Shown one piece after another: positions 1-64,000 of a stretch of DNA of 64,000 bases. The notes under the pieces were generated by a model. That model saw only the letters and a list, made by a program, of their open reading frames with translations, had not been told where the DNA came from and ran no database searches. Where the stretch lies: IMG/VR virus record IMGVR_UViG_3300038345_000076, positions 41,851 to 105,850 of that record, one strand, 5' to 3'. The first letter of the stretch is position 1, and every line of letters begins with the position of its first letter. The stretch is from a virus (taxonomy: Duplodnaviria > Caudoviricetes). The position numbers and the translations under genes are program-made.

Positions 1-660
1 CCATTCCGTTTTTGCAAACTCCAATGCTTCTTCATAAGAGGATGCTTCGATGTCGAATGTGCGAGAGTATGAGCCGGACACTCGAATGACAAACTTTTGA
101 TTTGTCTTGCTTTCAACGTAGGCAATTAGTTTGTCAAGGTCATCTGAAAGCAGACTTTCGCATTGGTCACTGTAAGAGCAGTGATGATGATGGTTTTCAA
201 TGCAGAAACAATCATCCTCATCAATATACAATGATTCTACGCCAACAGATAGCGTTTCTCCATTAATAGACAGTCTGGTGGCGAAAGTTCCGTCGAACTT
301 TATTCGTCCACCATTCCGCTTAACGATTTCTCGTAGGTGGGAAAGTTTCTTTTCTCGTACTTCTTTCTGCAAGTGGTCGAGAATGTCAAGGAATGATTCA
401 GGGTCATAGGCAAAAATAGTTTCCCCTTCAATTTTCTCTGTTTCCTGAGCAACGTTATTGACATGGAAGATAACCATTCCATCATTGTCAGTCTCAACGG
501 CTGTGCATTCTTCTGTTGTGGCTGTATCACCTTCAACATAATGAACAAAGAATGTTTTGGTAAAATCGTGTTTGCAACCATAACCAAGAATGTTCCTGAT
601 TTCATTCAGAATATCGTTCTTGACATTCATGATTCTCTCTGCATAATCTTTTCTTTCCAT
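1..660 (-). CDS. Hypothetical phage protein, runs off the window edge; DpnD/PcfM-like C-terminal segment
   Basis: Own translation from ATG at 660 (MERKDYAERIMNVKND...) stays open to base 1 and ends FVIRVSGSYSRTFDIEASSYEEALEFAK; preferred over the 300..605 track ORF. Confidence 0.7.
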   Translation of the reverse strand, partial: MERKDYAERIMNVKNDILNEIRNILGYGCKHDFTKTFFVHYVEGDTATTEECTAVETDNDGMVIFHVNNVAQETEKIEGETIFAYDPESFLDILDHLQKEVREKKLSHLREIVKRNGGRIKFDGTFATRLSINGETLSVGVESLYIDEDDCFCIENHHHHCSYSDQCESLLSDDLDKLIAYVESKTNQKFVIRVSGSYSRTFDIEASSYEEALEFAKTEW

Positions 661-724
661 AATAAACTGAATTTTAAAAGTTAGACAATAGTGAATCGCC
701 CAAGTATTAAGTTGGGCGAAACTC

Positions 725-1156
725 TTAGTCAATGAACATACCAAAATCAATCTTCTTTGCCTTTTGTCCGTTAAGAACTGGCTTGGTGGAAAAGACATAG
801 GTATGCACATTGTCTGTAATGCAGTGACTTCCAAAGATGTGATAGCCCGCTTTCTGAATAGCCTTAAACACGGCTTTCATTTCACATGTTCTGACCTTCA
901 TACTGAAAGGGTATCTCCTCTTGTCAATCTTCTGTGTTACTATACCAGTCATTTTAGTCATTGCAGAAGATTCATAGAATATATGTACTTCTGCACTTTT
1001 GTCTGAATAGTCCCAGATTCTCAGGGTGTAGAAACCTTTTTCCAGACCATTTTTCATCCAATAGATGATGTGGTTGCAGATGTCATGAACAACTTTTGCT
1101 CTCACTTCTTTTGGCTGAACGTAATCGTTAGCCGGAATATTTACCTGTACTTTCAT
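725..1156 (-). CDS. Hypothetical protein (143 aa)
   Basis: ORF with A-rich leader, followed by an intergenic hairpin. Confidence 0.7.
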   Translation of the reverse strand: MKVQVNIPANDYVQPKEVRAKVVHDICNHIIYWMKNGLEKGFYTLRIWDYSDKSAEVHIFYESSAMTKMTGIVTQKIDKRRYPFSMKVRTCEMKAVFKAIQKAGYHIFGSHCITDNVHTYVFSTKPVLNGQKAKKIDFGMFID

Positions 1157-1227
1157 GTGAATTGAATTTTATAAATTAGACAATAGGCAGTAAACACGAT
1201 GCTTGGTCGTGCTTACCGATAGCGAGT

Positions 1228-1482
1228 TTAGCCATAGACGGCATCCCAATCTACCTCAGAAACTTCTTTCTCGGCTGTAATACCCATATCGAGGTTGATG
1301 TGTGGGTCGGTGTCCTGGTCTTCAACATACTGCATACAGAAATCAATGAAGCAACAAGTTCTGGCTTCATTCTCATGGTCATTCTTTGGGAACTTAATAC
1401 CGCGAGCAACGATCTCTTTCTCAAACATTTCGCCAAGCACGGCAATCTCACCGTAAGATGGCTGATACTGATATGTACTCAT
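1228..1482 (-). CDS. Hypothetical protein (84 aa, acidic)
   Basis: ORF fits the leftward gene array. Confidence 0.7.
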   Translation of the reverse strand: MSTYQYQPSYGEIAVLGEMFEKEIVARGIKFPKNDHENEARTCCFIDFCMQYVEDQDTDPHINLDMGITAEKEVSEVDWDAVYG

Positions 1483-1550
1483 AATTTTAAAATTTAGAAT
1501 TTATCGTACTCTCTGCATTTGTCAGGACACAGAGAGAGGTAGATAATAGA

Positions 1551-1802
1551 TTAAATTCTTGACTCCATTGCTTTTTGAAGGATAGTTTTGTTTTCGCTTG
1601 AAAGTGAATCAATATCCAAATCACCTTCAAACTCAAAACATCCGACGTGAATGAAGATTTTATCCTCTTTGTCGGAATACCAAATGCTTTCAACATCTAC
1701 TTCGTTGTCGAAAATGCGGAGTCTTACTTTTAGGTCTATTGCATAGAAATTCTGTTCATTTCTGTGCATAAAGTCCATTGCTGTTTCTTGAATTGTACTC
1801 AT
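1551..1802 (-). CDS. Hypothetical protein (83 aa)
   Basis: Start moved to MSTIQET at 1802, just downstream of the 1823-1858 hairpin. Confidence 0.7.
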   Translation of the reverse strand: MSTIQETAMDFMHRNEQNFYAIDLKVRLRIFDNEVDVESIWYSDKEDKIFIHVGCFEFEGDLDIDSLSSENKTILQKAMESRI

Positions 1803-1867
1803 ATTATATTCTTTTAATGTTAATCGTACTCCAATCTGTTTTTGAGCAGATATGGAGTGAGAGAGTT

Positions 1868-2398
1868 TTAGAATGGCATCTTGTCGCAGGCTTTCTGCAA
1901 CTTTTCCAGATAGGCTTCGTAGTCTTCGTAGTGCTCTTTTATGTTGTCGAATGGTACTCCATTGCCAGGCTGTCCGTTTTGCCACCACGAAAGAACTGTC
2001 TCGTTGATGTCGAAATTGTCAATGTACTCTTGCAAATTCTTTTTCCGTACCTTGTCAAGCGAGATAATCATGTCTTCGCCTGCATCGGTATAGCACTCAA
2101 GTTCTCCGTCGCCATTCGATGTGATGTCGAAGTCTTCAAGATAGAGTTCGTTGATGTAGTCTCTCCACGGTTCTCCATCAATAGTGAGTTTACATAAATC
2201 TCCATCCCATTCTACATCACAGAAATGACTTCCGTTTAAGTCATAGACAGAAACAGTGAATCCGATTGTTCCATAGGAACAGAACAATGGCTGTGTCTCG
2301 ATTTCACGACCGTACCACGAATTTCTTCTTCTGTAATTCTCGTCGTTGAATCTGTCTTCGAGAATCGCCTTGCATAGTCTGATTAAATACTTTTCCAT
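1868..2398 (-). CDS. Hypothetical protein (176 aa, acidic)
   Basis: ORF with A-rich leader. Confidence 0.75.
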   Translation of the reverse strand: MEKYLIRLCKAILEDRFNDENYRRRNSWYGREIETQPLFCSYGTIGFTVSVYDLNGSHFCDVEWDGDLCKLTIDGEPWRDYINELYLEDFDITSNGDGELECYTDAGEDMIISLDKVRKKNLQEYIDNFDINETVLSWWQNGQPGNGVPFDNIKEHYEDYEAYLEKLQKACDKMPF

Positions 2399-2438
2399 AA
2401 TCTATTGAATTTTGTGGTTAGTGCGACTATTGCAGATA

Positions 2439-2642
2439 TTACCCTGCAAATAGTCTTTTGATGTTCGGACGTGAACGCAAACCATCTTTGATAACTCTTG
2501 CGTTTGCTCCATGGCCGTAGTTCCCATACTTACCATACCTCCAGAACCATCGGAAGTGTGGCTTGTCTGCATACTTCTCAACGAAATACTTTTCTCCGTT
2601 GATCTCGTAGTCTTTGGAGTTCTTTACGATAGTCATAATCAT
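2439..2642 (-). CDS. Small hypothetical protein
   Basis: ORF between two hairpins. Confidence 0.6.
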   Translation of the reverse strand: MIMTIVKNSKDYEINGEKYFVEKYADKPHFRWFWRYGKYGNYGHGANARVIKDGLRSRPNIKRLFAG

Positions 2643-2698
2643 TGAATTTTAGGGGTTAGTGTGCCATGCTCAACTGTTAATTCAAACATGACTGAGAG

Positions 2699-2920
2699 TT
2701 AGTAAGTTATCCATTCCGCTTTGTACTTCTTTCCGTTTATAGAAAAGATAACTTTGGTATAAGCACTTCTCACATAGATGTTGTACTCTCTGACAGTTCT
2801 GTCAAGCCAGTCAACCCATCCTCTAAAATGCTCAGTCATTTCTCTACGGTTGTTTCCGAAAAGTTTCTTTTCGTACAAACATTCCTTGTAGTTCGTTTGG
2901 AATTTGTAAAGTGGTAGCAT
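2699..2920 (-). CDS. Small hypothetical protein
   Basis: ORF between two hairpins. Confidence 0.65.
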   Translation of the reverse strand: MLPLYKFQTNYKECLYEKKLFGNNRREMTEHFRGWVDWLDRTVREYNIYVRSAYTKVIFSINGKKYKAEWITY

Positions 2921-2974
2921 AATCTTTGAATTTTTGGTGAATAGTAAAGACTTGGGTTGTTAAGCCAAAATCTT

Positions 2975-3448
2975 TCAAAAGTCTGTCATGTGCAATTCGT
3001 AAGGCATTATGTCACGTTTCACTCTTGCGCCATGGCCGAAGATTAAACTTTCAGACAAAGTGTTTCCGATTTCAATACCTCAGAATAGACGAATGTTTCT
3101 CAGTTGGTCTTTGTCTGCACACAATTCACGTACTTTCAAGCGAACCGCATACACGCAAACTTTGTCGTAAGGATATGCGATTTCACCGAACAGACGTGCA
3201 GAAGAAGGAAACACGCTAAGATAGACGTAACCGATTTTGCTCTGATAACTGTTTCTGCGCTTTCTGCTTGTTCTTAGCAGTCCTTCGCTTGCAATGTCGT
3301 GCCGTGAAGACGTGCCGTGATAAAGTATGATATATTCTTCTCTATATTGGCGCAGGATTTGAGCAAACTGCTTTATTTCTTTTGCCGTGGGAGTGTCGTT
3401 ATATACATACTTTTTTGTTTGCTCATAGTTTCGCAAATCAATCTCCAT
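2975..3448 (-). pseudogene. ADP-ribosyltransferase-fold-like protein interrupted by an in-frame TGA at 3080-3082
   Basis: LYHGTS...GL...VYLS motif; frame continues 34 aa past the TGA (GIEIGNTLSESLIFGHGARVKRD...) to a stop abutting the next hairpin. Confidence 0.55.
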
Positions 3449-3509
3449 AGATAATTTGAATTTATTTGGTTTATTGCAGAACGCGGAGAGGTAAACCTCC
3501 GCACTCCGA

Positions 3510-4052
3510 TTAGTAATTGAAACTCTTGTCTTTCGGAACTTCCGAATAGTGTAACTCTTCGCTCCAGATACGATACTCGAAAGTATCATAGTCGATGCGC
3601 ACAAAGATGGTTTGACTTCTCTTCGGATTCTTGCTCACGTCCCCCATAACGCTATCGCCAAAGACTTTAAGGAACACTTTCTTGTGGTCTTCTCTTGCTC
3701 TCCAAATTTGCAATGCAACATGGTTTCGCATGAGTTTGATTGCATCTTCCAACCTTGCAAAGTGGTGGTGGCCAGTGCTCCAGCCGTGGTCGTTCACTTC
3801 ACATCTGATAAAGTAAACTCTTTGCGGTCTTGCGTCGATGGCATCTTCCAGACCTTCAAGATACTCAATCATCTGTGCGGAAGTTCTGTGCGTGTTTACT
3901 TGACTAAAAGGATAAGGAGGAAATTCCGTTCCGTTGCTTGACGTGTAAAGATACCAAGTTCCGTTCTTTCTTCCGAGCCGCAAATCAGTCTTCGCTTTCT
4001 CGTTGATGCGCTTCACCTGATTGTTGATGATTTCTTTGTTTGTTATAGCCAT
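3510..4052 (-). CDS. Hypothetical protein (180 aa)
   Basis: ORF track, A-rich leader. Confidence 0.7.
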   Translation of the reverse strand: MAITNKEIINNQVKRINEKAKTDLRLGRKNGTWYLYTSSNGTEFPPYPFSQVNTHRTSAQMIEYLEGLEDAIDARPQRVYFIRCEVNDHGWSTGHHHFARLEDAIKLMRNHVALQIWRAREDHKKVFLKVFGDSVMGDVSKNPKRSQTIFVRIDYDTFEYRIWSEELHYSEVPKDKSFNY

Positions 4053-4113
4053 AATTGTAAGAATTAAAAGTTGTGCTCCAGACAGAAACTTTGCTTTCGG
4101 TCTGGAAAGAGAG

Positions 4114-4341
4114 CTATCTACGGAATCGTATAAGCAACTTTGCTTCTTCGTAAACTTCTGGAGTTACGTTGTAGATGTATTGTCCGCAGCGAACAAGTTG
4201 CGCACTTTTCCCGTAAAACTGCTTTTTCATACCTGCAACGCTTCCACTTGCATGAAAATTAGGGAAGTTGCCTAACCCTAACTTACTTGCAAACTCCTTC
4301 CGTACCCTCAATAACGGGTAAGTTTTGCCTGAATCTGTCAT
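4114..4341 (-). CDS. Small hypothetical protein
   Basis: ORF between hairpins. Confidence 0.65.
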   Translation of the reverse strand: MTDSGKTYPLLRVRKEFASKLGLGNFPNFHASGSVAGMKKQFYGKSAQLVRCGQYIYNVTPEVYEEAKLLIRFRR

Positions 4342-4395
4342 AACTGAAAAGTATTGGTTAATGTACTTCGCAGGGGTGTTGCGCCCTGCAAAGTT

Positions 4396-4839
4396 TTAGG
4401 CCGTGAACTTCTTCTCGTACTCAAGAATCTCTTCCCAAGAAATCCATTCGGGCTTCAGGTCGTCAGGAATCTTGTTCCAATGCTCTTTCATACTCTCAAT
4501 CATTTCTTTTGCAGTCTGCCAGTGCGCATTGTTGTAATGACTTGCAGATTCGTAATACTTGCAATCCATCTGCATACGTGAAAGCATCATGTAATCAAAC
4601 TTAAACGCTCTCTCACGCTCTTCACGTTCAGAACGTGGATTTGCGATTACGATTTTACACTCAATCATTTTGTCTGGCTCGCCCTCGGAATCTGTTGCGG
4701 GGGAAAGACGATAAACGACTGAAATTTCGTTGTTCTTTGGCTCATCATGGCAATCCACATAATAATATCCTTTGGAATCTTGATAAAGATTTCCGTCCAT
4801 TCTGTGTTCGCCAACTCTTGTAAGTTCTAAAGTCTTCAT
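4396..4839 (-). CDS. LPD11-like (large polyvalent protein-associated domain) protein
   Basis: C-terminal FDYMMLSRMQMDCKYY...MKEHWNKIPDDLKPEWISWEEILEYEK matches the LPD11 pattern as I recall it. Confidence 0.65.
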   Translation of the reverse strand: MKTLELTRVGEHRMDGNLYQDSKGYYYVDCHDEPKNNEISVVYRLSPATDSEGEPDKMIECKIVIANPRSEREERERAFKFDYMMLSRMQMDCKYYESASHYNNAHWQTAKEMIESMKEHWNKIPDDLKPEWISWEEILEYEKKFTA

Positions 4840-4900
4840 AATCGTAAATATTTTAATGAGTTTTATCGTACTTTTGGGCGGTTGTAGGTCGCCCGAAAGT

Positions 4901-5392
4901 TTAGAGATTTAGCATCTTGTCAAGCCAAGTCGATTCGTCGATGATGTCGGCCATAGCATAGTAGTATTTGCCACTGGCTTTGTCGTAGAGATATTGACCG
5001 TAGAAAGTCATTGTCGTACACTCTCCGATAAAGAACATTGAATAACGCTCGTTACGAATCCACCTCTTAGGCGGCAAAACATTCAGAGCATAGTCGTATT
5101 CTTCCTGAGTTATCTCCTTTGGCTCTTTGCTCAACCACTTATCACGCTGGAGTTTGCAATACTCTTCCCATGTAACGGCACGGAAGCCGGATTGGAGAAT
5201 CTTTGTAACTTTTTCAAGTTGAAACTGCCAGTGGTCTGACATGTTAGGATAGTTTACGAGGTGGCTTTCATACAAAGCCTTGTCTTTCTCATAAAACTCC
5301 TTTGCACGTTCGATGTTGGTACTAACTTCAGATTCCTTGCAAGTGGTGAAGCAATCAAAATACGCATTGTTGATAATCAATAAATCTTCCAT
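4901..5392 (-). CDS. DUF1419-like protein
   Basis: EITQEEYDYALNVLPP...F..GE motif; start moved to MEDLLII. Confidence 0.55.
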   Translation of the reverse strand: MEDLLIINNAYFDCFTTCKESEVSTNIERAKEFYEKDKALYESHLVNYPNMSDHWQFQLEKVTKILQSGFRAVTWEEYCKLQRDKWLSKEPKEITQEEYDYALNVLPPKRWIRNERYSMFFIGECTTMTFYGQYLYDKASGKYYYAMADIIDESTWLDKMLNL

Positions 5393-5451
5393 AATAGTTT
5401 GAATTTTAGTGATACATTGCAGTCGTGGGAGTTTTGAGGCTCCCATGACTT

Positions 5452-5928
5452 TTAGAGTTCGATCTTGATGTCATTCCACTCTTCCGGCAAAGTTCTAATC
5501 TGCTGCAGAATGTAGTCAACAATCTTGCGGTCGTAGATGTAGAAATGCCAAGCGTAAGAACACTCTCTCAGATTCCCGATAAAGACCCAGCAATTCGTTT
5601 CTTCAGCCCAATAAAGATTTACGCCGATATGACGGTCAGGCGTGTAGCCGTTCTTTCTAATGAAGTCGAATCGCTCTGCAATAGTGCAACCAGGCTGATA
5701 AGATGAAGGAATGTTGCAGTCAACGTACTTGTAGCCAGTCTTTCGGAAATACATCAATCTAACCGCCATTTCGTGACGCGAAAGTACTTCGTATTTCTTT
5801 GCGCATTTGTCGATGCGATGGAAATACGATTTCACTCCATTAACAACCACAAAGTAATCTGTGTAGTTTCTGTCTTCACAATTCCAACGTGAAAACTGCT
5901 TGTAATCGTTCTTGATAATCTGTACCAT
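5452..5928 (-). CDS. Hypothetical protein (158 aa)
   Basis: ORF track. Confidence 0.7.
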   Translation of the reverse strand: MVQIIKNDYKQFSRWNCEDRNYTDYFVVVNGVKSYFHRIDKCAKKYEVLSRHEMAVRLMYFRKTGYKYVDCNIPSSYQPGCTIAERFDFIRKNGYTPDRHIGVNLYWAEETNCWVFIGNLRECSYAWHFYIYDRKIVDYILQQIRTLPEEWNDIKIEL

Positions 5929-5991
5929 GATAATTGAATTTTTGTTAATTATAGTTTTGTCAGTCAGAGAGTTTTCAGGCTCTCTGAGAGT

Positions 5992-6228
5992 TTAGGCAAC
6001 CTTGCGAAATACTTCTTTCAAACCTTGTTTGGTGTACTTCAAGACCTTAACAACATTCAGCCCTAAATCTTTCCAAGTCGGAAACTCTTCGAGTGCTGCT
6101 GCAACCGCTTCTTTGTTGTTCTTGAAAATTGCAGGACTGCTAACAGATGGCGCATCGTCTTCCGTGCAATACTCTACACGATAGTTTGGATAATGCTTGC
6201 CGTCATAGTCAAAATTGAATTTGTTCAT
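5992..6228 (-). CDS. Small hypothetical protein
   Basis: Start moved to MNKFNF after the A-rich leader. Confidence 0.65.
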   Translation of the reverse strand: MNKFNFDYDGKHYPNYRVEYCTEDDAPSVSSPAIFKNNKEAVAAALEEFPTWKDLGLNVVKVLKYTKQGLKEVFRKVA

Positions 6229-6308
6229 AATCTTTTGAATTTTGGTAAAAATAGTAGGTGCTTCCATCAATCAAAATGGCCGCACCCGAACACACTAAAA
6301 TTAGCAAA

Positions 6309-6479
6309 CTATGAATGTTGTGCCGTTCCAAACCATTTGCGACTGAAATCGTCGGAATCTTTGCAGTTGAAAACTATTCCGATACACTTACGATTCTGTT
6401 TCGCAAACTCTTCACGTTTCTTTAGAAACTCTTGCTCGGTTATTGGCTCGTATGGAGCCATCACATAGTAGTTAACCAT
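6309..6479 (-). CDS. Small hypothetical protein (56 aa)
   Basis: Own translation MVNYYVMAPYEPITEQEF...; ATG follows the 6496-6531 hairpin unit. Confidence 0.55.
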   Translation of the reverse strand: MVNYYVMAPYEPITEQEFLKKREEFAKQNRKCIGIVFNCKDSDDFSRKWFGTAQHS

Positions 6480-6533
6480 AATCTTTTGATTTAATTTCGT
6501 ACTTTGGGGAGTTGCAACGCTCCCCGAAAGTGT

Positions 6534-7193
6534 TCAGGCACACATTCTTTCGATGTTCTCACGTTTCTTGGAAACTTTGAAGCGGTACACCCAACGATGG
6601 TCGGAAAACTCATTGTAGTATTCTATTCCGCGCTCATCCATCAAACTCTTTACGTCGGCAATATTCTCTTCTGCATGGAAGTTGTAGAAGACCCAAACAC
6701 CGATACCGTAAGTGGTGGGATAGACCAAGAACCGATTGTTATAGCCGCGTTCCTTGCAAAGTCTTTGCATAGCCATCGCAAACTTTCCGTATGTTCCGGC
6801 ATAGACCTTGCGATCCTTCTCAACAAGTTTCTGGACGTACTCGACCGTGATGACTTTCGACTTGACGTTTTCTTTCTTGACAAGCATCTGACCGCCATCG
6901 TGCTCAACGTATAAAGTATCGTACTCGTAAGGTGATGCGTGACGTTCCCACGTCTGGTCTGCAAACTTTCGGCACTTTTCTTCAAACTCTTCCATCGACT
7001 CATAAAGTACGTTTGTTCTGCCTTCTTCAGTGGCTTTACTTCCTCGCACATTGTCTTTGTTGTAGTTGTAGGAAAAGTCGTACATTTCCTGCCAGACTCT
7101 TTTCTTGAACTCTTCGTAAGTTTCCTCTGGAAACCAACGTACATTGATACCCTGAACCTTCAGTGCATCAATAGTTTCTTTACTGATTCTCAT
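6534..7193 (-). CDS. Hypothetical protein (219 aa)
   Basis: ORF track. Confidence 0.75.
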   Translation of the reverse strand: MRISKETIDALKVQGINVRWFPEETYEEFKKRVWQEMYDFSYNYNKDNVRGSKATEEGRTNVLYESMEEFEEKCRKFADQTWERHASPYEYDTLYVEHDGGQMLVKKENVKSKVITVEYVQKLVEKDRKVYAGTYGKFAMAMQRLCKERGYNNRFLVYPTTYGIGVWVFYNFHAEENIADVKSLMDERGIEYYNEFSDHRWVYRFKVSKKRENIERMCA

Positions 7194-7252
7194 AATTGCT
7201 GAATTTTAAATGATTAGTCGTACTTTCGTGGAGTGTCACCTCCACAAAAGTC

Positions 7253-7930
7253 TTAGGCTGCATCCTCGTAGATGCCGTTGAACTCTGTGCCATCCTCATA
7301 ATAGAGTTTGTCAGGCCAGTTTGCGGAAATCATATCTCCAATAGATTCGTCTGACATTCTGTAATCATCTTCATCTGACCAAAGTCTCAGATAGTGATGG
7401 AAACAATCATCAAATAAATCGTGTAGAGATATGTTCCAATCGGGACTTTTGTACCATTCAAAGATTTTGTCTAAGATGTCGCAATCGTAGCACATTCCAG
7501 TAAACGGACAATCCTGCTCAACCCACCAGATATGAGAATAACGCTTGACGTGTTCCAGTCCGACAGGATGCTCTGAATCTTTTGCGTGAGGAACAAGTTT
7601 GCCGTAATACTTGCGGCTGCGAATGTCGTAGTAATACTTGTTGAGGAATCTCCAGAGATACTTTCCGCAAAGTTCCTCAGAGTTTGCGTCAAGTTCTGAA
7701 TCCTCAAAGTGCCAGGTGATGAAACGATACTGATGGTCATAGTCAATTTCATAGCGTATGCCAAAGACTTCGCAAAACTTATCCAGAGTGGCGCGTCTTT
7801 CATCTGCGTCTGTTTCTTGACAAATGTACCAATAGCCGTAAGTTTCTTCACGGTCACGTTCACAAACTTCGTGTTTCGCATCTTTCGACAACTCGTCAAA
7901 ATGATACAACTTTACAGTTACTTCTTTCAT
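7253..7930 (-). CDS. Conserved phage hypothetical protein (Y.FDELS..AK N-terminus)
   Basis: N-terminal LYHFDELSKDAK and C-terminal DYRMSDESI...YEDG pattern common in phage early proteins. Confidence 0.7.
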   Translation of the reverse strand: MKEVTVKLYHFDELSKDAKHEVCERDREETYGYWYICQETDADERRATLDKFCEVFGIRYEIDYDHQYRFITWHFEDSELDANSEELCGKYLWRFLNKYYYDIRSRKYYGKLVPHAKDSEHPVGLEHVKRYSHIWWVEQDCPFTGMCYDCDILDKIFEWYKSPDWNISLHDLFDDCFHHYLRLWSDEDDYRMSDESIGDMISANWPDKLYYEDGTEFNGIYEDAA

Positions 7931-7998
7931 AGTCTCATAATTTTAATGTGAATAATATCGTACTCTCCACGATTGCAACATCATGGAAAGTATTTTGA

Positions 7999-8133
7999 TC
8001 AGCACTTGTAAAGTGAGGGCTTGACGAATCTTATTCCGTCTTTCCAAAGTTCTGTACCTTTGCACTTTGCGCAAATCTCAGCAAACTTGCCGACAAATGG
8101 AAATCCCATCGGCTTGACAATTCTTCTTCTCAT
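7999..8133 (-). CDS. Small ORF (44 aa)
   Basis: MRRRIVKPMGFPF... exactly fills the space between two hairpin units. Confidence 0.5.
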   Translation of the reverse strand: MRRRIVKPMGFPFVGKFAEICAKCKGTELWKDGIRFVKPSLYKC

Positions 8134-8199
8134 AATTGATATACTTTTTATTGGTTAGTCGTACTTCCGACCATTGCAACAAGATCGAAAGCAAAAGTT

Positions 8200-8340
8200 T
8201 CAGAAACATAATCCAAGATTTTTCTGACAGATGAAAAACTTCTCAGCAGTAGCAAGCATCTTTTTTGTACCATAACCTTTCAGGTACAAAGTGTAAATCC
8301 GCTCAATCTGTGCGGAAATATCGCAAAAAGACTTTTTCAT
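8200..8340 (-). CDS. Small ORF (46 aa)
   Basis: MKKSFCDISAQIERIY... between two hairpin units. Confidence 0.5.
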   Translation of the reverse strand: MKKSFCDISAQIERIYTLYLKGYGTKKMLATAEKFFICQKNLGLCF

Positions 8341-8405
8341 AAAAACTCCTTTCCTTAAAGATTTTATCGTACTGCCAACAAACGCAACTTTGTCGGCAGT
8401 AGGTT

Positions 8406-8501
8406 TTAGATCTCAAAGTTTTCATAAACAAACTTTGCAGCGGCATTGAAATCGTTGCCGAAATTCTTAATCTCTCCGTTTGGTAATTCTACGTAATACA
8501 T
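8406..8501 (-). CDS. Small ORF (31 aa)
   Basis: MYYVELPNGEIKNFGNDF... between two hairpin units. Confidence 0.5.
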   Translation of the reverse strand: MYYVELPNGEIKNFGNDFNAAAKFVYENFEI

Positions 8502-8662
8502 AATTGAAACTTTTTTTGGTAAAACATTATCGTACTTTCAACAGTTCTAACACTATTGAAAGTAATAGCCCTCACGGGTTTCATAAAACACAATAACTAA
8601 AAACCTAAAACTAATATCGTACTGCCAAGAACTTTCACGTACTCAGCAGCCTGGTCGTACTC

Positions 8663-8872
8663 TCAAATCTCGTACTTTGTCACCTGAATGTTTATCTTCC
8701 AGAACTCCAGCCAGAACTTTCTGATTCTCGTACTGAACTTTGGAGAGTTCCAGACTAACACGGCATAAGCAATCGCAAAAGTTACATAAAGCAGACTATT
8801 GCAGCATAATGCCATGACGATGGGCGCAAGTATCAAAGTACCTGCAACGTAGATAAAAATTTTCTTTGCCAT
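8663..8872 (-). CDS. Small membrane protein
   Basis: Two hydrophobic segments. Confidence 0.65.
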   Translation of the reverse strand: MAKKIFIYVAGTLILAPIVMALCCNSLLYVTFAIAYAVLVWNSPKFSTRIRKFWLEFWKINIQVTKYEI

Positions 8873-8912
8873 AACTTGATTGAATTTTAGAAATAGAATA
8901 CCAAACTATTAG

Positions 8913-9380
8913 TCAGATAGTTTGGTATGCGAAAGACTTTGCAGCTTTGAAGTCAAAACCGAAACTCAACAAAGTTTCCTTTGATATGCGCAAGTCCTTC
9001 ATCTTCTCTTTCAGGCGCATAAACCAGTTGTCGCGTCTTTCGAGAAAAGAAAGTTTCTGTGATTCATCTTTGAATCCGTGAGAGAGTTCATCTTTCAGAT
9101 CCTCAAAGTCGAAACGCGCAAACTTGCAAACTCTTTCGACCATTGGAATAGAAAGCAAAGTATCAAGCGCAACTTTGTTGCCATATTCAGTCAACTTGTT
9201 ACGCGCATCATTGGCAAAGATCGGCTGAGAAACTTTTCTCGTACTCTGACTTTGCCAGTAGTTTTGTTCCTTCATCTTCAGGAAATTCCAAAACTCTGTG
9301 TAGGGAATCTTCTGATCGATGGCTTCACGCTCCCAATCTTCTAAGATTGAGGAGGAAATAAAAGTCTTTTCTTGTTTCAT
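8913..9380 (-). CDS. Hypothetical protein (155 aa)
   Basis: Start moved to MKQEKTF. Confidence 0.65.
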   Translation of the reverse strand: MKQEKTFISSSILEDWEREAIDQKIPYTEFWNFLKMKEQNYWQSQSTRKVSQPIFANDARNKLTEYGNKVALDTLLSIPMVERVCKFARFDFEDLKDELSHGFKDESQKLSFLERRDNWFMRLKEKMKDLRISKETLLSFGFDFKAAKSFAYQTI

Positions 9381-9944
9381 CTTTTTCTGTAAAATTGTAG
9401 GCAGCACAAAGTCTTTCATTTGCACTGCCTGGATTATGGCCTGATAGTGACAAACTTTTGAGCCTGCAATGCCATACCTACTATATTGCCAAAGTAAACT
9501 TTGACCAGGGCTCGTCACCACTGCGTTTGGAGATTGCAGAAAGTTTTTCACCACCAGACCGAACTAATGATAAAATTCAATTATGGACTTTTTCTAATAT
9601 CGGCACATATAGTTTGCGGCTTCCATTTCACACGCAAAAACAACTTTATAAGACTGAATAATGCACTCAAACCTTTTGTTCCCAAACTTTGAAATGCAAT
9701 ACTTTCAGCCCGAAAGTTATTCCGATCTAAATAAGTCTGTCAAGTAAGAACCGCCACAAAGAAACTTTGCAGCATGGGAAATGATTCTCACAAGACAAAG
9801 AACAAATAAAAGATGCAACCAGATAGAAAGTATTTCATTTCGTTTCCGGCTGCAAAAATTAGTGGCTCTCAAGTTACTCAAAAACTTTTGTACGTCAAAT
9901 AATCGTATTAGCCAAACTTTTGCGACACCAAAAATAAAAGCATG

Positions 9945-9982
9945 AAAAAAGGGCTACAGACTTTTTGCGGTCTGTAGCCCTT
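9945..9982 (-). terminator. Intrinsic terminator
   Basis: AAGGGCTACAGAC/GTCTGTAGCCCTT stem followed by a U-tract on the minus strand, after the 9996..10781 gene. Confidence 0.75.
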
Positions 9983-9995
9983 CTAACTTTGAGAG

Positions 9996-10781
9996 TTAAG
10001 AGAAAACTCTTTCCAAAATTGCGCTTATTTGCTCTTTCGAAAAATTGTTTTCCTTTGCTTTAGCAATCGACGTTTCAACATTGACCAAGATACGGCGGTA
10101 ATCTGCAATTTGATTGCTCAACTTCTTTTGTGCTTCCTGCTTACTTGAATAGTAACGAATTGCCAATAAAATATTGGCTGTTGTTATATCTCTATATTCA
10201 ACAAACAGATTGACAGTGAAAGATACACCGTTTTCTTCAGCCCTCAAGGTGCAATCTGTATAACGGTTGTTGCCGTCTTTGTCTTGACATTGGTTGCCTC
10301 TGAAAATTGCAACCTTGCCGCCTTCGATATAGTTTGACTCTTTCAACTCTAAAACCTTGCAAGCGGTTAAGACCTTATTATATAAAGTCTTGTTTTCCTG
10401 CAACTTCTCCAGAACTTCAGCAAATGTAAGATTATTGGCAGCGTCGATCTCGTCGGTGTGTGCTTCAAGATACTTCTTCTTTGCGTCTGCAATCGTAACC
10501 GCTTTAGTCTCTTCTGTCATAATTCCAGATTCAACTAAAGGAGTTAACGCCTTCTGTAGTTCAGAGTCGTCAAACTTAATAGGACAAAAATAGTCTGCAA
10601 TCTCAATAGAAAAAAGTTGATTTTTGTCGATTTTCTCAATAGCCTCCTCCGCTTTTGCAGATTCAACTAAATTAAAATTGCCACTAACTTTGCCCTTTGT
10701 CTGTGTGGCGTCCTTTACTTCAACTTCTGGAAGGTTGTTACTATTATTCACAACGTTTTCCTTCTTTGTCTTTTTACTCAT
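9996..10781 (-). CDS. Hypothetical protein (261 aa), first gene of the leftward early arm
   Basis: Long ORF directly downstream of a consensus promoter. Confidence 0.8.
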   Translation of the reverse strand: MSKKTKKENVVNNSNNLPEVEVKDATQTKGKVSGNFNLVESAKAEEAIEKIDKNQLFSIEIADYFCPIKFDDSELQKALTPLVESGIMTEETKAVTIADAKKKYLEAHTDEIDAANNLTFAEVLEKLQENKTLYNKVLTACKVLELKESNYIEGGKVAIFRGNQCQDKDGNNRYTDCTLRAEENGVSFTVNLFVEYRDITTANILLAIRYYSSKQEAQKKLSNQIADYRRILVNVETSIAKAKENNFSKEQISAILERVFS

Positions 10782-10865
10782 AATTGCTAATATTTAAGGG
10801 TGTTACAAAATGTCAATTTTTACCGCTTTTTTTGCGGTGGTTACTCTCTCGTAACCTTTCACCTG

Positions 10866-10897
10866 CAAAGATACATTATAATACTTAATAATACAAA
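10866..10897 (-). promoter_or_regulatory. Bacteroidetes sigmaA-type promoter
   Basis: TTTG-N20-TATCTTTG on the minus strand. Confidence 0.75.
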
Positions 10898-11710
10898 AAA
10901 TAATACTTTAAATTACGTTTATAATGTGACTTTTTCCGAAATATTTACAAAATTAAAATTGAAGGTATTATTTTGCAATCTCTACTTTGCAAAATAAAGC
11001 TTTTTTGTCGGATCTGACTTCATGAAATGATATATATTATATAAAAAAATCTATTGTTTAGGCTGTTCTTCTCAATACCTATATATATATTAAGTATGAT
11101 TATTATTTGCGCTTAATTTGCGCTTTATGGTTGTTATAATATAATAAAGTGGTATTATTTACCTTTGCATCTATTTGCAACCAGATACGACATAATACGA
11201 CGTAATACATGATATTATATATATAGAGAGAGAAAAAAAAAGAAATGTATTTATATTGTTTGTTTGTTTGTTTGTGATTTATTTTATTTTGTGATGCAAT
11301 TTTGTTAAGAAAAAAAGACTTTAGTACGATATTTATAAGTATTTGATTTTCAAGCGGTTAGAGATGTTACATTATAGTTATAATGTGACTTTTTTTGTGT
11401 TGTTTTTTGTCGTTTTTTTAGACGGGTACCCCCCTTTTAACAACTTTGGGGAGCCCTACTGACCTCTCGCCGAGATTTTTTATTTTTATTTTTTAAAATT
11501 TTCGTTTTGATTTTCAAATTTTTGTGAATTTAGTGTAGGTTATTGGAAATCCTACACGGAAAAATGCAGAAATCGTTCATTGTCTGAAAGCCTTATAAAT
11601 AAAGGGTTTATTTTTGCACAATGTAGGTTGTGAACGATAAATAGCACTCCTATATAGGTTTTTTGTAATTTAATAAAAGGGTGATAATAATATATATATA
11701 ATCGTACATT

Positions 11711-13189
11711 ATGGCGAAAAAGGGTGAAAAATCGTGCATTAAGGACGTTTTACAGGCTGAGATTGGCAGATATTCGGGTCAATTACAGTCATGTATTGAC
11801 AAGGGATCGTTGCTGAGAGCCTATCAGACCCGTCGCAGGAGCGAACGCCTTTATGCCTATCACTCGATACTCCGTGATGCCTGTTGCAGTTGTTTCCGAG
11901 GTACATCTATGAGTAATGACGGCAAGAAGTGTGTTGTCTGGGGATTTAATGGTAAGTATTGGACTCCGTTATCCCCTGTTGTCTTCCGTGACAGCGTAGG
12001 TCAGGCATTGATAGCCGCTGCTGGAGCAGGTGATTTCGTTGTCAAGGGTGACTGGATAGAGAAGCAGAATACGTTATTGCAGAGTGCATACGCAGGTGTA
12101 TGCGTATCACCCTTGGAGAAGAACCCTGCTGTTGTCGGTTTCAGGAATGGTGTATGGGATTTCACTGATATTGAGAATCCCGTCTATCACTCGTTTACGG
12201 ACATGATGCCTGTTACCGATTTATTGGGTTATGATTATGATCCTACGGCATCATGTAAGATGTGGCAGTCGTTCCTAAGTATGATGCTAAACCAGAAAGA
12301 CATCTTGAAGTTGCAGAAGTACCTTGGTCTTGGCTGTGTCAATCGTCGTTTGATGTCAAATGTCGTTGAGGACACCTTGTGGCTCATTGGCAGTGGTGCG
12401 AATGGTAAGACCACCATTGAGGATGTAGTCAGAGCCGTTTATGGCTATGATAATGTCAGCGAGGCTTCGATGGGTGAACTGTTAGACAGGAATCAGATCA
12501 GCCGTATGCTGACGATGAGCAATATCGACGGCAAGATATTCAATATCTGTAGTGAGGTTGACATGAGTGATATCAGCAGGGGCAGTGATGCCTTCAAGCG
12601 TCTGTGCAGCGGTGAGCCTCAGAATGCGAGAGGTATTGGTGAGAATGTCCGCAGGATATATGACATACCGTTTCTGATATTCTCGATGAACCAGCGTCCC
12701 GTGAATAAGCGAATGGATGCCGCCTTCAGACGCAGGATAGTTGAGATTGTCTTCAATCAGTCTATAAGAGAGGAAGACATGGATGCTGGTTTGGGGGATA
12801 AGTTGAAGAAAGAATTGCCGGGTATCAGGAACTGGATGATAGAGGGTTACAAGATGCTTGTCAGAGACGGATTCCGCTTTGACCATTGTAATTCCGAGGA
12901 CTATATGGAGTACAATGACCAGTTCTTTGACATCTTCGCCCGTCACGACGGATTACGTGCGAGTGCGTGGGCGGGTCGTGGTGAGAAGGCTCAGTTGGTA
13001 AGTTTTGCCACTCTCTACGACAAATACGTTGATTTCTGCAAGCGCAAAGGCTATGGTCAGGAAACTCCGTCTGAGAAATCTTTGTCCCAGGATTTGAAGC
13101 GTCTGAACTTCCGCAAGGTGCGCAAGGCTGCAGGTGTATTCTACGAGGTATATTGTGAGAACGAACTTGAATATGCAGTGAAGTTATGA
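11711..13189 (+). CDS. D5-like / P4-family phage primase-associated SF3 helicase
   Basis: D5_N-like segment (GFRNGVWD...YDYDPTA...W..FL), Walker A GSGANGKTT, motif C FSMN, AFRRRI. Confidence 0.85.
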   Translation: MAKKGEKSCIKDVLQAEIGRYSGQLQSCIDKGSLLRAYQTRRRSERLYAYHSILRDACCSCFRGTSMSNDGKKCVVWGFNGKYWTPLSPVVFRDSVGQALIAAAGAGDFVVKGDWIEKQNTLLQSAYAGVCVSPLEKNPAVVGFRNGVWDFTDIENPVYHSFTDMMPVTDLLGYDYDPTASCKMWQSFLSMMLNQKDILKLQKYLGLGCVNRRLMSNVVEDTLWLIGSGANGKTTIEDVVRAVYGYDNVSEASMGELLDRNQISRMLTMSNIDGKIFNICSEVDMSDISRGSDAFKRLCSGEPQNARGIGENVRRIYDIPFLIFSMNQRPVNKRMDAAFRRRIVEIVFNQSIREEDMDAGLGDKLKKELPGIRNWMIEGYKMLVRDGFRFDHCNSEDYMEYNDQFFDIFARHDGLRASAWAGRGEKAQLVSFATLYDKYVDFCKRKGYGQETPSEKSLSQDLKRLNFRKVRKAAGVFYEVYCENELEYAVKL

Positions 13190-13572
13190 AAAAATTGAAG
13201 TTTAACATACCTATATACGACTTTGATATTACTCTTGTTCAGATTGAAGAGAAGAGTGACAAGGATAAGGTTCTTTCCGTGCTGAAAGAAATTAAGTGCA
13301 CACAAGAACACATGGATAGTGTCTCTGATTATATTGATAGAGGCTGTTATGGTGGTGGTGACACTTTCTACAACTTTGACATAAGAGCAATGGTTATTGT
13401 CTTTTACACATTTAGGAGTGAGGAAAGCAGATGGGAGGTGTATTCTCACGAAAAGAGGCATATTGAAGACAGGGTGCTTCAGCACTCTCACGTTGACGAT
13501 ATTGAATCGGCAGGACTTCTTGCAGGGTATCTTGGAAGGAAGTTTTATCATTTTATGCAATTAGTAAAGTAG
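13186..13572 (+). CDS. Hypothetical protein with HExxH motif
   Basis: SHEKRH followed by a downstream E, zincin-like. Confidence 0.6.
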   Translation: MKKLKFNIPIYDFDITLVQIEEKSDKDKVLSVLKEIKCTQEHMDSVSDYIDRGCYGGGDTFYNFDIRAMVIVFYTFRSEESRWEVYSHEKRHIEDRVLQHSHVDDIESAGLLAGYLGRKFYHFMQLVK

Positions 13573-13580
13573 AGATAGTT

Positions 13581-13934
13581 ATGGTAATAGATAGTGATAA
13601 GTATTTCATACACTCTAACGCATGGTGGTGGGGCGTTGACTGTCGGATTATCCGTAGGGATGGTGCAGGTGTTGTCAATATCAATTTTGATAATTCAATG
13701 CCAGAGACCTGCTACATCGAGGGATTGAGTGTTGTTGAGAATGAGAGGGGGAACGGCATTGGTCGAAGTCTTCTTGAACTCTGTGAGGTGGTTGCAAGGC
13801 AGGAGGGTAAGACTTTTCTTTCTCTTTCTGTCGAAAAGGATCATCCGTGGTTAGTGGAATGGTACAAAAGAATGGGTTTCTGCATCTACAGTATCGAAGA
13901 CCATACTTTTCTTATGATTAAATGCTTGAAGTAA
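13581..13934 (+). CDS. GNAT family acetyltransferase
   Basis: LSVVENERGNGIGRSLL motif A; WYKRMGF. Confidence 0.85.
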   Translation: MVIDSDKYFIHSNAWWWGVDCRIIRRDGAGVVNINFDNSMPETCYIEGLSVVENERGNGIGRSLLELCEVVARQEGKTFLSLSVEKDHPWLVEWYKRMGFCIYSIEDHTFLMIKCLK

Positions 13935-13949
13935 CAAATTTTTTGAATT

Positions 13950-14474
13950 ATGAAAGAATACAAGATTTTGTTTGCCGATTTGGATGGCACGTTGATCACT
14001 ACGGCGAGCGGCAAGACGTTTTCCGAGGATTGTACGGATTTCCGCGTTCGGAAAGAGGTTCTTGACAAGATTAAGACGATGAAAGGTCTGGAATACCTGT
14101 CAATCGTCACGAATCAAGGAGGCGTTCCTCAGTTTATATCTCAGCATGACGTTGAGGTGAAGATTAGGAGTATTGCGGAGTTTATTCGCTTATATTTTTC
14201 TCAAAAACCTTTCAATCCAGAAGATAATGAGGGTCTAAAAATCATTTGTGAATATTGCGCTTCGATGGAGAAAGACCACCCATGCCGTAAACCAAACACT
14301 GGTATGCTCGAAAACTTTTTGAAATATTCTGGTTGTAAGAAAGCTGACAAGTCTGTTATGCTGATGATTGGTGATGCCAGTGGAAAGCCAGGGCAATTCT
14401 CTGACAGTGACAAGAAGTGTGCCGAGAACTTTGGCATTGATTATCTGGACGTAGAAGATTTCTTAAATGCTTGA
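13950..14474 (+). CDS. HAD-IIIA DNA/polynucleotide 3'-phosphatase-like protein
   Basis: DLDGTLI, TNQGG, RKPNTGM, GDASG...SDSD motifs. Confidence 0.85.
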   Translation: MKEYKILFADLDGTLITTASGKTFSEDCTDFRVRKEVLDKIKTMKGLEYLSIVTNQGGVPQFISQHDVEVKIRSIAEFIRLYFSQKPFNPEDNEGLKIICEYCASMEKDHPCRKPNTGMLENFLKYSGCKKADKSVMLMIGDASGKPGQFSDSDKKCAENFGIDYLDVEDFLNA

Positions 14475-14477
14475 ATT

Positions 14478-14720
14478 ATGGAAAAAGCAAGGGATAAGTT
14501 CAGGATTGGTCAGTTGGTTCAGATAATAGTCCACAACTCGCATTATCATGAATTTGGAAGGATTGTGGCATTCGACGAACACAACGAGTACAATGTCAAA
14601 GTTCAGTTTGATGATAATTTCGCGCAGGGCTATATGGTAAGCGAATTGAGACCTGTTCCGAGACTTGGGGAAAAACTTCCATTAAATAAGAAACTTAGAT
14701 CAATATTTCGTAAGTTATGA
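14478..14720 (+). CDS. Small SH3/KOW-like hypothetical protein
   Basis: FRIGQLVQI...GRIV...VKVQF pattern. Confidence 0.55.
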   Translation: MEKARDKFRIGQLVQIIVHNSHYHEFGRIVAFDEHNEYNVKVQFDDNFAQGYMVSELRPVPRLGEKLPLNKKLRSIFRKL

Positions 14721-14974
14721 GGATATTAAAGAAAATAAAGAGATTGTGGTATCGGTGGCGCAATAGCGATCCCGTCCACAAATGTCCTGTTTACAAAAAC
14801 GAGGGCTGTGTGTTTGTCGATGGCATTTTTTGTCCGTTCCCAGATTGTGACATAGTTCACAAGTACCTTGGTCATAAGTTTGTCGGATGCGCATATTGCC
14901 AATACAATCAAGAATGCTGTAGCAGGAATTACGGGCTTGGTTGTTATGACGGTAAACCTGATAATTCTTGCTAA
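14717..14974 (+). CDS. Cys-rich hypothetical protein
   Basis: ORF overlaps the previous stop (ATGA). Confidence 0.6.
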   Translation: MRILKKIKRLWYRWRNSDPVHKCPVYKNEGCVFVDGIFCPFPDCDIVHKYLGHKFVGCAYCQYNQECCSRNYGLGCYDGKPDNSC

Positions 14975-15052
14975 TTCTTTCAAGAGTTGCAAGAAATGGA
15001 AAGAACTGAAAAGAACTGAAAAGAAACTTTATTCACAAAAACTTTAAGATAT

Positions 15053-15343
15053 ATGAAGTACAAAAAGAAACCAGTCATTATTGACGCAATTCAAGTGAGT
15101 GCAAGGAACTTTGACCGTATCTGTGATTTTATGGGATGCACGCCAGAGCAGTATCTTAACCCTATGTCAGACATTGACGAGTTTGGTGACAGCCGTGACT
15201 CTTATCTTGGTGTCTATGTTGAAACATTGGAAGGCAAGATGCTTGCCAACATCGGCGACATGATCATCAAGGGTGTCAACGGCGAGTTCTACCCTTGCAA
15301 GCCTGACATTTTCGCAAAAACTTACGAGAAAGTAGAAGAGTAA
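15053..15343 (+). CDS. Conserved phage protein (PGDYG-like)
   Basis: KKKPVIIDA...TLEG...GDMIIKGVNGEFYPCKPDIF. Confidence 0.75.
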   Translation: MKYKKKPVIIDAIQVSARNFDRICDFMGCTPEQYLNPMSDIDEFGDSRDSYLGVYVETLEGKMLANIGDMIIKGVNGEFYPCKPDIFAKTYEKVEE

Positions 15344-15371
15344 TTTGTTTCACTTTTAAAAATTTAGATTT

Positions 15372-15866
15372 ATGGATTTCGGAAAAGCAATTATCGCTCT
15401 GAAACAGGGCAAAGCCATTCAGAGAAGTGGCTGGAATGGTAAGGGATTGTTTGTCGTTAAGCAGATTCCTGCCAGTATTAACGCCGACATCATCCCGAAG
15501 ATGCAGTCGCTACCTCAGTCCGCGAAAGACATTCTTATGTCACGCGAGAATCCGCACATCGACTACACTAATCAGATGCTTATTGTGAATCCCGACGGTC
15601 GTGCCGACTCATGGGTTCCGTCTTCGTCAGACGTTTTCGCAGAAGACTGGCGTATCATCGGCGAGGAAGAGACTTTCCTTACCCGTCTGAAGGAAGAGGC
15701 AGCGGAACTTTATTACAGACATGAGAAACTTGGCGAGTTCCTTGGCTCTGATAAAGTTGATGTTGTGTCTGACAAACAGAAAGAGTTACTGAAGCGTCAG
15801 TACGATGCCATGACGGAGTACGGAAAGATACTCGACGAGCGTATTGTAGATATTGAGAACAGTTAA
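15372..15866 (+). CDS. tad2: DUF2829/Tad2-like anti-Thoeris sponge fused to a crAss001_48-like helical domain
   Basis: MDFGKAIIALKQGKAIQRSGWNGKG...WVPSSSDVFAEDW is the DUF2829 signature; C-terminal RLKEE..EL...KL..FL...LL..Q..AM..Y..IL.ERI. Confidence 0.7.
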   Translation: MDFGKAIIALKQGKAIQRSGWNGKGLFVVKQIPASINADIIPKMQSLPQSAKDILMSRENPHIDYTNQMLIVNPDGRADSWVPSSSDVFAEDWRIIGEEETFLTRLKEEAAELYYRHEKLGEFLGSDKVDVVSDKQKELLKRQYDAMTEYGKILDERIVDIENS

Positions 15867-15898
15867 TACTATTGTTTCACTTTTAATTTGTTTTTATT

Positions 15899-16420
15899 AT
15901 GGGAATTATTATTGTTGGACAGAAAAAGCAGAAGACCGTTAATATGGGCGGTGTAACTATTGTGCCTGACAGCGGTGTAAATGCAGCTAACAAAGGCGGC
16001 ATGACTGCCGAAGAGAAGAAGGCTCTGGTTGAGAAAATTATGGAAATGCCGAAAGACCAGATTGTTCCTGAGTTGCGCAAGCACGGCTTCACTGACATTG
16101 CCGACATTACCGAGGCTCAGATGAAGGAAGCTGAGAAAGATGCGCAGGAAGATGCCCGTGAGAAGCGTCTTGCCGAGATTATGGCTCTGCCTGTTGACGA
16201 GCGTCTGCCACTGTTGCTTGCCGAGGGTTACGAGGATGAAGCCAAGAAACTCTCTGAGGAACTTGCAGCCGAGCAGGGTGGAGAGTCTTCTGGAAATGCA
16301 GAAGACACTACGGCTGAAGACGGCGAGGGCGAGAAAACTGAGACCGATGATGGTGACGGCGATGGTGAAATTGAGCCTGAGAAGAGAAAGGTCGGTCGCC
16401 CTAAGAAGAGTGAAGAGTAA
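15899..16420 (+). CDS. Acidic protein with C-terminal AT-hook-like motif
   Basis: E/D-rich tail ending KRKVGRPKK. Confidence 0.7.
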   Translation: MGIIIVGQKKQKTVNMGGVTIVPDSGVNAANKGGMTAEEKKALVEKIMEMPKDQIVPELRKHGFTDIADITEAQMKEAEKDAQEDAREKRLAEIMALPVDERLPLLLAEGYEDEAKKLSEELAAEQGGESSGNAEDTTAEDGEGEKTETDDGDGDGEIEPEKRKVGRPKKSEE

Positions 16421-16437
16421 TTCAAGAGTTTTGTGCT

Positions 16438-17175
16438 ATGAGTAAGATTGATAGACTTAATAAACAATTCACTGCATTTGTAAACCAACTGACTCCTGAC
16501 CAAGTTCGGGAGCAGTTGGTTCTCGCATATCTCCAGATGGAGAAATGTCAGACGGTGTTGAGGGGCTACGACGTTGAGCCTGTTGAAATGATGGATAATG
16601 GCGAAAGTTCCGACTTGGAACTTTTCTACCGTTGCAAGAAAGCCGCCGAGGAACTGGCTTATCTGAACCAGATGGTTCACGATGGTAAGAAAGTCGGTGC
16701 TATTGAGTTGAAAGTGAAAGTTGACACCGATCCTGCCATACTTAGCCTAAAAGAACTTCGTGAAGAGTTCTGCAAGATGGCAGATTCAATGAAGCCAAAA
16801 GCCTTGCAAGTTGGGTCAGTGGTCTATTTCCTCAATAAAGGGCGCATCCACAAGTCCACGATAAAGGACGTATGTGGATTACATGCAGTAACTTTTGAGC
16901 CTTGCTTCCATGTCAATGGTTATGACAATGTTTTTCTTGCCAGTTCCATCTATGATTCCGCTGTTCGTTTGGCTTCTACTATTGGCAAACTTGTAAATAA
17001 CCATATTTCTGTTTCCTCAGACCATGAATCGGCATATTTTATAGACCAGACAAGTCGTGTATTCAAAGCCGCCAAATGGTATCTGGAAGAGCAGAAGATA
17101 GAACATTTTAAAAGTTTGAATGCTATGAGGGAGTATCTGCTAAAGAATATTGTTGATGACACTAAAATAGAGTAA
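16438..17175 (+). CDS. Hypothetical protein (245 aa)
   Basis: ORF track. Confidence 0.7.
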   Translation: MSKIDRLNKQFTAFVNQLTPDQVREQLVLAYLQMEKCQTVLRGYDVEPVEMMDNGESSDLELFYRCKKAAEELAYLNQMVHDGKKVGAIELKVKVDTDPAILSLKELREEFCKMADSMKPKALQVGSVVYFLNKGRIHKSTIKDVCGLHAVTFEPCFHVNGYDNVFLASSIYDSAVRLASTIGKLVNNHISVSSDHESAYFIDQTSRVFKAAKWYLEEQKIEHFKSLNAMREYLLKNIVDDTKIE

Positions 17176-17177
17176 TC

Positions 17178-17795
17178 ATGGAAGAGAAAAAAACGGAAAA
17201 TTTGAGCACGATACCTTACGGTAAGCCTGCGAGAATCGGTAATTTCAAGATTTGGAAGAGCAAGTTTGAACTTGTGAGCGACCCGACCGAAGATCATCGT
17301 AAAAAGGTTGCTGAAGAAAGCAAAGGGAAAAAGAAAGCGGTTCGGCAGAAAGTGACTATTGACTGCATCAACGTTTCAATTCTTGATGGCTCCTGGATGG
17401 TACGTATTCCACAGACTTTTGAGCAGTTTGCCATGCTCAGTCTTGCTTATGCGTGGTCTCTGAGTGATGACAAGGATGAACAGGTAAAAGGAAGTGACTA
17501 TCTGCGTACAGCCATATCGAATATGTACTACGTTTCCTGCATCTGCAACGGATTCTTCCATCATGGCGTTGAAATGGTTACGTCTGCATACGTTGATCCC
17601 GAATTGCTCAAAGAGAATGAGCGTCACGAGGCTTTCCTGAAAGATGCCAAACTGACTATTGAGCGATTCCTGGACTGGCGCAAGGGATATGACGAAATGG
17701 TAGCAGCAGGAGAGCCGAGTGACCGTGAACTTCATCAAGACGAGATTGCAGAGCAGGCAATGGAGATTCTTGCCGATGGAGATAAGAAAGAATAA
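17178..17795 (+). CDS. Hypothetical protein (205 aa)
   Basis: ORF track. Confidence 0.7.
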   Translation: MEEKKTENLSTIPYGKPARIGNFKIWKSKFELVSDPTEDHRKKVAEESKGKKKAVRQKVTIDCINVSILDGSWMVRIPQTFEQFAMLSLAYAWSLSDDKDEQVKGSDYLRTAISNMYYVSCICNGFFHHGVEMVTSAYVDPELLKENERHEAFLKDAKLTIERFLDWRKGYDEMVAAGEPSDRELHQDEIAEQAMEILADGDKKE

Positions 17796-17825
17796 AACCT
17801 ACCGATTTCGATAGGTTTAAGTGCA

Positions 17826-17855
17826 ATAAAGTGGTCGAATTTGACCACTTTTTTA
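17826..17855. terminator. Bidirectional terminator between convergent operons
   Basis: AAAGTGGTC-GAATTT-GACCACTTT with A/T flanks. Confidence 0.65.
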
Positions 17856-18443
17856 TTCTTCTGCATCAAGTGCAGCTTGAATTATCTTCTTTGAAAGTTT
17901 GATTACCCTGCCCATTTCAACGGGACGGATAATATTTCCTTTTTCATCCTTGCATTTCTTTGCTTCCTCATTATAGGCATAGAGTAGGGGACACTGGCTG
18001 CATTTTGAAGGGAAATAGAAATTAATTGCATCTGTATCGTCTTCCGTACCTTGCTCATTCTCTTTCTTGATGTCATTGTACTTTGCATAGAGGTCTGCAC
18101 GTTCTTTGGAGCCTACTGGCTGCTGTTTTGCAGAACAAAGTATCTCTTTCAATACTTCCTCAGTTCCAATCAATTCCACTTCATCAATAGAGACAGGCGT
18201 TGCAGAGCCGTCTTTTACTCTCTGCTTGCGTTTGTCGAGAAGTTTCTTGAACTTCGCGCTTTCTACAATGTTCTTGCGTATGCTGTCATTCTGTTGTGAA
18301 GCCAGTGCTTCGTTTTCAGGGAAAGCAATGGCGTAGGCATCCTGTTCGGAATACCCAACCGCTATAAGATCAGCCATGACTAAATACTGGACGGTGACGT
18401 TCAGTTTCTTTGCTTCTGTCTGTTTTTGCTTTGATAGTTCCAT
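17853..18443 (-). CDS. Possible terminase small subunit
   Basis: HTH-like N-terminus and helical core (EEVLKEI...ERADL); lies in the packaging operon. Confidence 0.4.
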   Translation of the reverse strand: MELSKQKQTEAKKLNVTVQYLVMADLIAVGYSEQDAYAIAFPENEALASQQNDSIRKNIVESAKFKKLLDKRKQRVKDGSATPVSIDEVELIGTEEVLKEILCSAKQQPVGSKERADLYAKYNDIKKENEQGTEDDTDAINFYFPSKCSQCPLLYAYNEEAKKCKDEKGNIIRPVEMGRVIKLSKKIIQAALDAEE

Positions 18444-18444
18444 C

Positions 18445-19323
18445 TTATTCTAAGTTTTCAATTTGTTCTTTCGTAAAAATAGGAATGGCATAACAACAGC
18501 ATGAAGGATGAACGGGCAAAACTCCATAAGCCTCTTGAATCGGGTGGAATCCGCAGTTGTCGTCGCATGGGGAACAGGGATAGCTGCTGCCACGTAAGAC
18601 GTATAAGCCTGCCGCACCTTGCTCTTTGTAGTCCATGACCTGTGAGCGCATCCATACCATTTGCAAGGTTGTCTTTGCCATGTTTGTCACATTGGTACTG
18701 CCGTTATTCGATAGTCCGACATTACCTTTTACGACACCACGACTGCGTATATATGTCGCATTGAATGATTCTGCCTGTTTGAAAGCCTGTTGTACCTCTG
18801 GTATGGTATATATGGTATGCAGATGTGTCTTAGCCTTAGTGATGGCTTGTGCGAGAGGTATGTTTGCGTATTTCAATGCTGCCACAGCCGCCTCTATGTC
18901 TTTCATGAACTTGTAGAGGTAGGTGTCGAGGGTCTGCTGCAAGTTACGGTTGTTTCGGCCAAGCAAAAGCATCCAAGCCAGCAGGGTTTTAGCACTGTCT
19001 TTGTCGGTTGTGACACGGGTTGAATATTCCTCTATCAGACTGAGAATTTCTTCTTCCGCTTCATCCATTGCCTCCGAGATTTCATTCATCATCTGTTCGT
19101 TAAATCCGTTACTGAGATAAAGCAGTTTCGGGTCAACGTCGTAACGATAGCAAATAGTGATGATACGCTCCATTGCATCCGCAAGAACTTCATCAATACG
19201 TGATTGCAGTAATTGTGCGTATTCCTCTCGCATGAGGACAAAACGCTTTGCAGCGTTTATATCCTCCTGCGTAGGAATAGCGTATTTGCTTGTATCGAGT
19301 GAAATCTTAATACTTTCAGCCAT
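18445..19323 (-). CDS. Minor head morphogenesis protein (Mu gpF/SPP1 gp7-like)
   Basis: C-terminal CxxC...PVHPSCCC motif, downstream of portal. Confidence 0.75.
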   Translation of the reverse strand: MAESIKISLDTSKYAIPTQEDINAAKRFVLMREEYAQLLQSRIDEVLADAMERIITICYRYDVDPKLLYLSNGFNEQMMNEISEAMDEAEEEILSLIEEYSTRVTTDKDSAKTLLAWMLLLGRNNRNLQQTLDTYLYKFMKDIEAAVAALKYANIPLAQAITKAKTHLHTIYTIPEVQQAFKQAESFNATYIRSRGVVKGNVGLSNNGSTNVTNMAKTTLQMVWMRSQVMDYKEQGAAGLYVLRGSSYPCSPCDDNCGFHPIQEAYGVLPVHPSCCCYAIPIFTKEQIENLE

Positions 19324-19343
19324 AACTTATCATCTTAACAGAT

Positions 19344-21107
19344 TTAATGGGTATCGTTCCAGTTTCCCCAGTTGTTGCGACCTTCCCAGTTACCATTGCT
19401 ATCATATTTGCGCCCACTCCGATTCGGTCTGCCAGAGCCACGTCCTGTTGCTACGGAGTATTTCCTTTTTGTGGTTGATCTACCTTTTTTTTCTTCCTTG
19501 GTATCAATCTGATTCTGAGCCTTTATAACTTCTATCTGCTGTTCTGTCTGTATGCCAGCGAGTTCTTCCTGCATTTCAACGTTTGCATCATTCTGTATCT
19601 CAAGTTTCTGCTCTTCAAGTAACAACTGCTGCATCTGCTCGTCATGTTTCTCCTGTAGAATCCTTTCCCACTCTTGCGGAGTCGAATAAGGTAATTTTTC
19701 TGAGGCGGTCTGTTTAGACAGGAAACCACCGAGTACCGCAGTGTTAAGATTCTGAGTAAGTTCACTGACATTTAAGTGAATGTAAGGCTCGATGTAGTGC
19801 CGGATATTGGTATTGAGGAAAGCCAGTCGCATTTCACACTCGATACCGTAGCCCCAAGAGAAGATGTCAATCATCTTATCTACGCATCCGTCATACTCCT
19901 GTGAGTCGGTCATTGCTTTTTCGTAGGCATCGGAGTACATGATTTTCAGAGAAACGCCTGGTGTGTCGCCTGACTTCAGTTCTGGTGTCTTGACTGCAAA
20001 CGACTGCTTGTAGATATTGTCTTCGAGTTTGTCAAGTTCTGCCTTGTAAGCGTTTGACGCATCCTGCCTGTTGAGGAAACCTATCTCTCCGTCAGACGGC
20101 AGAATCATAATCTTAGAGGCATACGACATGTCCTGTGTGGTTATTTCCTCACTGCCTTCGCCCTTCACATACATGATAGGCAACCCGAAATCGTGGTTGC
20201 TGTGAGCAAGGTTTGAGAAAGCAATCTCATAGTTTTCAATCGTCTCTTCCGAGTAAGTCCAGCAGGGGCCGTTATCGTCACGCATATAGGCGACAGGTAT
20301 GGAGTCGAATCCGTGCGCCTCCATCCATTCCAGACGGTAGCCATCCGTATTGAAAAGTTTGAAGATAAGATTTTTTGCTTTCTCAAAGATGTTTGTAGGA
20401 TCACCGTCGGCAACAAAGCGGTAGTAGTAGGTATCATCCCACACGTCGATGTATCGTTTTGTCACAGAGCCGTTTTCCGCATAGTTGCAATAGGTTCGTG
20501 CAAAAGTGCTGAGTTTACCCGTTTTTAAGTCGTAGTGCGGGAATAGCTTGTCACCGTTGAGGAACGACAGGACTTTCCATCCGAACTTTCCTTTGTCGAG
20601 GAAGCCGACGAAAGCACCGTCACCCGTTGCTTTGACAGACTTTGCCAGTTGATACCAGGCAACCTCCATATTCTTGTTCGCCCATCCGTTCTTGAACTCG
20701 TTGAAGACCTTGTTCGTCTCGTCGTCAACTTTCTTGTCAGAGAGTTCAAACTGTATGTCGTTTCCGCAAAGATGTGTCAGATGCTTAACGAGGATAATCT
20801 GCTGATAGGAGAAAGCATAACGAGGAATCTCCTGAATGTACCACTTTCCGTCCTCTTCATTTTCCTGCCAGATGTCAGGAAACAACTCTTTGTCGTTGAT
20901 AAGGTGTCCGGCAGGGTCGAGTTCACGCAGGAAATCCTCTTGCGTGACAATCTTTCGGTACAGCCTGTCATGTGTGACTGGCATTTCCGAAACTTCATTC
21001 CATACATACCCGTGGTCGTAGTGACCATCAGGAAGGATTCGAGTAAAAGGCTTCTTTGTAAGAAGGTCTCTTAACGTTGTGTTGGTCTTTTCTAAAACTG
21101 CATCCAT
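19344..21107 (-). CDS. Portal protein (SPP1-type)
   Basis: Position after TerL, size, HGFDSIPV and GVSLKIMY segments. Confidence 0.8.
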   Translation of the reverse strand: MDAVLEKTNTTLRDLLTKKPFTRILPDGHYDHGYVWNEVSEMPVTHDRLYRKIVTQEDFLRELDPAGHLINDKELFPDIWQENEEDGKWYIQEIPRYAFSYQQIILVKHLTHLCGNDIQFELSDKKVDDETNKVFNEFKNGWANKNMEVAWYQLAKSVKATGDGAFVGFLDKGKFGWKVLSFLNGDKLFPHYDLKTGKLSTFARTYCNYAENGSVTKRYIDVWDDTYYYRFVADGDPTNIFEKAKNLIFKLFNTDGYRLEWMEAHGFDSIPVAYMRDDNGPCWTYSEETIENYEIAFSNLAHSNHDFGLPIMYVKGEGSEEITTQDMSYASKIMILPSDGEIGFLNRQDASNAYKAELDKLEDNIYKQSFAVKTPELKSGDTPGVSLKIMYSDAYEKAMTDSQEYDGCVDKMIDIFSWGYGIECEMRLAFLNTNIRHYIEPYIHLNVSELTQNLNTAVLGGFLSKQTASEKLPYSTPQEWERILQEKHDEQMQQLLLEEQKLEIQNDANVEMQEELAGIQTEQQIEVIKAQNQIDTKEEKKGRSTTKRKYSVATGRGSGRPNRSGRKYDSNGNWEGRNNWGNWNDTH

Positions 21108-21124
21108 ATCGTTCTGTTTTTGTG

Positions 21125-23875
21125 TTAATCCCTATGCCTTGGTGTAAGTTTCCTTACAGTTCTGATACGGCTTCTTCCGTTATTTCCTTTTTTAAGCCAT
21201 TTTGGTATTACGGCTTGCGTATGTTTAATATCGAAAATCTCCCTCATAAACAAAGCCTCGAAGAAGTCAGGTGAGTGTCCGACAACCGCTTTGTTCTTCA
21301 TCTGTTCCTTATGAATGAGACACCAGCCCTTGTCTTCCTTAGACATATCCTGCTTGACGCATTTTCTTTCGAGTTGCAGAATGTCGTAGAGCGTTTTCGT
21401 TTCTTTGCCAATCTTGTATTTGCGTTTGAGAAGACTTGGCTCAATGCTCCAATCTCCTTGCTGTGTCCGTTCTGCAAACTTATATGCGCATTGAGATTTC
21501 TTATTGTCGTAAAGTCCTTTGTCTTTTTCTGCAACGGCTTCCTGGTTATTGAATGGTACGGCTCTTGGGAAAGCCCCCTTCAAAACTTGCCCCATGCCGT
21601 TCAAGTCATAGGCGAAGTTCTGTTCCAAAACTCCCCATTCCTGAAGTTTCGCCCTTAATAGTCCGACGGTTGTATATGGGTCACGTCGGCAGACATAGAC
21701 ATCGGCAACATGGTTTCCAATCCAGAGCCATGTCACGCAGTTGTCGCCACCTGTTCCGGCAACGTCGCAGGTTGCACGGCGAACACCGTCGCCAATCATC
21801 TGTGCGTTCTGGAAGATTTTGTCAAGATGATAGGCTTGAATTATATCATCTCCCATCTTTATGATGTCCCAGTTTCCGTCAAACTCTCTGGCTCTTACTT
21901 CTGGCGGCTGGTTAAGAAGATTGGCTATATATCCTGGGTCTTTCTTTATCAGTTCCTTGTTCTCGTTCAAAGCTGCTTTCTTGAACGTGACAGACTTGAC
22001 AAAGAAAGAAGTTTTTGTGTAACCATACTGTTCCCATTCGGGATCCCATGCGTCATCAATCAGTTCACGGCATTGCTCATAAACTTCTTCTGGCGTATCT
22101 CCCCAAATGATATTGTCAACAGAATCGTCCGGCATATAGCAATAGCGAACAACGCCGTCACGCTCTGGAATCGGGAAACCTTTTCTCTCAGGGTGCATCA
22201 GTCCGTCGGAGTAGATGGTATCTTCTTTCCCGATCCACCAGTCAACAAACTTTCTGAGCCATGACAGCGGATCTGGGTTACAAGTTCCGAACATACGCGA
22301 ATGAACACCGATAGTATTACGGCAGGAAGTCATGAGGAATTTGAACATTTCAAACGGAATCTGAGGTAACTCGTCAATGCCGATAGAGCAAAACTGCTGA
22401 CCACGATACTTTGTTTCAAAGTCTGAAAACGGCATATCATAGATAGTAAGTCCGAGTTTTGCACCCGTCTTGAAGTTCCATGTCATATCGTCCTTCGACT
22501 TGTTATAGCGTCCAAGTTTTGCAAACCATCTTTTCGACTCGTTGATGATGTTTTCAAAGTCATCTTTGTTTTTACGGAAAATGATACCGTTAAAGTGTTT
22601 ATTTTGGATGTCGTACAAAGGCTCCATCAACATTGTTGTTGTGTTGTGGTTGATGGTGTAGGCATCCGTCATGTAGAGGTGGTCACGCCCCGTCACTGTA
22701 ATGCAACGGCAGTTCTGTCGATGTTTTGACTTTGTGATGTACTGAAGAGTTTTTGTAAGCACATTCTTCTCGTTCGGTTTCTTCGGAGTATTCGCGTTGA
22801 CGTGTGCGCGAAGTTTGAAGTTTGTTCTTGCAAACAAGTCAGCATCGTTGGGAGCGACAAAAGCAACTTTCCAATATCCGATGCGCTCTGGATCATCCTC
22901 AATCTGTGAAACTCTCGCCCAAATTCCCAAAGAGCGTGCTACCTCTGCAACATCTTCTATCAGCTCTTTGTTTGGCAAAGCAAGATATGGATGCTTGTGC
23001 ATAGAACGTCCATTCTGAAACATGACACCTCTGAGATATTCCCATCGTGCCTGTACTGAGGCAGTCTTATATTCTGAAGGTATTCTTGCGGGTTGTTTTT
23101 GTCTGCTGCAAGTTATTTTCCTCCTGTTTTCGTCATCCAGGCCCTTGAGATAGTAGAATCCGTCATTCCTGTTTTTCTTTATCTTATAGCCTATAGCCGA
23201 GAACTTTCTTGCCAGATGTTGGTCTTTAGACAGTTTCACTCCAGTCATTGAGAAGTTCCAGAATCCAGAACCGCTGATATATCCAAGTACAAAAGGATGA
23301 ATAGGCAGGTCAACGGATGTGATTTTCTCGTTCAGATCAACTTCCCCGCATAGCGGAAACTCAACAAAATTCGTCTTTCCGCGGCGGAGTGAAAGCGGAT
23401 AAGGTCTGTCAAGTGCATATATTCCCATGATATCCCTGGCTGTCATTACGTGAAAGTCTTCTGTTGGAGAAGTCCTTGCCCAGAACCTGTGATTATCCAT
23501 GCACCTGACTTCCGTCCCGTCATCAAAATGGAACACATAGATGGTATTAACACCCTGCTCAAAAATGCCGCTTACTTTCTGCACACCATTGTATGGAGTG
23601 CAAATAAGGTCATCTATTTCAAGGTCGCCCATCAGTCTGAACCCAGATGGAGTAGCTACAGGTGTCGTGTACGGGTTTGCCTTAGCACCACCTCTGTTAC
23701 CACCAAATATCGTAATGTCTGCATCATTGCTGAGACCGATTTCCTGCGCCCCTTTCTGGGCGATAAAAAACTTTGACTTTTTCTTGCTGTTTTCTTTTTC
23801 TCTCAGTTCATCAACAAAAGCCTGGGAATATATAGGTTTCCCGTCTATCGTGTATAGTCCTGTAAAACCTTCCAT
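21125..23875 (-). CDS. terL: Terminase large subunit with intein
   Basis: Walker A GGNRGGAK|T split by the intein, Walker B IGIDE, TCNP, nuclease DVAGTGGD and HSPDFFEAL. Confidence 0.9.
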   Translation of the reverse strand: MEGFTGLYTIDGKPIYSQAFVDELREKENSKKKSKFFIAQKGAQEIGLSNDADITIFGGNRGGAKANPYTTPVATPSGFRLMGDLEIDDLICTPYNGVQKVSGIFEQGVNTIYVFHFDDGTEVRCMDNHRFWARTSPTEDFHVMTARDIMGIYALDRPYPLSLRRGKTNFVEFPLCGEVDLNEKITSVDLPIHPFVLGYISGSGFWNFSMTGVKLSKDQHLARKFSAIGYKIKKNRNDGFYYLKGLDDENRRKITCSRQKQPARIPSEYKTASVQARWEYLRGVMFQNGRSMHKHPYLALPNKELIEDVAEVARSLGIWARVSQIEDDPERIGYWKVAFVAPNDADLFARTNFKLRAHVNANTPKKPNEKNVLTKTLQYITKSKHRQNCRCITVTGRDHLYMTDAYTINHNTTTMLMEPLYDIQNKHFNGIIFRKNKDDFENIINESKRWFAKLGRYNKSKDDMTWNFKTGAKLGLTIYDMPFSDFETKYRGQQFCSIGIDELPQIPFEMFKFLMTSCRNTIGVHSRMFGTCNPDPLSWLRKFVDWWIGKEDTIYSDGLMHPERKGFPIPERDGVVRYCYMPDDSVDNIIWGDTPEEVYEQCRELIDDAWDPEWEQYGYTKTSFFVKSVTFKKAALNENKELIKKDPGYIANLLNQPPEVRAREFDGNWDIIKMGDDIIQAYHLDKIFQNAQMIGDGVRRATCDVAGTGGDNCVTWLWIGNHVADVYVCRRDPYTTVGLLRAKLQEWGVLEQNFAYDLNGMGQVLKGAFPRAVPFNNQEAVAEKDKGLYDNKKSQCAYKFAERTQQGDWSIEPSLLKRKYKIGKETKTLYDILQLERKCVKQDMSKEDKGWCLIHKEQMKNKAVVGHSPDFFEALFMREIFDIKHTQAVIPKWLKKGNNGRSRIRTVRKLTPRHRD
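22643..23680 (-). mobile_element. Intein (346 aa) with degenerate LAGLIDADG-like endonuclease region, in the TerL Walker A
   Basis: Starts ANPYTTPVATPSG (Ala1), block B CMDNH, block F RCITV, ends HN followed by T+1. Confidence 0.85.
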
Positions 23876-23894
23876 GATGTAAATTTTTTTGTGA

Positions 23895-23902
23895 CAAAAA
23901 TA
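23895..23902 (-). promoter_or_regulatory. -7 promoter element for the packaging operon
   Basis: TATTTTTG about 20 nt upstream of the terL ATG. Confidence 0.5.
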
Positions 23903-23962
23903 ATTGTAAAACGATGAATATCTGAGATTTTAATTAGAAATGTAAAGATTTCCAAAATATTT

Positions 23963-23995
23963 TTTGAATAAATATTTGTTTGGTAATTAATTTTG
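23963..23995 (+). promoter_or_regulatory. Bacteroidetes promoter for the head/tail operon
   Basis: TTTG-N21-TAATTTTG. Confidence 0.65.
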
Positions 23996-24061
23996 CGAAA
24001 AATATTTACAAAAAAAACGGACGAAAAACGTCCATTGACACAAACACAAAATTTTATAGTT

Positions 24062-24892
24062 ATGGAGAAAGACATTCTCATTCAGGGTCTTAGAACCCGC
24101 ATCGGAGAAGACGATGCAAAGATTATCAGTGACAAGACATTTGACGGTGTTGCCACAGAAGTTTTAGGTCTGTTTGCCGACGATACCAAAGTCACAGACG
24201 AGACATGGAAACTTCCTGTTGCTCTTCTGAAGCAGTTTGCCGGACAGAAGCGTTTCGATGAAAAGAACTTCACCGAGAAGTTCAAGACCGAGTACGCTAA
24301 CGAGTTCAAAACTCAGCATGAGAAAGATGTTGAGACTCGTATCAATGCTGCCGTTGCAAAGGCATTGGAAGACTATAAGAAGGAACACCCTGAGAATGGT
24401 GGTGGTGATGGTGGTAAAGGTGGTGCTTCTGAGGAATCACTGGATGAAAAGGTTGCGAAAGCCGTGAAGGAAGCAATGGCTGGACTGACTGGTGCTGACA
24501 GCGAGTTTGGTAAGATGACTGCTACCATGACCAACTTCATGAAGTCACAGATGGAACGGGAGAAAACCGCAACTCTCAACAGCGTTAAGGCAGAACTCAA
24601 GAAACACCTCATTGCTCTGAAGGCCAACAACGAGGCTTGTATTGACGATGCTCTGGATGATATCGAATATGGGGATAATCCCACATTTGAGGGTCTGAAG
24701 CAGACAGCAGTATCAGCCTATGAGAAACGCTACAAGCGTTACTATGCTGACGGAGGAAAACCCTTCGGTGGTGATGGCACAGGTGAGCATGAAGGTGAAA
24801 ACGGATTCGTGAAAAAGACGATAGAACGTTTGAAGAAAGAAGCTGAGGAAAACGCGAACTATGCCACCGAGCAAGAGAAGACCTTCGTGTAA
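24062..24892 (+). CDS. Capsid scaffolding protein (probable)
   Basis: Helical and charged, Gly-rich linkers, upstream of capsid genes; start moved to MEKDIL. Confidence 0.6.
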   Translation: MEKDILIQGLRTRIGEDDAKIISDKTFDGVATEVLGLFADDTKVTDETWKLPVALLKQFAGQKRFDEKNFTEKFKTEYANEFKTQHEKDVETRINAAVAKALEDYKKEHPENGGGDGGKGGASEESLDEKVAKAVKEAMAGLTGADSEFGKMTATMTNFMKSQMEREKTATLNSVKAELKKHLIALKANNEACIDDALDDIEYGDNPTFEGLKQTAVSAYEKRYKRYYADGGKPFGGDGTGEHEGENGFVKKTIERLKKEAEENANYATEQEKTFV

Positions 24893-24937
24893 GGCTCTCA
24901 ACCAACACAAAAAATTCTAATAAAAACATTAAGTAAC

Positions 24938-25606
24938 ATGAGACAAGGAACTATCAACAACTACATTAAGTTCAGTAAGAACTTTGGTGGTGTCCGCAAG
25001 TGCTACGAGGGCAAACCGACAATTGCCGTCGGTGGTTTCATGTGCGAACCCGCACTGATGCCTGCCTATCCTAATGTGATGGCAGCAGGAACTCTTGTCT
25101 TTGCCGACGAGACCGCAGGTGTTCGTTCCATCGTACCTATCTACACTTTTAAGGTGTTGGAGGTTGATACATCGAACAACAAGATTAAGGTTGAGAAGGT
25201 AGAGACTGGCACTATTGCAAAGGTTGGAATGGTCTTGGGCGTAGTCGGTTCAGACTTGACTCAGGCTGTGTCTAACGTTTCCACAGTATCTGCTATCGAC
25301 AGCACAAACGATGGCTATGACATCCTTACCGTCGATGCCGTCGCCTCTGCAGGTACTGCTTTCGTAGCAGAGGGTGATGTTCTTGCAGAGTTCAATGGAA
25401 CGACCAAGAAGATCAAGAATCTCCCCAATGGACTGACCTATTGTGACAACGTACTCGACCCCGATGCTTATGCCATCGACATCGACTACATCTGGAACTG
25501 CATGGAGAAGCCCGTTCTGGAGCGTCGCATGCCGCCTCTGACAGCAAGCCTGAAGAAGGCTCTTCGTGACAACGAGTGCTATTTCCGTTTCTCGAACCGC
25601 AAGTAA
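24938..25606 (+). CDS. Head decoration/cement protein (probable)
   Basis: Position before the MCP; VMAAGT and ERRMPP motifs. Confidence 0.55.
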   Translation: MRQGTINNYIKFSKNFGGVRKCYEGKPTIAVGGFMCEPALMPAYPNVMAAGTLVFADETAGVRSIVPIYTFKVLEVDTSNNKIKVEKVETGTIAKVGMVLGVVGSDLTQAVSNVSTVSAIDSTNDGYDILTVDAVASAGTAFVAEGDVLAEFNGTTKKIKNLPNGLTYCDNVLDPDAYAIDIDYIWNCMEKPVLERRMPPLTASLKKALRDNECYFRFSNRK

Positions 25607-25626
25607 ACTAAAAAGGAGATTAGATT

Positions 25627-26790
25627 ATGAGAGACTTAAATCTTTATGGTATCAGCGGTCTGCATCAGTATGTGGACGCTGAAAACTTCGGTCTGATCCT
25701 CGACAACGTGAATGCCAAGTACAACGGTGCTATGTGGCGTCAGTTTGCTTCGTGGGGAAAGCCGACAGATGACCGTGAGTGGAAACAGGGTATCAAGAAG
25801 ACCCCGATATTGGTACGTGCCAGCATCCTCGGTACTCATTCCGAGAAGCCTCAGCGCAGCACCATCGGCTGGGAGTTCTACGGTGGGACCCTGCCCCAGT
25901 TAGGTCATGGCTTCAACATCACACAGGATGACATGATTGAACTCCGTAAGAGCGCAAAACTTGCTGACATGACTTTTGGCGAGGCTCTGACGGACAGTTT
26001 CGTTCTGAACTCTGACGCTATGATCGGCGGTGTCCACAACGAACTCACTTACATGGTCATGCAGGCCATGTCAACTGGCGAGATTCACGATATTGCCGTT
26101 GACGGTGCTCGCTACGACTTCAAGTTCCAGATTCCTGACGAGAACTTCCTTGCACCCGACAATGGTAAGGAGTGGTATATTTGGGACACCTCTGGTGCAA
26201 CTCCCAAGTTGGTTGCCAATCCGAATGCAGATGTAATTGAGGACATTCTGACATTCCAGAAGTACCTCACTGACACGCTGAACCTCGGTGTTGACCACTG
26301 GAAGCTGTCAAAGGACTTGCTTGACAAGATTGTCCTTCATCCTTCCGTGATCAACGCTTTCAAGGGTAGCAAGAACTACTACCATCCAGAGAGCGTGAAG
26401 GTTGACCGTGCCGAACTTTTGGGTTGGCTGCATACTTCTATGAAGATATGGCCGTTCCAGGAGATTGACTTCAAGTCGCGTCATGAAGAGGACGGAAAGC
26501 CCGTTGCCGATGCTCCTGCATTCGACATTCACAACATGGTAGCCGCCAGCCGTGCTTATCGTCCGTTTGAGATCAAGGTGATGAACTCAATCTTGAAAGA
26601 CCGCAACAAGATGGGCGCACACAACGACAGTGTTCGCACCTACTTCGTCGAAGACCGTATCGCGGTTCAGAACGTATGGCAGGATCGTCCCATGATGAAC
26701 ATCATCGACTGCGAACTCTACGCAGGCCCCGTGTTCAACAACGTTCATGACTACGGTATCGCTACCGTATGGAAGGACTACGAGGGTTAA
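25627..26790 (+). CDS. Major capsid protein
   Basis: 387 aa, strong codon bias, lambda gpE-like layout (MQAMSTGEI...DFQIP). Confidence 0.8.
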   Translation: MRDLNLYGISGLHQYVDAENFGLILDNVNAKYNGAMWRQFASWGKPTDDREWKQGIKKTPILVRASILGTHSEKPQRSTIGWEFYGGTLPQLGHGFNITQDDMIELRKSAKLADMTFGEALTDSFVLNSDAMIGGVHNELTYMVMQAMSTGEIHDIAVDGARYDFKFQIPDENFLAPDNGKEWYIWDTSGATPKLVANPNADVIEDILTFQKYLTDTLNLGVDHWKLSKDLLDKIVLHPSVINAFKGSKNYYHPESVKVDRAELLGWLHTSMKIWPFQEIDFKSRHEEDGKPVADAPAFDIHNMVAASRAYRPFEIKVMNSILKDRNKMGAHNDSVRTYFVEDRIAVQNVWQDRPMMNIIDCELYAGPVFNNVHDYGIATVWKDYEG

Positions 26791-26809
26791 ACTCTAAGTG
26801 ACTTGAATC

Positions 26810-27226
26810 ATGGCCGATAACGAGCAGAATCAGATTGTCACGGTTGAAGAGTATATCAAAACTCTTTCACCCAATGCAAACATCAGTGAGAGTACCATTA
26901 AAGGCATTCTCATTGATGCAAGCATTAATGCTGGGACACCTGTGTCCGATTTGACGGAAAAGCAGAAAGACCTATCCCTTGCTTACCTTCTAATCCGTAT
27001 TGCCTTTAATCCTTTGATGTCGCAGAAAGTGACAGACAAGGATGGTGATTGGGAACATTCGGAGGGCAGTGAGCAGTGGTCTCGCTCTCAGTTGATGCAA
27101 TTTCTGATTCTCGCCCGTGACCTGCTGAAGAAGTGGGATATTACAGATGCCCGCGTAGAATCACTTGCTCCCAAATGGGGCATGAAGGGCAGTGGCTTTC
27201 ACAAAATCCGCAGATACCCGAAATAG
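26810..27226 (+). CDS. Head-tail connector/adaptor (probable)
   Basis: Synteny after the MCP; DLSLAYLL...DGDWEHSEG. Confidence 0.55.
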   Translation: MADNEQNQIVTVEEYIKTLSPNANISESTIKGILIDASINAGTPVSDLTEKQKDLSLAYLLIRIAFNPLMSQKVTDKDGDWEHSEGSEQWSRSQLMQFLILARDLLKKWDITDARVESLAPKWGMKGSGFHKIRRYPK

Positions 27227-27228
27227 TT

Positions 27229-27651
27229 ATGGCTCAGATAAATAACCCTCGTTTCCCTCATACTTGCAGGATCGTCAGGTTCGTTAATGATGACCCGATG
27301 GTTGACCAAAGCGACATTGAAGATGACCCTATGCAGGATGAAACAGAAGAAACCACTGTTAATGACCAAGACTCAGAAGAGACTAATCAAGCGCAGGGTG
27401 GAACTGTTATCTATGAGGGAGAATGTAGGAGTGACAACAAAGCCGTTACGTCGGACAATGGAGAGTTTAATGTTTCTTACCGAACGCTCGCATTGCCTTT
27501 GAAACAGGACGAATGGACTGAGGAAACCATACCTTTGGAGGGTGACAGAATCGAACTACAGCGATTCGGGTATAAAGAATACGGAATAGTGGTTGACAAA
27601 CGCCCAAGCAATTTAGGAACTCATATTTTGTGGAAATATGCCCGTAACTAA
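27229..27651 (+). CDS. Head closure protein (probable)
   Basis: Start MAQINNPRFPHTC; synteny. Confidence 0.5.
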   Translation: MAQINNPRFPHTCRIVRFVNDDPMVDQSDIEDDPMQDETEETTVNDQDSEETNQAQGGTVIYEGECRSDNKAVTSDNGEFNVSYRTLALPLKQDEWTEETIPLEGDRIELQRFGYKEYGIVVDKRPSNLGTHILWKYARN

Positions 27652-28186
27652 TCGTCAGATAGTACACGAAGCCATTGCAGGCTATAAGACAGCAATCTTC
27701 GATGAAGTCGAGAAGCGTTGTCGAAAGTTTTGTACTGACTTGTGTCAGGAGGCGATAAGAGCAAGAAAGAATGCTCCAGGTGCACACAACTTTACAGGTA
27801 ACTTGATTAACTCGATTGTTGTGTGTCTCTACAGGAACAGAGAACCTATCAATGCTTACTATGCAGCGCAATATGTTCCGAAAGCCATTCAGGTGAAGAT
27901 GCGGCAGAGAACGCGGAAACGTTATCGTTTCAATCCCGACTATGATGGTGACAAGAGCCATTATCTTCCAACAGTTCAGACTAACGGCGGTTGGGGTGAA
28001 GACGATGCCCGCCATTTCTTCCAAGACTACGTTCCGAAAGGCAAGAACCTGTTTGACATTGTGGTAGCCTATCCCGTTGAATACGGAAACTGGGTGGAAA
28101 CGCAGAGAAGCACCACTGGTATATTGCAATCCTACGCACACGCCGAAGCAGTTGGTGTTACATACTTGAAGTTAGTAAGGAAATAG
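27638..28186 (+). CDS. Neck protein, HK97 gp10-like
   Basis: NFTGNLINSI and VEYGNWVE motifs. Confidence 0.6.
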   Translation: MPVTNRQIVHEAIAGYKTAIFDEVEKRCRKFCTDLCQEAIRARKNAPGAHNFTGNLINSIVVCLYRNREPINAYYAAQYVPKAIQVKMRQRTRKRYRFNPDYDGDKSHYLPTVQTNGGWGEDDARHFFQDYVPKGKNLFDIVVAYPVEYGNWVETQRSTTGILQSYAHAEAVGVTYLKLVRK

Positions 28187-28191
28187 CAGTT

Positions 28192-28614
28192 ATGGCAGAA
28201 GGAAAGAAAACGCTTATCTACCTCATTTACAACGATCTGTCAAATGCGGTAAAGGGAATCGGGAAAAAGACTTTTTTCGGCAGACCAGAACCCGTCGGCT
28301 CAGACGTTGCGAACTTCATTGCGATTGAGATACCTACGGAAATCCGTAGCCGTATCGCAGGAAGTTTTGATATGAGCGTAGATTGTTATGCTACTTTTGA
28401 CGTTTACTGCAAGGCAAAAACTGACAGGACGTTGAATATCGGTACACAGACCGATTTGGTTCAGAAAGTCTTGGACGTTTTTCCGATTAACGGCAAATGT
28501 GTGACGGCGGCTAATCCGACCATTCTGATGCAGGGTTATGACGAGACAGGGTATCAAGTCACGAAAATCTCTTTTAAGTTAAGGACAAAATTCAATTCAA
28601 CACAAACACTTTAA
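28192..28614 (+). CDS. Tail terminator (probable)
   Basis: Synteny and size. Confidence 0.5.
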   Translation: MAEGKKTLIYLIYNDLSNAVKGIGKKTFFGRPEPVGSDVANFIAIEIPTEIRSRIAGSFDMSVDCYATFDVYCKAKTDRTLNIGTQTDLVQKVLDVFPINGKCVTAANPTILMQGYDETGYQVTKISFKLRTKFNSTQTL

Positions 28615-28626
28615 CATATTACGACT

Positions 28627-29229
28627 ATGGCACTTAGAAAGAAAATTGAAATGCAGGACGATGTGTTCTCTGGTATCAGTGCGGTATTTGCCGTTGCTGG
28701 TGGTCTTGGAAACGACCTTTCGTTTGCGAATGCCACTGAGTTCCCCGTTTCCGACGATTCGGGTTTCAACTTCGACACAGGTCAGCCGAGTGTTGAGCAC
28801 TTCAAGGTGAAGGGAATGAACACAGACTGGGTGAACACCTTTACGCCTGGTGACGGTGAAATGACACTGGAGATTCCTTGTCACGACACTGGCGTTATGG
28901 AGTTGTGCGGTTTTGACCCGACTGATGTCAGCATCACTCTTCCTGCTGGCATGGCACAGGGTGGTACTGCTGCAACAGGCAAGGGCTATGCGTTCACTCC
29001 GAAGGCTGTTTACCTGGGTATCGGTGTGCTGAACGACACAGAAGACAAACTTCTGTTTGTCAAGAAGGCGAAGTACATGGCTCAGTTGATTCTTGGCAGT
29101 GACAACAAGCCTCTGTGCGTTGTGCTCACTGGTAGTATTTCCGCTGGTGCTGATCCCAAGGCTTTCGGTATCTGTGATATCGCGCCCACTACTCAGACAG
29201 GTGATGAACAGACAGGTGACGGTAACTAA
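28627..29229 (+). CDS. Major tail tube protein
   Basis: 200 aa beta-rich, followed by a hairpin and chaperone genes. Confidence 0.65.
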   Translation: MALRKKIEMQDDVFSGISAVFAVAGGLGNDLSFANATEFPVSDDSGFNFDTGQPSVEHFKVKGMNTDWVNTFTPGDGEMTLEIPCHDTGVMELCGFDPTDVSITLPAGMAQGGTAATGKGYAFTPKAVYLGIGVLNDTEDKLLFVKKAKYMAQLILGSDNKPLCVVLTGSISAGADPKAFGICDIAPTTQTGDEQTGDGN

Positions 29230-29265
29230 TCTGAGGTTAGACCTATAGAAGAATACTCATAGCAT

Positions 29266-29301
29266 AGGGGCAGTGGTAGTTTTGATGCTGCCGCTGCCCC
29301 T
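29266..29301 (+). terminator. Stem-loop after the tail tube gene
   Basis: AGGGGCAGTGG...CCGCTGCCCCT. Confidence 0.55.
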
Positions 29302-29325
29302 TAAAACTTTAAATGAGAAAAGTTT

Positions 29326-29871
29326 ATGAAGAAGGATGAAGAGCAAATATTGGAACAACCATCATACGATGCGCAGCAGGTTTATCTTTCGTTGATAAAC
29401 AACGATGCGGAAGAAGTCGAAATACTCCGTACCAAGAAGAAATACAAGATTCGCTGGCTCAAGAACGGTCAGTTGGATAAACTTACCCGTCTGCTTCTTC
29501 ACAAGAAAAGTATTGACAAGCATACGACTACAGGAAATGATGTCTTTGACGAGATACACGAAGACACGAAATTGGCTTGCAAGGCTGCTGCTATCATTGT
29601 TCTCGACGGGTATTGGAAGTTGAAGTTCCGCTACTGGTATCTGTGGCGTTGGTTCTACTATGTGCGGCAGTACGACAATATCCAATTGCATAAAATCCTC
29701 GAAGTCGGCAAAAAAAAAGTTCCGCTGAATCAGTTCTACATGACTATCATGTCATTGACAGAGGCAAAGGATACGCTGATGAGGATGAGAGCGAAGGAAG
29801 TAGAAGCTATCCTTCACGCACAAAGTATGGCTCAGCCTTCTCAGACCGAAAACAAAGACAGTGGCTCGTAA
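29326..29871 (+). CDS. Tail assembly chaperone (G-like)
   Basis: Between tail tube and tape measure; A9 slippery run at 29710-29718. Confidence 0.65.
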   Translation: MKKDEEQILEQPSYDAQQVYLSLINNDAEEVEILRTKKKYKIRWLKNGQLDKLTRLLLHKKSIDKHTTTGNDVFDEIHEDTKLACKAAAIIVLDGYWKLKFRYWYLWRWFYYVRQYDNIQLHKILEVGKKKVPLNQFYMTIMSLTEAKDTLMRMRAKEVEAILHAQSMAQPSQTENKDSGS

Positions 29872-30179
29872 TGCCTCGATACTTTTTCTTCGGTTTGTTT
29901 AGGATTCCGATGTATGAATACTATTGGGGGCATACGGCGGCTCAGATTCAGTTGATAGACAATGATCAGCCTATTACGCTTTACAAGATGTCTGATCCGA
30001 ATGAAGGTCTGAAGCCTGGCGATAAAGGTTGGAAGCCGAATGCGAAGAAACTTGAAAAGACCGTTGAGAATTGGAAGAAGCGCAAGGCAGAGCGAGAGAA
30101 GAGGGGATTTAAACTTGACACGTTCTTACGGACTGGCGAGAAAGTTCCCGTAGATAACGACACAACACAAACTAAATAG
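29871..30179 (+). CDS. Tail assembly chaperone, T-like portion
   Basis: In the -1 frame relative to the upstream gene, and that frame is open back to the A9 run. Confidence 0.6.
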   Translation: MPRYFFFGLFRIPMYEYYWGHTAAQIQLIDNDQPITLYKMSDPNEGLKPGDKGWKPNAKKLEKTVENWKKRKAEREKRGFKLDTFLRTGEKVPVDNDTTQTK

Positions 30180-30189
30180 TAAAATAGTT

Positions 30190-33100
30190 ATGGCATTAGA
30201 CCCATTGAAGTTTCAGGTTGCCATCCAAGATGATGCGACGAGTCAGTTAAGTAGTATAGAGGCTGCTTTGAATAGCCTGAAAGACAAGACCATCAGCGTA
30301 AAAGTTGAAGGTCTTAGTGATTTACAGAATCTTTTGTCTGCCTTGCAGCATCAGCAGGTCAGTAACCTTGGCAAAGATGTAGGCAATGCCATTAACGAGG
30401 CATCGAGGAACTTGCAGAAAGAGGCGCAAGATGCTGTAAGGACTTCTCTTGGAAACTTGGCACAAGACCTTGCTTCCATTAAGACAGCGATTCAGAATGA
30501 CAACTTTACGGCATTCTCAAATCGCATCCAGACTTGTGCAGAGAAGGTGAACTTGCTGGATGAAGCGTTTAAGAAGTTTAAAGTTACCATCGGCGAGAAT
30601 GAGGAACTGAAGAACCTTCTTACGGGTTTGGGAGCCGCCATCAGGGAAGTTTCATCTGCAATGTCTGCGATGAACTCCGTGAGGAATAGTGGTGGCGCAA
30701 AGGCACAGAAAGAAGAACTGAAACAGCAGGAAGAAGGACTTATAAAGGTAACCAATGCTATAGGTCGTGTCCGTGACGCAGCATCGGGTGATGGTGGAGC
30801 ATCATCCGGCAGTGTTGCTTTTATGGAAAGCATCAACAAGGTCGGTGAGCGGAATATCCAGACGTTAATAAAAGAGCAGGGTCATATTGAACGTCTGATA
30901 GCCATTGCAAAGAAGAGTATCGACTTCGGCGAGGGTCATCCCGTCCTAGGTATGGGACGTTTGCGTGGCGACCAGATGCAGAATTTACAGAATCTGGAGC
31001 AGTTGAAGAACGTCATCAAAGAGATACTTTTTGCTGCCAACCAAGGCGACCAAACCGCTATTCGTTTCCTGAACACATTAGGTTCGTTGAAGACCATATC
31101 CTTTGGAAAGGACTTAATGGGTAATAACATAACGCTACTTGGTGGTCACTTCGATCAACTGACTCACAGCGTGACAGGTACGGCTTCGGCTATGCGTCAG
31201 TTGAACAAGGATATGCGTCTTGACTTCAACAAGGCTGCAAACAAGGAGAAACTTGCAGCAGAAGCAGAGGCGGTAAAGAAACTTGCCGCATCCTATAAGT
31301 CTATGCAGCAAGAGTCCAACGCTATGCGTTCGCAGTCGGAATCGGCTCTTGCATCCCGCATAAGGATGTTGCGGGAACAATCGTCAGACTTACAAAAACT
31401 TCTTTCCGTTGGCAAAATCGGATTGGGTGAAGGTCAGTATAATTCAGTAAGGGATGCACTACGTGAGATAAGAAAAGAGTTACAGCAGATAGAGACTATC
31501 ACGCAGCGAGGCGGCAACTCTACAGGTCTGTTGCGTTCATTGTCAGTCGGTCGTGATTACAGTGGTGTTATCGCGTCGGGTCGAGCCGTTGCTGATATGC
31601 GTAACAAGCAGGCACAAGAAACGAATCTTGCATCACGCGCTGTATCACAACTGACGATGGAAGAGCAGAGGTTGGCGCAGGCGTTAAACCAGGCTACCAA
31701 CAGCGCAAGAGGTCAGAGTCAGGTATTGAGCGACCTTAAATCTTTGGCTACTCAGTACCTTGGTGTTTGGGGTGGTCAACAGTTTTTGAACAACATCATT
31801 CAGATTGGTGGTCAGTTGGAAATGCAACGCTTATCAATCGGTGCGATCTTAGGTGACGCTGCACAGGCGAATGATTTGTTTGAGAAGATAAAAGGTCTGG
31901 CCATCCAGTCACCTTTCGGTGTTGTAGAACTTGACCAGATGACCAAACAACTTACCGCCTACGGATTTGAGTACAACGAACTGTTTGATATGACCAAACG
32001 CCTTGCGGATATTTCCGCTGCTACAGGCACAGGTGTTGACCGCCTTGCCTTAGCCTTGGGTCATGTAAGAAGTGAGGCAGCGTTATCCGGCTACACTTTG
32101 CGTCAGTTCAGTATGGCGAACATACCTCTTGCCCAGAAACTATCCGAAAGGCTCTCTGAGATAGAACACAGATTTGTTTCGATTGCTGATGTCAGAAAGC
32201 GTGTACGAAGCAAAGAAATCGGTTATGAAGATGTTGTTGCTGTTCTGAAGGAAATGACAGATGAAGGCGGTATGTTCTATCGCGCTCAAGAAACCATGTC
32301 ACAGAGTGTAAAAGCAAGGTTCAAGAACCTGAAAGACTCTATGGATATAATGTATGGCGAAATGGCAGAAAGTAAAGTCGGTGATGGACTGAAAGAGGTG
32401 GCCATTACCCTTACAAATCTGACAAGGAACTGGGAGGAACTTGCAGCCGCAATAGCCACTGTAACAGCATTGTATGGTGGTAAAAAAATGATAGCGTTCC
32501 TTAATGCAAATGCCATAAACGCATATTCAAGCAGTATTACACGGCTTGGCATGAATCTTGGTTCTCTTACTGCTACAGAGTTGAGGGAACTCGCATATTC
32601 TGGTCAGCTTTCTAAACAAAGACTATTAGAAGCTGTTGCGACAGGTCAGGTTAGTGTTGAGGATGCCAAACTTGCAGCAGCTAAATGGGGGTTGAATAAT
32701 GCCCAGCTTGCCCAGGTTGCATCTGGTCAGCGAACAATAGCATCATTGACCGCTAATTCGATAGCCACAAGCAAATATTCTGTGGCACAATTAAGAGCAA
32801 TAGCAACAACACGTCAGTTCGCATTAGGCTCAAAAGGTCTTGCCGTAGCCATGAATGTCGTTGCTACAAATGCTAAAAAAGCAAGATCAGCCCTTCTTGG
32901 TCTCCTGAAAGCCGCTTGGCCTGTAGCACTTATTACTGCTGGTGTAGAGGCATGGATGCACTATAGAAAACAGAGTGAGCAGGCAGCAGAGGCAGCAGAA
33001 AACGCTTTTACTCGCGGAACAGAAAGTGTCAGGAATCTTAGGGATGCGCTTCAAAGTCTTCCTAAATACGAAATTGTCAACGGTACGGCAAACCTTGACG

Positions 33101-36100
33101 ATGGTGCTTTGCGTAATGGGATCAAAAATGCCGTAAATGAACTGAAGAACTATCACGTATTGGCAAACGACCTTATTGCCAAAGTGAATATGACCGATAG
33201 CAACGGTAAACCGATCATGTCACTTGCAGAGCAATATAACTATCTGAGAAGTCAGGTTGAATTAGCAGAGCAGGCCATGGAAGAGTTTCAGAGGACATCT
33301 TCTGCGCAAGAATCTGCTTTAAACTCTACAGGTGGTATAGGTAATGACAATGCCCTTGAAGATATAAACGACTATTTTTCTTCAAGGAAGGCTTTTATCG
33401 AGAAAACAAACGAGTTTGTAGAAAAATACAAGAATCAGGCTAAAGTTGCCATTGATGCTGCAAGGGATGAGGATGAAGCCTTCAGAAAACAGACAGAGGG
33501 CATGGCTAATTACGCAGAAATGCTAAGAATCCTTGTTACAGAAACAGACTCACTTGGCAATAAGATGGATTTCTCGAAGGGCTTTAATGTATTCTGGGGT
33601 ATGCCTAATATGCAATCAACAGACTTTAGGAGCCTTTGGAGTGGTGTTGGTGGTCAGTTTAATGAGGCAAAAAAGGAACTTGACAACTGGGCGACAGGTT
33701 TCCGTGCTGCAATGGAAGGTAGTTTTGGCTATGACTTTTCCCATCTGACAGAAGTCCAGTTAGAGAATATCCGCAGACATATATGGGATTTTTCCAACTC
33801 TCCAGAATTGAGCAAACTTGACGAAGAGACGAGGAAATGGATTCGTGATTATCTTGGAAGAAAGTGGAATATAACTTTTTCAACTAATGCCGAAACCGTT
33901 CTTAAAGATTTTGACGAAATGCAGAATCATATAGAGAAACTTGTTGGTAAAAAATGGGTTATCAAACTGAAGTTGCAGTCTGTCGGTTCTTTTGAAGAGT
34001 TGTATGACACCCTTGACAAAGATGTTAAAGAAGCAAAAGAAACCATCAAAAAACTTGGTACGTCTTTTACAAATGAAAGAAAAAAACAGTTAGAGAGTAA
34101 CGTCATAGATGATACACAACTATCAGGAAAAGAAAAAGAGTATAGAGACGCTTACAAAAAACTTAGGAAAGCAAAGGCTGCATCAGACCAAGAAGGTTTC
34201 AAGTTGTCTTCATTAGAGGAAAAGGAATCTGGTAGAACTGGTAGAAGTGGCAGTAAGTCCGAAGACAAGGATGCGCGTCGCCTGCGTGAGATCGTGAAAC
34301 TTTACAAGGATGCCTACGACTGGTACGGGAAGTACGAGAAGCAGGTGGGAGAGGGTAGTGCTTTGGCAAAAGTCAAAGAGCAGTTTGAGCCTCTGTTCAA
34401 ACAATTTGAAGAGCAGTTCAAGCAGAAACTATCCCTTGACTCGATACCTCTCTATAAGGAGAATCTTGTATCGCTTCTTGACGAGGCACAGAAACTTTAC
34501 GAGTCGCCCAAGCATAAGAACTCGTACATGGTGGAAGCCATCAAGACAATCCGTGATGCCATCAATAACGTGGACTATGAAGAGGCGCAGCGCAAGATGG
34601 ACGAATATGCAAGCAAGGTACAGATAGAACTCGACGGTCTTACCCGTGCGTGGGACATGTTTAATAATGTACGTGAGGCTACTGGCAATATTGACCTTGC
34701 CGTACAGTTGAGCGGTGCGGACTACCAGGCAGGACAGACACGTAACCTTGCCGATTCTCTGAAGAAGAAGATTGAGCAAGATTTTGCCTCTGCCAATGCC
34801 GTAGCCATACCGTTTGACATCAATATGTCTGACAAAGATATTGAGAATAACATCAAGAATGCAATTCCGAAGGAAAGTGAGGAACGTATCAAGGGTATCG
34901 TTGAGGAATACAAGAAATGGCGTGACTTGCAGCGTGAGGTGTTTAACGATGCCATCAACAACTATGCAAAGATTCTCGGCTCACTGGTTGATCATAAGTC
35001 TCAGATAGAGAAGATTGAAGACGAGTACAAAAAGGAGGTTGAACTCCTAAAAATACTTTTGGATTCTGGTAAAATCACTCAGGAGCAGTATGACAAGGGA
35101 GTAGGTATTGCCAGAGGTAATGCCGACTCTAAGGAATGGCAGGCTTCCACATCATATATAAATCTGATGAATAATTCCCTGTCAATGACCCGCTCTGAGA
35201 TAGAGGCAGCCGCCAATATGCAGCGTGACTATCTGAACAGGGAGTTGGAACGCGGTGCTATTGATGCGCAGAAATACGTTGAGGAAATGTCAAAACTCCA
35301 GAATCTTGAAAGGGAGTGGAGCGACAAAGGTTTCCTTGGTCTTCGTGGTGGTGTCGGTGCTTTTCTCAGTGGTGGTAATGATGGGCTACTGAACTATTAT
35401 CAGACCCGTGCTAAGAAAGCGAGAACTGATTATGCAAATGCCGATAATAAGAACAGCAAGGATGCAAAAGAGAAACTAAAAGAAGCAAAGCATTATGAGG
35501 GGTTGTATAGTTCTCTTGTGAAATTAACTGATGGTGCTAAAAAGGTATTTACGGCTTTTCAGACTTTGCAGGCTGGGATAGACCTTGTAGCAAACTTGTT
35601 TGACTCTCTTGGAATGAAAGGGGCGGCAACATTCATGAGTGATGTTAGTGGCGTTCTTGGAAGTGGCTTACAGGGGGCATCAGCATTGTCAGCCCTTGGT
35701 CCTTGGGGAATGGCTGCAGGTGCTGGACTTGGACTGCTTGGAGGTTTGTTTGGTTTACACGACAAAGTCTTGCAGCGTGAGATTGAAAGGCTCCGTGAGG
35801 ACGTGCAGAAGATTGAGAACAATACAGACTTGATAGTTCAAGCCCGTGAGCGTACCCTTGGCTATGACACAGGAGATTTGCGTCGCAGTTATGCGCAGCA
35901 GTACGCTCCCAATGAAGCAAGACGTCAGAAAATTCTTGCATCAGACGATTGGTTTAATAAATTTTTAGCAAACACCGCTTGGGGGCAGGGTTTTAACTCC
36001 GTTGCTCAGAATGCCATGTACGAATACTATCAAAGGAATAGTGCTGGCACAGGTTATCAGCAGCAGTTGGCGAATCTGAAAGCAGAGCGTGAAGACTATA

Positions 36101-36909
36101 TGAGAATGTACGATGCAGAGAACGACAAGAAAGACAGTTCTGGTGAGGCATTGGAGGAATACCGAAAGAAGATTGCTGAGATTGATGATCAGATACTCTA
36201 TTTCACGGAGGATTTGGCAAAAGAGCTATGGGGTATTGACCTAAAAGGATGGGCAAATCAGATTAGCGATTCTTTATGGACTGCTTTTGAGAACGGCGAG
36301 GATGCAATCAAGGCTTTCCACGAAACCGCTAAGGATATTATATCTGACGTTGCGAAACGCATGATGAATATACACCTAATTGAGCCTGTCATGACAAAGT
36401 TGGAAGAGGCATTGTTTGGCAAGGTTGGTGCAAATGGAGAACGAATTGGTGGCGGTGCATATAATATGCAGACAGGTAAGTTTAATGAGAGAGAGACTTT
36501 GGAAATTCTTGGTCAATTCTTCGGAGAGGGTGGAGAGTTTGCAAAAGTGATAGGTTCCGCTGAGAGTTTCTACGAAATGGCGAAGAAGGTTACAGGCATA
36601 GATTTTGGTTCAGATAGTGGCGGTTCTACAAGCAGTACAATCAAGGGTGTTACAGAGCAAACCGCCGACCTATTGGCAAGTTATGTCAATGCCATCCGTG
36701 CAGACGTTTCTGTTATCCAAGCCATGATAGCGCAATACTTCCCGCTGTACTATCAAGCATTGACTTCCGGCAACGAAAGGTTGAGGGGGATAGAAAATAA
36801 TACCGCGGCTATCATGCGGAGTAACGAAGCGATAGAAAAGAGCAATCAGGCTATCCTCGACAGAATTGACGGACTTAGGAACAATACATGGAGAGTTCCA
36901 ATGGCGTAA
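30190..36909 (+). CDS. Tape measure protein (2239 aa)
   Basis: Very long helical ORF; core SPFGVVELDQMTKQLTAYG...LADISAATG. Confidence 0.9.
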   Translation: MALDPLKFQVAIQDDATSQLSSIEAALNSLKDKTISVKVEGLSDLQNLLSALQHQQVSNLGKDVGNAINEASRNLQKEAQDAVRTSLGNLAQDLASIKTAIQNDNFTAFSNRIQTCAEKVNLLDEAFKKFKVTIGENEELKNLLTGLGAAIREVSSAMSAMNSVRNSGGAKAQKEELKQQEEGLIKVTNAIGRVRDAASGDGGASSGSVAFMESINKVGERNIQTLIKEQGHIERLIAIAKKSIDFGEGHPVLGMGRLRGDQMQNLQNLEQLKNVIKEILFAANQGDQTAIRFLNTLGSLKTISFGKDLMGNNITLLGGHFDQLTHSVTGTASAMRQLNKDMRLDFNKAANKEKLAAEAEAVKKLAASYKSMQQESNAMRSQSESALASRIRMLREQSSDLQKLLSVGKIGLGEGQYNSVRDALREIRKELQQIETITQRGGNSTGLLRSLSVGRDYSGVIASGRAVADMRNKQAQETNLASRAVSQLTMEEQRLAQALNQATNSARGQSQVLSDLKSLATQYLGVWGGQQFLNNIIQIGGQLEMQRLSIGAILGDAAQANDLFEKIKGLAIQSPFGVVELDQMTKQLTAYGFEYNELFDMTKRLADISAATGTGVDRLALALGHVRSEAALSGYTLRQFSMANIPLAQKLSERLSEIEHRFVSIADVRKRVRSKEIGYEDVVAVLKEMTDEGGMFYRAQETMSQSVKARFKNLKDSMDIMYGEMAESKVGDGLKEVAITLTNLTRNWEELAAAIATVTALYGGKKMIAFLNANAINAYSSSITRLGMNLGSLTATELRELAYSGQLSKQRLLEAVATGQVSVEDAKLAAAKWGLNNAQLAQVASGQRTIASLTANSIATSKYSVAQLRAIATTRQFALGSKGLAVAMNVVATNAKKARSALLGLLKAAWPVALITAGVEAWMHYRKQSEQAAEAAENAFTRGTESVRNLRDALQSLPKYEIVNGTANLDDGALRNGIKNAVNELKNYHVLANDLIAKVNMTDSNGKPIMSLAEQYNYLRSQVELAEQAMEEFQRTSSAQESALNSTGGIGNDNALEDINDYFSSRKAFIEKTNEFVEKYKNQAKVAIDAARDEDEAFRKQTEGMANYAEMLRILVTETDSLGNKMDFSKGFNVFWGMPNMQSTDFRSLWSGVGGQFNEAKKELDNWATGFRAAMEGSFGYDFSHLTEVQLENIRRHIWDFSNSPELSKLDEETRKWIRDYLGRKWNITFSTNAETVLKDFDEMQNHIEKLVGKKWVIKLKLQSVGSFEELYDTLDKDVKEAKETIKKLGTSFTNERKKQLESNVIDDTQLSGKEKEYRDAYKKLRKAKAASDQEGFKLSSLEEKESGRTGRSGSKSEDKDARRLREIVKLYKDAYDWYGKYEKQVGEGSALAKVKEQFEPLFKQFEEQFKQKLSLDSIPLYKENLVSLLDEAQKLYESPKHKNSYMVEAIKTIRDAINNVDYEEAQRKMDEYASKVQIELDGLTRAWDMFNNVREATGNIDLAVQLSGADYQAGQTRNLADSLKKKIEQDFASANAVAIPFDINMSDKDIENNIKNAIPKESEERIKGIVEEYKKWRDLQREVFNDAINNYAKILGSLVDHKSQIEKIEDEYKKEVELLKILLDSGKITQEQYDKGVGIARGNADSKEWQASTSYINLMNNSLSMTRSEIEAAANMQRDYLNRELERGAIDAQKYVEEMSKLQNLEREWSDKGFLGLRGGVGAFLSGGNDGLLNYYQTRAKKARTDYANADNKNSKDAKEKLKEAKHYEGLYSSLVKLTDGAKKVFTAFQTLQAGIDLVANLFDSLGMKGAATFMSDVSGVLGSGLQGASALSALGPWGMAAGAGLGLLGGLFGLHDKVLQREIERLREDVQKIENNTDLIVQARERTLGYDTGDLRRSYAQQYAPNEARRQKILASDDWFNKFLANTAWGQGFNSVAQNAMYEYYQRNSAGTGYQQQLANLKAEREDYMRMYDAENDKKDSSGEALEEYRKKIAEIDDQILYFTEDLAKELWGIDLKGWANQISDSLWTAFENGEDAIKAFHETAKDIISDVAKRMMNIHLIEPVMTKLEEALFGKVGANGERIGGGAYNMQTGKFNERETLEILGQFFGEGGEFAKVIGSAESFYEMAKKVTGIDFGSDSGGSTSSTIKGVTEQTADLLASYVNAIRADVSVIQAMIAQYFPLYYQALTSGNERLRGIENNTAAIMRSNEAIEKSNQAILDRIDGLRNNTWRVPMA

Positions 36910-36914
36910 GAAAG

Positions 36915-36943
36915 TAAAGGAGTGGTTTAATTCCACTCCTTTA
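36915..36943. terminator. Bidirectional terminator
   Basis: TAAAGGAGTGG-TTTAATT-CCACTCCTTTA. Confidence 0.7.
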
Positions 36944-37288
36944 TTCTTTGAAATTCAGATGTTCCAATGCTTGCTCGTCAGATGTGACAGTCTTCCTCAT
37001 AATTATGTGCAAGTCATTACTTGAAGATTTCTCGTCTCCATAACTATCAACAAAGACCCATCCGGTTTTGCTTAGATAAGTAATAATCTCCGTGATGTTT
37101 TTAAACTTAATAGACTTTCCATCTTCATTAGCCAAGATGTGATTTTTCCCCAAGAGAAAAACTTTGAAACTTGTACCGTCGGCATGAATATTACAGAAAT
37201 AGTCATACGCTTCTCCTGGTTTGTCAACTCTCTGTGCGCTTGCGCTAATGCAGCAGCAAAGTACGATAAAAAACAGAATCTTTCTCAT
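36941..37288 (-). CDS. Secreted/periplasmic moron-like protein
   Basis: Signal peptide MRKILFFIVLCCCISASAQ; own -7 element TATCTTTG at 37311-37318. Confidence 0.7.
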   Translation of the reverse strand: MRKILFFIVLCCCISASAQRVDKPGEAYDYFCNIHADGTSFKVFLLGKNHILANEDGKSIKFKNITEIITYLSKTGWVFVDSYGDEKSSSNDLHIIMRKTVTSDEQALEHLNFKE

Positions 37289-37470
37289 AATTTTAAAGTT
37301 TTAAGTTATGCAAAGATAGTTATTATTATTTATAAAGTTGTATTTACATAATAATTTTAAGAGACTTTATGAAAAAACGGCGGCTATGCTCACGCACGAC
37401 CGCCGACTTACCAATAACTAAAAAACTAAAACTATAAATATTACTACTAACCTAAAACAATTAAAATCCT

Positions 37471-37980
37471 CTATTTCAAATAGTCATATTCTTCTTTTAC
37501 CTTGATGTTTTTGTCTGCAATGATGGTTACATCTGGTGAGTGCTTGATGATGACTATTGTCGCCTTATCCGTTTGTTCTGCCTCAATATACGCTTTTTCG
37601 TACAAATGGATTATAACGAAACTCTTGTTTCGGGCATATATTTTTACCGAAGAGTTATCACGTATGTGTATAGAGCCATTATACCAAGCGTTGTATCTGA
37701 AAGTGATCTCAGAACTTCCGAGAACCAGACTTTGCTTCGGATTGCACACGCTGTATTTGTCGTTGACAAAGACATTGCTCTGCCTGAGAAAATCCACGTT
37801 GAAATGTCTGATGATAAAGTCATTTGACGGCCAGTGATGTTTGAGGCAGAAATCCAAGCCTTTATACATCTGTTCGATCATTTTTTCCATCGACCAATCT
37901 TTCTTCCAAGATTCCTGCCAAGGCTGGCAAAGTCCGAGGGCAATAGCCTGATTCTTCAATTCCTTGTTCAGTTCATTCAT
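37471..37980 (-). CDS. Conserved Bacteroidales phage hypothetical protein
   Basis: ORF with upstream TATTTTTG (37998-38005). Confidence 0.7.
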   Translation of the reverse strand: MNELNKELKNQAIALGLCQPWQESWKKDWSMEKMIEQMYKGLDFCLKHHWPSNDFIIRHFNVDFLRQSNVFVNDKYSVCNPKQSLVLGSSEITFRYNAWYNGSIHIRDNSSVKIYARNKSFVIIHLYEKAYIEAEQTDKATIVIIKHSPDVTIIADKNIKVKEEYDYLK

Positions 37981-38124
37981 TGTTAATAATTTTTCGGCAA
38001 AAATATTAAAGAAAATACAAAAACAAAATTCTATTAAAAATAATGTTAAGTTGATTTGCTCAGATTTCCAATTTGTAAATAATATTCATAAATTCTTATG
38101 AATAAATTTGCAAAAAAATCAAAA

Positions 38125-38667
38125 ATGTCAGAAATCAACACATACATACAACAGATAAAGTTTGACGGAAATACTTACTCAAAAGGAAGTGTTGTGGATA
38201 TCAAGGAAACATTCAATATTGTTTGCCAGGATTTCCCTTTTATGAAAAACCCAAAGAGCAAAGAACTCCCGAAGCGGGATTGGTCAGATGAAGATGGTCT
38301 TGACGTATATGTTCCAGATACTTTACCGATGAAGCATTATGACATTGATGTTGTATTCCTTTATGTAGGCACTGAAAATAATATTAGGAATGATATTTCC
38401 AATTTTATAGATTTTATCTATGGCCGAATAAAGGGCAATAACGGTGATTCTGTCAAGAGTGCCCTCCTCGCAGTCTATAACGAATATGTTGGAATGGGAC
38501 GTAAGGATATCGTCGTTTCGGAAGTGGAAAACGAGATTTTCTATATTTCAGACAACGACCCAGATGCAGTAGGTATTTTTAAGGTTAGGTTTACGGTTTA
38601 TGACCCGACAACCATTGTTTCTCCTGTTAAAGATTCATCAGGTAAAGTGACAGAACTAAGTTTTTAA
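38125..38667 (+). CDS. Distal tail/baseplate protein (probable)
   Basis: Synteny; DWSDEDGLD and FKVRFTVYDP; TAAATTTG at 38103-38110 supports the MSEINT start. Confidence 0.6.
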   Translation: MSEINTYIQQIKFDGNTYSKGSVVDIKETFNIVCQDFPFMKNPKSKELPKRDWSDEDGLDVYVPDTLPMKHYDIDVVFLYVGTENNIRNDISNFIDFIYGRIKGNNGDSVKSALLAVYNEYVGMGRKDIVVSEVENEIFYISDNDPDAVGIFKVRFTVYDPTTIVSPVKDSSGKVTELSF

Positions 38668-38672
38668 TAGAA

Positions 38673-41600
38673 ATGAGCGGTTGGACGATATACAGCAAAC
38701 AGGGAACACCCAAATACAAGGTTGAAAATCTGGAGTTCCGTGACATATGGATGGGCGAGGAGTTCGTGACGGTAAGTATCGTCTCCCCCACCCCGATAGA
38801 GCTTCAAATAGGCGACTATCTGACGTACAGGGGAGCGACATATACCATCTATTCGCTTCCTGCCGCTTTGAAACAGGCAAGGAGCAGCAGTTACGGCGAG
38901 GCTTTCAAGTACGATAACGTGAAGCTGTCTGCGCGTAGCACGGAGCTTACGGACATCCGATTCCTTGATATTGTTCTCGGAGACAACAACCTTCATTACA
39001 CGTCGCTTCCCACGTTCTCCGTCTATTGCGAGACCGTTGACGACTTGGTTGACCGCTTGCAGGCCAACACTGACAGGAACGCTATACAGTGGTTTTTCAT
39101 CACACCAAACCATTCGAGGACGATGCAGCGATACACTGGTGCTGCTGCTGTCACGGCGGATGCGCTATGGCATCAGTATTACGATGATGCGGACGATTTG
39201 TTTGAGGGCAACACGGAAATAAACGTCTCCGTTGACAAGAAAAGCCTCTGGGAAGGTCTTGCCTTCATCAAGAACAACTTCGGACTAAACTTCATAACCC
39301 GTGACAGGTCATGTATCATCGGTGCTCCTGGTGTTATCGCAAACCATATCTTCCAGTACGGGAAGGGAAACGGTCTGTATCAGATAGAGCGTGTTGCAGA
39401 TCAAGACCAGCAGATCGTTACGAAGCTCTTTGCCTATGGCAGTGACAAGAACCTTCCATTACGCTACTATGCCACCATCGGAGACGACATGCCGAACAAC
39501 ATGGCTGTCAATGTCCTCATGCTGCCAGGGTTTCCTCAGTATGCACTGAACCAGTTGTGCCGTACCACATACTATACCGACGGTACGGGCAAAAGGCATA
39601 CGAAGGTGCAGATACGCAAGACACCTTCCGCAGGCTATTCCGACATTATGGATATACTCGGCGAGTACACTATCGGCTTTTCTGATAACAAGCTGCGTCC
39701 GTATATCACGTCAGGCAATGTAGGTACTCTCGGAGTGAAAGAGGGAGACATCCACTTCACGGAAGAGAACGACGACAATGGCTTGAAGGAGGTGTACCCA
39801 TCCATCGAGGGCATGACGGCAGGAGACGCAGGTGTAAGCGGTCTTCCTGCCGACGAGCGTCTTGACGAAATAAAGGCTTGTGATGTCATCGACGACAACG
39901 GTGTCTTTGAAGAGGGTGCAGAGATACCTAACTTCAACATATACCTGAAGCCTCTCGGCTTTGACTTGAAGCAGGCTTACGATGCCAACGGAGGTACGAT
40001 GGTGATACACCTCAACGACGGCTACTGCGGAGGACGCGACTTCTCCGTAAAGAGTGTCGAATGGGAGGAGGCGAACAGCAGGTGGAAACTAAACGTAGAG
40101 CGTCATCACGACGAATCCCTTGACTTGTACTTTCCCTACTCCTGGGGCAAGTCCACTGGCGGCTCGTCCTCTGCCAACGAAGCGTATCAGATACGCACTG
40201 GAGACCATTTCGTCTTGACAGAGATAGAGATAAGCGATACGTCGTATATATGGGCTGCGAGCGTCAAGGCGTTGCGCAAGGCTATCACATGGCTTCTTAA
40301 CAACGACTACACGCGCTTCACTTATCTCCCGAAGGTTGACGAGATATTCATGGCACGTCAGCACGACTCATCTACGCCAGGGACTTCCCTGCATGACACA
40401 TTGAAGGCTGGAGACGTTATGAACTTCGAGGACAGTGACCTGGATATCGCAGGTAATGTGTTTATTGATACCCTTACGATCAAGGAAAACGGCAACAACG
40501 GCATACCCACATACGACGTAGTGTTACGCAACGACAAGCAGGTAGGCACGATGCAGCGAATACAGAACCAGTTGAACTCGCTTTCCTCGTTTGTCTCAGG
40601 AGGCGGTGGAGGTCTGAGCATAGCGCAGATACGTCAGTTGATCCAGACATACGGTGCCGACTTGTTTCTCTCCAAACTAAACGACGATACGGCACAGGGG
40701 ACACTGACTCTGATGAAAAGACTTGTAGTTGGGTTACAAGCAACGTTTAACAAAGGGTTTGAATCCAAAGACTATTCAAAACTTGCAGAAGGTGCCGACT
40801 TCGGAGATTTTGTTCAAGGGCTTGTAGGAGGTGACGGTGCAAGGATTGACAAGAATGGTAACATGGAGGCGACAAGCCTCTTTCTTCGTTCTGAACTCAT
40901 AGCACCGAAGCTGACATACAACCATGTAGATGTCCGTGTAGGTGATGAATGGCAGACAAACGGAGGAGGTGAGATAGCCTATGTTGACGGGTTCTTTACA
41001 GACCCAGAGGATAATATAGAAGGCGGTTATATCCATCTGCGTTTACAAGAAGATGACGAAGGAAATATAGTAGAGTTCGGAACGCTTAAACTGAACGATT
41101 TCTGTAAGGGAATCTTTCATAACATGGATGGCGGTTATAACGACACGCAGACCACAGATGACGGTAAGGGAGGCAGGACATTCTCAGGCTTCTTTACTTC
41201 GTTCTTCAATATCATAGAGGTTAGCGGAGACCATTACGAGACTCTGAAATACAAGTTACGTCCTACCATCACTTCTGGAGGGTTTGACTATTGGATGCGT
41301 GACGATGGTACGGCAAGTGGTATGCGTGGAGGTTTCCATCCGTGCGCACATATGACCTTTGCACAGTACTCAAACCCACAAGACACGACACGTCAGAATT
41401 GTCAGTACCGCACTACGACATATATGCGTATGCTGGCTAACATGACTGGCTGGGATGAAGGACTTGCCAACGTAGCATTCCAGGTAGGCAACACACCTTT
41501 GATAGCAAGTGCCTTTGGAAGTACAGACCCAAGCGGAAGGGCTGCTAATGCTGGTCGCTACTCCATGTGGATTAACGGCGACATCTTCTTTTCTGGCACA

Positions 41601-44600
41601 CTGAACCGTGTGGACGCATGGGGCAGGGATATAACAGACTACCCAGACCAAGGGGATTATGCTCCAACTACTACATACCGTCTCAATGACCTTGTGCACT
41701 ATAATGGTATCGTTTGGCGGTGCATAAAGGCTTCTGTTACAGGAGAAGCACCAGGAAGCAATACGCAAGACCCGTCATGGATTAAATGGATTTATGCCGA
41801 AAGCGTAGAACCGATGGGGCATTGGAACAGCACAAGAAGACATTATCCTGCCAAAGCTATCGTAAACCTGTTCAATGGTGTGTATATGGCTAAGACGGAG
41901 ACAAACAATGCTCCTCTTGGACTTCTAATGACAAAAGACGGGGAATATATTACTACCGATGACGGGGGATATATCATTGTCGATGATACGATTGACTCAG
42001 ATTGGGAGTTGCTTCTTGATACTGGAGATATAACCAATGGAGAGGATGGAGAGAATGCTGTTGTCATCAACCTCACAAACGATACTGATAGCGTTTTGAC
42101 TGACGAGAAAGGAAACATCCCGTCTAGAACATCCTTTCCTACGACAACGGCAGAACTGTATGACGGACTGAATAAGGTAGTGCAAGGAGTAGTGTGGTCT
42201 ATACAATCCACTACTGGCTGTACGGCATCCATTGATGCTACCACTGGAGAATGTCAGGTACTTACGATGACTGCCGATAATGCCGAGGTCGTCATCATTG
42301 CTACTTACAAGCAGAAAACATACGGAAAGAAATTCACTTTCAAGAAACTCTTAGGCAAAGATAAACTGTGGCTTGATATGCCAGAGGTGGTGTATTACGA
42401 CAACCCGACAGCAAAGAACATCTCACCAGTCAAATTAGTCATCAGGGCTTATATTACATCCGCAACAAAAGGGACGGCACAGGCTATCTATGGAAGCATG
42501 AACTGTGGATATGTGAGGGTTGGCGGTTCCAACACAAACTACTATCATGGTGACGAGGTAGGAATAACATACGATTCTTTCACTAACGGACATCTTATCG
42601 TCAACCTCTACGATTCAAGCGGCAATATTCAGGACACAGAGGATATAAGGCTGTTACAAGAACCAACACAACTCGTTTCAGGAGGGAGGTGGACTTCTAC
42701 TACTGAGGTAAAGATTAATCACTTCTACCGCTTCGGAGATTCCATATACCTTGCAAAGAAAGAGAGTGTAGGCATATCACCTGTAATGTCATTGCTTAAA
42801 GATTGTGATGGGAACTTCATTACTACCAGCGATGGCGGGTATATCATATTAGACGACAGAACAAACACAGAATACTACGACAAGTGGGTTACTGACGGCG
42901 ATGCCGTTAATGCCGTGCGCATTGATCTCGACAACGAGAACGATACTATGCTGTATGACAATAACGGCAATCTGCTGTCAACTCCTTGCGTATCTAACGC
43001 TACACTCTATGAAGGAAACCAGAAGATAAGCAACGCTGTTTTCTCCATCATTTCTACAGAAGGCTGTACGGCAGCTATCAACGGAAACAAGATAACCGTG
43101 TCTGCAATGTCACAGGAGACTGGCAGTGTCATGGTTGGATGCGTTTACAAAGGCACACAGTATATCGTCGTGATGAGTCTTACAAGAATCATCAATCAGG
43201 ATAAGTTTGATATTGTATGCTCTCCGAACAGCGTGGCGTATAATTCCACCTCAGAGGAGGTACAGACAGGAGGTACTATCGTTGTAGAGGTATGGCGCAC
43301 ACCTGCCAGTGGCGGTGCTCGTGAGAAGGTGCAGAGCCTTGCTACGTATGGTCTTACGCTTTCCTGTTCTCCTTCTGGAATCATGGGTACTTATTCTGGT
43401 GGCAGTGCGACTATAACGGTAAACGCTTCCACTGCTGGAGGTAACGATAACATCATCATCATTCTGACAAAAGACGGAAAGACTGTTGATGCCGAGGGCA
43501 TTCCTATTGTAAAGGCGGAGGATGCCGTTACATACGAAATCGTTGTCTTTCCAGACGGCTTCAACCGTAACAATGACGGAACGTATAAAGACAGCACCCA
43601 CACCATTACTTGCCGTGTGTTCAAGATTGCTGGGGAAACAAGAACGGAACTCAACAACACAACGTTTGCATCAGAAGGTCTTTCCTTTGCACCGTTAGTC
43701 AATGACACACTTATATCCAACCCGTTCCAATGGAGTGGAACAGCTTTCTACTGGCAGCTTCCTGTTGTCTATCCATCTGGCAGCAGCACGCTTGTTAAGA
43801 AGATAAGCGTACAGGTCAAGAAAAGCAATGCTGTCATCCTCTCTAAAGACATTACATTCTCTTTTGACGGAAAGGAGGGTTTGCAGGGATGTGCCACAAG
43901 AGTATCTGAATGGAACGGCGAGTCAGGCTATTACCGCAACGATGAAGGCAAAAACCTTCAATCTGGCGAGGTTGGCTATATTGACATCGTTGCAAGAGAA
44001 TCAACGGAAACTCCAGACGGGTATTATTTCTACCTACTAATAGCAGGTTCTTATTCTGGTGACACGTATCACAGCACAACACCGCCTGAAAACGACACAT
44101 CACACTGGCTTCAACTGTCTAATGTCGGTCCGCTATACACTTCCCTGCTTATCGCCAAGAACGCTTTCATCAAGTTCGGTAGTGGCAATCAGTTCATTAT
44201 CATTAATTCCTCAAACAACATCGAGGCAGGAATGAAGGGCGATGGAGACATCCGTATATGGGCTGGAGGAAGCAATATCGGAACGGCAAACGACACAAAT
44301 CTTGCCAACGCTCCTTATCGAGTAAAGAAAGATGGTTCATTTGTATCTTCAAAAGCCGATATTCAAGGGACAATAAGAGCGCAAACTTACTTCTATGACG
44401 TACAGACATTAGCACTTCCAAATTCAGACGGACAGTACGTCGGTACTATCCAAACAGGAAAACAGATAGTGTTTGTAAAGTCTCCTCGAAATCCAAACGG
44501 GCAAAACAATATCGTTTACCTGCCATACGCAAACACAAACAACGGTGCGGTAATAGATATATATTGCTATCCGAATCTGGGTGTATCGTCAAGCAATCAG

Positions 44601-44765
44601 GGTATTCTCATAGAACCACAGCCTGTTTCTGGGCAAACGATTACTGACCCATATACAGGAGAAAGTCTTGATTATGTTGCACTGGAAATATCTCACAAGG
44701 CACGATTCTATTGCAATGGCAATACTTGGATATGGTTAGAGCGTAATATAAACACATCACAATAA
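38673..44765 (+). CDS. Large tail tip/host-specificity protein (2030 aa)
   Basis: Tal-like N-terminus (YGKGNGLY...TKLFAYGSDKNLP), a CBM5/12-like module and internal repeats. Confidence 0.8.
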   Translation: MSGWTIYSKQGTPKYKVENLEFRDIWMGEEFVTVSIVSPTPIELQIGDYLTYRGATYTIYSLPAALKQARSSSYGEAFKYDNVKLSARSTELTDIRFLDIVLGDNNLHYTSLPTFSVYCETVDDLVDRLQANTDRNAIQWFFITPNHSRTMQRYTGAAAVTADALWHQYYDDADDLFEGNTEINVSVDKKSLWEGLAFIKNNFGLNFITRDRSCIIGAPGVIANHIFQYGKGNGLYQIERVADQDQQIVTKLFAYGSDKNLPLRYYATIGDDMPNNMAVNVLMLPGFPQYALNQLCRTTYYTDGTGKRHTKVQIRKTPSAGYSDIMDILGEYTIGFSDNKLRPYITSGNVGTLGVKEGDIHFTEENDDNGLKEVYPSIEGMTAGDAGVSGLPADERLDEIKACDVIDDNGVFEEGAEIPNFNIYLKPLGFDLKQAYDANGGTMVIHLNDGYCGGRDFSVKSVEWEEANSRWKLNVERHHDESLDLYFPYSWGKSTGGSSSANEAYQIRTGDHFVLTEIEISDTSYIWAASVKALRKAITWLLNNDYTRFTYLPKVDEIFMARQHDSSTPGTSLHDTLKAGDVMNFEDSDLDIAGNVFIDTLTIKENGNNGIPTYDVVLRNDKQVGTMQRIQNQLNSLSSFVSGGGGGLSIAQIRQLIQTYGADLFLSKLNDDTAQGTLTLMKRLVVGLQATFNKGFESKDYSKLAEGADFGDFVQGLVGGDGARIDKNGNMEATSLFLRSELIAPKLTYNHVDVRVGDEWQTNGGGEIAYVDGFFTDPEDNIEGGYIHLRLQEDDEGNIVEFGTLKLNDFCKGIFHNMDGGYNDTQTTDDGKGGRTFSGFFTSFFNIIEVSGDHYETLKYKLRPTITSGGFDYWMRDDGTASGMRGGFHPCAHMTFAQYSNPQDTTRQNCQYRTTTYMRMLANMTGWDEGLANVAFQVGNTPLIASAFGSTDPSGRAANAGRYSMWINGDIFFSGTLNRVDAWGRDITDYPDQGDYAPTTTYRLNDLVHYNGIVWRCIKASVTGEAPGSNTQDPSWIKWIYAESVEPMGHWNSTRRHYPAKAIVNLFNGVYMAKTETNNAPLGLLMTKDGEYITTDDGGYIIVDDTIDSDWELLLDTGDITNGEDGENAVVINLTNDTDSVLTDEKGNIPSRTSFPTTTAELYDGLNKVVQGVVWSIQSTTGCTASIDATTGECQVLTMTADNAEVVIIATYKQKTYGKKFTFKKLLGKDKLWLDMPEVVYYDNPTAKNISPVKLVIRAYITSATKGTAQAIYGSMNCGYVRVGGSNTNYYHGDEVGITYDSFTNGHLIVNLYDSSGNIQDTEDIRLLQEPTQLVSGGRWTSTTEVKINHFYRFGDSIYLAKKESVGISPVMSLLKDCDGNFITTSDGGYIILDDRTNTEYYDKWVTDGDAVNAVRIDLDNENDTMLYDNNGNLLSTPCVSNATLYEGNQKISNAVFSIISTEGCTAAINGNKITVSAMSQETGSVMVGCVYKGTQYIVVMSLTRIINQDKFDIVCSPNSVAYNSTSEEVQTGGTIVVEVWRTPASGGAREKVQSLATYGLTLSCSPSGIMGTYSGGSATITVNASTAGGNDNIIIILTKDGKTVDAEGIPIVKAEDAVTYEIVVFPDGFNRNNDGTYKDSTHTITCRVFKIAGETRTELNNTTFASEGLSFAPLVNDTLISNPFQWSGTAFYWQLPVVYPSGSSTLVKKISVQVKKSNAVILSKDITFSFDGKEGLQGCATRVSEWNGESGYYRNDEGKNLQSGEVGYIDIVARESTETPDGYYFYLLIAGSYSGDTYHSTTPPENDTSHWLQLSNVGPLYTSLLIAKNAFIKFGSGNQFIIINSSNNIEAGMKGDGDIRIWAGGSNIGTANDTNLANAPYRVKKDGSFVSSKADIQGTIRAQTYFYDVQTLALPNSDGQYVGTIQTGKQIVFVKSPRNPNGQNNIVYLPYANTNNGAVIDIYCYPNLGVSSSNQGILIEPQPVSGQTITDPYTGESLDYVALEISHKARFYCNGNTWIWLERNINTSQ

Positions 44766-44791
44766 ATATTAATATTTAAAACATATAGATT

Positions 44792-45307
44792 ATGGATAAA
44801 TTAGGAAAATTTTTACAGAGAGGTTTGGTGAATGCCTCACCGAGCAGATTCCTTATGGCAGACGTTAAGGAGAACGAAATGGCAAGTTCCTTGCCACAGA
44901 ATGTAACGGCGGACTATGTTCGTGCCATAGGTAGTGATGGAAAGAGTTATAGAATACCAAGAGCAGATTTCGCAAGCATCATCCGTAGCGAGTTAGGAAC
45001 AATCTTAAATGGACTGACAAACCAGACCACCGTAACGAAGGTTCCAACGCTTAACGGATCCACTCTTGGAGCATCAGCTGTTGCAACTTTGGCATCAGTT
45101 CTGGGCGTAGAAATGCAAGTGTATGTCAACGATGGTTTCTCTCATGGTATGCCTGGATATACGGGAATATTCGTTGGCTTCAACATGACCAATGAACGTG
45201 GTGGAGCAATATTCTTTGAAGCAGAAGGGGTGGGTGGAGGTTTCTTCACCAGTGCTACCGTTAATGGGCAGATTATACAATGGCATCATTTGGCATTTCA
45301 ATCTTAA
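44792..45307 (+). CDS. Tail fibre/receptor-binding protein: constant N-terminus plus currently expressed variable C-terminus (cassette 1 from 45101)
   Basis: ...LASV-LG(CTGGGC)-VEMQ; the CTGGGCG site is shared by nine silent cassettes. Confidence 0.8.
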   Translation: MDKLGKFLQRGLVNASPSRFLMADVKENEMASSLPQNVTADYVRAIGSDGKSYRIPRADFASIIRSELGTILNGLTNQTTVTKVPTLNGSTLGASAVATLASVLGVEMQVYVNDGFSHGMPGYTGIFVGFNMTNERGGAIFFEAEGVGGGFFTSATVNGQIIQWHHLAFQS

Positions 45308-45334
45308 CAAAAAGGAGGTATAAGCCTCCCTTTT

Positions 45335-45595
45335 CTGGGCGTAAGAGGCAGAATTATATTTGAAGATAAGCAAATACAACAGAATGGTAGTTACACTACA
45401 GGTTCTCTTGCAGGAGGACTGTATGTGTTAGAATCAACAGTTGGAGGACATAATATCGTATTTACGCTATATGCTTCAGGATTGCATGTTATTCAAGCAG
45501 ATGCTGCACAGATTACAGTAACAGGCAGTATGAGTGCAGGTGTAACAGTTACGAATAATGCTTCTGCAAGAAACTTTACGTTAAGGAAATTATAA
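45335..45595 (+). other. Silent C-terminal cassette 2 (86 aa)
   Basis: LGVRGRIIFEDKQ...NFTLRKL*. Confidence 0.85.
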
Positions 45596-45616
45596 AAGGA
45601 GGGTATTGCCATCCTT

Positions 45617-45865
45617 TTATATTGCTGTAAATGTACACTCTCTCCACCGTTGCCAAGTATTATTTGCATAAACATTATAAAAGAGTTTTCCGGAAGCTGT
45701 ACCACTTGCATATTCAAGAGCAATGCGAATAGAATAAATCATAATACAATATCCAAAAGAACATGGTGTGTTATTATGAGTGGTAGAATTGAACCATTCA
45801 CATTTTACTATATTTGTGGTTCCAAGCAAGTCTGTTACGATAGTATTGTTATTGAATGCGCCCAG
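45617..45865 (-). other. Silent cassette 3 (82 aa)
   Basis: LGAFNNNTIVTDLLG...TWQRWRECTFTAI*. Confidence 0.85.
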
Positions 45866-45921
45866 CTCTTATTGTTATTGGTGGTTAACAAACAAGGGGT
45901 AGCTCTGCTACCCCCATTATG

Positions 45922-46167
45922 TTACCAGGGTACACTGTTGCCGAACAAGTATTCCCATCCTGTTGTTATTACGGGTTTTTGGTCATAGGAATATCTAAAG
46001 GCTAACGTCCTATTAGAAGTGAACCTCTGAACAATCTGGCCACCTGAAGTTCTAATAACTTCTAAAATGTAGAATCCATGAGTATTATCCCATCCAACAT
46101 AGTAACCTTCTTCTATTGTATGGTCTGGGTCACTTACAGAATAATGTTTTTTGAAAGTTACGCCCAG
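45922..46167 (-). other. Silent cassette 4 (81 aa)
   Basis: LGVTFKKHYS...TGWEYLFGNSVPW*. Confidence 0.85.
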
Positions 46168-46178
46168 AAAGAATAATT

Positions 46179-46430
46179 CTGGGCGTATGGCGTTTGGCTT
46201 CAAGAAGCTCTCAAGAAGGCGATATATCATCATGTGACGAGTGTGTTAATGGATATATATACTTTATGACAGTTCAACATCCGTTAAGTAATGCACCTGA
46301 GCTTCCTTGTAATGTAATCACATTTAGAACGGATTCAATAGGCTTTCAATTTGGATATGGCTATTGGACTGGAAAAATGTATACGCGTGGACTGAACGGT
46401 GGTACTTGGTCAAATTGGAAAGAGTTGTGA
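46179..46430 (+). other. Silent cassette 5 (83 aa)
   Basis: LGVWRLASRS...GTWSNWKEL*. Confidence 0.85.
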
Positions 46431-46461
46431 AATAATGGGACGGTTTAATGCCGTCCAATTT

Positions 46462-46818
46462 TCACCACTCCATAACCAGTACTCTAAAATATACAGAAAG
46501 ACCTTCTCTTTTGGTTACAGTCAAACTTCCATCATTATTGAAGGAGAGGTCAGATTGTTTTATGGCATTTCCTTCATAAATTGTTCCTGCAACTGTTTTT
46601 CTACCAAGAACAAAGACGCTGGGTGTCGCTGTATTTTGAGATATAAACAAAATGCTACACCTGTCACCATCACTTCCTCCAAAGTAGGTATTTGGTATAG
46701 TAACACTTGTACCTGATGCTTGTTGTATTGAGAAGCATGAACGAGGATATGAAAATACTTTTTCAGACATAATAGTACGAATACCATTAATCCCCTCATT
46801 ATTTTCAATTTCGCCCAG
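46462..46818 (-). other. Silent cassette 6 (118 aa)
   Basis: LGEIENNEGINGIRTIMSEK...FRVLVMEW*. Confidence 0.85.
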
Positions 46819-46830
46819 ATGTAATTAATG

Positions 46831-47097
46831 CTGGGCGTGGTACGTTATATTGGAGACATTAATTCATCTTCAAATATAGATGATTTGGTAAGTGGATGGT
46901 ATAGAATAAGCACAACTACACCTCCTAATTGGTGGTTTAATAACTCAAGCACAGATGGACTTGTTGAGGTTATCAAAACACACGCTAACTACAAAATGTT
47001 AAGATATACAAGTTTTACTAATGGAGACGTCTATGGACGCTGTTATTTATGGACTTCATGGGGCGACTGGAAAAAGTTCACGGCTGGAACATTATAA
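46831..47097 (+). other. Silent cassette 7 (88 aa)
   Basis: LGVVRYIGDIN...SWGDWKKFTAGTL*. Confidence 0.85.
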
Positions 47098-47125
47098 ATA
47101 GTGGGAGGTTTTTTCCTCCCACTTA

Positions 47126-47407
47126 TTATGTTGCATACTCAACCACTGTTCCTGTGACTTTCCTCCACATGCCAAATCCATTATCCCAGCCTCTGAACCA
47201 AAAATCCGATGAACCCTTTGCACAATCAAATACGATTTGCTCTTTGTTTTGTAAAACATACAAGCAAAACGAATTAGTGAGACCTGTGGGACGATGAGAA
47301 TGGTTTCGTGTTTGCACCCCAGCTAAAGTGTAATAGCAATGACCAATTTCGGTATAGTCATCAAAGTCTCCTCCATCACTCTGATAATGGCGCTGTATGC
47401 CGCCCAG
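47126..47407 (-). other. Silent cassette 8 (93 aa)
   Basis: LGGIQRHYQS...GFGMWRKVTGTVVEYAT*. Confidence 0.85.
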
Positions 47408-47419
47408 CATTAATCATTC

Positions 47420-47761
47420 CTGGGCGTAGATAGGATTGTGTATACGAATGGTTCAAACAATCAATCTTTTTATATTGCTTCGTTTGGTAACTACTCGTCT
47501 GTCAGAATATTAGGATCGCATTCTAATGTAAACAGTGGTGCTATTGACTTCACTATATATGGCAATATGGGGGATTTTGTGGCAAAGGGTAATGCTGGAC
47601 AGAATGGTTATGACATTAAAGTTTACAAAAAGGATTCAAAAATATATCTCTTTTTTCCTACCGGTATTTCTGTTAATGTTATACTCGTCGGCGGTCTTGG
47701 TAAACTAATACAGGAGGCTATACCAGAAGGCGCCACCCAGTTGACTGTTTCCCCTTATTAA
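47420..47761 (+). other. Silent cassette 9 (113 aa)
   Basis: LGVDRIVYTNGS...IPEGATQLTVSPY*. Confidence 0.85.
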
Positions 47762-47790
47762 CAATAAAGGATGGCTTGTAACCATCCTTT

Positions 47791-48006
47791 TTATATTTCC
47801 TTCCACGATGTATAAGAAGCACCTCCATAAACACTAATACGAGTATATAAGCCACCAATTACATCAGAAATCTTGGAAATAAAAAAATGACCCCAATAAT
47901 AACTACCTTGCGCTTCAATCAGTAAACCAAAGTCAGCAGGCATCCCTTTAGAAATTCCATCTCCAGCATAAGATTGAGCTTTGAATTTCCCTCCTAAAAC
48001 GCCCAG
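47791..48006 (-). other. Silent cassette 10 (71 aa)
   Basis: LGVLGGKFKAQ...YTSWKEI*. Confidence 0.85.
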
Positions 48007-48018
48007 CACTCTAAGACG

Positions 48019-48408
48019 TTAGGCTCCTTCGCTTGGTGTGGTATGGAGGCTGAATTTGCTTTTGACTACCCATGGTTCCCATTTTTCGTAGCGTGACTCG
48101 CGGCTACGGCAATAGCGAATGATTATGGCTTTTTCGTAGTTAAGGATTAATAGTTCTTGCTTATTGTCTGTAGGGAAAAACATGACCAATCCTTTTCCTA
48201 TTATAGTTGGTTCTCGATAATTACCTATTGTGGTAAGACAGGGTGCGTCCTTTACTAACTTTTCTAGTTCTTCCTCAGGAATAACCGAATTTCCTTCAGG
48301 GCACAATGTATTGATGTCTGTGCCATATGGTATATTTTTCTGTGACAACATCGCCGCTTGCGCATGGAGTGCCTCTTTAAATTGCTTGTCTCTTTCTTCC
48401 TGTGTCAT
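48019..48408 (-). CDS. Hypothetical protein with a cassette-like WxxW C-terminus
   Basis: ...IRYCRSRESRYEKWEPW; own -7 element TAACTTTG at 48429-48436. Confidence 0.65.
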   Translation of the reverse strand: MTQEERDKQFKEALHAQAAMLSQKNIPYGTDINTLCPEGNSVIPEEELEKLVKDAPCLTTIGNYREPTIIGKGLVMFFPTDNKQELLILNYEKAIIIRYCRSRESRYEKWEPWVVKSKFSLHTTPSEGA

Positions 48409-48482
48409 AATCGTTTTTTAGTTTGCCGCAAAGTTAAGAAAAATCCTTGAAACACCTTTGTTTTATTCTGATTATTTATATT

Positions 48483-49712
48483 TTACCCCGGTTTTTCGGG
48501 CAATTTTTCATCCGATATTTCGTCTCCAGTATCACATGTTGCTACTTTAAAAGCCTTCTTGACATCGTTGGCAATCATAGTTTTGGCAATATGTGCATAC
48601 CTTTGCGTCTGCTCTATCTTGGTATGGCCAGCCAATTTTGATACGGTCGTTATCGGCACTCCTTTTGCTATGAGTAGGGTGCAGAAGGTATGGCGCAGCG
48701 TATGGAAGGTGATATGTCTGGAGTCGGCTACCCCAATACGCTTGATCAGATCCTTCAGAGTCCTGTTGGCAGAGGCGTTATTACCTATATGCGTCAGTCT
48801 TTCTATGCTGCCGCGCCGCTCGATCAACGCGAGTGCCTTTCCACCGAATAGAGAATATAGCGGTAACCTTACAACCACTCCAGATGACTTGCTTGTTTTC
48901 TTCGGCTGTATGATAAGCCAGGTCTTTCCATGCTCCTTCAGCAGCATGTCAGAGGTGAGGGTTGTCAGATCATGATATCGCAGTCCGGTATAGATGGCCA
49001 TCAACGCACAGTCTCGGATTCTTGCCTCGCGTTTCTTTAATTTAAGATGCTCCAGCTTTCGCACCTCATCGAATGTCAACGACTCTTCTCTGCTCTTTAT
49101 CTTAGGAATAGGGAAATGCAGGAACGGGTCATCGTCGACGCATATGAGCTTTCTGGCGATAGCCTCGTTGATGATACACCTTATGCCTTTTAGTCTGCCT
49201 GATATAGTGCTTTGTGACATCTTCTGGGATTTCTGCCAATCCACGAACCTGTTGAGCCAGTCTATATCTATCTCTTCTAATGTAAGGTCTTTGTGAAACC
49301 TGTCCACTATCTTGATAAGTGTGTTATAGGAATCCTTTGTGTGCTTTCCTCTTGAAGATGAATGTTCATTGATAGAAGTCACGAAATCACGGAATGTAGC
49401 AGAAGATGAAATATTATGTCTGACAGCGTTCTTAAGCATGGCAAGCGTGGGATTCTTTCCCCTCTGTATAAATCCGAACTCGATGCGTTGTATCTTGATT
49501 AACTCATCAAATATATACTGGTTGAGTTGCTTTGCAAGAGGATGATTGACAATATAATGACCGTCCCACTGATACGGATATAGGTAAACTTTTGTTGAAA
49601 AGTATATTCTCTTTCCGTTAAGCAGGCACTCCACTTGCACAAGGCTTCTTCCGTCTAAGTTTAACTTCCCTTTTCTGTTGAATACAAGCCTGTATCTTAC
49701 TTTATCAAACAT
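48483..49712 (-). CDS. Tyrosine recombinase (Bacteroidetes Arm-bind/SAM/catalytic type), probable shufflon invertase
   Basis: TGLRYHDL (R), KTS (K), HTLRH (HxxR), AGH, TQRY (Y). Confidence 0.9.
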   Translation of the reverse strand: MFDKVRYRLVFNRKGKLNLDGRSLVQVECLLNGKRIYFSTKVYLYPYQWDGHYIVNHPLAKQLNQYIFDELIKIQRIEFGFIQRGKNPTLAMLKNAVRHNISSSATFRDFVTSINEHSSSRGKHTKDSYNTLIKIVDRFHKDLTLEEIDIDWLNRFVDWQKSQKMSQSTISGRLKGIRCIINEAIARKLICVDDDPFLHFPIPKIKSREESLTFDEVRKLEHLKLKKREARIRDCALMAIYTGLRYHDLTTLTSDMLLKEHGKTWLIIQPKKTSKSSGVVVRLPLYSLFGGKALALIERRGSIERLTHIGNNASANRTLKDLIKRIGVADSRHITFHTLRHTFCTLLIAKGVPITTVSKLAGHTKIEQTQRYAHIAKTMIANDVKKAFKVATCDTGDEISDEKLPEKPG

Positions 49713-49871
49713 GTCTTTTTCTTACAAATATACGAATAGTTTGCAAAATGTAAAACATTTCCATTGAAAAGTGATATTGTTATAGATAATTTTGTTTTTT
49801 TTGTAAAAAAAGTAGTAAATATCATTAGATATTTAACTCGTAACACACAACACAAACACAATTAACATGTT

Positions 49872-50156
49872 ATGAAGAGGATTTTAGATTGGTTCGCAGG
49901 AATAGAGAAGGACAAGATATTGCACGACGACATGGTGTTTAATATTTCCTTGCTTGCCGCTTGTGCATGCAGGCTGTTAGTCAGCAAGGAGTGGTATAAT
50001 ATAACCGCATGTGCTTTCTTCGCTGGCTTCATCGCAGGTGTGGCGAAGGAAATCTATGACGAGTGGAAGTACAAGGGTGCTGACGAGCGTGACTGGAAAG
50101 CCGACATCTGCGGTCTTGTGCGTGGCACTATATTCTCATTATTATTAACAATATAA
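49872..50156 (+). CDS. Small membrane protein
   Basis: DKILH...AKEIYD...DWKADICG with hydrophobic segments. Confidence 0.7.
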   Translation: MKRILDWFAGIEKDKILHDDMVFNISLLAACACRLLVSKEWYNITACAFFAGFIAGVAKEIYDEWKYKGADERDWKADICGLVRGTIFSLLLTI

Positions 50157-50170
50157 ACACAAAAACAATT

Positions 50171-50350
50171 ATGGAAAAGTACAAAGGATTCATTTATTTT
50201 GCTCTGATTTGCCTATATATCTTAGGCTCTATCGGAGGCATTGGTTATGCTTGCTACAATCACGCATACCTCATTGCAATCGGTGTGGCAGCCGTCGCTC
50301 TGATGGCTTTACCACAAGTTGTCAAATACTTTAAGGCTCTGACAGAATGA
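50171..50350 (+). CDS. Small two-TM membrane protein (59 aa)
   Basis: Own translation MEKYKGFIYFALICLYILG...; stop overlaps the holin ATG. Confidence 0.65.
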   Translation: MEKYKGFIYFALICLYILGSIGGIGYACYNHAYLIAIGVAAVALMALPQVVKYFKALTE

Positions 50351-50844
50351 TTGAACAGATTAAGAACATGGCGGTGGGGATAGTATTGGCTATCCTCGCC
50401 TACTTGGAGCCAATAGATGGAGAACTGCTAAGTCTTTTCGTGGTATTCTTTCTCAATTTCCTATTTGGCTACCTCTCTGGGATGGTTAAGGGTGAAGAGT
50501 TCTCGCTGAAGAAGGCTCTTGTGTGTGTCGGTCATGCTGCTGTATTCTTTATCCTCTGCGCTGCCGTCTATATCATCGGGCGATTGAAGGGGCAAATGGA
50601 AGGATCAGTGCAATGCGTGTCGTTCATCACCTACCTTGTTATATACTTCTATGCGCTTAATATCTTGCGCAACTGCAAGAAGATATTCAAGGACGAAACG
50701 GCACCTTGGCATGTAGTGAATACGATCTACTTCATCCTCCGCTTCAAGTTCATCGAGAAAATACCTTATCTGAATGAGTATCTCGATACACAGAAGCAAG
50801 AGGCAGTAGAGCAGAAAATTATTCTTGATAAAGACGATAATTGA
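50347..50844 (+). CDS. Holin (probable)
   Basis: Several TM segments, directly upstream of the endolysin. Confidence 0.7.
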   Translation: MIEQIKNMAVGIVLAILAYLEPIDGELLSLFVVFFLNFLFGYLSGMVKGEEFSLKKALVCVGHAAVFFILCAAVYIIGRLKGQMEGSVQCVSFITYLVIYFYALNILRNCKKIFKDETAPWHVVNTIYFILRFKFIEKIPYLNEYLDTQKQEAVEQKIILDKDDN

Positions 50845-50846
50845 TT

Positions 50847-51497
50847 ATGGAGATAACGCAATCACAATTACTAAGAGCCGTTCCTAACCTTAACAAATCC
50901 AAGGTGGACGAGTTTGTGGCATCATTCAATATGTATGCCATACATTTCGGTCTGACGACGAAGGCAAGGGTATGTCACTATCTTGCGCAGGTATTCAACG
51001 AGACTGGTGCTTTGAAGGCTACGTCGGAGAATATGAACTACTCTGCGGAGAGGCTTATGCAGGTATGGCCTTCACGCTTCAAGACGTTGGAGAAGGCGAA
51101 GGAGTATGCGCATAACCCTGAGAAACTGGCGAACAATGTCTATGCGAATCGGATGGGTAACGGCAACGAGGCATCGGGTGACGGATGGAAGTACAGGGGA
51201 CGGGGATATATCGGACTTACGGGCAAGAGTAACTATTCCGACTTCAACAGATATGATTTATGTACGGAAGATGTCTTGAAGAATCCAGACAAGGTAGCGG
51301 TCTATCCTCTCAACCAACTCTGTGCGATGTGGTTCTGGGAAAGGTATAGCCTCAATTCGATAGCGGACAGGGACACTGGAGGTACTGGCAGCGAGAAGAT
51401 CGTGGAGGAGATAACCAGGAAGGTCAACGGCGGTCTTATTGGAATATCGGAGAGGAAGTATTATTATAGACGTTTTGCAAGAACATTTGGCTTATGA
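50847..51497 (+). CDS. Endolysin, glycoside hydrolase family 19
   Basis: LAQVFNETG, ENMNYS, YRGRGYIGLTGKSNY, ITRKVNGG. Confidence 0.9.
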   Translation: MEITQSQLLRAVPNLNKSKVDEFVASFNMYAIHFGLTTKARVCHYLAQVFNETGALKATSENMNYSAERLMQVWPSRFKTLEKAKEYAHNPEKLANNVYANRMGNGNEASGDGWKYRGRGYIGLTGKSNYSDFNRYDLCTEDVLKNPDKVAVYPLNQLCAMWFWERYSLNSIADRDTGGTGSEKIVEEITRKVNGGLIGISERKYYYRRFARTFGL

Positions 51498-52015
51498 AGA
51501 AGTTACCAAACATACTGATATTATTGCTCATTGCTTCCATAGCGGTCAATGTGTTTGTCCTTACACGCAAGCCGAAGATGGATATTAAGCATGACACGAC
51601 GGAGGTAGTCAGATGGGACACCAACCATGACTCGCTGCCTCCAGAGAAGGGCGAGAAGATAGTGAAGTACATCCGCATCCCTTGTTCAAACTCTCCGCAG
51701 GATTCTTTAATAGGGGATAGTCTTATTCAAGATTCCGCATCCAATTCTTCAATAACGCTCCCTGTCGTCCAGAAAACCTTCTCCGACGACAGCACCTATA
51801 CAGCCTGGGTCAGTGGTCCGAAGGTGGATGCCTACCCGAAGCTGGACAGCATCAATGTGCGGCAGAAGATCATTGAACGGAACATCACCGTCACGCTGAC
51901 CGAGAAAGAGAAAGAGAGGCACTGGCGTTTCGGTCTTGGTGTCAATGCGGGCATCAGCGTCATCACAGGAAAGCCCGACATCACGGCAGGCTTTCAGGCA
52001 GGCTATACATGGTAG
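51494..52015 (+). CDS. Spanin-like lysis accessory protein
   Basis: N-terminal TM, C-terminal beta hairpin ending in an aromatic residue, after the endolysin. Confidence 0.55.
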   Translation: MKKLPNILILLLIASIAVNVFVLTRKPKMDIKHDTTEVVRWDTNHDSLPPEKGEKIVKYIRIPCSNSPQDSLIGDSLIQDSASNSSITLPVVQKTFSDDSTYTAWVSGPKVDAYPKLDSINVRQKIIERNITVTLTEKEKERHWRFGLGVNAGISVITGKPDITAGFQAGYTW

Positions 52016-52227
52016 AGAAAAAAGTTGTCTTCATATAATTAATAGTTTAGTATTTTCTGATTTTTAGACGTAACTGAAGTGGGCAAGCGTGCCTGCGCTC
52101 GTTTTTTTTAGTTTCATCATGGTATCAAATTTTTCATATCTTGAAGATTTTTAGTTATTTAACATTAGCACCCCATCCGTGAGGACATGGTGCTATTCTG
52201 GGGAATATATTTATAAATAATAATCAT

Positions 52228-52356
52228 AAAGAAATCCCCCGTCATAAATAAGTATCTCACCACATTATCTACGGACTTCCCACAGAGAGAAGCGGGGGAT
52301 TATGCCCTTTTTTCTCCCTGTGGGATAAATGTCTATTGTCCGCAATGTGGTGAGAT
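52228..52356 (-). ncRNA. Candidate structured ncRNA (long stem plus possible pseudoknot)
   Basis: Nested pairings 52254-66/52344-56, 52271-76/52338-43, 52278-90/52313-25; loop 52293-300 is complementary to 52234-41. Confidence 0.6.
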
Positions 52357-52361
52357 GGGTG

Positions 52362-52393
52362 CAAAGGTACTAATAAAAGTTGAACAAACCAAA
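52362..52393 (-). promoter_or_regulatory. Bacteroidetes promoter driving the ncRNA candidate
   Basis: TTTG-N20-TACCTTTG. Confidence 0.65.
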
Positions 52394-52402
52394 ATTTGCA
52401 CA

Positions 52403-52630
52403 ATGAAAGTAGTTGAGTTATTAAAAATAGGTGCTGAAACGTTAAAAATGATGTCACAGAATGGCATCTTTATTGACGATTGGAAATATGTGGAAGCCTA
52501 TGAACATTTTCTGAGGATGCGCGAATTGGGCGTAAAGTATAATGTTGCCATCAAGGAAGCGGCTAATGATCTTCACGTCACCAAGCGTACACTGCAACGA
52601 GCGTTCAAGCGTCTTTCAAAGGAGTGTTAA
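52403..52630 (+). CDS. Small HTH DNA-binding protein
   Basis: AIKEAANDLHVTKRTLQRAFKRL helix-turn-helix. Confidence 0.7.
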   Translation: MKVVELLKIGAETLKMMSQNGIFIDDWKYVEAYEHFLRMRELGVKYNVAIKEAANDLHVTKRTLQRAFKRLSKEC

Positions 52631-52693
52631 ATGGTGTCACGGATTGGCACTTGAAAGGCGTGTTTATCTATTGTTATCTGTTTTATAACTGGT

Positions 52694-52701
52694 TATCTTT
52701 G
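52694..52701 (+). promoter_or_regulatory. -7 promoter element for the 52766-56101 operon
   Basis: TATCTTTG with ATTG 20 nt upstream. Confidence 0.55.
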
Positions 52702-52765
52702 CATTGGTTTTTCGCGATAACCAGAAGAAACAATAGTATTAACAACTCAAACACAAGATTTCATT

Positions 52766-53380
52766 ATGGCAAATTTAGACATGAATGACTTGATGGCTAT
52801 CCGTGGTCTCGATCGCGAGTACGATCATGGCTATGGTTACGGCTATAACCGTGGTTACGGTATGTCGCCTTACGAGCAGATGAAGGTTAGCCACATGGCA
52901 TCCAAGCGTCCGAGCGGTGTAGCCGTAGCAGGTCTTACCGTTGGTGTGGTCGGTGCTGTGGCAGGTATCGGGGCGTGGATTTTTGGCGGTATGCAGGCCA
53001 ATGCCAAGGCAAAGGAAGCCGCTCAGATCGGCATCGCAGCAAAAGAACTTGCTGCTTCGCAGTATCAGTCATCCCTAAAACTGCTTGACGCAGAGCATGA
53101 CAACACGCAGAAGACCATCGACCGTATTCTTCGTGGTTTCGACACGGAGCGTCAGGAGCGTATCAATGGTGACATCACCCTGAACGCCACCATCAACGAT
53201 ACCGTCAGTGGTTCACAGCAGGGTACGCTCACTGCTTCACAGATTGCTCAGCAGGAGGCTACTCAGTCAGTAATGGCAGGTCTGATGACTGGTCGTTACA
53301 GCGAGAATCCTCTGAAGGTGGTACGTGTGAGCGGTCAGCGCGAGTGCCCTTGTGACAGCGGTTGCGGTTACAACGGCTAA
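52766..53380 (+). CDS. Gly-zipper membrane/coiled-coil protein with Cys-rich tail
   Basis: YG repeats, GVAVAGLTVGVVGAVAGIGAWIFGG, ends CPCDSGCGYNG. Confidence 0.75.
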   Translation: MANLDMNDLMAIRGLDREYDHGYGYGYNRGYGMSPYEQMKVSHMASKRPSGVAVAGLTVGVVGAVAGIGAWIFGGMQANAKAKEAAQIGIAAKELAASQYQSSLKLLDAEHDNTQKTIDRILRGFDTERQERINGDITLNATINDTVSGSQQGTLTASQIAQQEATQSVMAGLMTGRYSENPLKVVRVSGQRECPCDSGCGYNG

Positions 53381-53448
53381 AGAAACGTAGGGTCTGATTG
53401 GGTACGGAAATCGGACTTTTTCAGACCCTACATTAAAGACACGGCAAA

Positions 53449-53808
53449 ATGTTATGGTTCAACAAAGAAAAGAAAAAGAAGATGGAGTTTATTCAGAATT
53501 ACGTACCGACGAGCAAGGCACAGCTATTACAGGTGGCTATGTTCTTTAACAAAGGTGACTTGCAGAAAGCGCAGGAAATGTTTGACTTCTACGCAAAGAA
53601 TCTTCAGTTACCAGACTTTGACCCTGTTGCACCTACATTCATGCAGCAGGTGAAGAGTAACGCAACAGACTTCTTTTCATGGATTAAGGAGAATCGGGAA
53701 GATATCGTAAACGGGTATGAGTTTGTTCGCTCCATCATCGCAAACAAAGGAGCAATTCCTCCTGTAGCGCAAGAGGTGTCAGATCCTCTACCACCGATCA
53801 ACGAATAA
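53449..53808 (+). CDS. Hypothetical protein
   Basis: ORF in operon. Confidence 0.7.
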   Translation: MLWFNKEKKKKMEFIQNYVPTSKAQLLQVAMFFNKGDLQKAQEMFDFYAKNLQLPDFDPVAPTFMQQVKSNATDFFSWIKENREDIVNGYEFVRSIIANKGAIPPVAQEVSDPLPPINE

Positions 53809-53851
53809 ATATTCAGGTATTTTTAGGTACAAAACTTAACACGGCAAAAGT

Positions 53852-54070
53852 ATGGATGAAAAGAAAAAACTCAAAGGTTTTCCGCTTACTTTCAATATCT
53901 ATGCGGAAAATGAAACAGAGGTTGAAGAGTGCCGGATGGCTATTATTGCTTTTATCGGTTTACATGCTTCACAATGCAGGGCTGTCACTGCAAAAAAAGT
54001 GGCACATGCGATAGGTAACTGGGATAAGAACCCAATAGTAAAGAATCAGATAATCAATTATTTCAAGTAA
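53852..54070 (+). CDS. Hypothetical protein
   Basis: ORF in operon. Confidence 0.65.
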   Translation: MDEKKKLKGFPLTFNIYAENETEVEECRMAIIAFIGLHASQCRAVTAKKVAHAIGNWDKNPIVKNQIINYFK

Positions 54071-54071
54071 T

Positions 54072-54389
54072 ATGGAACAGACGAATCAAAATCAAGAACA
54101 GCAGTTTCGCTGTACTGGTGACTGCATCAAGTGTAATCGCGCACAGAGGGAATATTGCGGCGCACAGAAAGGCTACGACAACTGGCTTTTGCTTCTGGAA
54201 ATGCAAAAGACACTTTCCGCTATGTCTGGAACGGTAGAAGATCTGAAGCATAAGGTTGCCGCCATTCAGGACAACGAGGCAATGGTATTTGACCCGAACA
54301 ATGATTCTCCTGCTGTCATACAACAGCATACGGTACTGATGGAAGGAAAAACAAGTGAAACAGCACAAGAAGGGGACGGTGTAGAATAA
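54072..54389 (+). CDS. Cys-motif coiled-coil protein
   Basis: CTGDCIKC...YC followed by a heptad helix. Confidence 0.7.
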   Translation: MEQTNQNQEQQFRCTGDCIKCNRAQREYCGAQKGYDNWLLLLEMQKTLSAMSGTVEDLKHKVAAIQDNEAMVFDPNNDSPAVIQQHTVLMEGKTSETAQEGDGVE

Positions 54390-54430
54390 TAGAATCCCCA
54401 AAATAATTCACAACACAAAAACTAAACTTT

Positions 54431-54886
54431 ATGGCTTGTAACAACAATGGAAAGACATTTGTGGTCTCATTGACTACGGTGCCAGGCGGTACAGCCGCCA
54501 ACGCCAACTATCTGTTGGCTCTTGACCACTACACTTGTGGTAATCGAAAACTATGCTCTCAGGGTGAGGTGTTTCCCGTAACAGCGGACTTGAAGGCTAC
54601 TGCTATCGGTGCTCCTGTCGATGTCGGCAACGGGACATTCTGCCAGGAAGTGCTTATCAGCGGCACATGCACCTACATGCCTTTCAAGTGCGGGTGCCAG
54701 TGTCAGTGCGGTGTATGTCCTGTGACGGACAATATCTATTGTACCATTTGTGTGCCTTGTTCTTCGGCAGCTACACCAACTCTTACCATCGGCAATTCCG
54801 TGGCTTCTCCCACGAACGTACAGCCGTGTAACAATGTAACGAACTGCGTTGCCATTACGACTACGCTCAACGTGACAACTGCGTAA
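54431..54886 (+). CDS. Very Cys/Thr-rich beta protein
   Basis: About 14 Cys in 151 aa (KCGCQCQCGVCP). Confidence 0.75.
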   Translation: MACNNNGKTFVVSLTTVPGGTAANANYLLALDHYTCGNRKLCSQGEVFPVTADLKATAIGAPVDVGNGTFCQEVLISGTCTYMPFKCGCQCQCGVCPVTDNIYCTICVPCSSAATPTLTIGNSVASPTNVQPCNNVTNCVAITTTLNVTTA

Positions 54887-54889
54887 GGT

Positions 54890-55252
54890 ATGGAATGGAT
54901 TGATATTGCCTGCATCGTAATTGCTTGTACTGCCGCTAATCACCTTGGACTGATATCGGCCATGGAAGATGTGATAGGCAAAAGAATCCCTATAGTGAAT
55001 TGCTGCAAATGTGCTTCGTTCTGGTCAGTGCTGATTTACGGATGCTATCATATATCAGCATACGGGACTTGCAGTATAGTAACGGTGCTTGCAATATCAT
55101 CCCTCTGTGCATACTCTGCAATATGGCTTGAACTTATAATGGGAATAGTGGACTATTATTACAATAAGGTATATGGGAAGATTTATACAACCTCAGACAA
55201 CGCGGCTACCTCAGATACAGACGCGAGTGATTCCGCAGGCACCGTGTCCTAA
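54890..55252 (+). CDS. Membrane protein with CxxCxSFW motif
   Basis: NCCKCASFWSVLI; several TM segments. Confidence 0.7.
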   Translation: MEWIDIACIVIACTAANHLGLISAMEDVIGKRIPIVNCCKCASFWSVLIYGCYHISAYGTCSIVTVLAISSLCAYSAIWLELIMGIVDYYYNKVYGKIYTTSDNAATSDTDASDSAGTVS

Positions 55253-55298
55253 TTGTAGGAAAACTACAAGGAACGGGGTTAGACGAAAGGTAAAATAA
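55173..55298 (+). CDS. Small basic peptide with CPNC (41 aa)
   Basis: Own translation MGRFIQPQTT...APCPNCRKTTRNGVRRKVK; overlaps the previous gene. Confidence 0.4.
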   Translation: MGRFIQPQTTRLPQIQTRVIPQAPCPNCRKTTRNGVRRKVK

Positions 55299-55337
55299 GA
55301 TTTCGCTTATTATAGTTTTAATCAAAAAAGTAAAATT

Positions 55338-55820
55338 ATGACACCAGAAGAAATGAAAAAAGAGTGGATCGCCCTCTACAATATGATGGCGAACTCACAT
55401 GATGTTTCCTTTATGCGCATTTTTGGAAATGTTCATAAGGAAATGATGGAGTGGATGATTGCCAATAAGCCTGAACTGGCACAGGAATGGCTTGACAAGT
55501 TGGAATCTATCAAGTGGAACAACTATCTTACCTCTAAGGAGGCAGAGAAGATCTTGGCAAACATGATGCCAAAGGCACCTTGGGCTAAAGATGTGTGGAA
55601 GCAGGCAATGAATGAACATGGGTTTGAACTCTCTCATGAGCCATGCTATAACTCTTGCGCACTCTGGGTTGCTATGAACATGATCATGTCCGACTCTTCA
55701 GAGACTTTGAAGAAGTATGTGGCAGAAGAAGATATGTTCAAGGCCGTTCATGATCTTGCGGTTGACAAGCTGAAGGATAAAGACGGTGTGTTCAACATTC
55801 GTTCATACTTTGGTGTGTAG
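55338..55820 (+). CDS. Helical hypothetical protein
   Basis: YNSCALWVAMNMIMSD...LAVDKLKDKD. Confidence 0.75.
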   Translation: MTPEEMKKEWIALYNMMANSHDVSFMRIFGNVHKEMMEWMIANKPELAQEWLDKLESIKWNNYLTSKEAEKILANMMPKAPWAKDVWKQAMNEHGFELSHEPCYNSCALWVAMNMIMSDSSETLKKYVAEEDMFKAVHDLAVDKLKDKDGVFNIRSYFGV

Positions 55821-55825
55821 AGTCT

Positions 55826-56101
55826 ATGCCATATCGTGAGTTGATGCGTAGGAAACTCCTGGAGCAGATATATGATAAGATGTCTGACGAAGAGAAGCGT
55901 ACCTTCGTTCAACTCACGTTGCAGGACAGAGACCATCGTGAGATTATGGATGCTTTGCAAAAACAGCAGATTCAGATCAGTAGGGTAGTGGAAAAGGTTG
56001 AAAAGCAAAGTTTCGCATTGGACTTTGGAAGTGATATCCTTGCCAACTTTACTACGGACGGTCTGATATGGCTGGCATCCAAACTTTTCAGAAGACGATA
56101 A
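55826..56101 (+). CDS. Hypothetical protein
   Basis: Last ORF before the terminator. Confidence 0.7.
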   Translation: MPYRELMRRKLLEQIYDKMSDEEKRTFVQLTLQDRDHREIMDALQKQQIQISRVVEKVEKQSFALDFGSDILANFTTDGLIWLASKLFRRR

Positions 56102-56123
56102 CCATCACTTGCCGTGTTGGTTT

Positions 56124-56153
56124 GGAGCGGGCTTTCACCCGCTCCTGTTTTTT
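56124..56153 (+). terminator. Intrinsic terminator
   Basis: GGAGCGGG-CTTTCA-CCCGCTCC followed by a T-tract. Confidence 0.75.
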
Positions 56154-56253
56154 CTCACACATCCCTCATAAGGTGATACATAACATTCATTATCTTTTTT
56201 CTGATACCAAAAACGTTTAGTTGGTTTAAGACATTTATCTTCTATTTCCACTT

Positions 56254-56553
56254 TCATGCCTCTTCTCCTTTCTGTACTACTTTAAGACCAAATTCGTAGA
56301 AATGTTTAGCAATATCTATAATATCTGCCCTTGACAATGAGTAAAAACCTTGATATTTATCTTCTACTAAATCTATTTCCTTCTCCAACTCCATGTCTTT
56401 CACTTCGAGGGTGTTGATGAAATCATCCTTTAAATCTTCAAGTGCAAATATAAGTCCATCGTGATAAGAATCATCTATCTTATATGACTTATAATCTTCA
56501 ATTCTCTGGTTTATCTCCGCTACTAAAGCGGATTTTGATATATACTGTTCCAT
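56254..56553 (-). CDS. Hypothetical protein
   Basis: YISKSALVAEI N-terminus, paralogous to 58390..58572. Confidence 0.7.
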   Translation of the reverse strand: MEQYISKSALVAEINQRIEDYKSYKIDDSYHDGLIFALEDLKDDFINTLEVKDMELEKEIDLVEDKYQGFYSLSRADIIDIAKHFYEFGLKVVQKGEEA

Positions 56554-56555
56554 AA

Positions 56556-56846
56556 CTATTTATCTTTTACGTTACTGATTTCTATTTGTTTTGTGTTTTT
56601 CTCAAACCGCATATTTCCGTTACAAGCAGCAAATAGAAGCATACATACAAAGAAGAAATAGATAATATTTCTCATAAAATAACCCATCTCTTCATTCCTA
56701 ACATATTTATAAGGGTCTTCCATTACTTTTTTAACATATAAGTCTGTTGTATCTTGGTGGAATATTACCATAAAATGACAGAATATGTGCCATAAGATGC
56801 CTAACAATAAAACTATCAATACAATATAAATAATCGTCATTTCCAT
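56556..56846 (-). CDS. Membrane protein
   Basis: Two TM segments. Confidence 0.6.
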   Translation of the reverse strand: MEMTIIYIVLIVLLLGILWHIFCHFMVIFHQDTTDLYVKKVMEDPYKYVRNEEMGYFMRNIIYFFFVCMLLFAACNGNMRFEKNTKQIEISNVKDK

Positions 56847-56860
56847 ACCATTACTCTCCT

Positions 56861-57793
56861 TTAATGTTCTTCTTCTGAATCTTGTTCCAACTCCTTTTTT
56901 GCCTCATCCATAATCTCTGGAGTAAGGCTGTCTACCACTTCCTTGACGGCAGGAGAAGGTTTACCTGTTATGATACCTCTAAGGTTATACTTGGTCTCAC
57001 CATTCCCAAGTTTTTTCTTGTCTTTATCAGAGGCGAAGGATTGTCTTTCGTCAGGAATAGGGACATCTAACCAGTATTTGACATTAGGCAGGTTCCAGCC
57101 GCCTTCGTAAGTCTTTGGCGTATAGTGTTCCACCTTGCCTGTTGATATGCTCCTACCATCCCATCCATTGGGATTAGGACGATGAGCTATAACAACTTTT
57201 AGAAGACTTTCAACGTCTATTTCTTCTGGAAATATCTCTTGGAGTGCTATAACCTCCCTGTCTATCTCTGGCAGGTCATCACCATCGGCAGGTTTCCAAA
57301 GATTGTTCTTCTGCCACTTAGCACCAGCCTTGAAAGAGTTTAATACTTCAATAGCGTCATTATCCCAATCTTCTTCATTAGTTACACATAATGTATCAGA
57401 AGCATAAACTTTTGCCGCCTCTTCTAAATCTTCACTTATTGGTGTTGTAAAATTATTGGTAAAGTGGCGAAGCATTTTAAGCATATCACTTTTATCCATT
57501 GTGTACATGTAGTCCTTCTCTTCAATGCCAAACCTATCAAGTTGTTCTCTGTCAATAGTAAAATAGTCTTTGATATACTTGTTAAGTTCTGTTTTCAACT
57601 CCTCGCTTACAGGCTCTTCTTGCATAGAGTCAATAGGACAAACCTCATCGCAGTACAGTCTTTTTCCGTCTTTCATTAAAACGGTAAGAATGTCTGGGTC
57701 AGTTGGCTTGCAGTAAAAGATACTCTCGACATCTGCCACATCTACGGTATATACAACCTCGTGGCAGCTTTTCAATTCTAATTTATCTGTCAT
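56861..57793 (-). CDS. Modular hypothetical protein (310 aa)
   Basis: SEDLEEAA...FKAGAKWQ modules. Confidence 0.7.
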   Translation of the reverse strand: MTDKLELKSCHEVVYTVDVADVESIFYCKPTDPDILTVLMKDGKRLYCDEVCPIDSMQEEPVSEELKTELNKYIKDYFTIDREQLDRFGIEEKDYMYTMDKSDMLKMLRHFTNNFTTPISEDLEEAAKVYASDTLCVTNEEDWDNDAIEVLNSFKAGAKWQKNNLWKPADGDDLPEIDREVIALQEIFPEEIDVESLLKVVIAHRPNPNGWDGRSISTGKVEHYTPKTYEGGWNLPNVKYWLDVPIPDERQSFASDKDKKKLGNGETKYNLRGIITGKPSPAVKEVVDSLTPEIMDEAKKELEQDSEEEH

Positions 57794-57817
57794 ACGCTTT
57801 CTCCTTTCTGTGCTTTA

Positions 57818-58377
57818 TTACTTGTCAACAAACTCCCATTTATAGCCGCCAGCAGATTTGATATAATATCCCTTTTCTTTGTTTATTATCTGTTTGGCAG
57901 CACAATTCCTTATATTCTCGTGTCTTATGCTGGTTTCCCGACTTGCTTCTCTTATTGTTTTATACTCCTTTATAAATTTTCCATCAAGAGAAAATTGGGC
58001 AACAGGTCTTAATCTTGGGTTTCTGCTAACCCACGTTCCATATTGCATATTATAATCTCTATCACACCACTCAAGATTATCTACACGATTATTGTCTTTA
58101 TTTTCATCCTTGTGGTTTATTTCTGGCAAATTATTTGGATTTGGAATAAAAGCCTTTGCCACAAGACGATGTACTTTAGTTGTTTTTCCTCTATCATTTC
58201 TTCGCAGTCTAACATTGCAATATCCACATGCATCGTGAATATTATTATGTGAGAACAATCGTCAAGGATTTCAACATCTTTTCTGACACCAACGTGTAAA
58301 AACGATTTGATTCTTCCGAGGTTTGATACTTGGTATCTCCCCTCATACCCTTCAATATCTTTCCAAACTTCTTCCAT
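57818..58377 (-). pseudogene. NUMOD4-HNH-NUMOD1 homing endonuclease split by a frameshift near 58260
   Basis: EVWKDIEGYEGRYQVSNLGRIKS in one frame; VHRLVAKAF...INHKDENKDNN..NLEWC in another. Confidence 0.75.
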
Positions 58378-58389
58378 AATATTAAAATT

Positions 58390-58572
58390 TTAGTCCACCT
58401 CTTTCACTTCAAGGGAGTCGAGAAGAGAAAGAATACTCTTGAAAAGAGTTATCTTCATGTCGGCATCACGTTTCTTTATTATTCCTGCCTTTTGCGATAC
58501 TTCTATATCACTAATGCGTGACATTATCTCCGCTACTAAAGCGTCTTTGTTTATTAAATGTGCCATAATCAA
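58390..58572 (-). CDS. Small hypothetical protein
   Basis: LINKDALVAEI...LEVKE. Confidence 0.6.
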   Translation of the reverse strand: MIMAHLINKDALVAEIMSRISDIEVSQKAGIIKKRDADMKITLFKSILSLLDSLEVKEVD

Positions 58573-59030
58573 TCTTCCATTACCAATTCAAATGCAACCA
58601 TACCTTGACCATCGCAGCATATACTACGAAAGTCAACAAGCCATTCCATATCCTTAAAACCATTTTCATCGGTGTTTGTTACTATACCGATGCGGTTAAC
58701 GTCTGCCCAAGAGGGTGTTTCCTCTATGATGGCATCTATCTTATCTCTTAACTCTTTCAGTGTCATCCTCACTCTTCCTTTCATATATTTTCTAAATTCA
58801 TCAACATTGATAGTATATTCGCCACAACCAAGAGTTGCCCTTGCTCCGTGTTTTAAGACTTGCTTTTGATTGTAATCATACAAGAACTGTGCAGCCTTCT
58901 CTATAAAGGCATCAGTGCGGATGTACTCAATGTCATTCTCGTCACTTCTTTTAGACAGCCATCTATAATCAGGTGTCTCAGTAATAGGATTTTCAAAGAG
59001 ATATATCTTCTCAGGTACGTTTGCTTTCAT
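58569..59030 (-). CDS. Hypothetical protein (possibly two fused small genes)
   Basis: PEKIYL...IEYIRTDAFIEKA, then a second MTLKELR-like start. Confidence 0.6.
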   Translation of the reverse strand: MKANVPEKIYLFENPITETPDYRWLSKRSDENDIEYIRTDAFIEKAAQFLYDYNQKQVLKHGARATLGCGEYTINVDEFRKYMKGRVRMTLKELRDKIDAIIEETPSWADVNRIGIVTNTDENGFKDMEWLVDFRSICCDGQGMVAFELVMED

Positions 59031-59034
59031 AACT

Positions 59035-60210
59035 TTATGATTTTAGTTTATTTAATTGTTCACTAATATCTCCAAGTCTATCTCCAAGTTCACCATATCC
59101 AAAAACTTTTAACACCGCCATAGCCTGAGCAATAACACCCAGTTGCTCTTCACTCGGCTTCCAAGTGTATCTATCTTTGAGGAATTTAAGAAATTTAAAA
59201 ATGCAGGGGTTTCCAAGAGGATATTGTATTCCTACACAACGTTTAATTTCTTCAAAAAGTTCCTCATCCTCTTCACTCCACTCAGCAGGCTTCTGCTCAA
59301 TCTTCTTCAACTCTTTCTTTTCAGCATCCCATTCATATCCTGCTTCTTTCATCTTCTGGAATAATAGGTCACGCTGTTCTTTGGTTGCTGGATAACTACC
59401 TACAATTCCATGAGAACCTCCCATATCAATAAAGCACTTGTGATTTCCATAACAATATGAATGATACATAAGTTTTGTTGAAGGCTCTTGATAGATACAA
59501 ACATTACCTAAACTATCTACAAGCACATCGCCATCCTTTGCATCTTGGATAGTCCAAAGTCTCCAGTCTGATTCTTGCTCAAAAAGAATAAAACTGTCGT
59601 TATCTACCAAATAGTGTGTATCACAAATTTTGGTTATACAGAAAGGCTTACTTGTATAACGATTTGATACTACCCAATCACCTTCGTGAAACTTTGGTTC
59701 AACTTTATCATCAGGGGTTTGCTCTACTTCTCTAAGTTCTCCATTCTCACAATAAATACAGCCCTTACGATTAACACATCCATCACAAGGATTAGGATTC
59801 TGCTTACCTTGCTTTTTAAGCCAATAAGCATCATGCAATCTATTGTGTAAACTTTCGAGTTGCTCATACAAATCCTTATCTTTTTGCACTTTCTTTGCGG
59901 CTTCCATTGCACATTGTAATGCAAGTACATCGTCAAATTTAAACTTAGGTAGGCTTATATTTTCGCCTTGCTTTTCAAGCCAAGCAATCCACCATTGATA
60001 TTTCTTTTTCCATATAGTAGTGGAAGAGGTACTAAGACATGATTTTAAATGTTCAAGTAATTCCATCTTCTCGTCCTCTGACTCAAAAAGTTCTGGGAAG
60101 AAGTCTTGAACATCAGCCCTTGTTATAAGTGGGTCAACACCTTGTGTCATAAATTGTTTAAGTTTACCTACAACTTTGTCATAGCGTTTTGCTTTTTCCT
60201 CTTGTGTCAT
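59035..60210 (-). CDS. Modular hypothetical protein (391 aa)
   Basis: GDWVV...LWTIQDAKDGDVL...PATKEQRDLLF modules. Confidence 0.75.
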   Translation of the reverse strand: MTQEEKAKRYDKVVGKLKQFMTQGVDPLITRADVQDFFPELFESEDEKMELLEHLKSCLSTSSTTIWKKKYQWWIAWLEKQGENISLPKFKFDDVLALQCAMEAAKKVQKDKDLYEQLESLHNRLHDAYWLKKQGKQNPNPCDGCVNRKGCIYCENGELREVEQTPDDKVEPKFHEGDWVVSNRYTSKPFCITKICDTHYLVDNDSFILFEQESDWRLWTIQDAKDGDVLVDSLGNVCIYQEPSTKLMYHSYCYGNHKCFIDMGGSHGIVGSYPATKEQRDLLFQKMKEAGYEWDAEKKELKKIEQKPAEWSEEDEELFEEIKRCVGIQYPLGNPCIFKFLKFLKDRYTWKPSEEQLGVIAQAMAVLKVFGYGELGDRLGDISEQLNKLKS

Positions 60211-60313
60211 AATTTTTTTGTAATTTATTTTTTAACCAATTATAAATTATATTCGCATCCCATTTATCAGTAACTTGATATTTAGCAAGAGCATTTTTAC
60301 AAATTGGATCTGT

Positions 60314-60784
60314 TCATCTTTGTTCCTTGCCATTGCTCATATTTTTATATTCAAACTCAAGTTCACCGCCTGTCAGAAAGCGCATTATATTCTGCAAGGA
60401 GTGGATATATAGGCATTCAATCCTAATCCATTGCTTTTGTGTAAAATCTGGCTTGAACTTGAAAGTGCTATAACGCTTTTTAGCGTCATATTTCCAGTAT
60501 AGTCTCATGTCGCCAAAATAGTACATCAATTTCCATGATCTCTTGTCAGATTCGATAAACCCCAACTTTCTTAGTACGTGATCCATGACTATAAGACCGT
60601 TGATTCTCCCTATAGGATATTTATGCTCACATCCAATTATTTCTTCTTCCCCGATAGAAGAATGGAGGATTTTTACATTGATGATGTTGTCCTTAATGCC
60701 GCAGACCTCGCAGACGAGTTCGCTTGCATCCGGCTTGCTTACCCACACAATGCTACCGATGCTTAATTCTCTGATATTCCTCAT
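60314..60784 (-). CDS. Hypothetical protein
   Basis: ELSIGS...LRKLGF...YIHSLQNI pattern. Confidence 0.7.
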   Translation of the reverse strand: MRNIRELSIGSIVWVSKPDASELVCEVCGIKDNIINVKILHSSIGEEEIIGCEHKYPIGRINGLIVMDHVLRKLGFIESDKRSWKLMYYFGDMRLYWKYDAKKRYSTFKFKPDFTQKQWIRIECLYIHSLQNIMRFLTGGELEFEYKNMSNGKEQR

Positions 60785-61596
60785 ACGACCGTTGATGTTG
60801 AAGAGTCTTCTTTTTCAAATATCATACCAGTGTGACGACCAACAAGAGCATCACAGAGTGCTTCCTTGAACTTATCGCAGAACTTATCAAGAGAGCATTT
60901 CCCACAGTCTTCAAGAGAGCATTTCCCACAGTCTTCAATTTTGGGGCTGACCAGATTGTGTCGAACACCGTCAATAATAATAGCATATTCCTTTGGTACT
61001 CTTTTTTTGATATACCGATTCTTTTTGCTATCATATTCAAAACCATTCTCACGAATCTTATTGAACAGTAGTTCTTTTTGTTCTTTGGTCGCAGGATAGA
61101 ACGGGTCTATGACACCTTTCCACCATAATGCACCAAGTCCACCTGCAACTATTTCATCATCTTCTACACAATAACCTATATTACTGCATAGCGTTCTGCC
61201 AGTACCTTCTACTTTTTTCCAATCATCTACAATGAAAATGCCCTCCACACCGCATCCTTTGGGAGTATATAGAACATCACCAGGCTTGGCATCTTCAATA
61301 GTCCATAGACGCATACAATCTTCTCTGTTTTTTGGAATGAAACCTTGTTCGCTATTAACGTAGCCTAATACATCTACTCTGACAATCTGTGTCACCCAAC
61401 CATCATAGACCACCCAATCTCCAGCTTTGAACAATTCTTCTTTTGACTCTTTTATGCTTGTAATTTCTATACCGTTAAATACAAGTCCTTGTTTTTTAAG
61501 TGCTTCCTGCAATAGATACTTGTTCTCTTTCGAGATAGGTGTCATATTAAACAGAGAGACCAACAATTTGTCAATGTCAACCTTTGTATTATTCAT
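60781..61596 (-). CDS. Modular hypothetical protein (271 aa)
   Basis: Shares LWTIEDAKPGDVL and PATKEQ modules with 59035..60210. Confidence 0.75.
   Translation of the reverse strand: MNNTKVDIDKLLVSLFNMTPISKENKYLLQEALKKQGLVFNGIEITSIKESKEELFKAGDWVVYDGWVTQIVRVDVLGYVNSEQGFIPKNREDCMRLWTIEDAKPGDVLYTPKGCGVEGIFIVDDWKKVEGTGRTLCSNIGYCVEDDEIVAGGLGALWWKGVIDPFYPATKEQKELLFNKIRENGFEYDSKKNRYIKKRVPKEYAIIIDGVRHNLVSPKIEDCGKCSLEDCGKCSLDKFCDKFKEALCDALVGRHTGMIFEKEDSSTSTVV
60887..60938. repeat. 24-bp tandem duplication
   Basis: TCAAGAGAGCATTTCCCACAGTCT x2, in frame (EDCGKCSL x2). Confidence 0.9.
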
Positions 61597-61608
61597 ACTA
61601 TTTATCTT

Positions 61609-61914
61609 TTAACGACACAATGCGCATAACGCATCGTTCTGTAACTTTTCATAAAATGCACGTTTTGCAAGTCCGCAATTCTCAGAATCTTTTTGTTCTG
61701 TGTGTTTGCACAGGACGTAGGAATCATCCAATCGAAACCCAAATCTGATATAAGTCGAAAAAGGGTGGATCGAATCAGCGTAATGTTGGCACTTTAGGCA
61801 TCTGTCATTACCTGCGTATGCAGGCAAACCACTCAATCTGCATTTCTCGCCATATCTGACAAAGTGATAGTCATGCTCAACCTTTCCAGTCTGATAGTCG
61901 TAAGTTGCTGCCAT
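61609..61914 (-). CDS. Cys-containing hypothetical protein
   Basis: ORF track. Confidence 0.65.
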   Translation of the reverse strand: MAATYDYQTGKVEHDYHFVRYGEKCRLSGLPAYAGNDRCLKCQHYADSIHPFSTYIRFGFRLDDSYVLCKHTEQKDSENCGLAKRAFYEKLQNDALCALCR

Positions 61915-61930
61915 ACATTATTGTATATAG

Positions 61931-62674
61931 TTACCATTGATCGCCAGGCATCATCTTGTATTCAATGCCATCGAGCAAAGAACCGTTTTTGTACTTGCTT
62001 CGCTTCACTCCATCCGCGCCCCATGCGCCCCACTGCTTGAAGAAGAATGGAATATTTTGCTCTTTGCAGGCTTCACGCAGGTCTCTGAACCACTGAATAG
62101 GTGTCTGTCTGGCTCTTACACCACTCTCTCCACCAGTTATCACCCAATCAATGTTAGTCAGATCAATGTCTGCCATATCGCCAAGAAGAGGTTCGCAAGA
62201 AAGAAATCTGACGGTAGCATCTTTGACACCTCGCAGATGGCAAACACGGTCGTAGTATTTCCCATTCTCACAGGTAACACCAAGCCAGACATTATTTGTT
62301 ATTCGTCTAAGACGATTGAAATAATTAGCCATTCTTTTAGCCCTCTTTGTGAGTATCTGGAAGGTGTGTTGAGGATTGCCTCCAATGACATCCATTACTT
62401 TGTCGATAAACTCTATTGGAACGTCTTCGTGAAATAGGTCGCCCATTGACACGACAAAGCACATCGTTGGCTTCTTCCACGAATAAGGCTCTTCGAGGCA
62501 TTCAGGGTGGATTGTAGGATTGAAACCATTTTTGTACTTTTCCTTACTACCAGGCATCTTCTGAAGCCGACGTGCCATAGTCTTTGCGTAGCAGTTCTGG
62601 CAAGCCTCACTTACCTCGGTGCAGCCCGTAACTGGCGACCAAGTGACTTCTGTCCATGAAATTTTCGTAGCCAT
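61931..62674 (-). CDS. DUF5131 (phage Gp37/Gp68) family protein
   Basis: TWSPVTGCTEVSEACQNCYA, SMGDLFH, FQILTKR, SCEPLL, WVITGGESG, FFFKQWG. Confidence 0.9.
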   Translation of the reverse strand: MATKISWTEVTWSPVTGCTEVSEACQNCYAKTMARRLQKMPGSKEKYKNGFNPTIHPECLEEPYSWKKPTMCFVVSMGDLFHEDVPIEFIDKVMDVIGGNPQHTFQILTKRAKRMANYFNRLRRITNNVWLGVTCENGKYYDRVCHLRGVKDATVRFLSCEPLLGDMADIDLTNIDWVITGGESGVRARQTPIQWFRDLREACKEQNIPFFFKQWGAWGADGVKRSKYKNGSLLDGIEYKMMPGDQW

Positions 62675-62678
62675 AACT

Positions 62679-62954
62679 CTATTTGTTTAACTGTTTCATC
62701 ATTGCGTCTGCAATTTCAAATGCGCGTTTTGCCAATCTTTCGCTGAAAATGCCACCACGCAGTAAGAGAGATTGCATTGCTGCTTTCGCAAATTCAATGC
62801 GGGCGTTATTGTCACCATCCGGGATGATCTCAACCTCGTTGATATTGTATTCAATATCATCATGCTCAGAAGTGCCAGGACGATGCACCGCAACTAAGGA
62901 GTTGGGTGCAAAGTCCATGACCTCATTCGTCTCAATGATTCTTACCTTTGCCAT
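62679..62954 (-). CDS. Hypothetical protein
   Basis: FAKAAMQSLL...AFEIADAMM motif common in phage proteins. Confidence 0.7.
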   Translation of the reverse strand: MAKVRIIETNEVMDFAPNSLVAVHRPGTSEHDDIEYNINEVEIIPDGDNNARIEFAKAAMQSLLLRGGIFSERLAKRAFEIADAMMKQLNK

Positions 62955-62956
62955 AG

Positions 62957-63235
62957 TTACAGAACTTCAATCTTGTCTTCTGGATAGACGAGGATAGATC
63001 GCATCGACTCTTTACCGTCGTTGGTCTCTTGTTTGAGGATTGGCACAACGTCTGTATTGAAAGAAGATACAGTGTTTCCTTTGACGATTCCGATGCGCGA
63101 CTTGCCGTTAGAGCCAGTAACCTTCACTCTCGTACCCACGGGATAGGGGTCGTTGGTGTTGATGTACTCTTCTTCCAACTCTTTCATCTGATTGGCGAGT
63201 TGGTTATGCTTTTCGATATACTCTTGCTTATCCAT
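62957..63235 (-). CDS. Hypothetical protein
   Basis: ORF track. Confidence 0.7.
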   Translation of the reverse strand: MDKQEYIEKHNQLANQMKELEEEYINTNDPYPVGTRVKVTGSNGKSRIGIVKGNTVSSFNTDVVPILKQETNDGKESMRSILVYPEDKIEVL

Positions 63236-63242
63236 GGCCGTA

Positions 63243-63485
63243 TTACTTTAGATGATTCTCTACGAGTGTAACACAATCACTGAGGTTGGAAACTTTCTCG
63301 GCTTCATCGTCAGGAATTGTGATCCCAAATTCCTTTTCGATTTCCATAAAAAGTTCTACATTGTCAAGAGAGTCCATTCCAAGGTCATCCCTGAAATCTG
63401 CATTGTCAGTTACCTGTTCGGCTGGAACACCGTTTTTGTCAACGATGATTTCTTTGATTTTGCCTTTGATTTCTTCTTTGTTCAT
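63243..63485 (-). CDS. acpP: Acyl carrier protein
   Basis: DLGMDSLDNVELFMEIEKEFGITIPDDEAEK with the phosphopantetheine Ser. Confidence 0.9.
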   Translation of the reverse strand: MNKEEIKGKIKEIIVDKNGVPAEQVTDNADFRDDLGMDSLDNVELFMEIEKEFGITIPDDEAEKVSNLSDCVTLVENHLK

Positions 63486-63490
63486 AATTC

Positions 63491-64000
63491 TTAAATGTTT
63501 GATCTTAATAGTTTAAATTGTTTATCACTAAGTTCTGGGCTGTATGAGCCGTAAGTCTTGTCAAAGTACACTGCCTGGAAAGACAAGAATCTTTCAATAT
63601 TTACTCGCGTGAAGTCACTTTTTCTGTCGATGAATGGAATATGATCCGTAATCGGGCAATCAAGGTGGGTTATCACACCATAAAGTTTGAACTGATGTTG
63701 CAGTTTCAGGTTATCAATATGGTGTCTGTCTATGACCCTTCGTAGTAGATTCTCGTCAAATACTCCATACTTGAAAACTCCTTGGAAGCCATCGTTTAGG
63801 TTTGTCGGTTCATCAAGTTTGAAGTGTTCCCTAACAATATCCCCACGAAAAGGTTCGTAACCATTTCCGTGCCGCGTCAGATACGAGCGCATCACCATGA
63901 ATACTTCAGCATCTTGTAGATAACGCTCTGGAACACCATTCAGACCTACACGCGACGGTGTGCAGTGCGGCATAAATCCGCAATCCATATCAAGCAAAAG
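63491..64000 (-). CDS. Divergent adenylosuccinate synthetase-like protein, C-terminal part (5' end outside the window)
   Basis: LLDMDCGFMPHCTPS, RSYLTRHGNG, TN...FQG.F..G.FD and THLD mirror PurA motifs. Confidence 0.65.
   Translation of the reverse strand, partial: LLLDMDCGFMPHCTPSRVGLNGVPERYLQDAEVFMVMRSYLTRHGNGYEPFRGDIVREHFKLDEPTNLNDGFQGVFKYGVFDENLLRRVIDRHHIDNLKLQHQFKLYGVITHLDCPITDHIPFIDRKSDFTRVNIERFLSFQAVYFDKTYGSYSPELSDKQFKLLRSNI

Follow-up and report, generated by a model that had tools for sequence, protein, structure and literature searches.

A mobile operon of cysteine-rich and membrane proteins in Prevotella and Bacteroides phages, possibly encoding an inner-membrane complex

Results

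The window analyzed here is a 64,000-nucleotide stretch of a Caudoviricetes genome. Its positions 52355 to 56155 hold a small regulator gene (g0), a promoter that carries an inverted repeat, nine genes in the same orientation (g1 to g8 plus g6b, an overlapping gene for a CPNC peptide) and a strong terminator, and the features of the block and its borders described below are on the + strand. On the left, the inserted block is bounded by a terminator-like hairpin with a T-run (52079 to 52109) that ends the lysis operon; in the complete relative G006, which is without the block, the leftward operon directly abuts the lysis genes. On the right, the operon ends at an intrinsic terminator (56124 to 56155) with convergent leftward genes opposite, the hairpin of which (56124 to 56145) has eight pairs, GC in seven of the eight, and is followed by a T-run. 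The limits of the unit were set by comparison with L020 and G006, and within them it holds only g0 to g8. Using Pfam, PHROG and other family searches, no integrase, replication or packaging-hijack domain of the kind expected in a satellite or integrative element was found in g0 to g8. The initial annotation had described a self-contained operon of eight or nine co-oriented genes ending at a terminator; the gene count is confirmed as nine, the block is supported as a self-contained operon with regulation of its own, and its genes co-occur elsewhere.

The regulator g0 (52355 to 52630; a start at 52403, giving 75 aa, is likelier), already noted from the sequence as an HTH gene, carries a C-terminal HTH region, with residues 17 to 91 matching phrog_17790 (E = 1e-7) and Pfam HTH matches being weak. 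In at least 18 loci, an ortholog of 75 to 99 aa precedes g1. Just 3' of the g0 stop is an imperfect palindrome, GTGTCA-CGGAT-TGGCAC (GTGTCA-N5-TGGCAC; 52634 to 52650), a candidate operator or RNA hairpin. Five of its six positions are complementary, which by itself is within chance; the position of this previously reported element is backed by hairpins at the same site after the g0 stop in five other loci (L002, L006, L016, L024, and L025), and TGTCA/TGACA half-sites recur beside the promoter in most of the others. The promoter element also reported earlier is a Bacteroidetes -7 box, TATCTTTG (TAnnTTTG; 52694 to 52701). The bare motif is not enriched across the window (61 observed versus 53 expected), and the position of this copy is conserved in 19 of 19 aligned g0-g1 spacers. 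Inverted repeats lie around and after the box (52689 to 52724), comprising a perfect 9-bp outer pair, CTGGTTATC/GATAACCAG, and an inner pair, TGGTT-N9-AACCA (52705 to 52723). In every locus represented among the 19 spacers the inverted repeat begins 1 to 6 nt after the TTTG, and its arms vary in sequence by clade with complementarity kept; it is probably an operator or a 5' leader hairpin. Judged from sequence, g0 and the -7 box with its repeat would provide the HTH regulator and inverted-repeat operator at the promoter seen in Aca-type systems.

Within the block, transmembrane (TM) segments are confined to g1 and g6. The 204-aa g1 protein (52766 to 53380), found in synteny in 25 loci, starts with an MSPYEQ motif and has a single Gly-zipper TM segment at about residues 50 to 75, a coiled coil rich in Ala, Lys and Glu, and a tail with four Cys at the C terminus (consensus PCxCPxxGCGCNG; the window copy ends CPCDSGCG). 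It had been described as a YG-repeat/Gly-zipper/coiled-coil protein; the zipper, coiled coil and CPCDSGCG end are present, but the YG repeat is a lineage-specific insert seen in only 3 of the 25 orthologs. The TM region aligns to the Segatella copri variant cassette (hhalign 91%, E = 1.2e-6), making the glycine-zipper segment the best-conserved link between the cassette types. The net charge of g1 is +1.8 before the TM segment versus +1.0 after it, which weakly favors an N-in orientation; if its tail is periplasmic, g1 could not share metal sites with cytoplasmic partners. The predicted CxxC membrane protein corresponds to g6 (54890 to 55252; 120 aa), a three-TM protein with conserved ANHLGL and AIWLEL motifs and a CxxC at the start of TM2 that is at least 95% conserved. 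Its loop 1 has a net charge of +1.3 and is thus probably cytoplasmic. The gene g6b (55173 to 55298) starts within the 3' part of g6, in the +1 frame, and encodes a 41-aa peptide laid out as TRLPQ...IPQAPCPNC and then a basic tail. This CPNC peptide is the product of a genuine conserved gene, present in 27 of 27 loci and in phage BS162P1, with CPxC in every locus; in the stretch shared by the two genes, the g6b frame has a mean pairwise identity of 55% and the g6 frame one of 34%.

The CxxxCxxC coiled-coil protein of the initial annotation was recovered as g4 (54072 to 54389; 105 aa), in which CX3CX2CX7C precedes a coiled coil and the tail is acidic, of the AQEGDGAEE type. Across the family the knuckle reads CX3CX2CX7-13C, its four Cys being invariant in 23 sequences, and comparison with PDB sequences gave generic coiled-coil matches only. 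Assignment of g4 as a radical SAM enzyme was considered, as CX3CX2C is present, and rejected on the size and make-up of the proteins (65 to 121 aa, taken up by the knuckle and the coiled coil) and the absence of a Radical_SAM match. The most constrained protein of the block is g5 (54431 to 54886; 151 aa), with a mean amino acid identity of 0.72 versus an identity of 0.38 at 4-fold sites. It was previously credited with about 14 Cys; the protein and its Cys richness hold, and the count is 15. Its model (pLDDT 85) predicts an all-beta sandwich. It belongs to a small family of 59 clusters, the distant members of which, including that of BS162P1, have about 7 to 8 Cys left; a divergent clade retains CxxC-X10-CxxC. 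Neither a signal peptide nor a TM segment was found in g4, g5, or g6b. The Cys sets of g1, g4, and g5 are invariant or nearly so, and conserved knuckles of the kind seen in four-Cys metal sites were identified in g1 (PCxC...GCGC), in g4, in the divergent g5 clade, in g6 (CxxC) and in g6b (CPxC). Such knuckles, four-Cys or paired CxxC, typically mark metal sites, and as these knuckle-type Cys occur on proteins without signal peptides, the sequences favor metal sites, whole or split between CxxC halves, over a disulfide coat.

Three of the remaining proteins, g2, g3, and g8, were without match in Pfam, PHROG and PDB searches. The helical g2 (53449 to 53808; 119 aa, or more probably 108 aa with a start at the second Met) has an invariant LPDFDP and a C-terminal PLPPINE, g3 (53852 to 54070; 72 aa) is a small alpha/beta protein with its stop 1 nt upstream of the g4 start, and g8 (55826 to 56101; 91 aa) is helical, with a hydrophobic/amphipathic C-terminal segment, SDxxANxxTDGLIWL. 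The all-helical g7 (55338 to 55820; 160 aa; model pLDDT 89) is the most widespread component and a member of DUF7841 (PF25223; 56.9 bits versus a gathering cutoff of 25.2, E = 3.1e-15). Its family comprises 1,795 clusters in public metagenomes, PF25223 being found in 120 of 120 relatives among the matches listed, and no mention of DUF7841 was found in the literature searched.

The order of the genes is fixed in loci L002 to L029, at 30 to 98% identity and on about 30 rumen or gut phage contigs. The same order was found in Prevotellaceae/Bacteroidales genomes, among them the cultured isolate Prevotella sp. tc2-28, and in the isolated Bacteroides phage BS162P1. A lack of co-occurrence had been set beforehand as a possible refutation of the operon, and the survey did not refute it. 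The variable cargo of Aca-type systems was not seen, as the same eight to nine genes recur in the same order across loci. An exception is L015, where only g0 and g5 to g7 are kept, and the block may therefore consist of two submodules. Its position varies: it follows the lysis genes here and precedes them in L006 and L007, lies between a tail-chaperone-like gene and a giant tape-measure-like gene in L020, and is beside the latter type of gene in L008 and L014. In six loci, a tyrosine recombinase adjoins the block. Two complete DTR relatives with a major capsid protein 77 to 78% identical lack g1, g5, and g7, although positive controls were detected. Given these two complete relatives without the block and its differing position between phages, the block is accessory and mobile, having moved as a unit between many otherwise unrelated Prevotella/Bacteroides phages. 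Identity of the block genes at 4-fold sites is 0.27 to 0.46 versus 0.44 to 0.72 at the amino acid level; with synonymous sites saturated, all block genes are under purifying selection. The phages that bear the block range from 41 to 144 kb. The flanks of the block also carry integrases, DGR reverse transcriptases, methylases and glycosyltransferases.

Using Pfam, PHROG, defense and other family searches, no recognizable enzyme was found in the block, which upholds the earlier statement that enzyme motifs are absent. No component matched holin, antiholin, spanin, exclusion or defense families; for g1 and g6, nothing was found among holin families at E values up to 1 (Pfam) or 0.1 (PHROGs), their likeness to holins being one of topology alone, and the PADLOC-DB 2.0 defense models gave chance-level matches only (best E = 0.006). 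The g5 and g7 models had no Foldseek match in PDB or BFVD, their best VIA Z scores (4.4 and 5.2, respectively) were both to unrelated small domains, and PDB profile searches were empty. No open reading frame with a signal peptide or lipobox that could serve as a spanin partner is present throughout 52355 to 56155. The phage already holds a plausible full lysis set of holin-like genes and an endolysin at 49872 to 52015, in which a DUF6808 gene (51494 to 52015) occupies the position after the endolysin. When 6 to 8 kb were fetched on either side of the cassette, these flanks contained an endolysin in six type-A loci, that of the window among them, and in 7 of the 12 loci with a variant cassette or with g7 only, and most type-A loci have no lysis genes within 3.5 kb. 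The variant cassette abuts lysis genes in L036, L038 to L041, and L049, and in L044, g7 alone lies directly upstream of holin and amidase genes.

Discussion

The block probably acts at the inner membrane of the host, where its products could form a single, membrane-anchored complex. In such a complex g1, with its Gly-zipper TM segment and coiled-coil stalk, and the three-TM g6 would be the anchors, four-Cys metal knuckles would attach the soluble subunits g4, g5, g6b, and g7, and one metal site would be formed jointly by the g6 CxxC and the g6b CPxC. At a guess, the complex would regulate inner-membrane permeability during infection, so that lysis timing is tuned or the membrane or cell is shut to competing phages. 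That the block encodes an inner-membrane-anchored complex controlling permeability, for lysis timing or exclusion, and is neither a virion part nor a disulfide coat, is offered as a tentative reading, more possible than probable. Its membrane and metal parts draw on the TM segments of g1 and g6, the lack of signal peptides in g4, g5, and g6b and the conserved Cys sets, and its permeability part on the endolysins near the cassettes and on the conservation of the g1 zipper segment between cassette types. The adjacency to lysis genes could also reflect a shared accessory hot spot at the end of the late region, which counts against the permeability reading. The missing holin, antiholin, spanin, exclusion and defense matches and the existing lysis set count against it as well. 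A membrane-remodeling complex had been the alternative in the initial annotation; a membrane complex is still plausible, as g1 and g6 are membrane proteins and the g1 TM segment links the block to the variant cassette, and its function is a guess. A bolder version, a phage-built inner-membrane machine of orphan folds and intersubunit thiolate metal sites in which the oxidation state of about 30 Cys would, in a strictly anaerobic host, link permeabilization to redox or to contact with oxygen, giving lysis timing or abortive exclusion, is a long shot.

A narrower form of the permeability reading, in which g1 and g6 are themselves the holins of an extra lysis module and the other products antiholin-type regulators, appears unlikely. 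The layout of g1 is that of a class III holin, and g6 has the three TM segments of class I; in L044 the genes directly after a lone g7 are those of a holin and an amidase, and the variant cassette abuts lysis genes elsewhere. Against this stand the lack of any holin-family match, the separate holin-like genes and endolysin already there, and the lack of a lysis gene within 3.5 kb in most type-A loci. We consider it improbable that the block is instead a virion-associated accessory, either ejection or pilot proteins with membrane-entering Gly-zippers or a decoration set, with the knuckles stabilizing small domains. Its place inside the tail operon before the tape-measure-like giant in L020 and beside that gene in L008 and L014, the compact, highly constrained beta-sandwich predicted for g5, and GC and GC3 values equal to those of the late genes would fit a virion role, but two complete relatives with a similar capsid do without the block, the block brings a host-type promoter, regulator and terminator of its own, its location varies, and the models of g5 and g7 resemble no virion protein.

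The structural system originally proposed, a coat or occlusion-like matrix, crosslinked by disulfides, that would set in the presence of oxygen after lysis of an anaerobic host, now seems very improbable. Prevotella/Bacteroides-type hosts are strict anaerobes, the Cys density of g5 is very high (15 of 151 residues), and more clusters occur in g1, g4, g6, and g6b; yet the conserved Cys form four-Cys/CxxC knuckles rather than being scattered over a surface, g4, g5, and g6b lack signal peptides, distant g5 members and BS162P1 hold only about 7 to 8 Cys, no repeat or self-assembly signature was found, and complete relatives dispense with the block. The fold comparison suggested as a check gave it no support, as the Foldseek and VIA searches with the g5 and g7 models found no match among coat, occlusion or capsid proteins. 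An anti-defense or host-takeover island, in which independent small proteins each act on a host target under an Aca-like autorepressor, would explain the HTH gene, the repeat-overlapped promoter, the small orphan proteins, the accessory distribution, and the conserved tails PLPPINE (g2) and AQEGDGAEE (g4), which resemble docking peptides. The content of counter-defense islands varies, however, whereas the order of the eight to nine genes here is constant among phages of Prevotella, Segatella and Bacteroides with synonymous divergence saturated, and translational coupling and the overlap of two genes suggest that the products co-assemble; we regard this explanation, too, as having a low probability.

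The block matches nothing characterized, and 9 of its 10 proteins are without family, fold or function; the only family assignment, that of g7 to DUF7841, covers 1 of 10 genes and is to a family without known function. In T4, holin T has its N terminus in the cytoplasm, spans the membrane once and carries a large, Cys-containing C-terminal domain; the small soluble antiholins RI and RIII bind it from either side in lysis inhibition. The layout, but not the sequence, of holin T is shared by g1, the orientation of which is only predicted; the T4 lysis-inhibition genes are scattered, whereas the block genes form one operon, and this phage has other holin candidates. Rz/Rz1 spanins, often encoded beside lysis genes, include a membrane-anchored coiled coil with C-terminal cysteines, as does g1, which is likewise often beside such genes, but g1 has a 45-aa N-terminal domain and the block no outer-membrane lipoprotein partner. 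Lambda rexAB-type and Aca-controlled operons are accessory, carry an HTH regulator of their own and encode membrane and soluble products, all of which the block shares. There is no homology, however; they comprise one to three genes or a variable set rather than nine fixed genes, and their regulator lies inside the operon, whereas g0 is upstream. CPxC(G) is the classic rubredoxin knuckle, and the Rad50 CxxC hook and CD4-Lck clasp are intermolecular zinc sites; the g6 CxxC and g6b CPxC could each be half of such a four-Cys site, the resemblance being one of motif only.

Prevotella, Segatella and Bacteroides are dominant members of the microbiota in the rumen and the human gut, and their phages are poorly understood; lysis control, exclusion and counter-defense are essentially uncharted for phages of this phylum. 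The cultured carriers, BS162P1 on B. salyersiae and the Prevotella isolate, make the role of the block directly testable.

Organization of the cassette

The window makes up the final 64 kb of a 105,850-bp IMG/VR phage record with a completeness rating of 100%. The record describes a Bacteroidales-type tailed phage with an SPP1-type portal, a terminase, a GH19 endolysin, and a tyrosine recombinase carrying a Bacteroidetes Arm-DNA-bind_5 domain; a DNA search of deposited phages gave no match. The predicted products between 49872 and 52015 (small membrane proteins, GH19, and DUF6808) would constitute a plausible lysis set, closed by a terminator-like hairpin at 52079-52099. All elements of the Cys-rich and membrane operon listed by the initial annotation were found in the window. 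The HTH gene is g0 (52355 or 52403 to 52630), whose small product carries the HTH at its C terminus (phrog_17790, E = 1e-7), and the co-oriented genes downstream, previously counted as eight or nine, number nine: g1 (52766-53380), g2 (53449-53808), g3 (53852-54070), g4 (54072-54389), g5 (54431-54886), g6 (54890-55252), the overlapping g6b (55173-55298), g7 (55338-55820), and g8 (55826-56101). The terminator reported at the operon end is a GC-rich hairpin of 8 pairs (56124-56145) that opposes convergent leftward genes. The Cys-rich 151-aa protein is g5, although it has 15 Cys residues rather than about 14, and the YG repeat by which g1 had been described was rejected as a hallmark, as it is an insert present in just 3 of 25 orthologues. 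No paralogy was detected among the block products, and a search of 51900-56400 against Rfam gave no match.

Conservation of the cassette as a unit

Scanning IMG/VR with g5 and g1 identified 28 loci, on contigs of 41 to 144 kb. Using tblastn with all products (30 to 98% identity), the same gene set in the same order was found in almost all of them, so that the neighborhood survey suggested by the initial annotation bears out co-occurrence in other genomes. The same gene series, including the overlapping peptide g6b, is present in the isolated Bacteroides phage BS162P1 (GenBank accession number OP172706.1; host, B. salyersiae), where all members are annotated as hypothetical. A literature search on DUF7841 or BS162P1 found nothing, a paper on Bacteroidaceae phage cultivation being without relevant content. 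When species-representative genomes were scanned with g7, the block was identified in Prevotellaceae and Bacteroidales metagenome-assembled genomes (MAGs) and in the cultured isolate Prevotella sp. tc2-28, where the entire contig is 82,463 bp. This contig (NZ_FNRE01000014.1) is a complete cassette-bearing phage genome, rated 100% complete, and may represent an extrachromosomal or actively replicating phage. Four contigs bearing Segatella-type g7 loci (L037, L038, L042, and L046) are assigned to MAGs of Firmicutes (Waltera, Bacilli, Oscillospiraceae, and Lachnospiraceae); these are probably phage contigs that metagenome assembly placed in the wrong bin.

When the window was compared with the other loci, 4-fold degenerate sites showed an identity of 0.27 to 0.46 for every gene, near saturation, while amino acid identity across eight genes was 0.44 to 0.72; thus, the eight genes are kept by purifying selection. 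The most constrained gene is g5 (amino acid identity, 0.72), and recent transfer was rejected as the cause because saturation of synonymous sites is as high in g5 as in the neighboring genes. A 130-aa antisense open reading frame (ORF) within g5 (54551-54943, minus strand) is most likely spurious, given that it lies opposite this gene. The CPNC peptide of the initial annotation proved to be a real gene: in 27 of 27 loci, the g6b ORF overlaps the 3' end of g6 in the +1 frame, and its product reads ...TRLPQ...IPQAPCPxC followed by a basic tail. Over the nucleotides shared by g6 and g6b, mean pairwise identity was 55% in the g6b frame versus 34% in the g6 frame, and g6 has the highest 4-fold-site identity of the block genes (0.46), as expected from dual coding.

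A reduced cassette, consisting of g0 followed by g5, g6, and g7 and lacking g1 to g4 and g8, was identified in a provirus rated complete (IMGVR_UViG_3300026549_002518; L015, positions 5644 to 7348), and g5 to g7 may form a separable sub-module. Two database proteins (P0049 and P0053) are chimeric-looking, with the C-terminal part of g5 fused to other sequence.

Location and accessory status

The location of the block differs among phages. It lies 3' of the lysis genes in the window and 5' of them in L006 and L007, adjoins a giant tape-measure-like gene in L008 and L014, and in L020 sits between a tail-chaperone-like gene and a giant tape-measure-like gene, corresponding to window 30179/30190. 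Flanking genes at 32 loci encode integrases, DGR reverse transcriptases, holins, several endolysin types, Flg_new_2 repeat proteins, methylases, and glycosyltransferases, and a tyrosine recombinase adjoins the block in six loci. Across the flanks of L002 to L035, DGR reverse transcriptases were counted at 3 loci, tyrosine recombinases at approximately 6, and Flg_new_2 in 8 flanking ORFs. Judged by predicted gene content, the block tends to adjoin putative receptor-binding diversification systems. The cassette of L002 is a near-identical relative of that in the window; the gene directly downstream of it (L002 positions 7744 to 8088, minus strand) encodes 114 aa with an RNA polymerase alpha C-terminal domain (PF03118, E = 3.7e-14), which is unusual for a phage.

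Profiles of g1, g5, and g7, which matched three positive controls, found none of these genes in the complete genomes of two relatives of the window phage, G004 (109.8 kb) and G006 (105.4 kb), both with terminal repeats and a major capsid protein 77 to 78% identical to its own. As the leftward operon of G006 also directly abuts the lysis genes with no block between, the block is dispensable and was inserted here. The GC and GC3 contents of the block equal those of the late genes, and a nested satellite or mobile element was rejected, as the block contains no integrase or replication genes. Carriers include proviruses; however, no tyrosine recombinase was matched in four complete carrier genomes or in the partial BS162P1 record, so restriction to temperate phages was rejected and the block is not tied to lysogeny.

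Regulatory sequences

The promoter element of the initial annotation corresponds to a Bacteroidetes -7 element (TAnnTTTG) whose position is kept in 19 of 19 aligned g0-g1 spacers, in each of which an inverted repeat begins 1 to 6 nt 3' of it. The arms have clade-specific sequences with complementarity kept: TGTCA-N8-TGACA in most loci, GGATATCC/GGATTTCC in another clade, and TGGTT-N9-AACCA in the window, where the -7 box is also flanked by a perfect 9-bp repeat (CTGGTTATC/GATAACCAG). The imperfect palindrome previously noted at 52634-52650 is present and includes a half-site of the TGTCA type; five loci have a counterpart at the equivalent position. Promoter and inverted repeat together form a predicted operator-like arrangement, although the repeat may instead be an RNA leader hairpin. 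Upstream of g0, no plus-strand TAnnTTTG was found in 52100-52400; the single nearby copy lies on the minus strand (52362-52369), and g0 may be transcribed by read-through of the lysis operon.

Protein families and cysteine sets

Searches of Pfam, PHROGs, PADLOC, and NCBIfam with all products matched only DUF7841 (g7) and phrog_17790 (g0) within the block and DUF6808 in the neighboring gene, in agreement with the earlier failure to recognize an enzyme motif. The only product in a curated Pfam family is g7, whose family comprises 1,795 clusters; longer fused forms were searched for and none was found. The g5 family is small: within 1.84 billion proteins it forms 59 clusters at the 50% identity level, and nearly all of its members are stand-alone proteins. 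In the ESM Atlas, g5 had no match and g1 matched only viral hypothetical clusters, and PDB profile searches with g1 to g5, g7, and g8 returned only chance or generic coiled-coil matches. AlphaFold models of g5 (all-beta; pLDDT, 85) and g7 (all-helical; pLDDT, 89) had no significant match in PDB or BFVD (best Foldseek E values, 0.03 to 1.3); the best VIA Z score for g7 was 5.2, over 52 residues only, and that for g5 was 4.4, to an HSP20/CS-like fold and inside noise. By these comparisons, the block appears to resemble no characterized system, its only named relative being a domain of unknown function.

Transmembrane (TM) segments were found in g1 and g6 only, and no signal peptide was identified in g4, g5, or g6b. 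The conserved cysteines form discrete sets: PCxCPxxGCGCNG in the g1 tail, an invariant CX3CX2CX7-13C in g4, CPxC in g6b, and a CxxC in g6 where TM2 begins, on the predicted cytoplasmic side. In g5, C36, C71, C91, C96, and C107 are invariant, a divergent clade has a CxxC-X10-CxxC core, and the number of cysteines is much lower in distant members and in BS162P1. The initial annotation had suggested a disulfide-crosslinked coat that sets on exposure to oxygen. Because the cysteines are grouped as four-Cys sets on proteins that remain cytoplasmic, metal knuckles are predicted to be more likely than disulfides; the crosslinking claim is not supported, and an oxygen-set coat is highly improbable.

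Proposed function

The ten genes form an accessory operon that regulates itself, moves between phages, and is under selection. Its products probably assemble into one membrane-anchored complex, as suggested by their co-inheritance, by translational coupling, by the overlapping g6b gene, and by two membrane anchors. Such a complex would set the permeability of the inner membrane so as to time lysis or achieve exclusion, a fuller reading that we put forward tentatively and hold at somewhat less than even. It draws on endolysin proximity and on holin-like layouts, g1 being similar in layout to a class III holin and g6 to a three-TM holin. Within the 6 to 8 kb fetched on each side, an endolysin was found at six loci of the window's cassette type, including the window, and at 7 of 12 loci with a variant cassette or g7 only. 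Against this, the window phage already has a separate lysis set, no product has a family match supporting a role in permeability, and adjacency to lysis genes may reflect a shared accessory hot-spot, nothing more.

A shorter variant of the block is present in the Segatella copri HDD04 chromosome (L036, positions 5252 to 8954) and in an Alistipes MAG (L049, positions 5878 to 8462). It encodes an HTH_17 protein, a g1-like Gly-zipper/coiled-coil protein with a Cys-rich tail, a 165-aa coiled coil, a protein of approximately 140 aa, and g7; it lacks g4, g5, and g6, and holin-like and endolysin genes directly adjoin it. Of g1, the variant shares only the glycine-zipper TM segment, and the idea of a g5-like module in the tail of the g1-like S. 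copri protein, at its C terminus, was rejected (hhalign probability, 1.4%). The tc2-28 phage contig, coming from a cultured Prevotella, offers an experimental handle.
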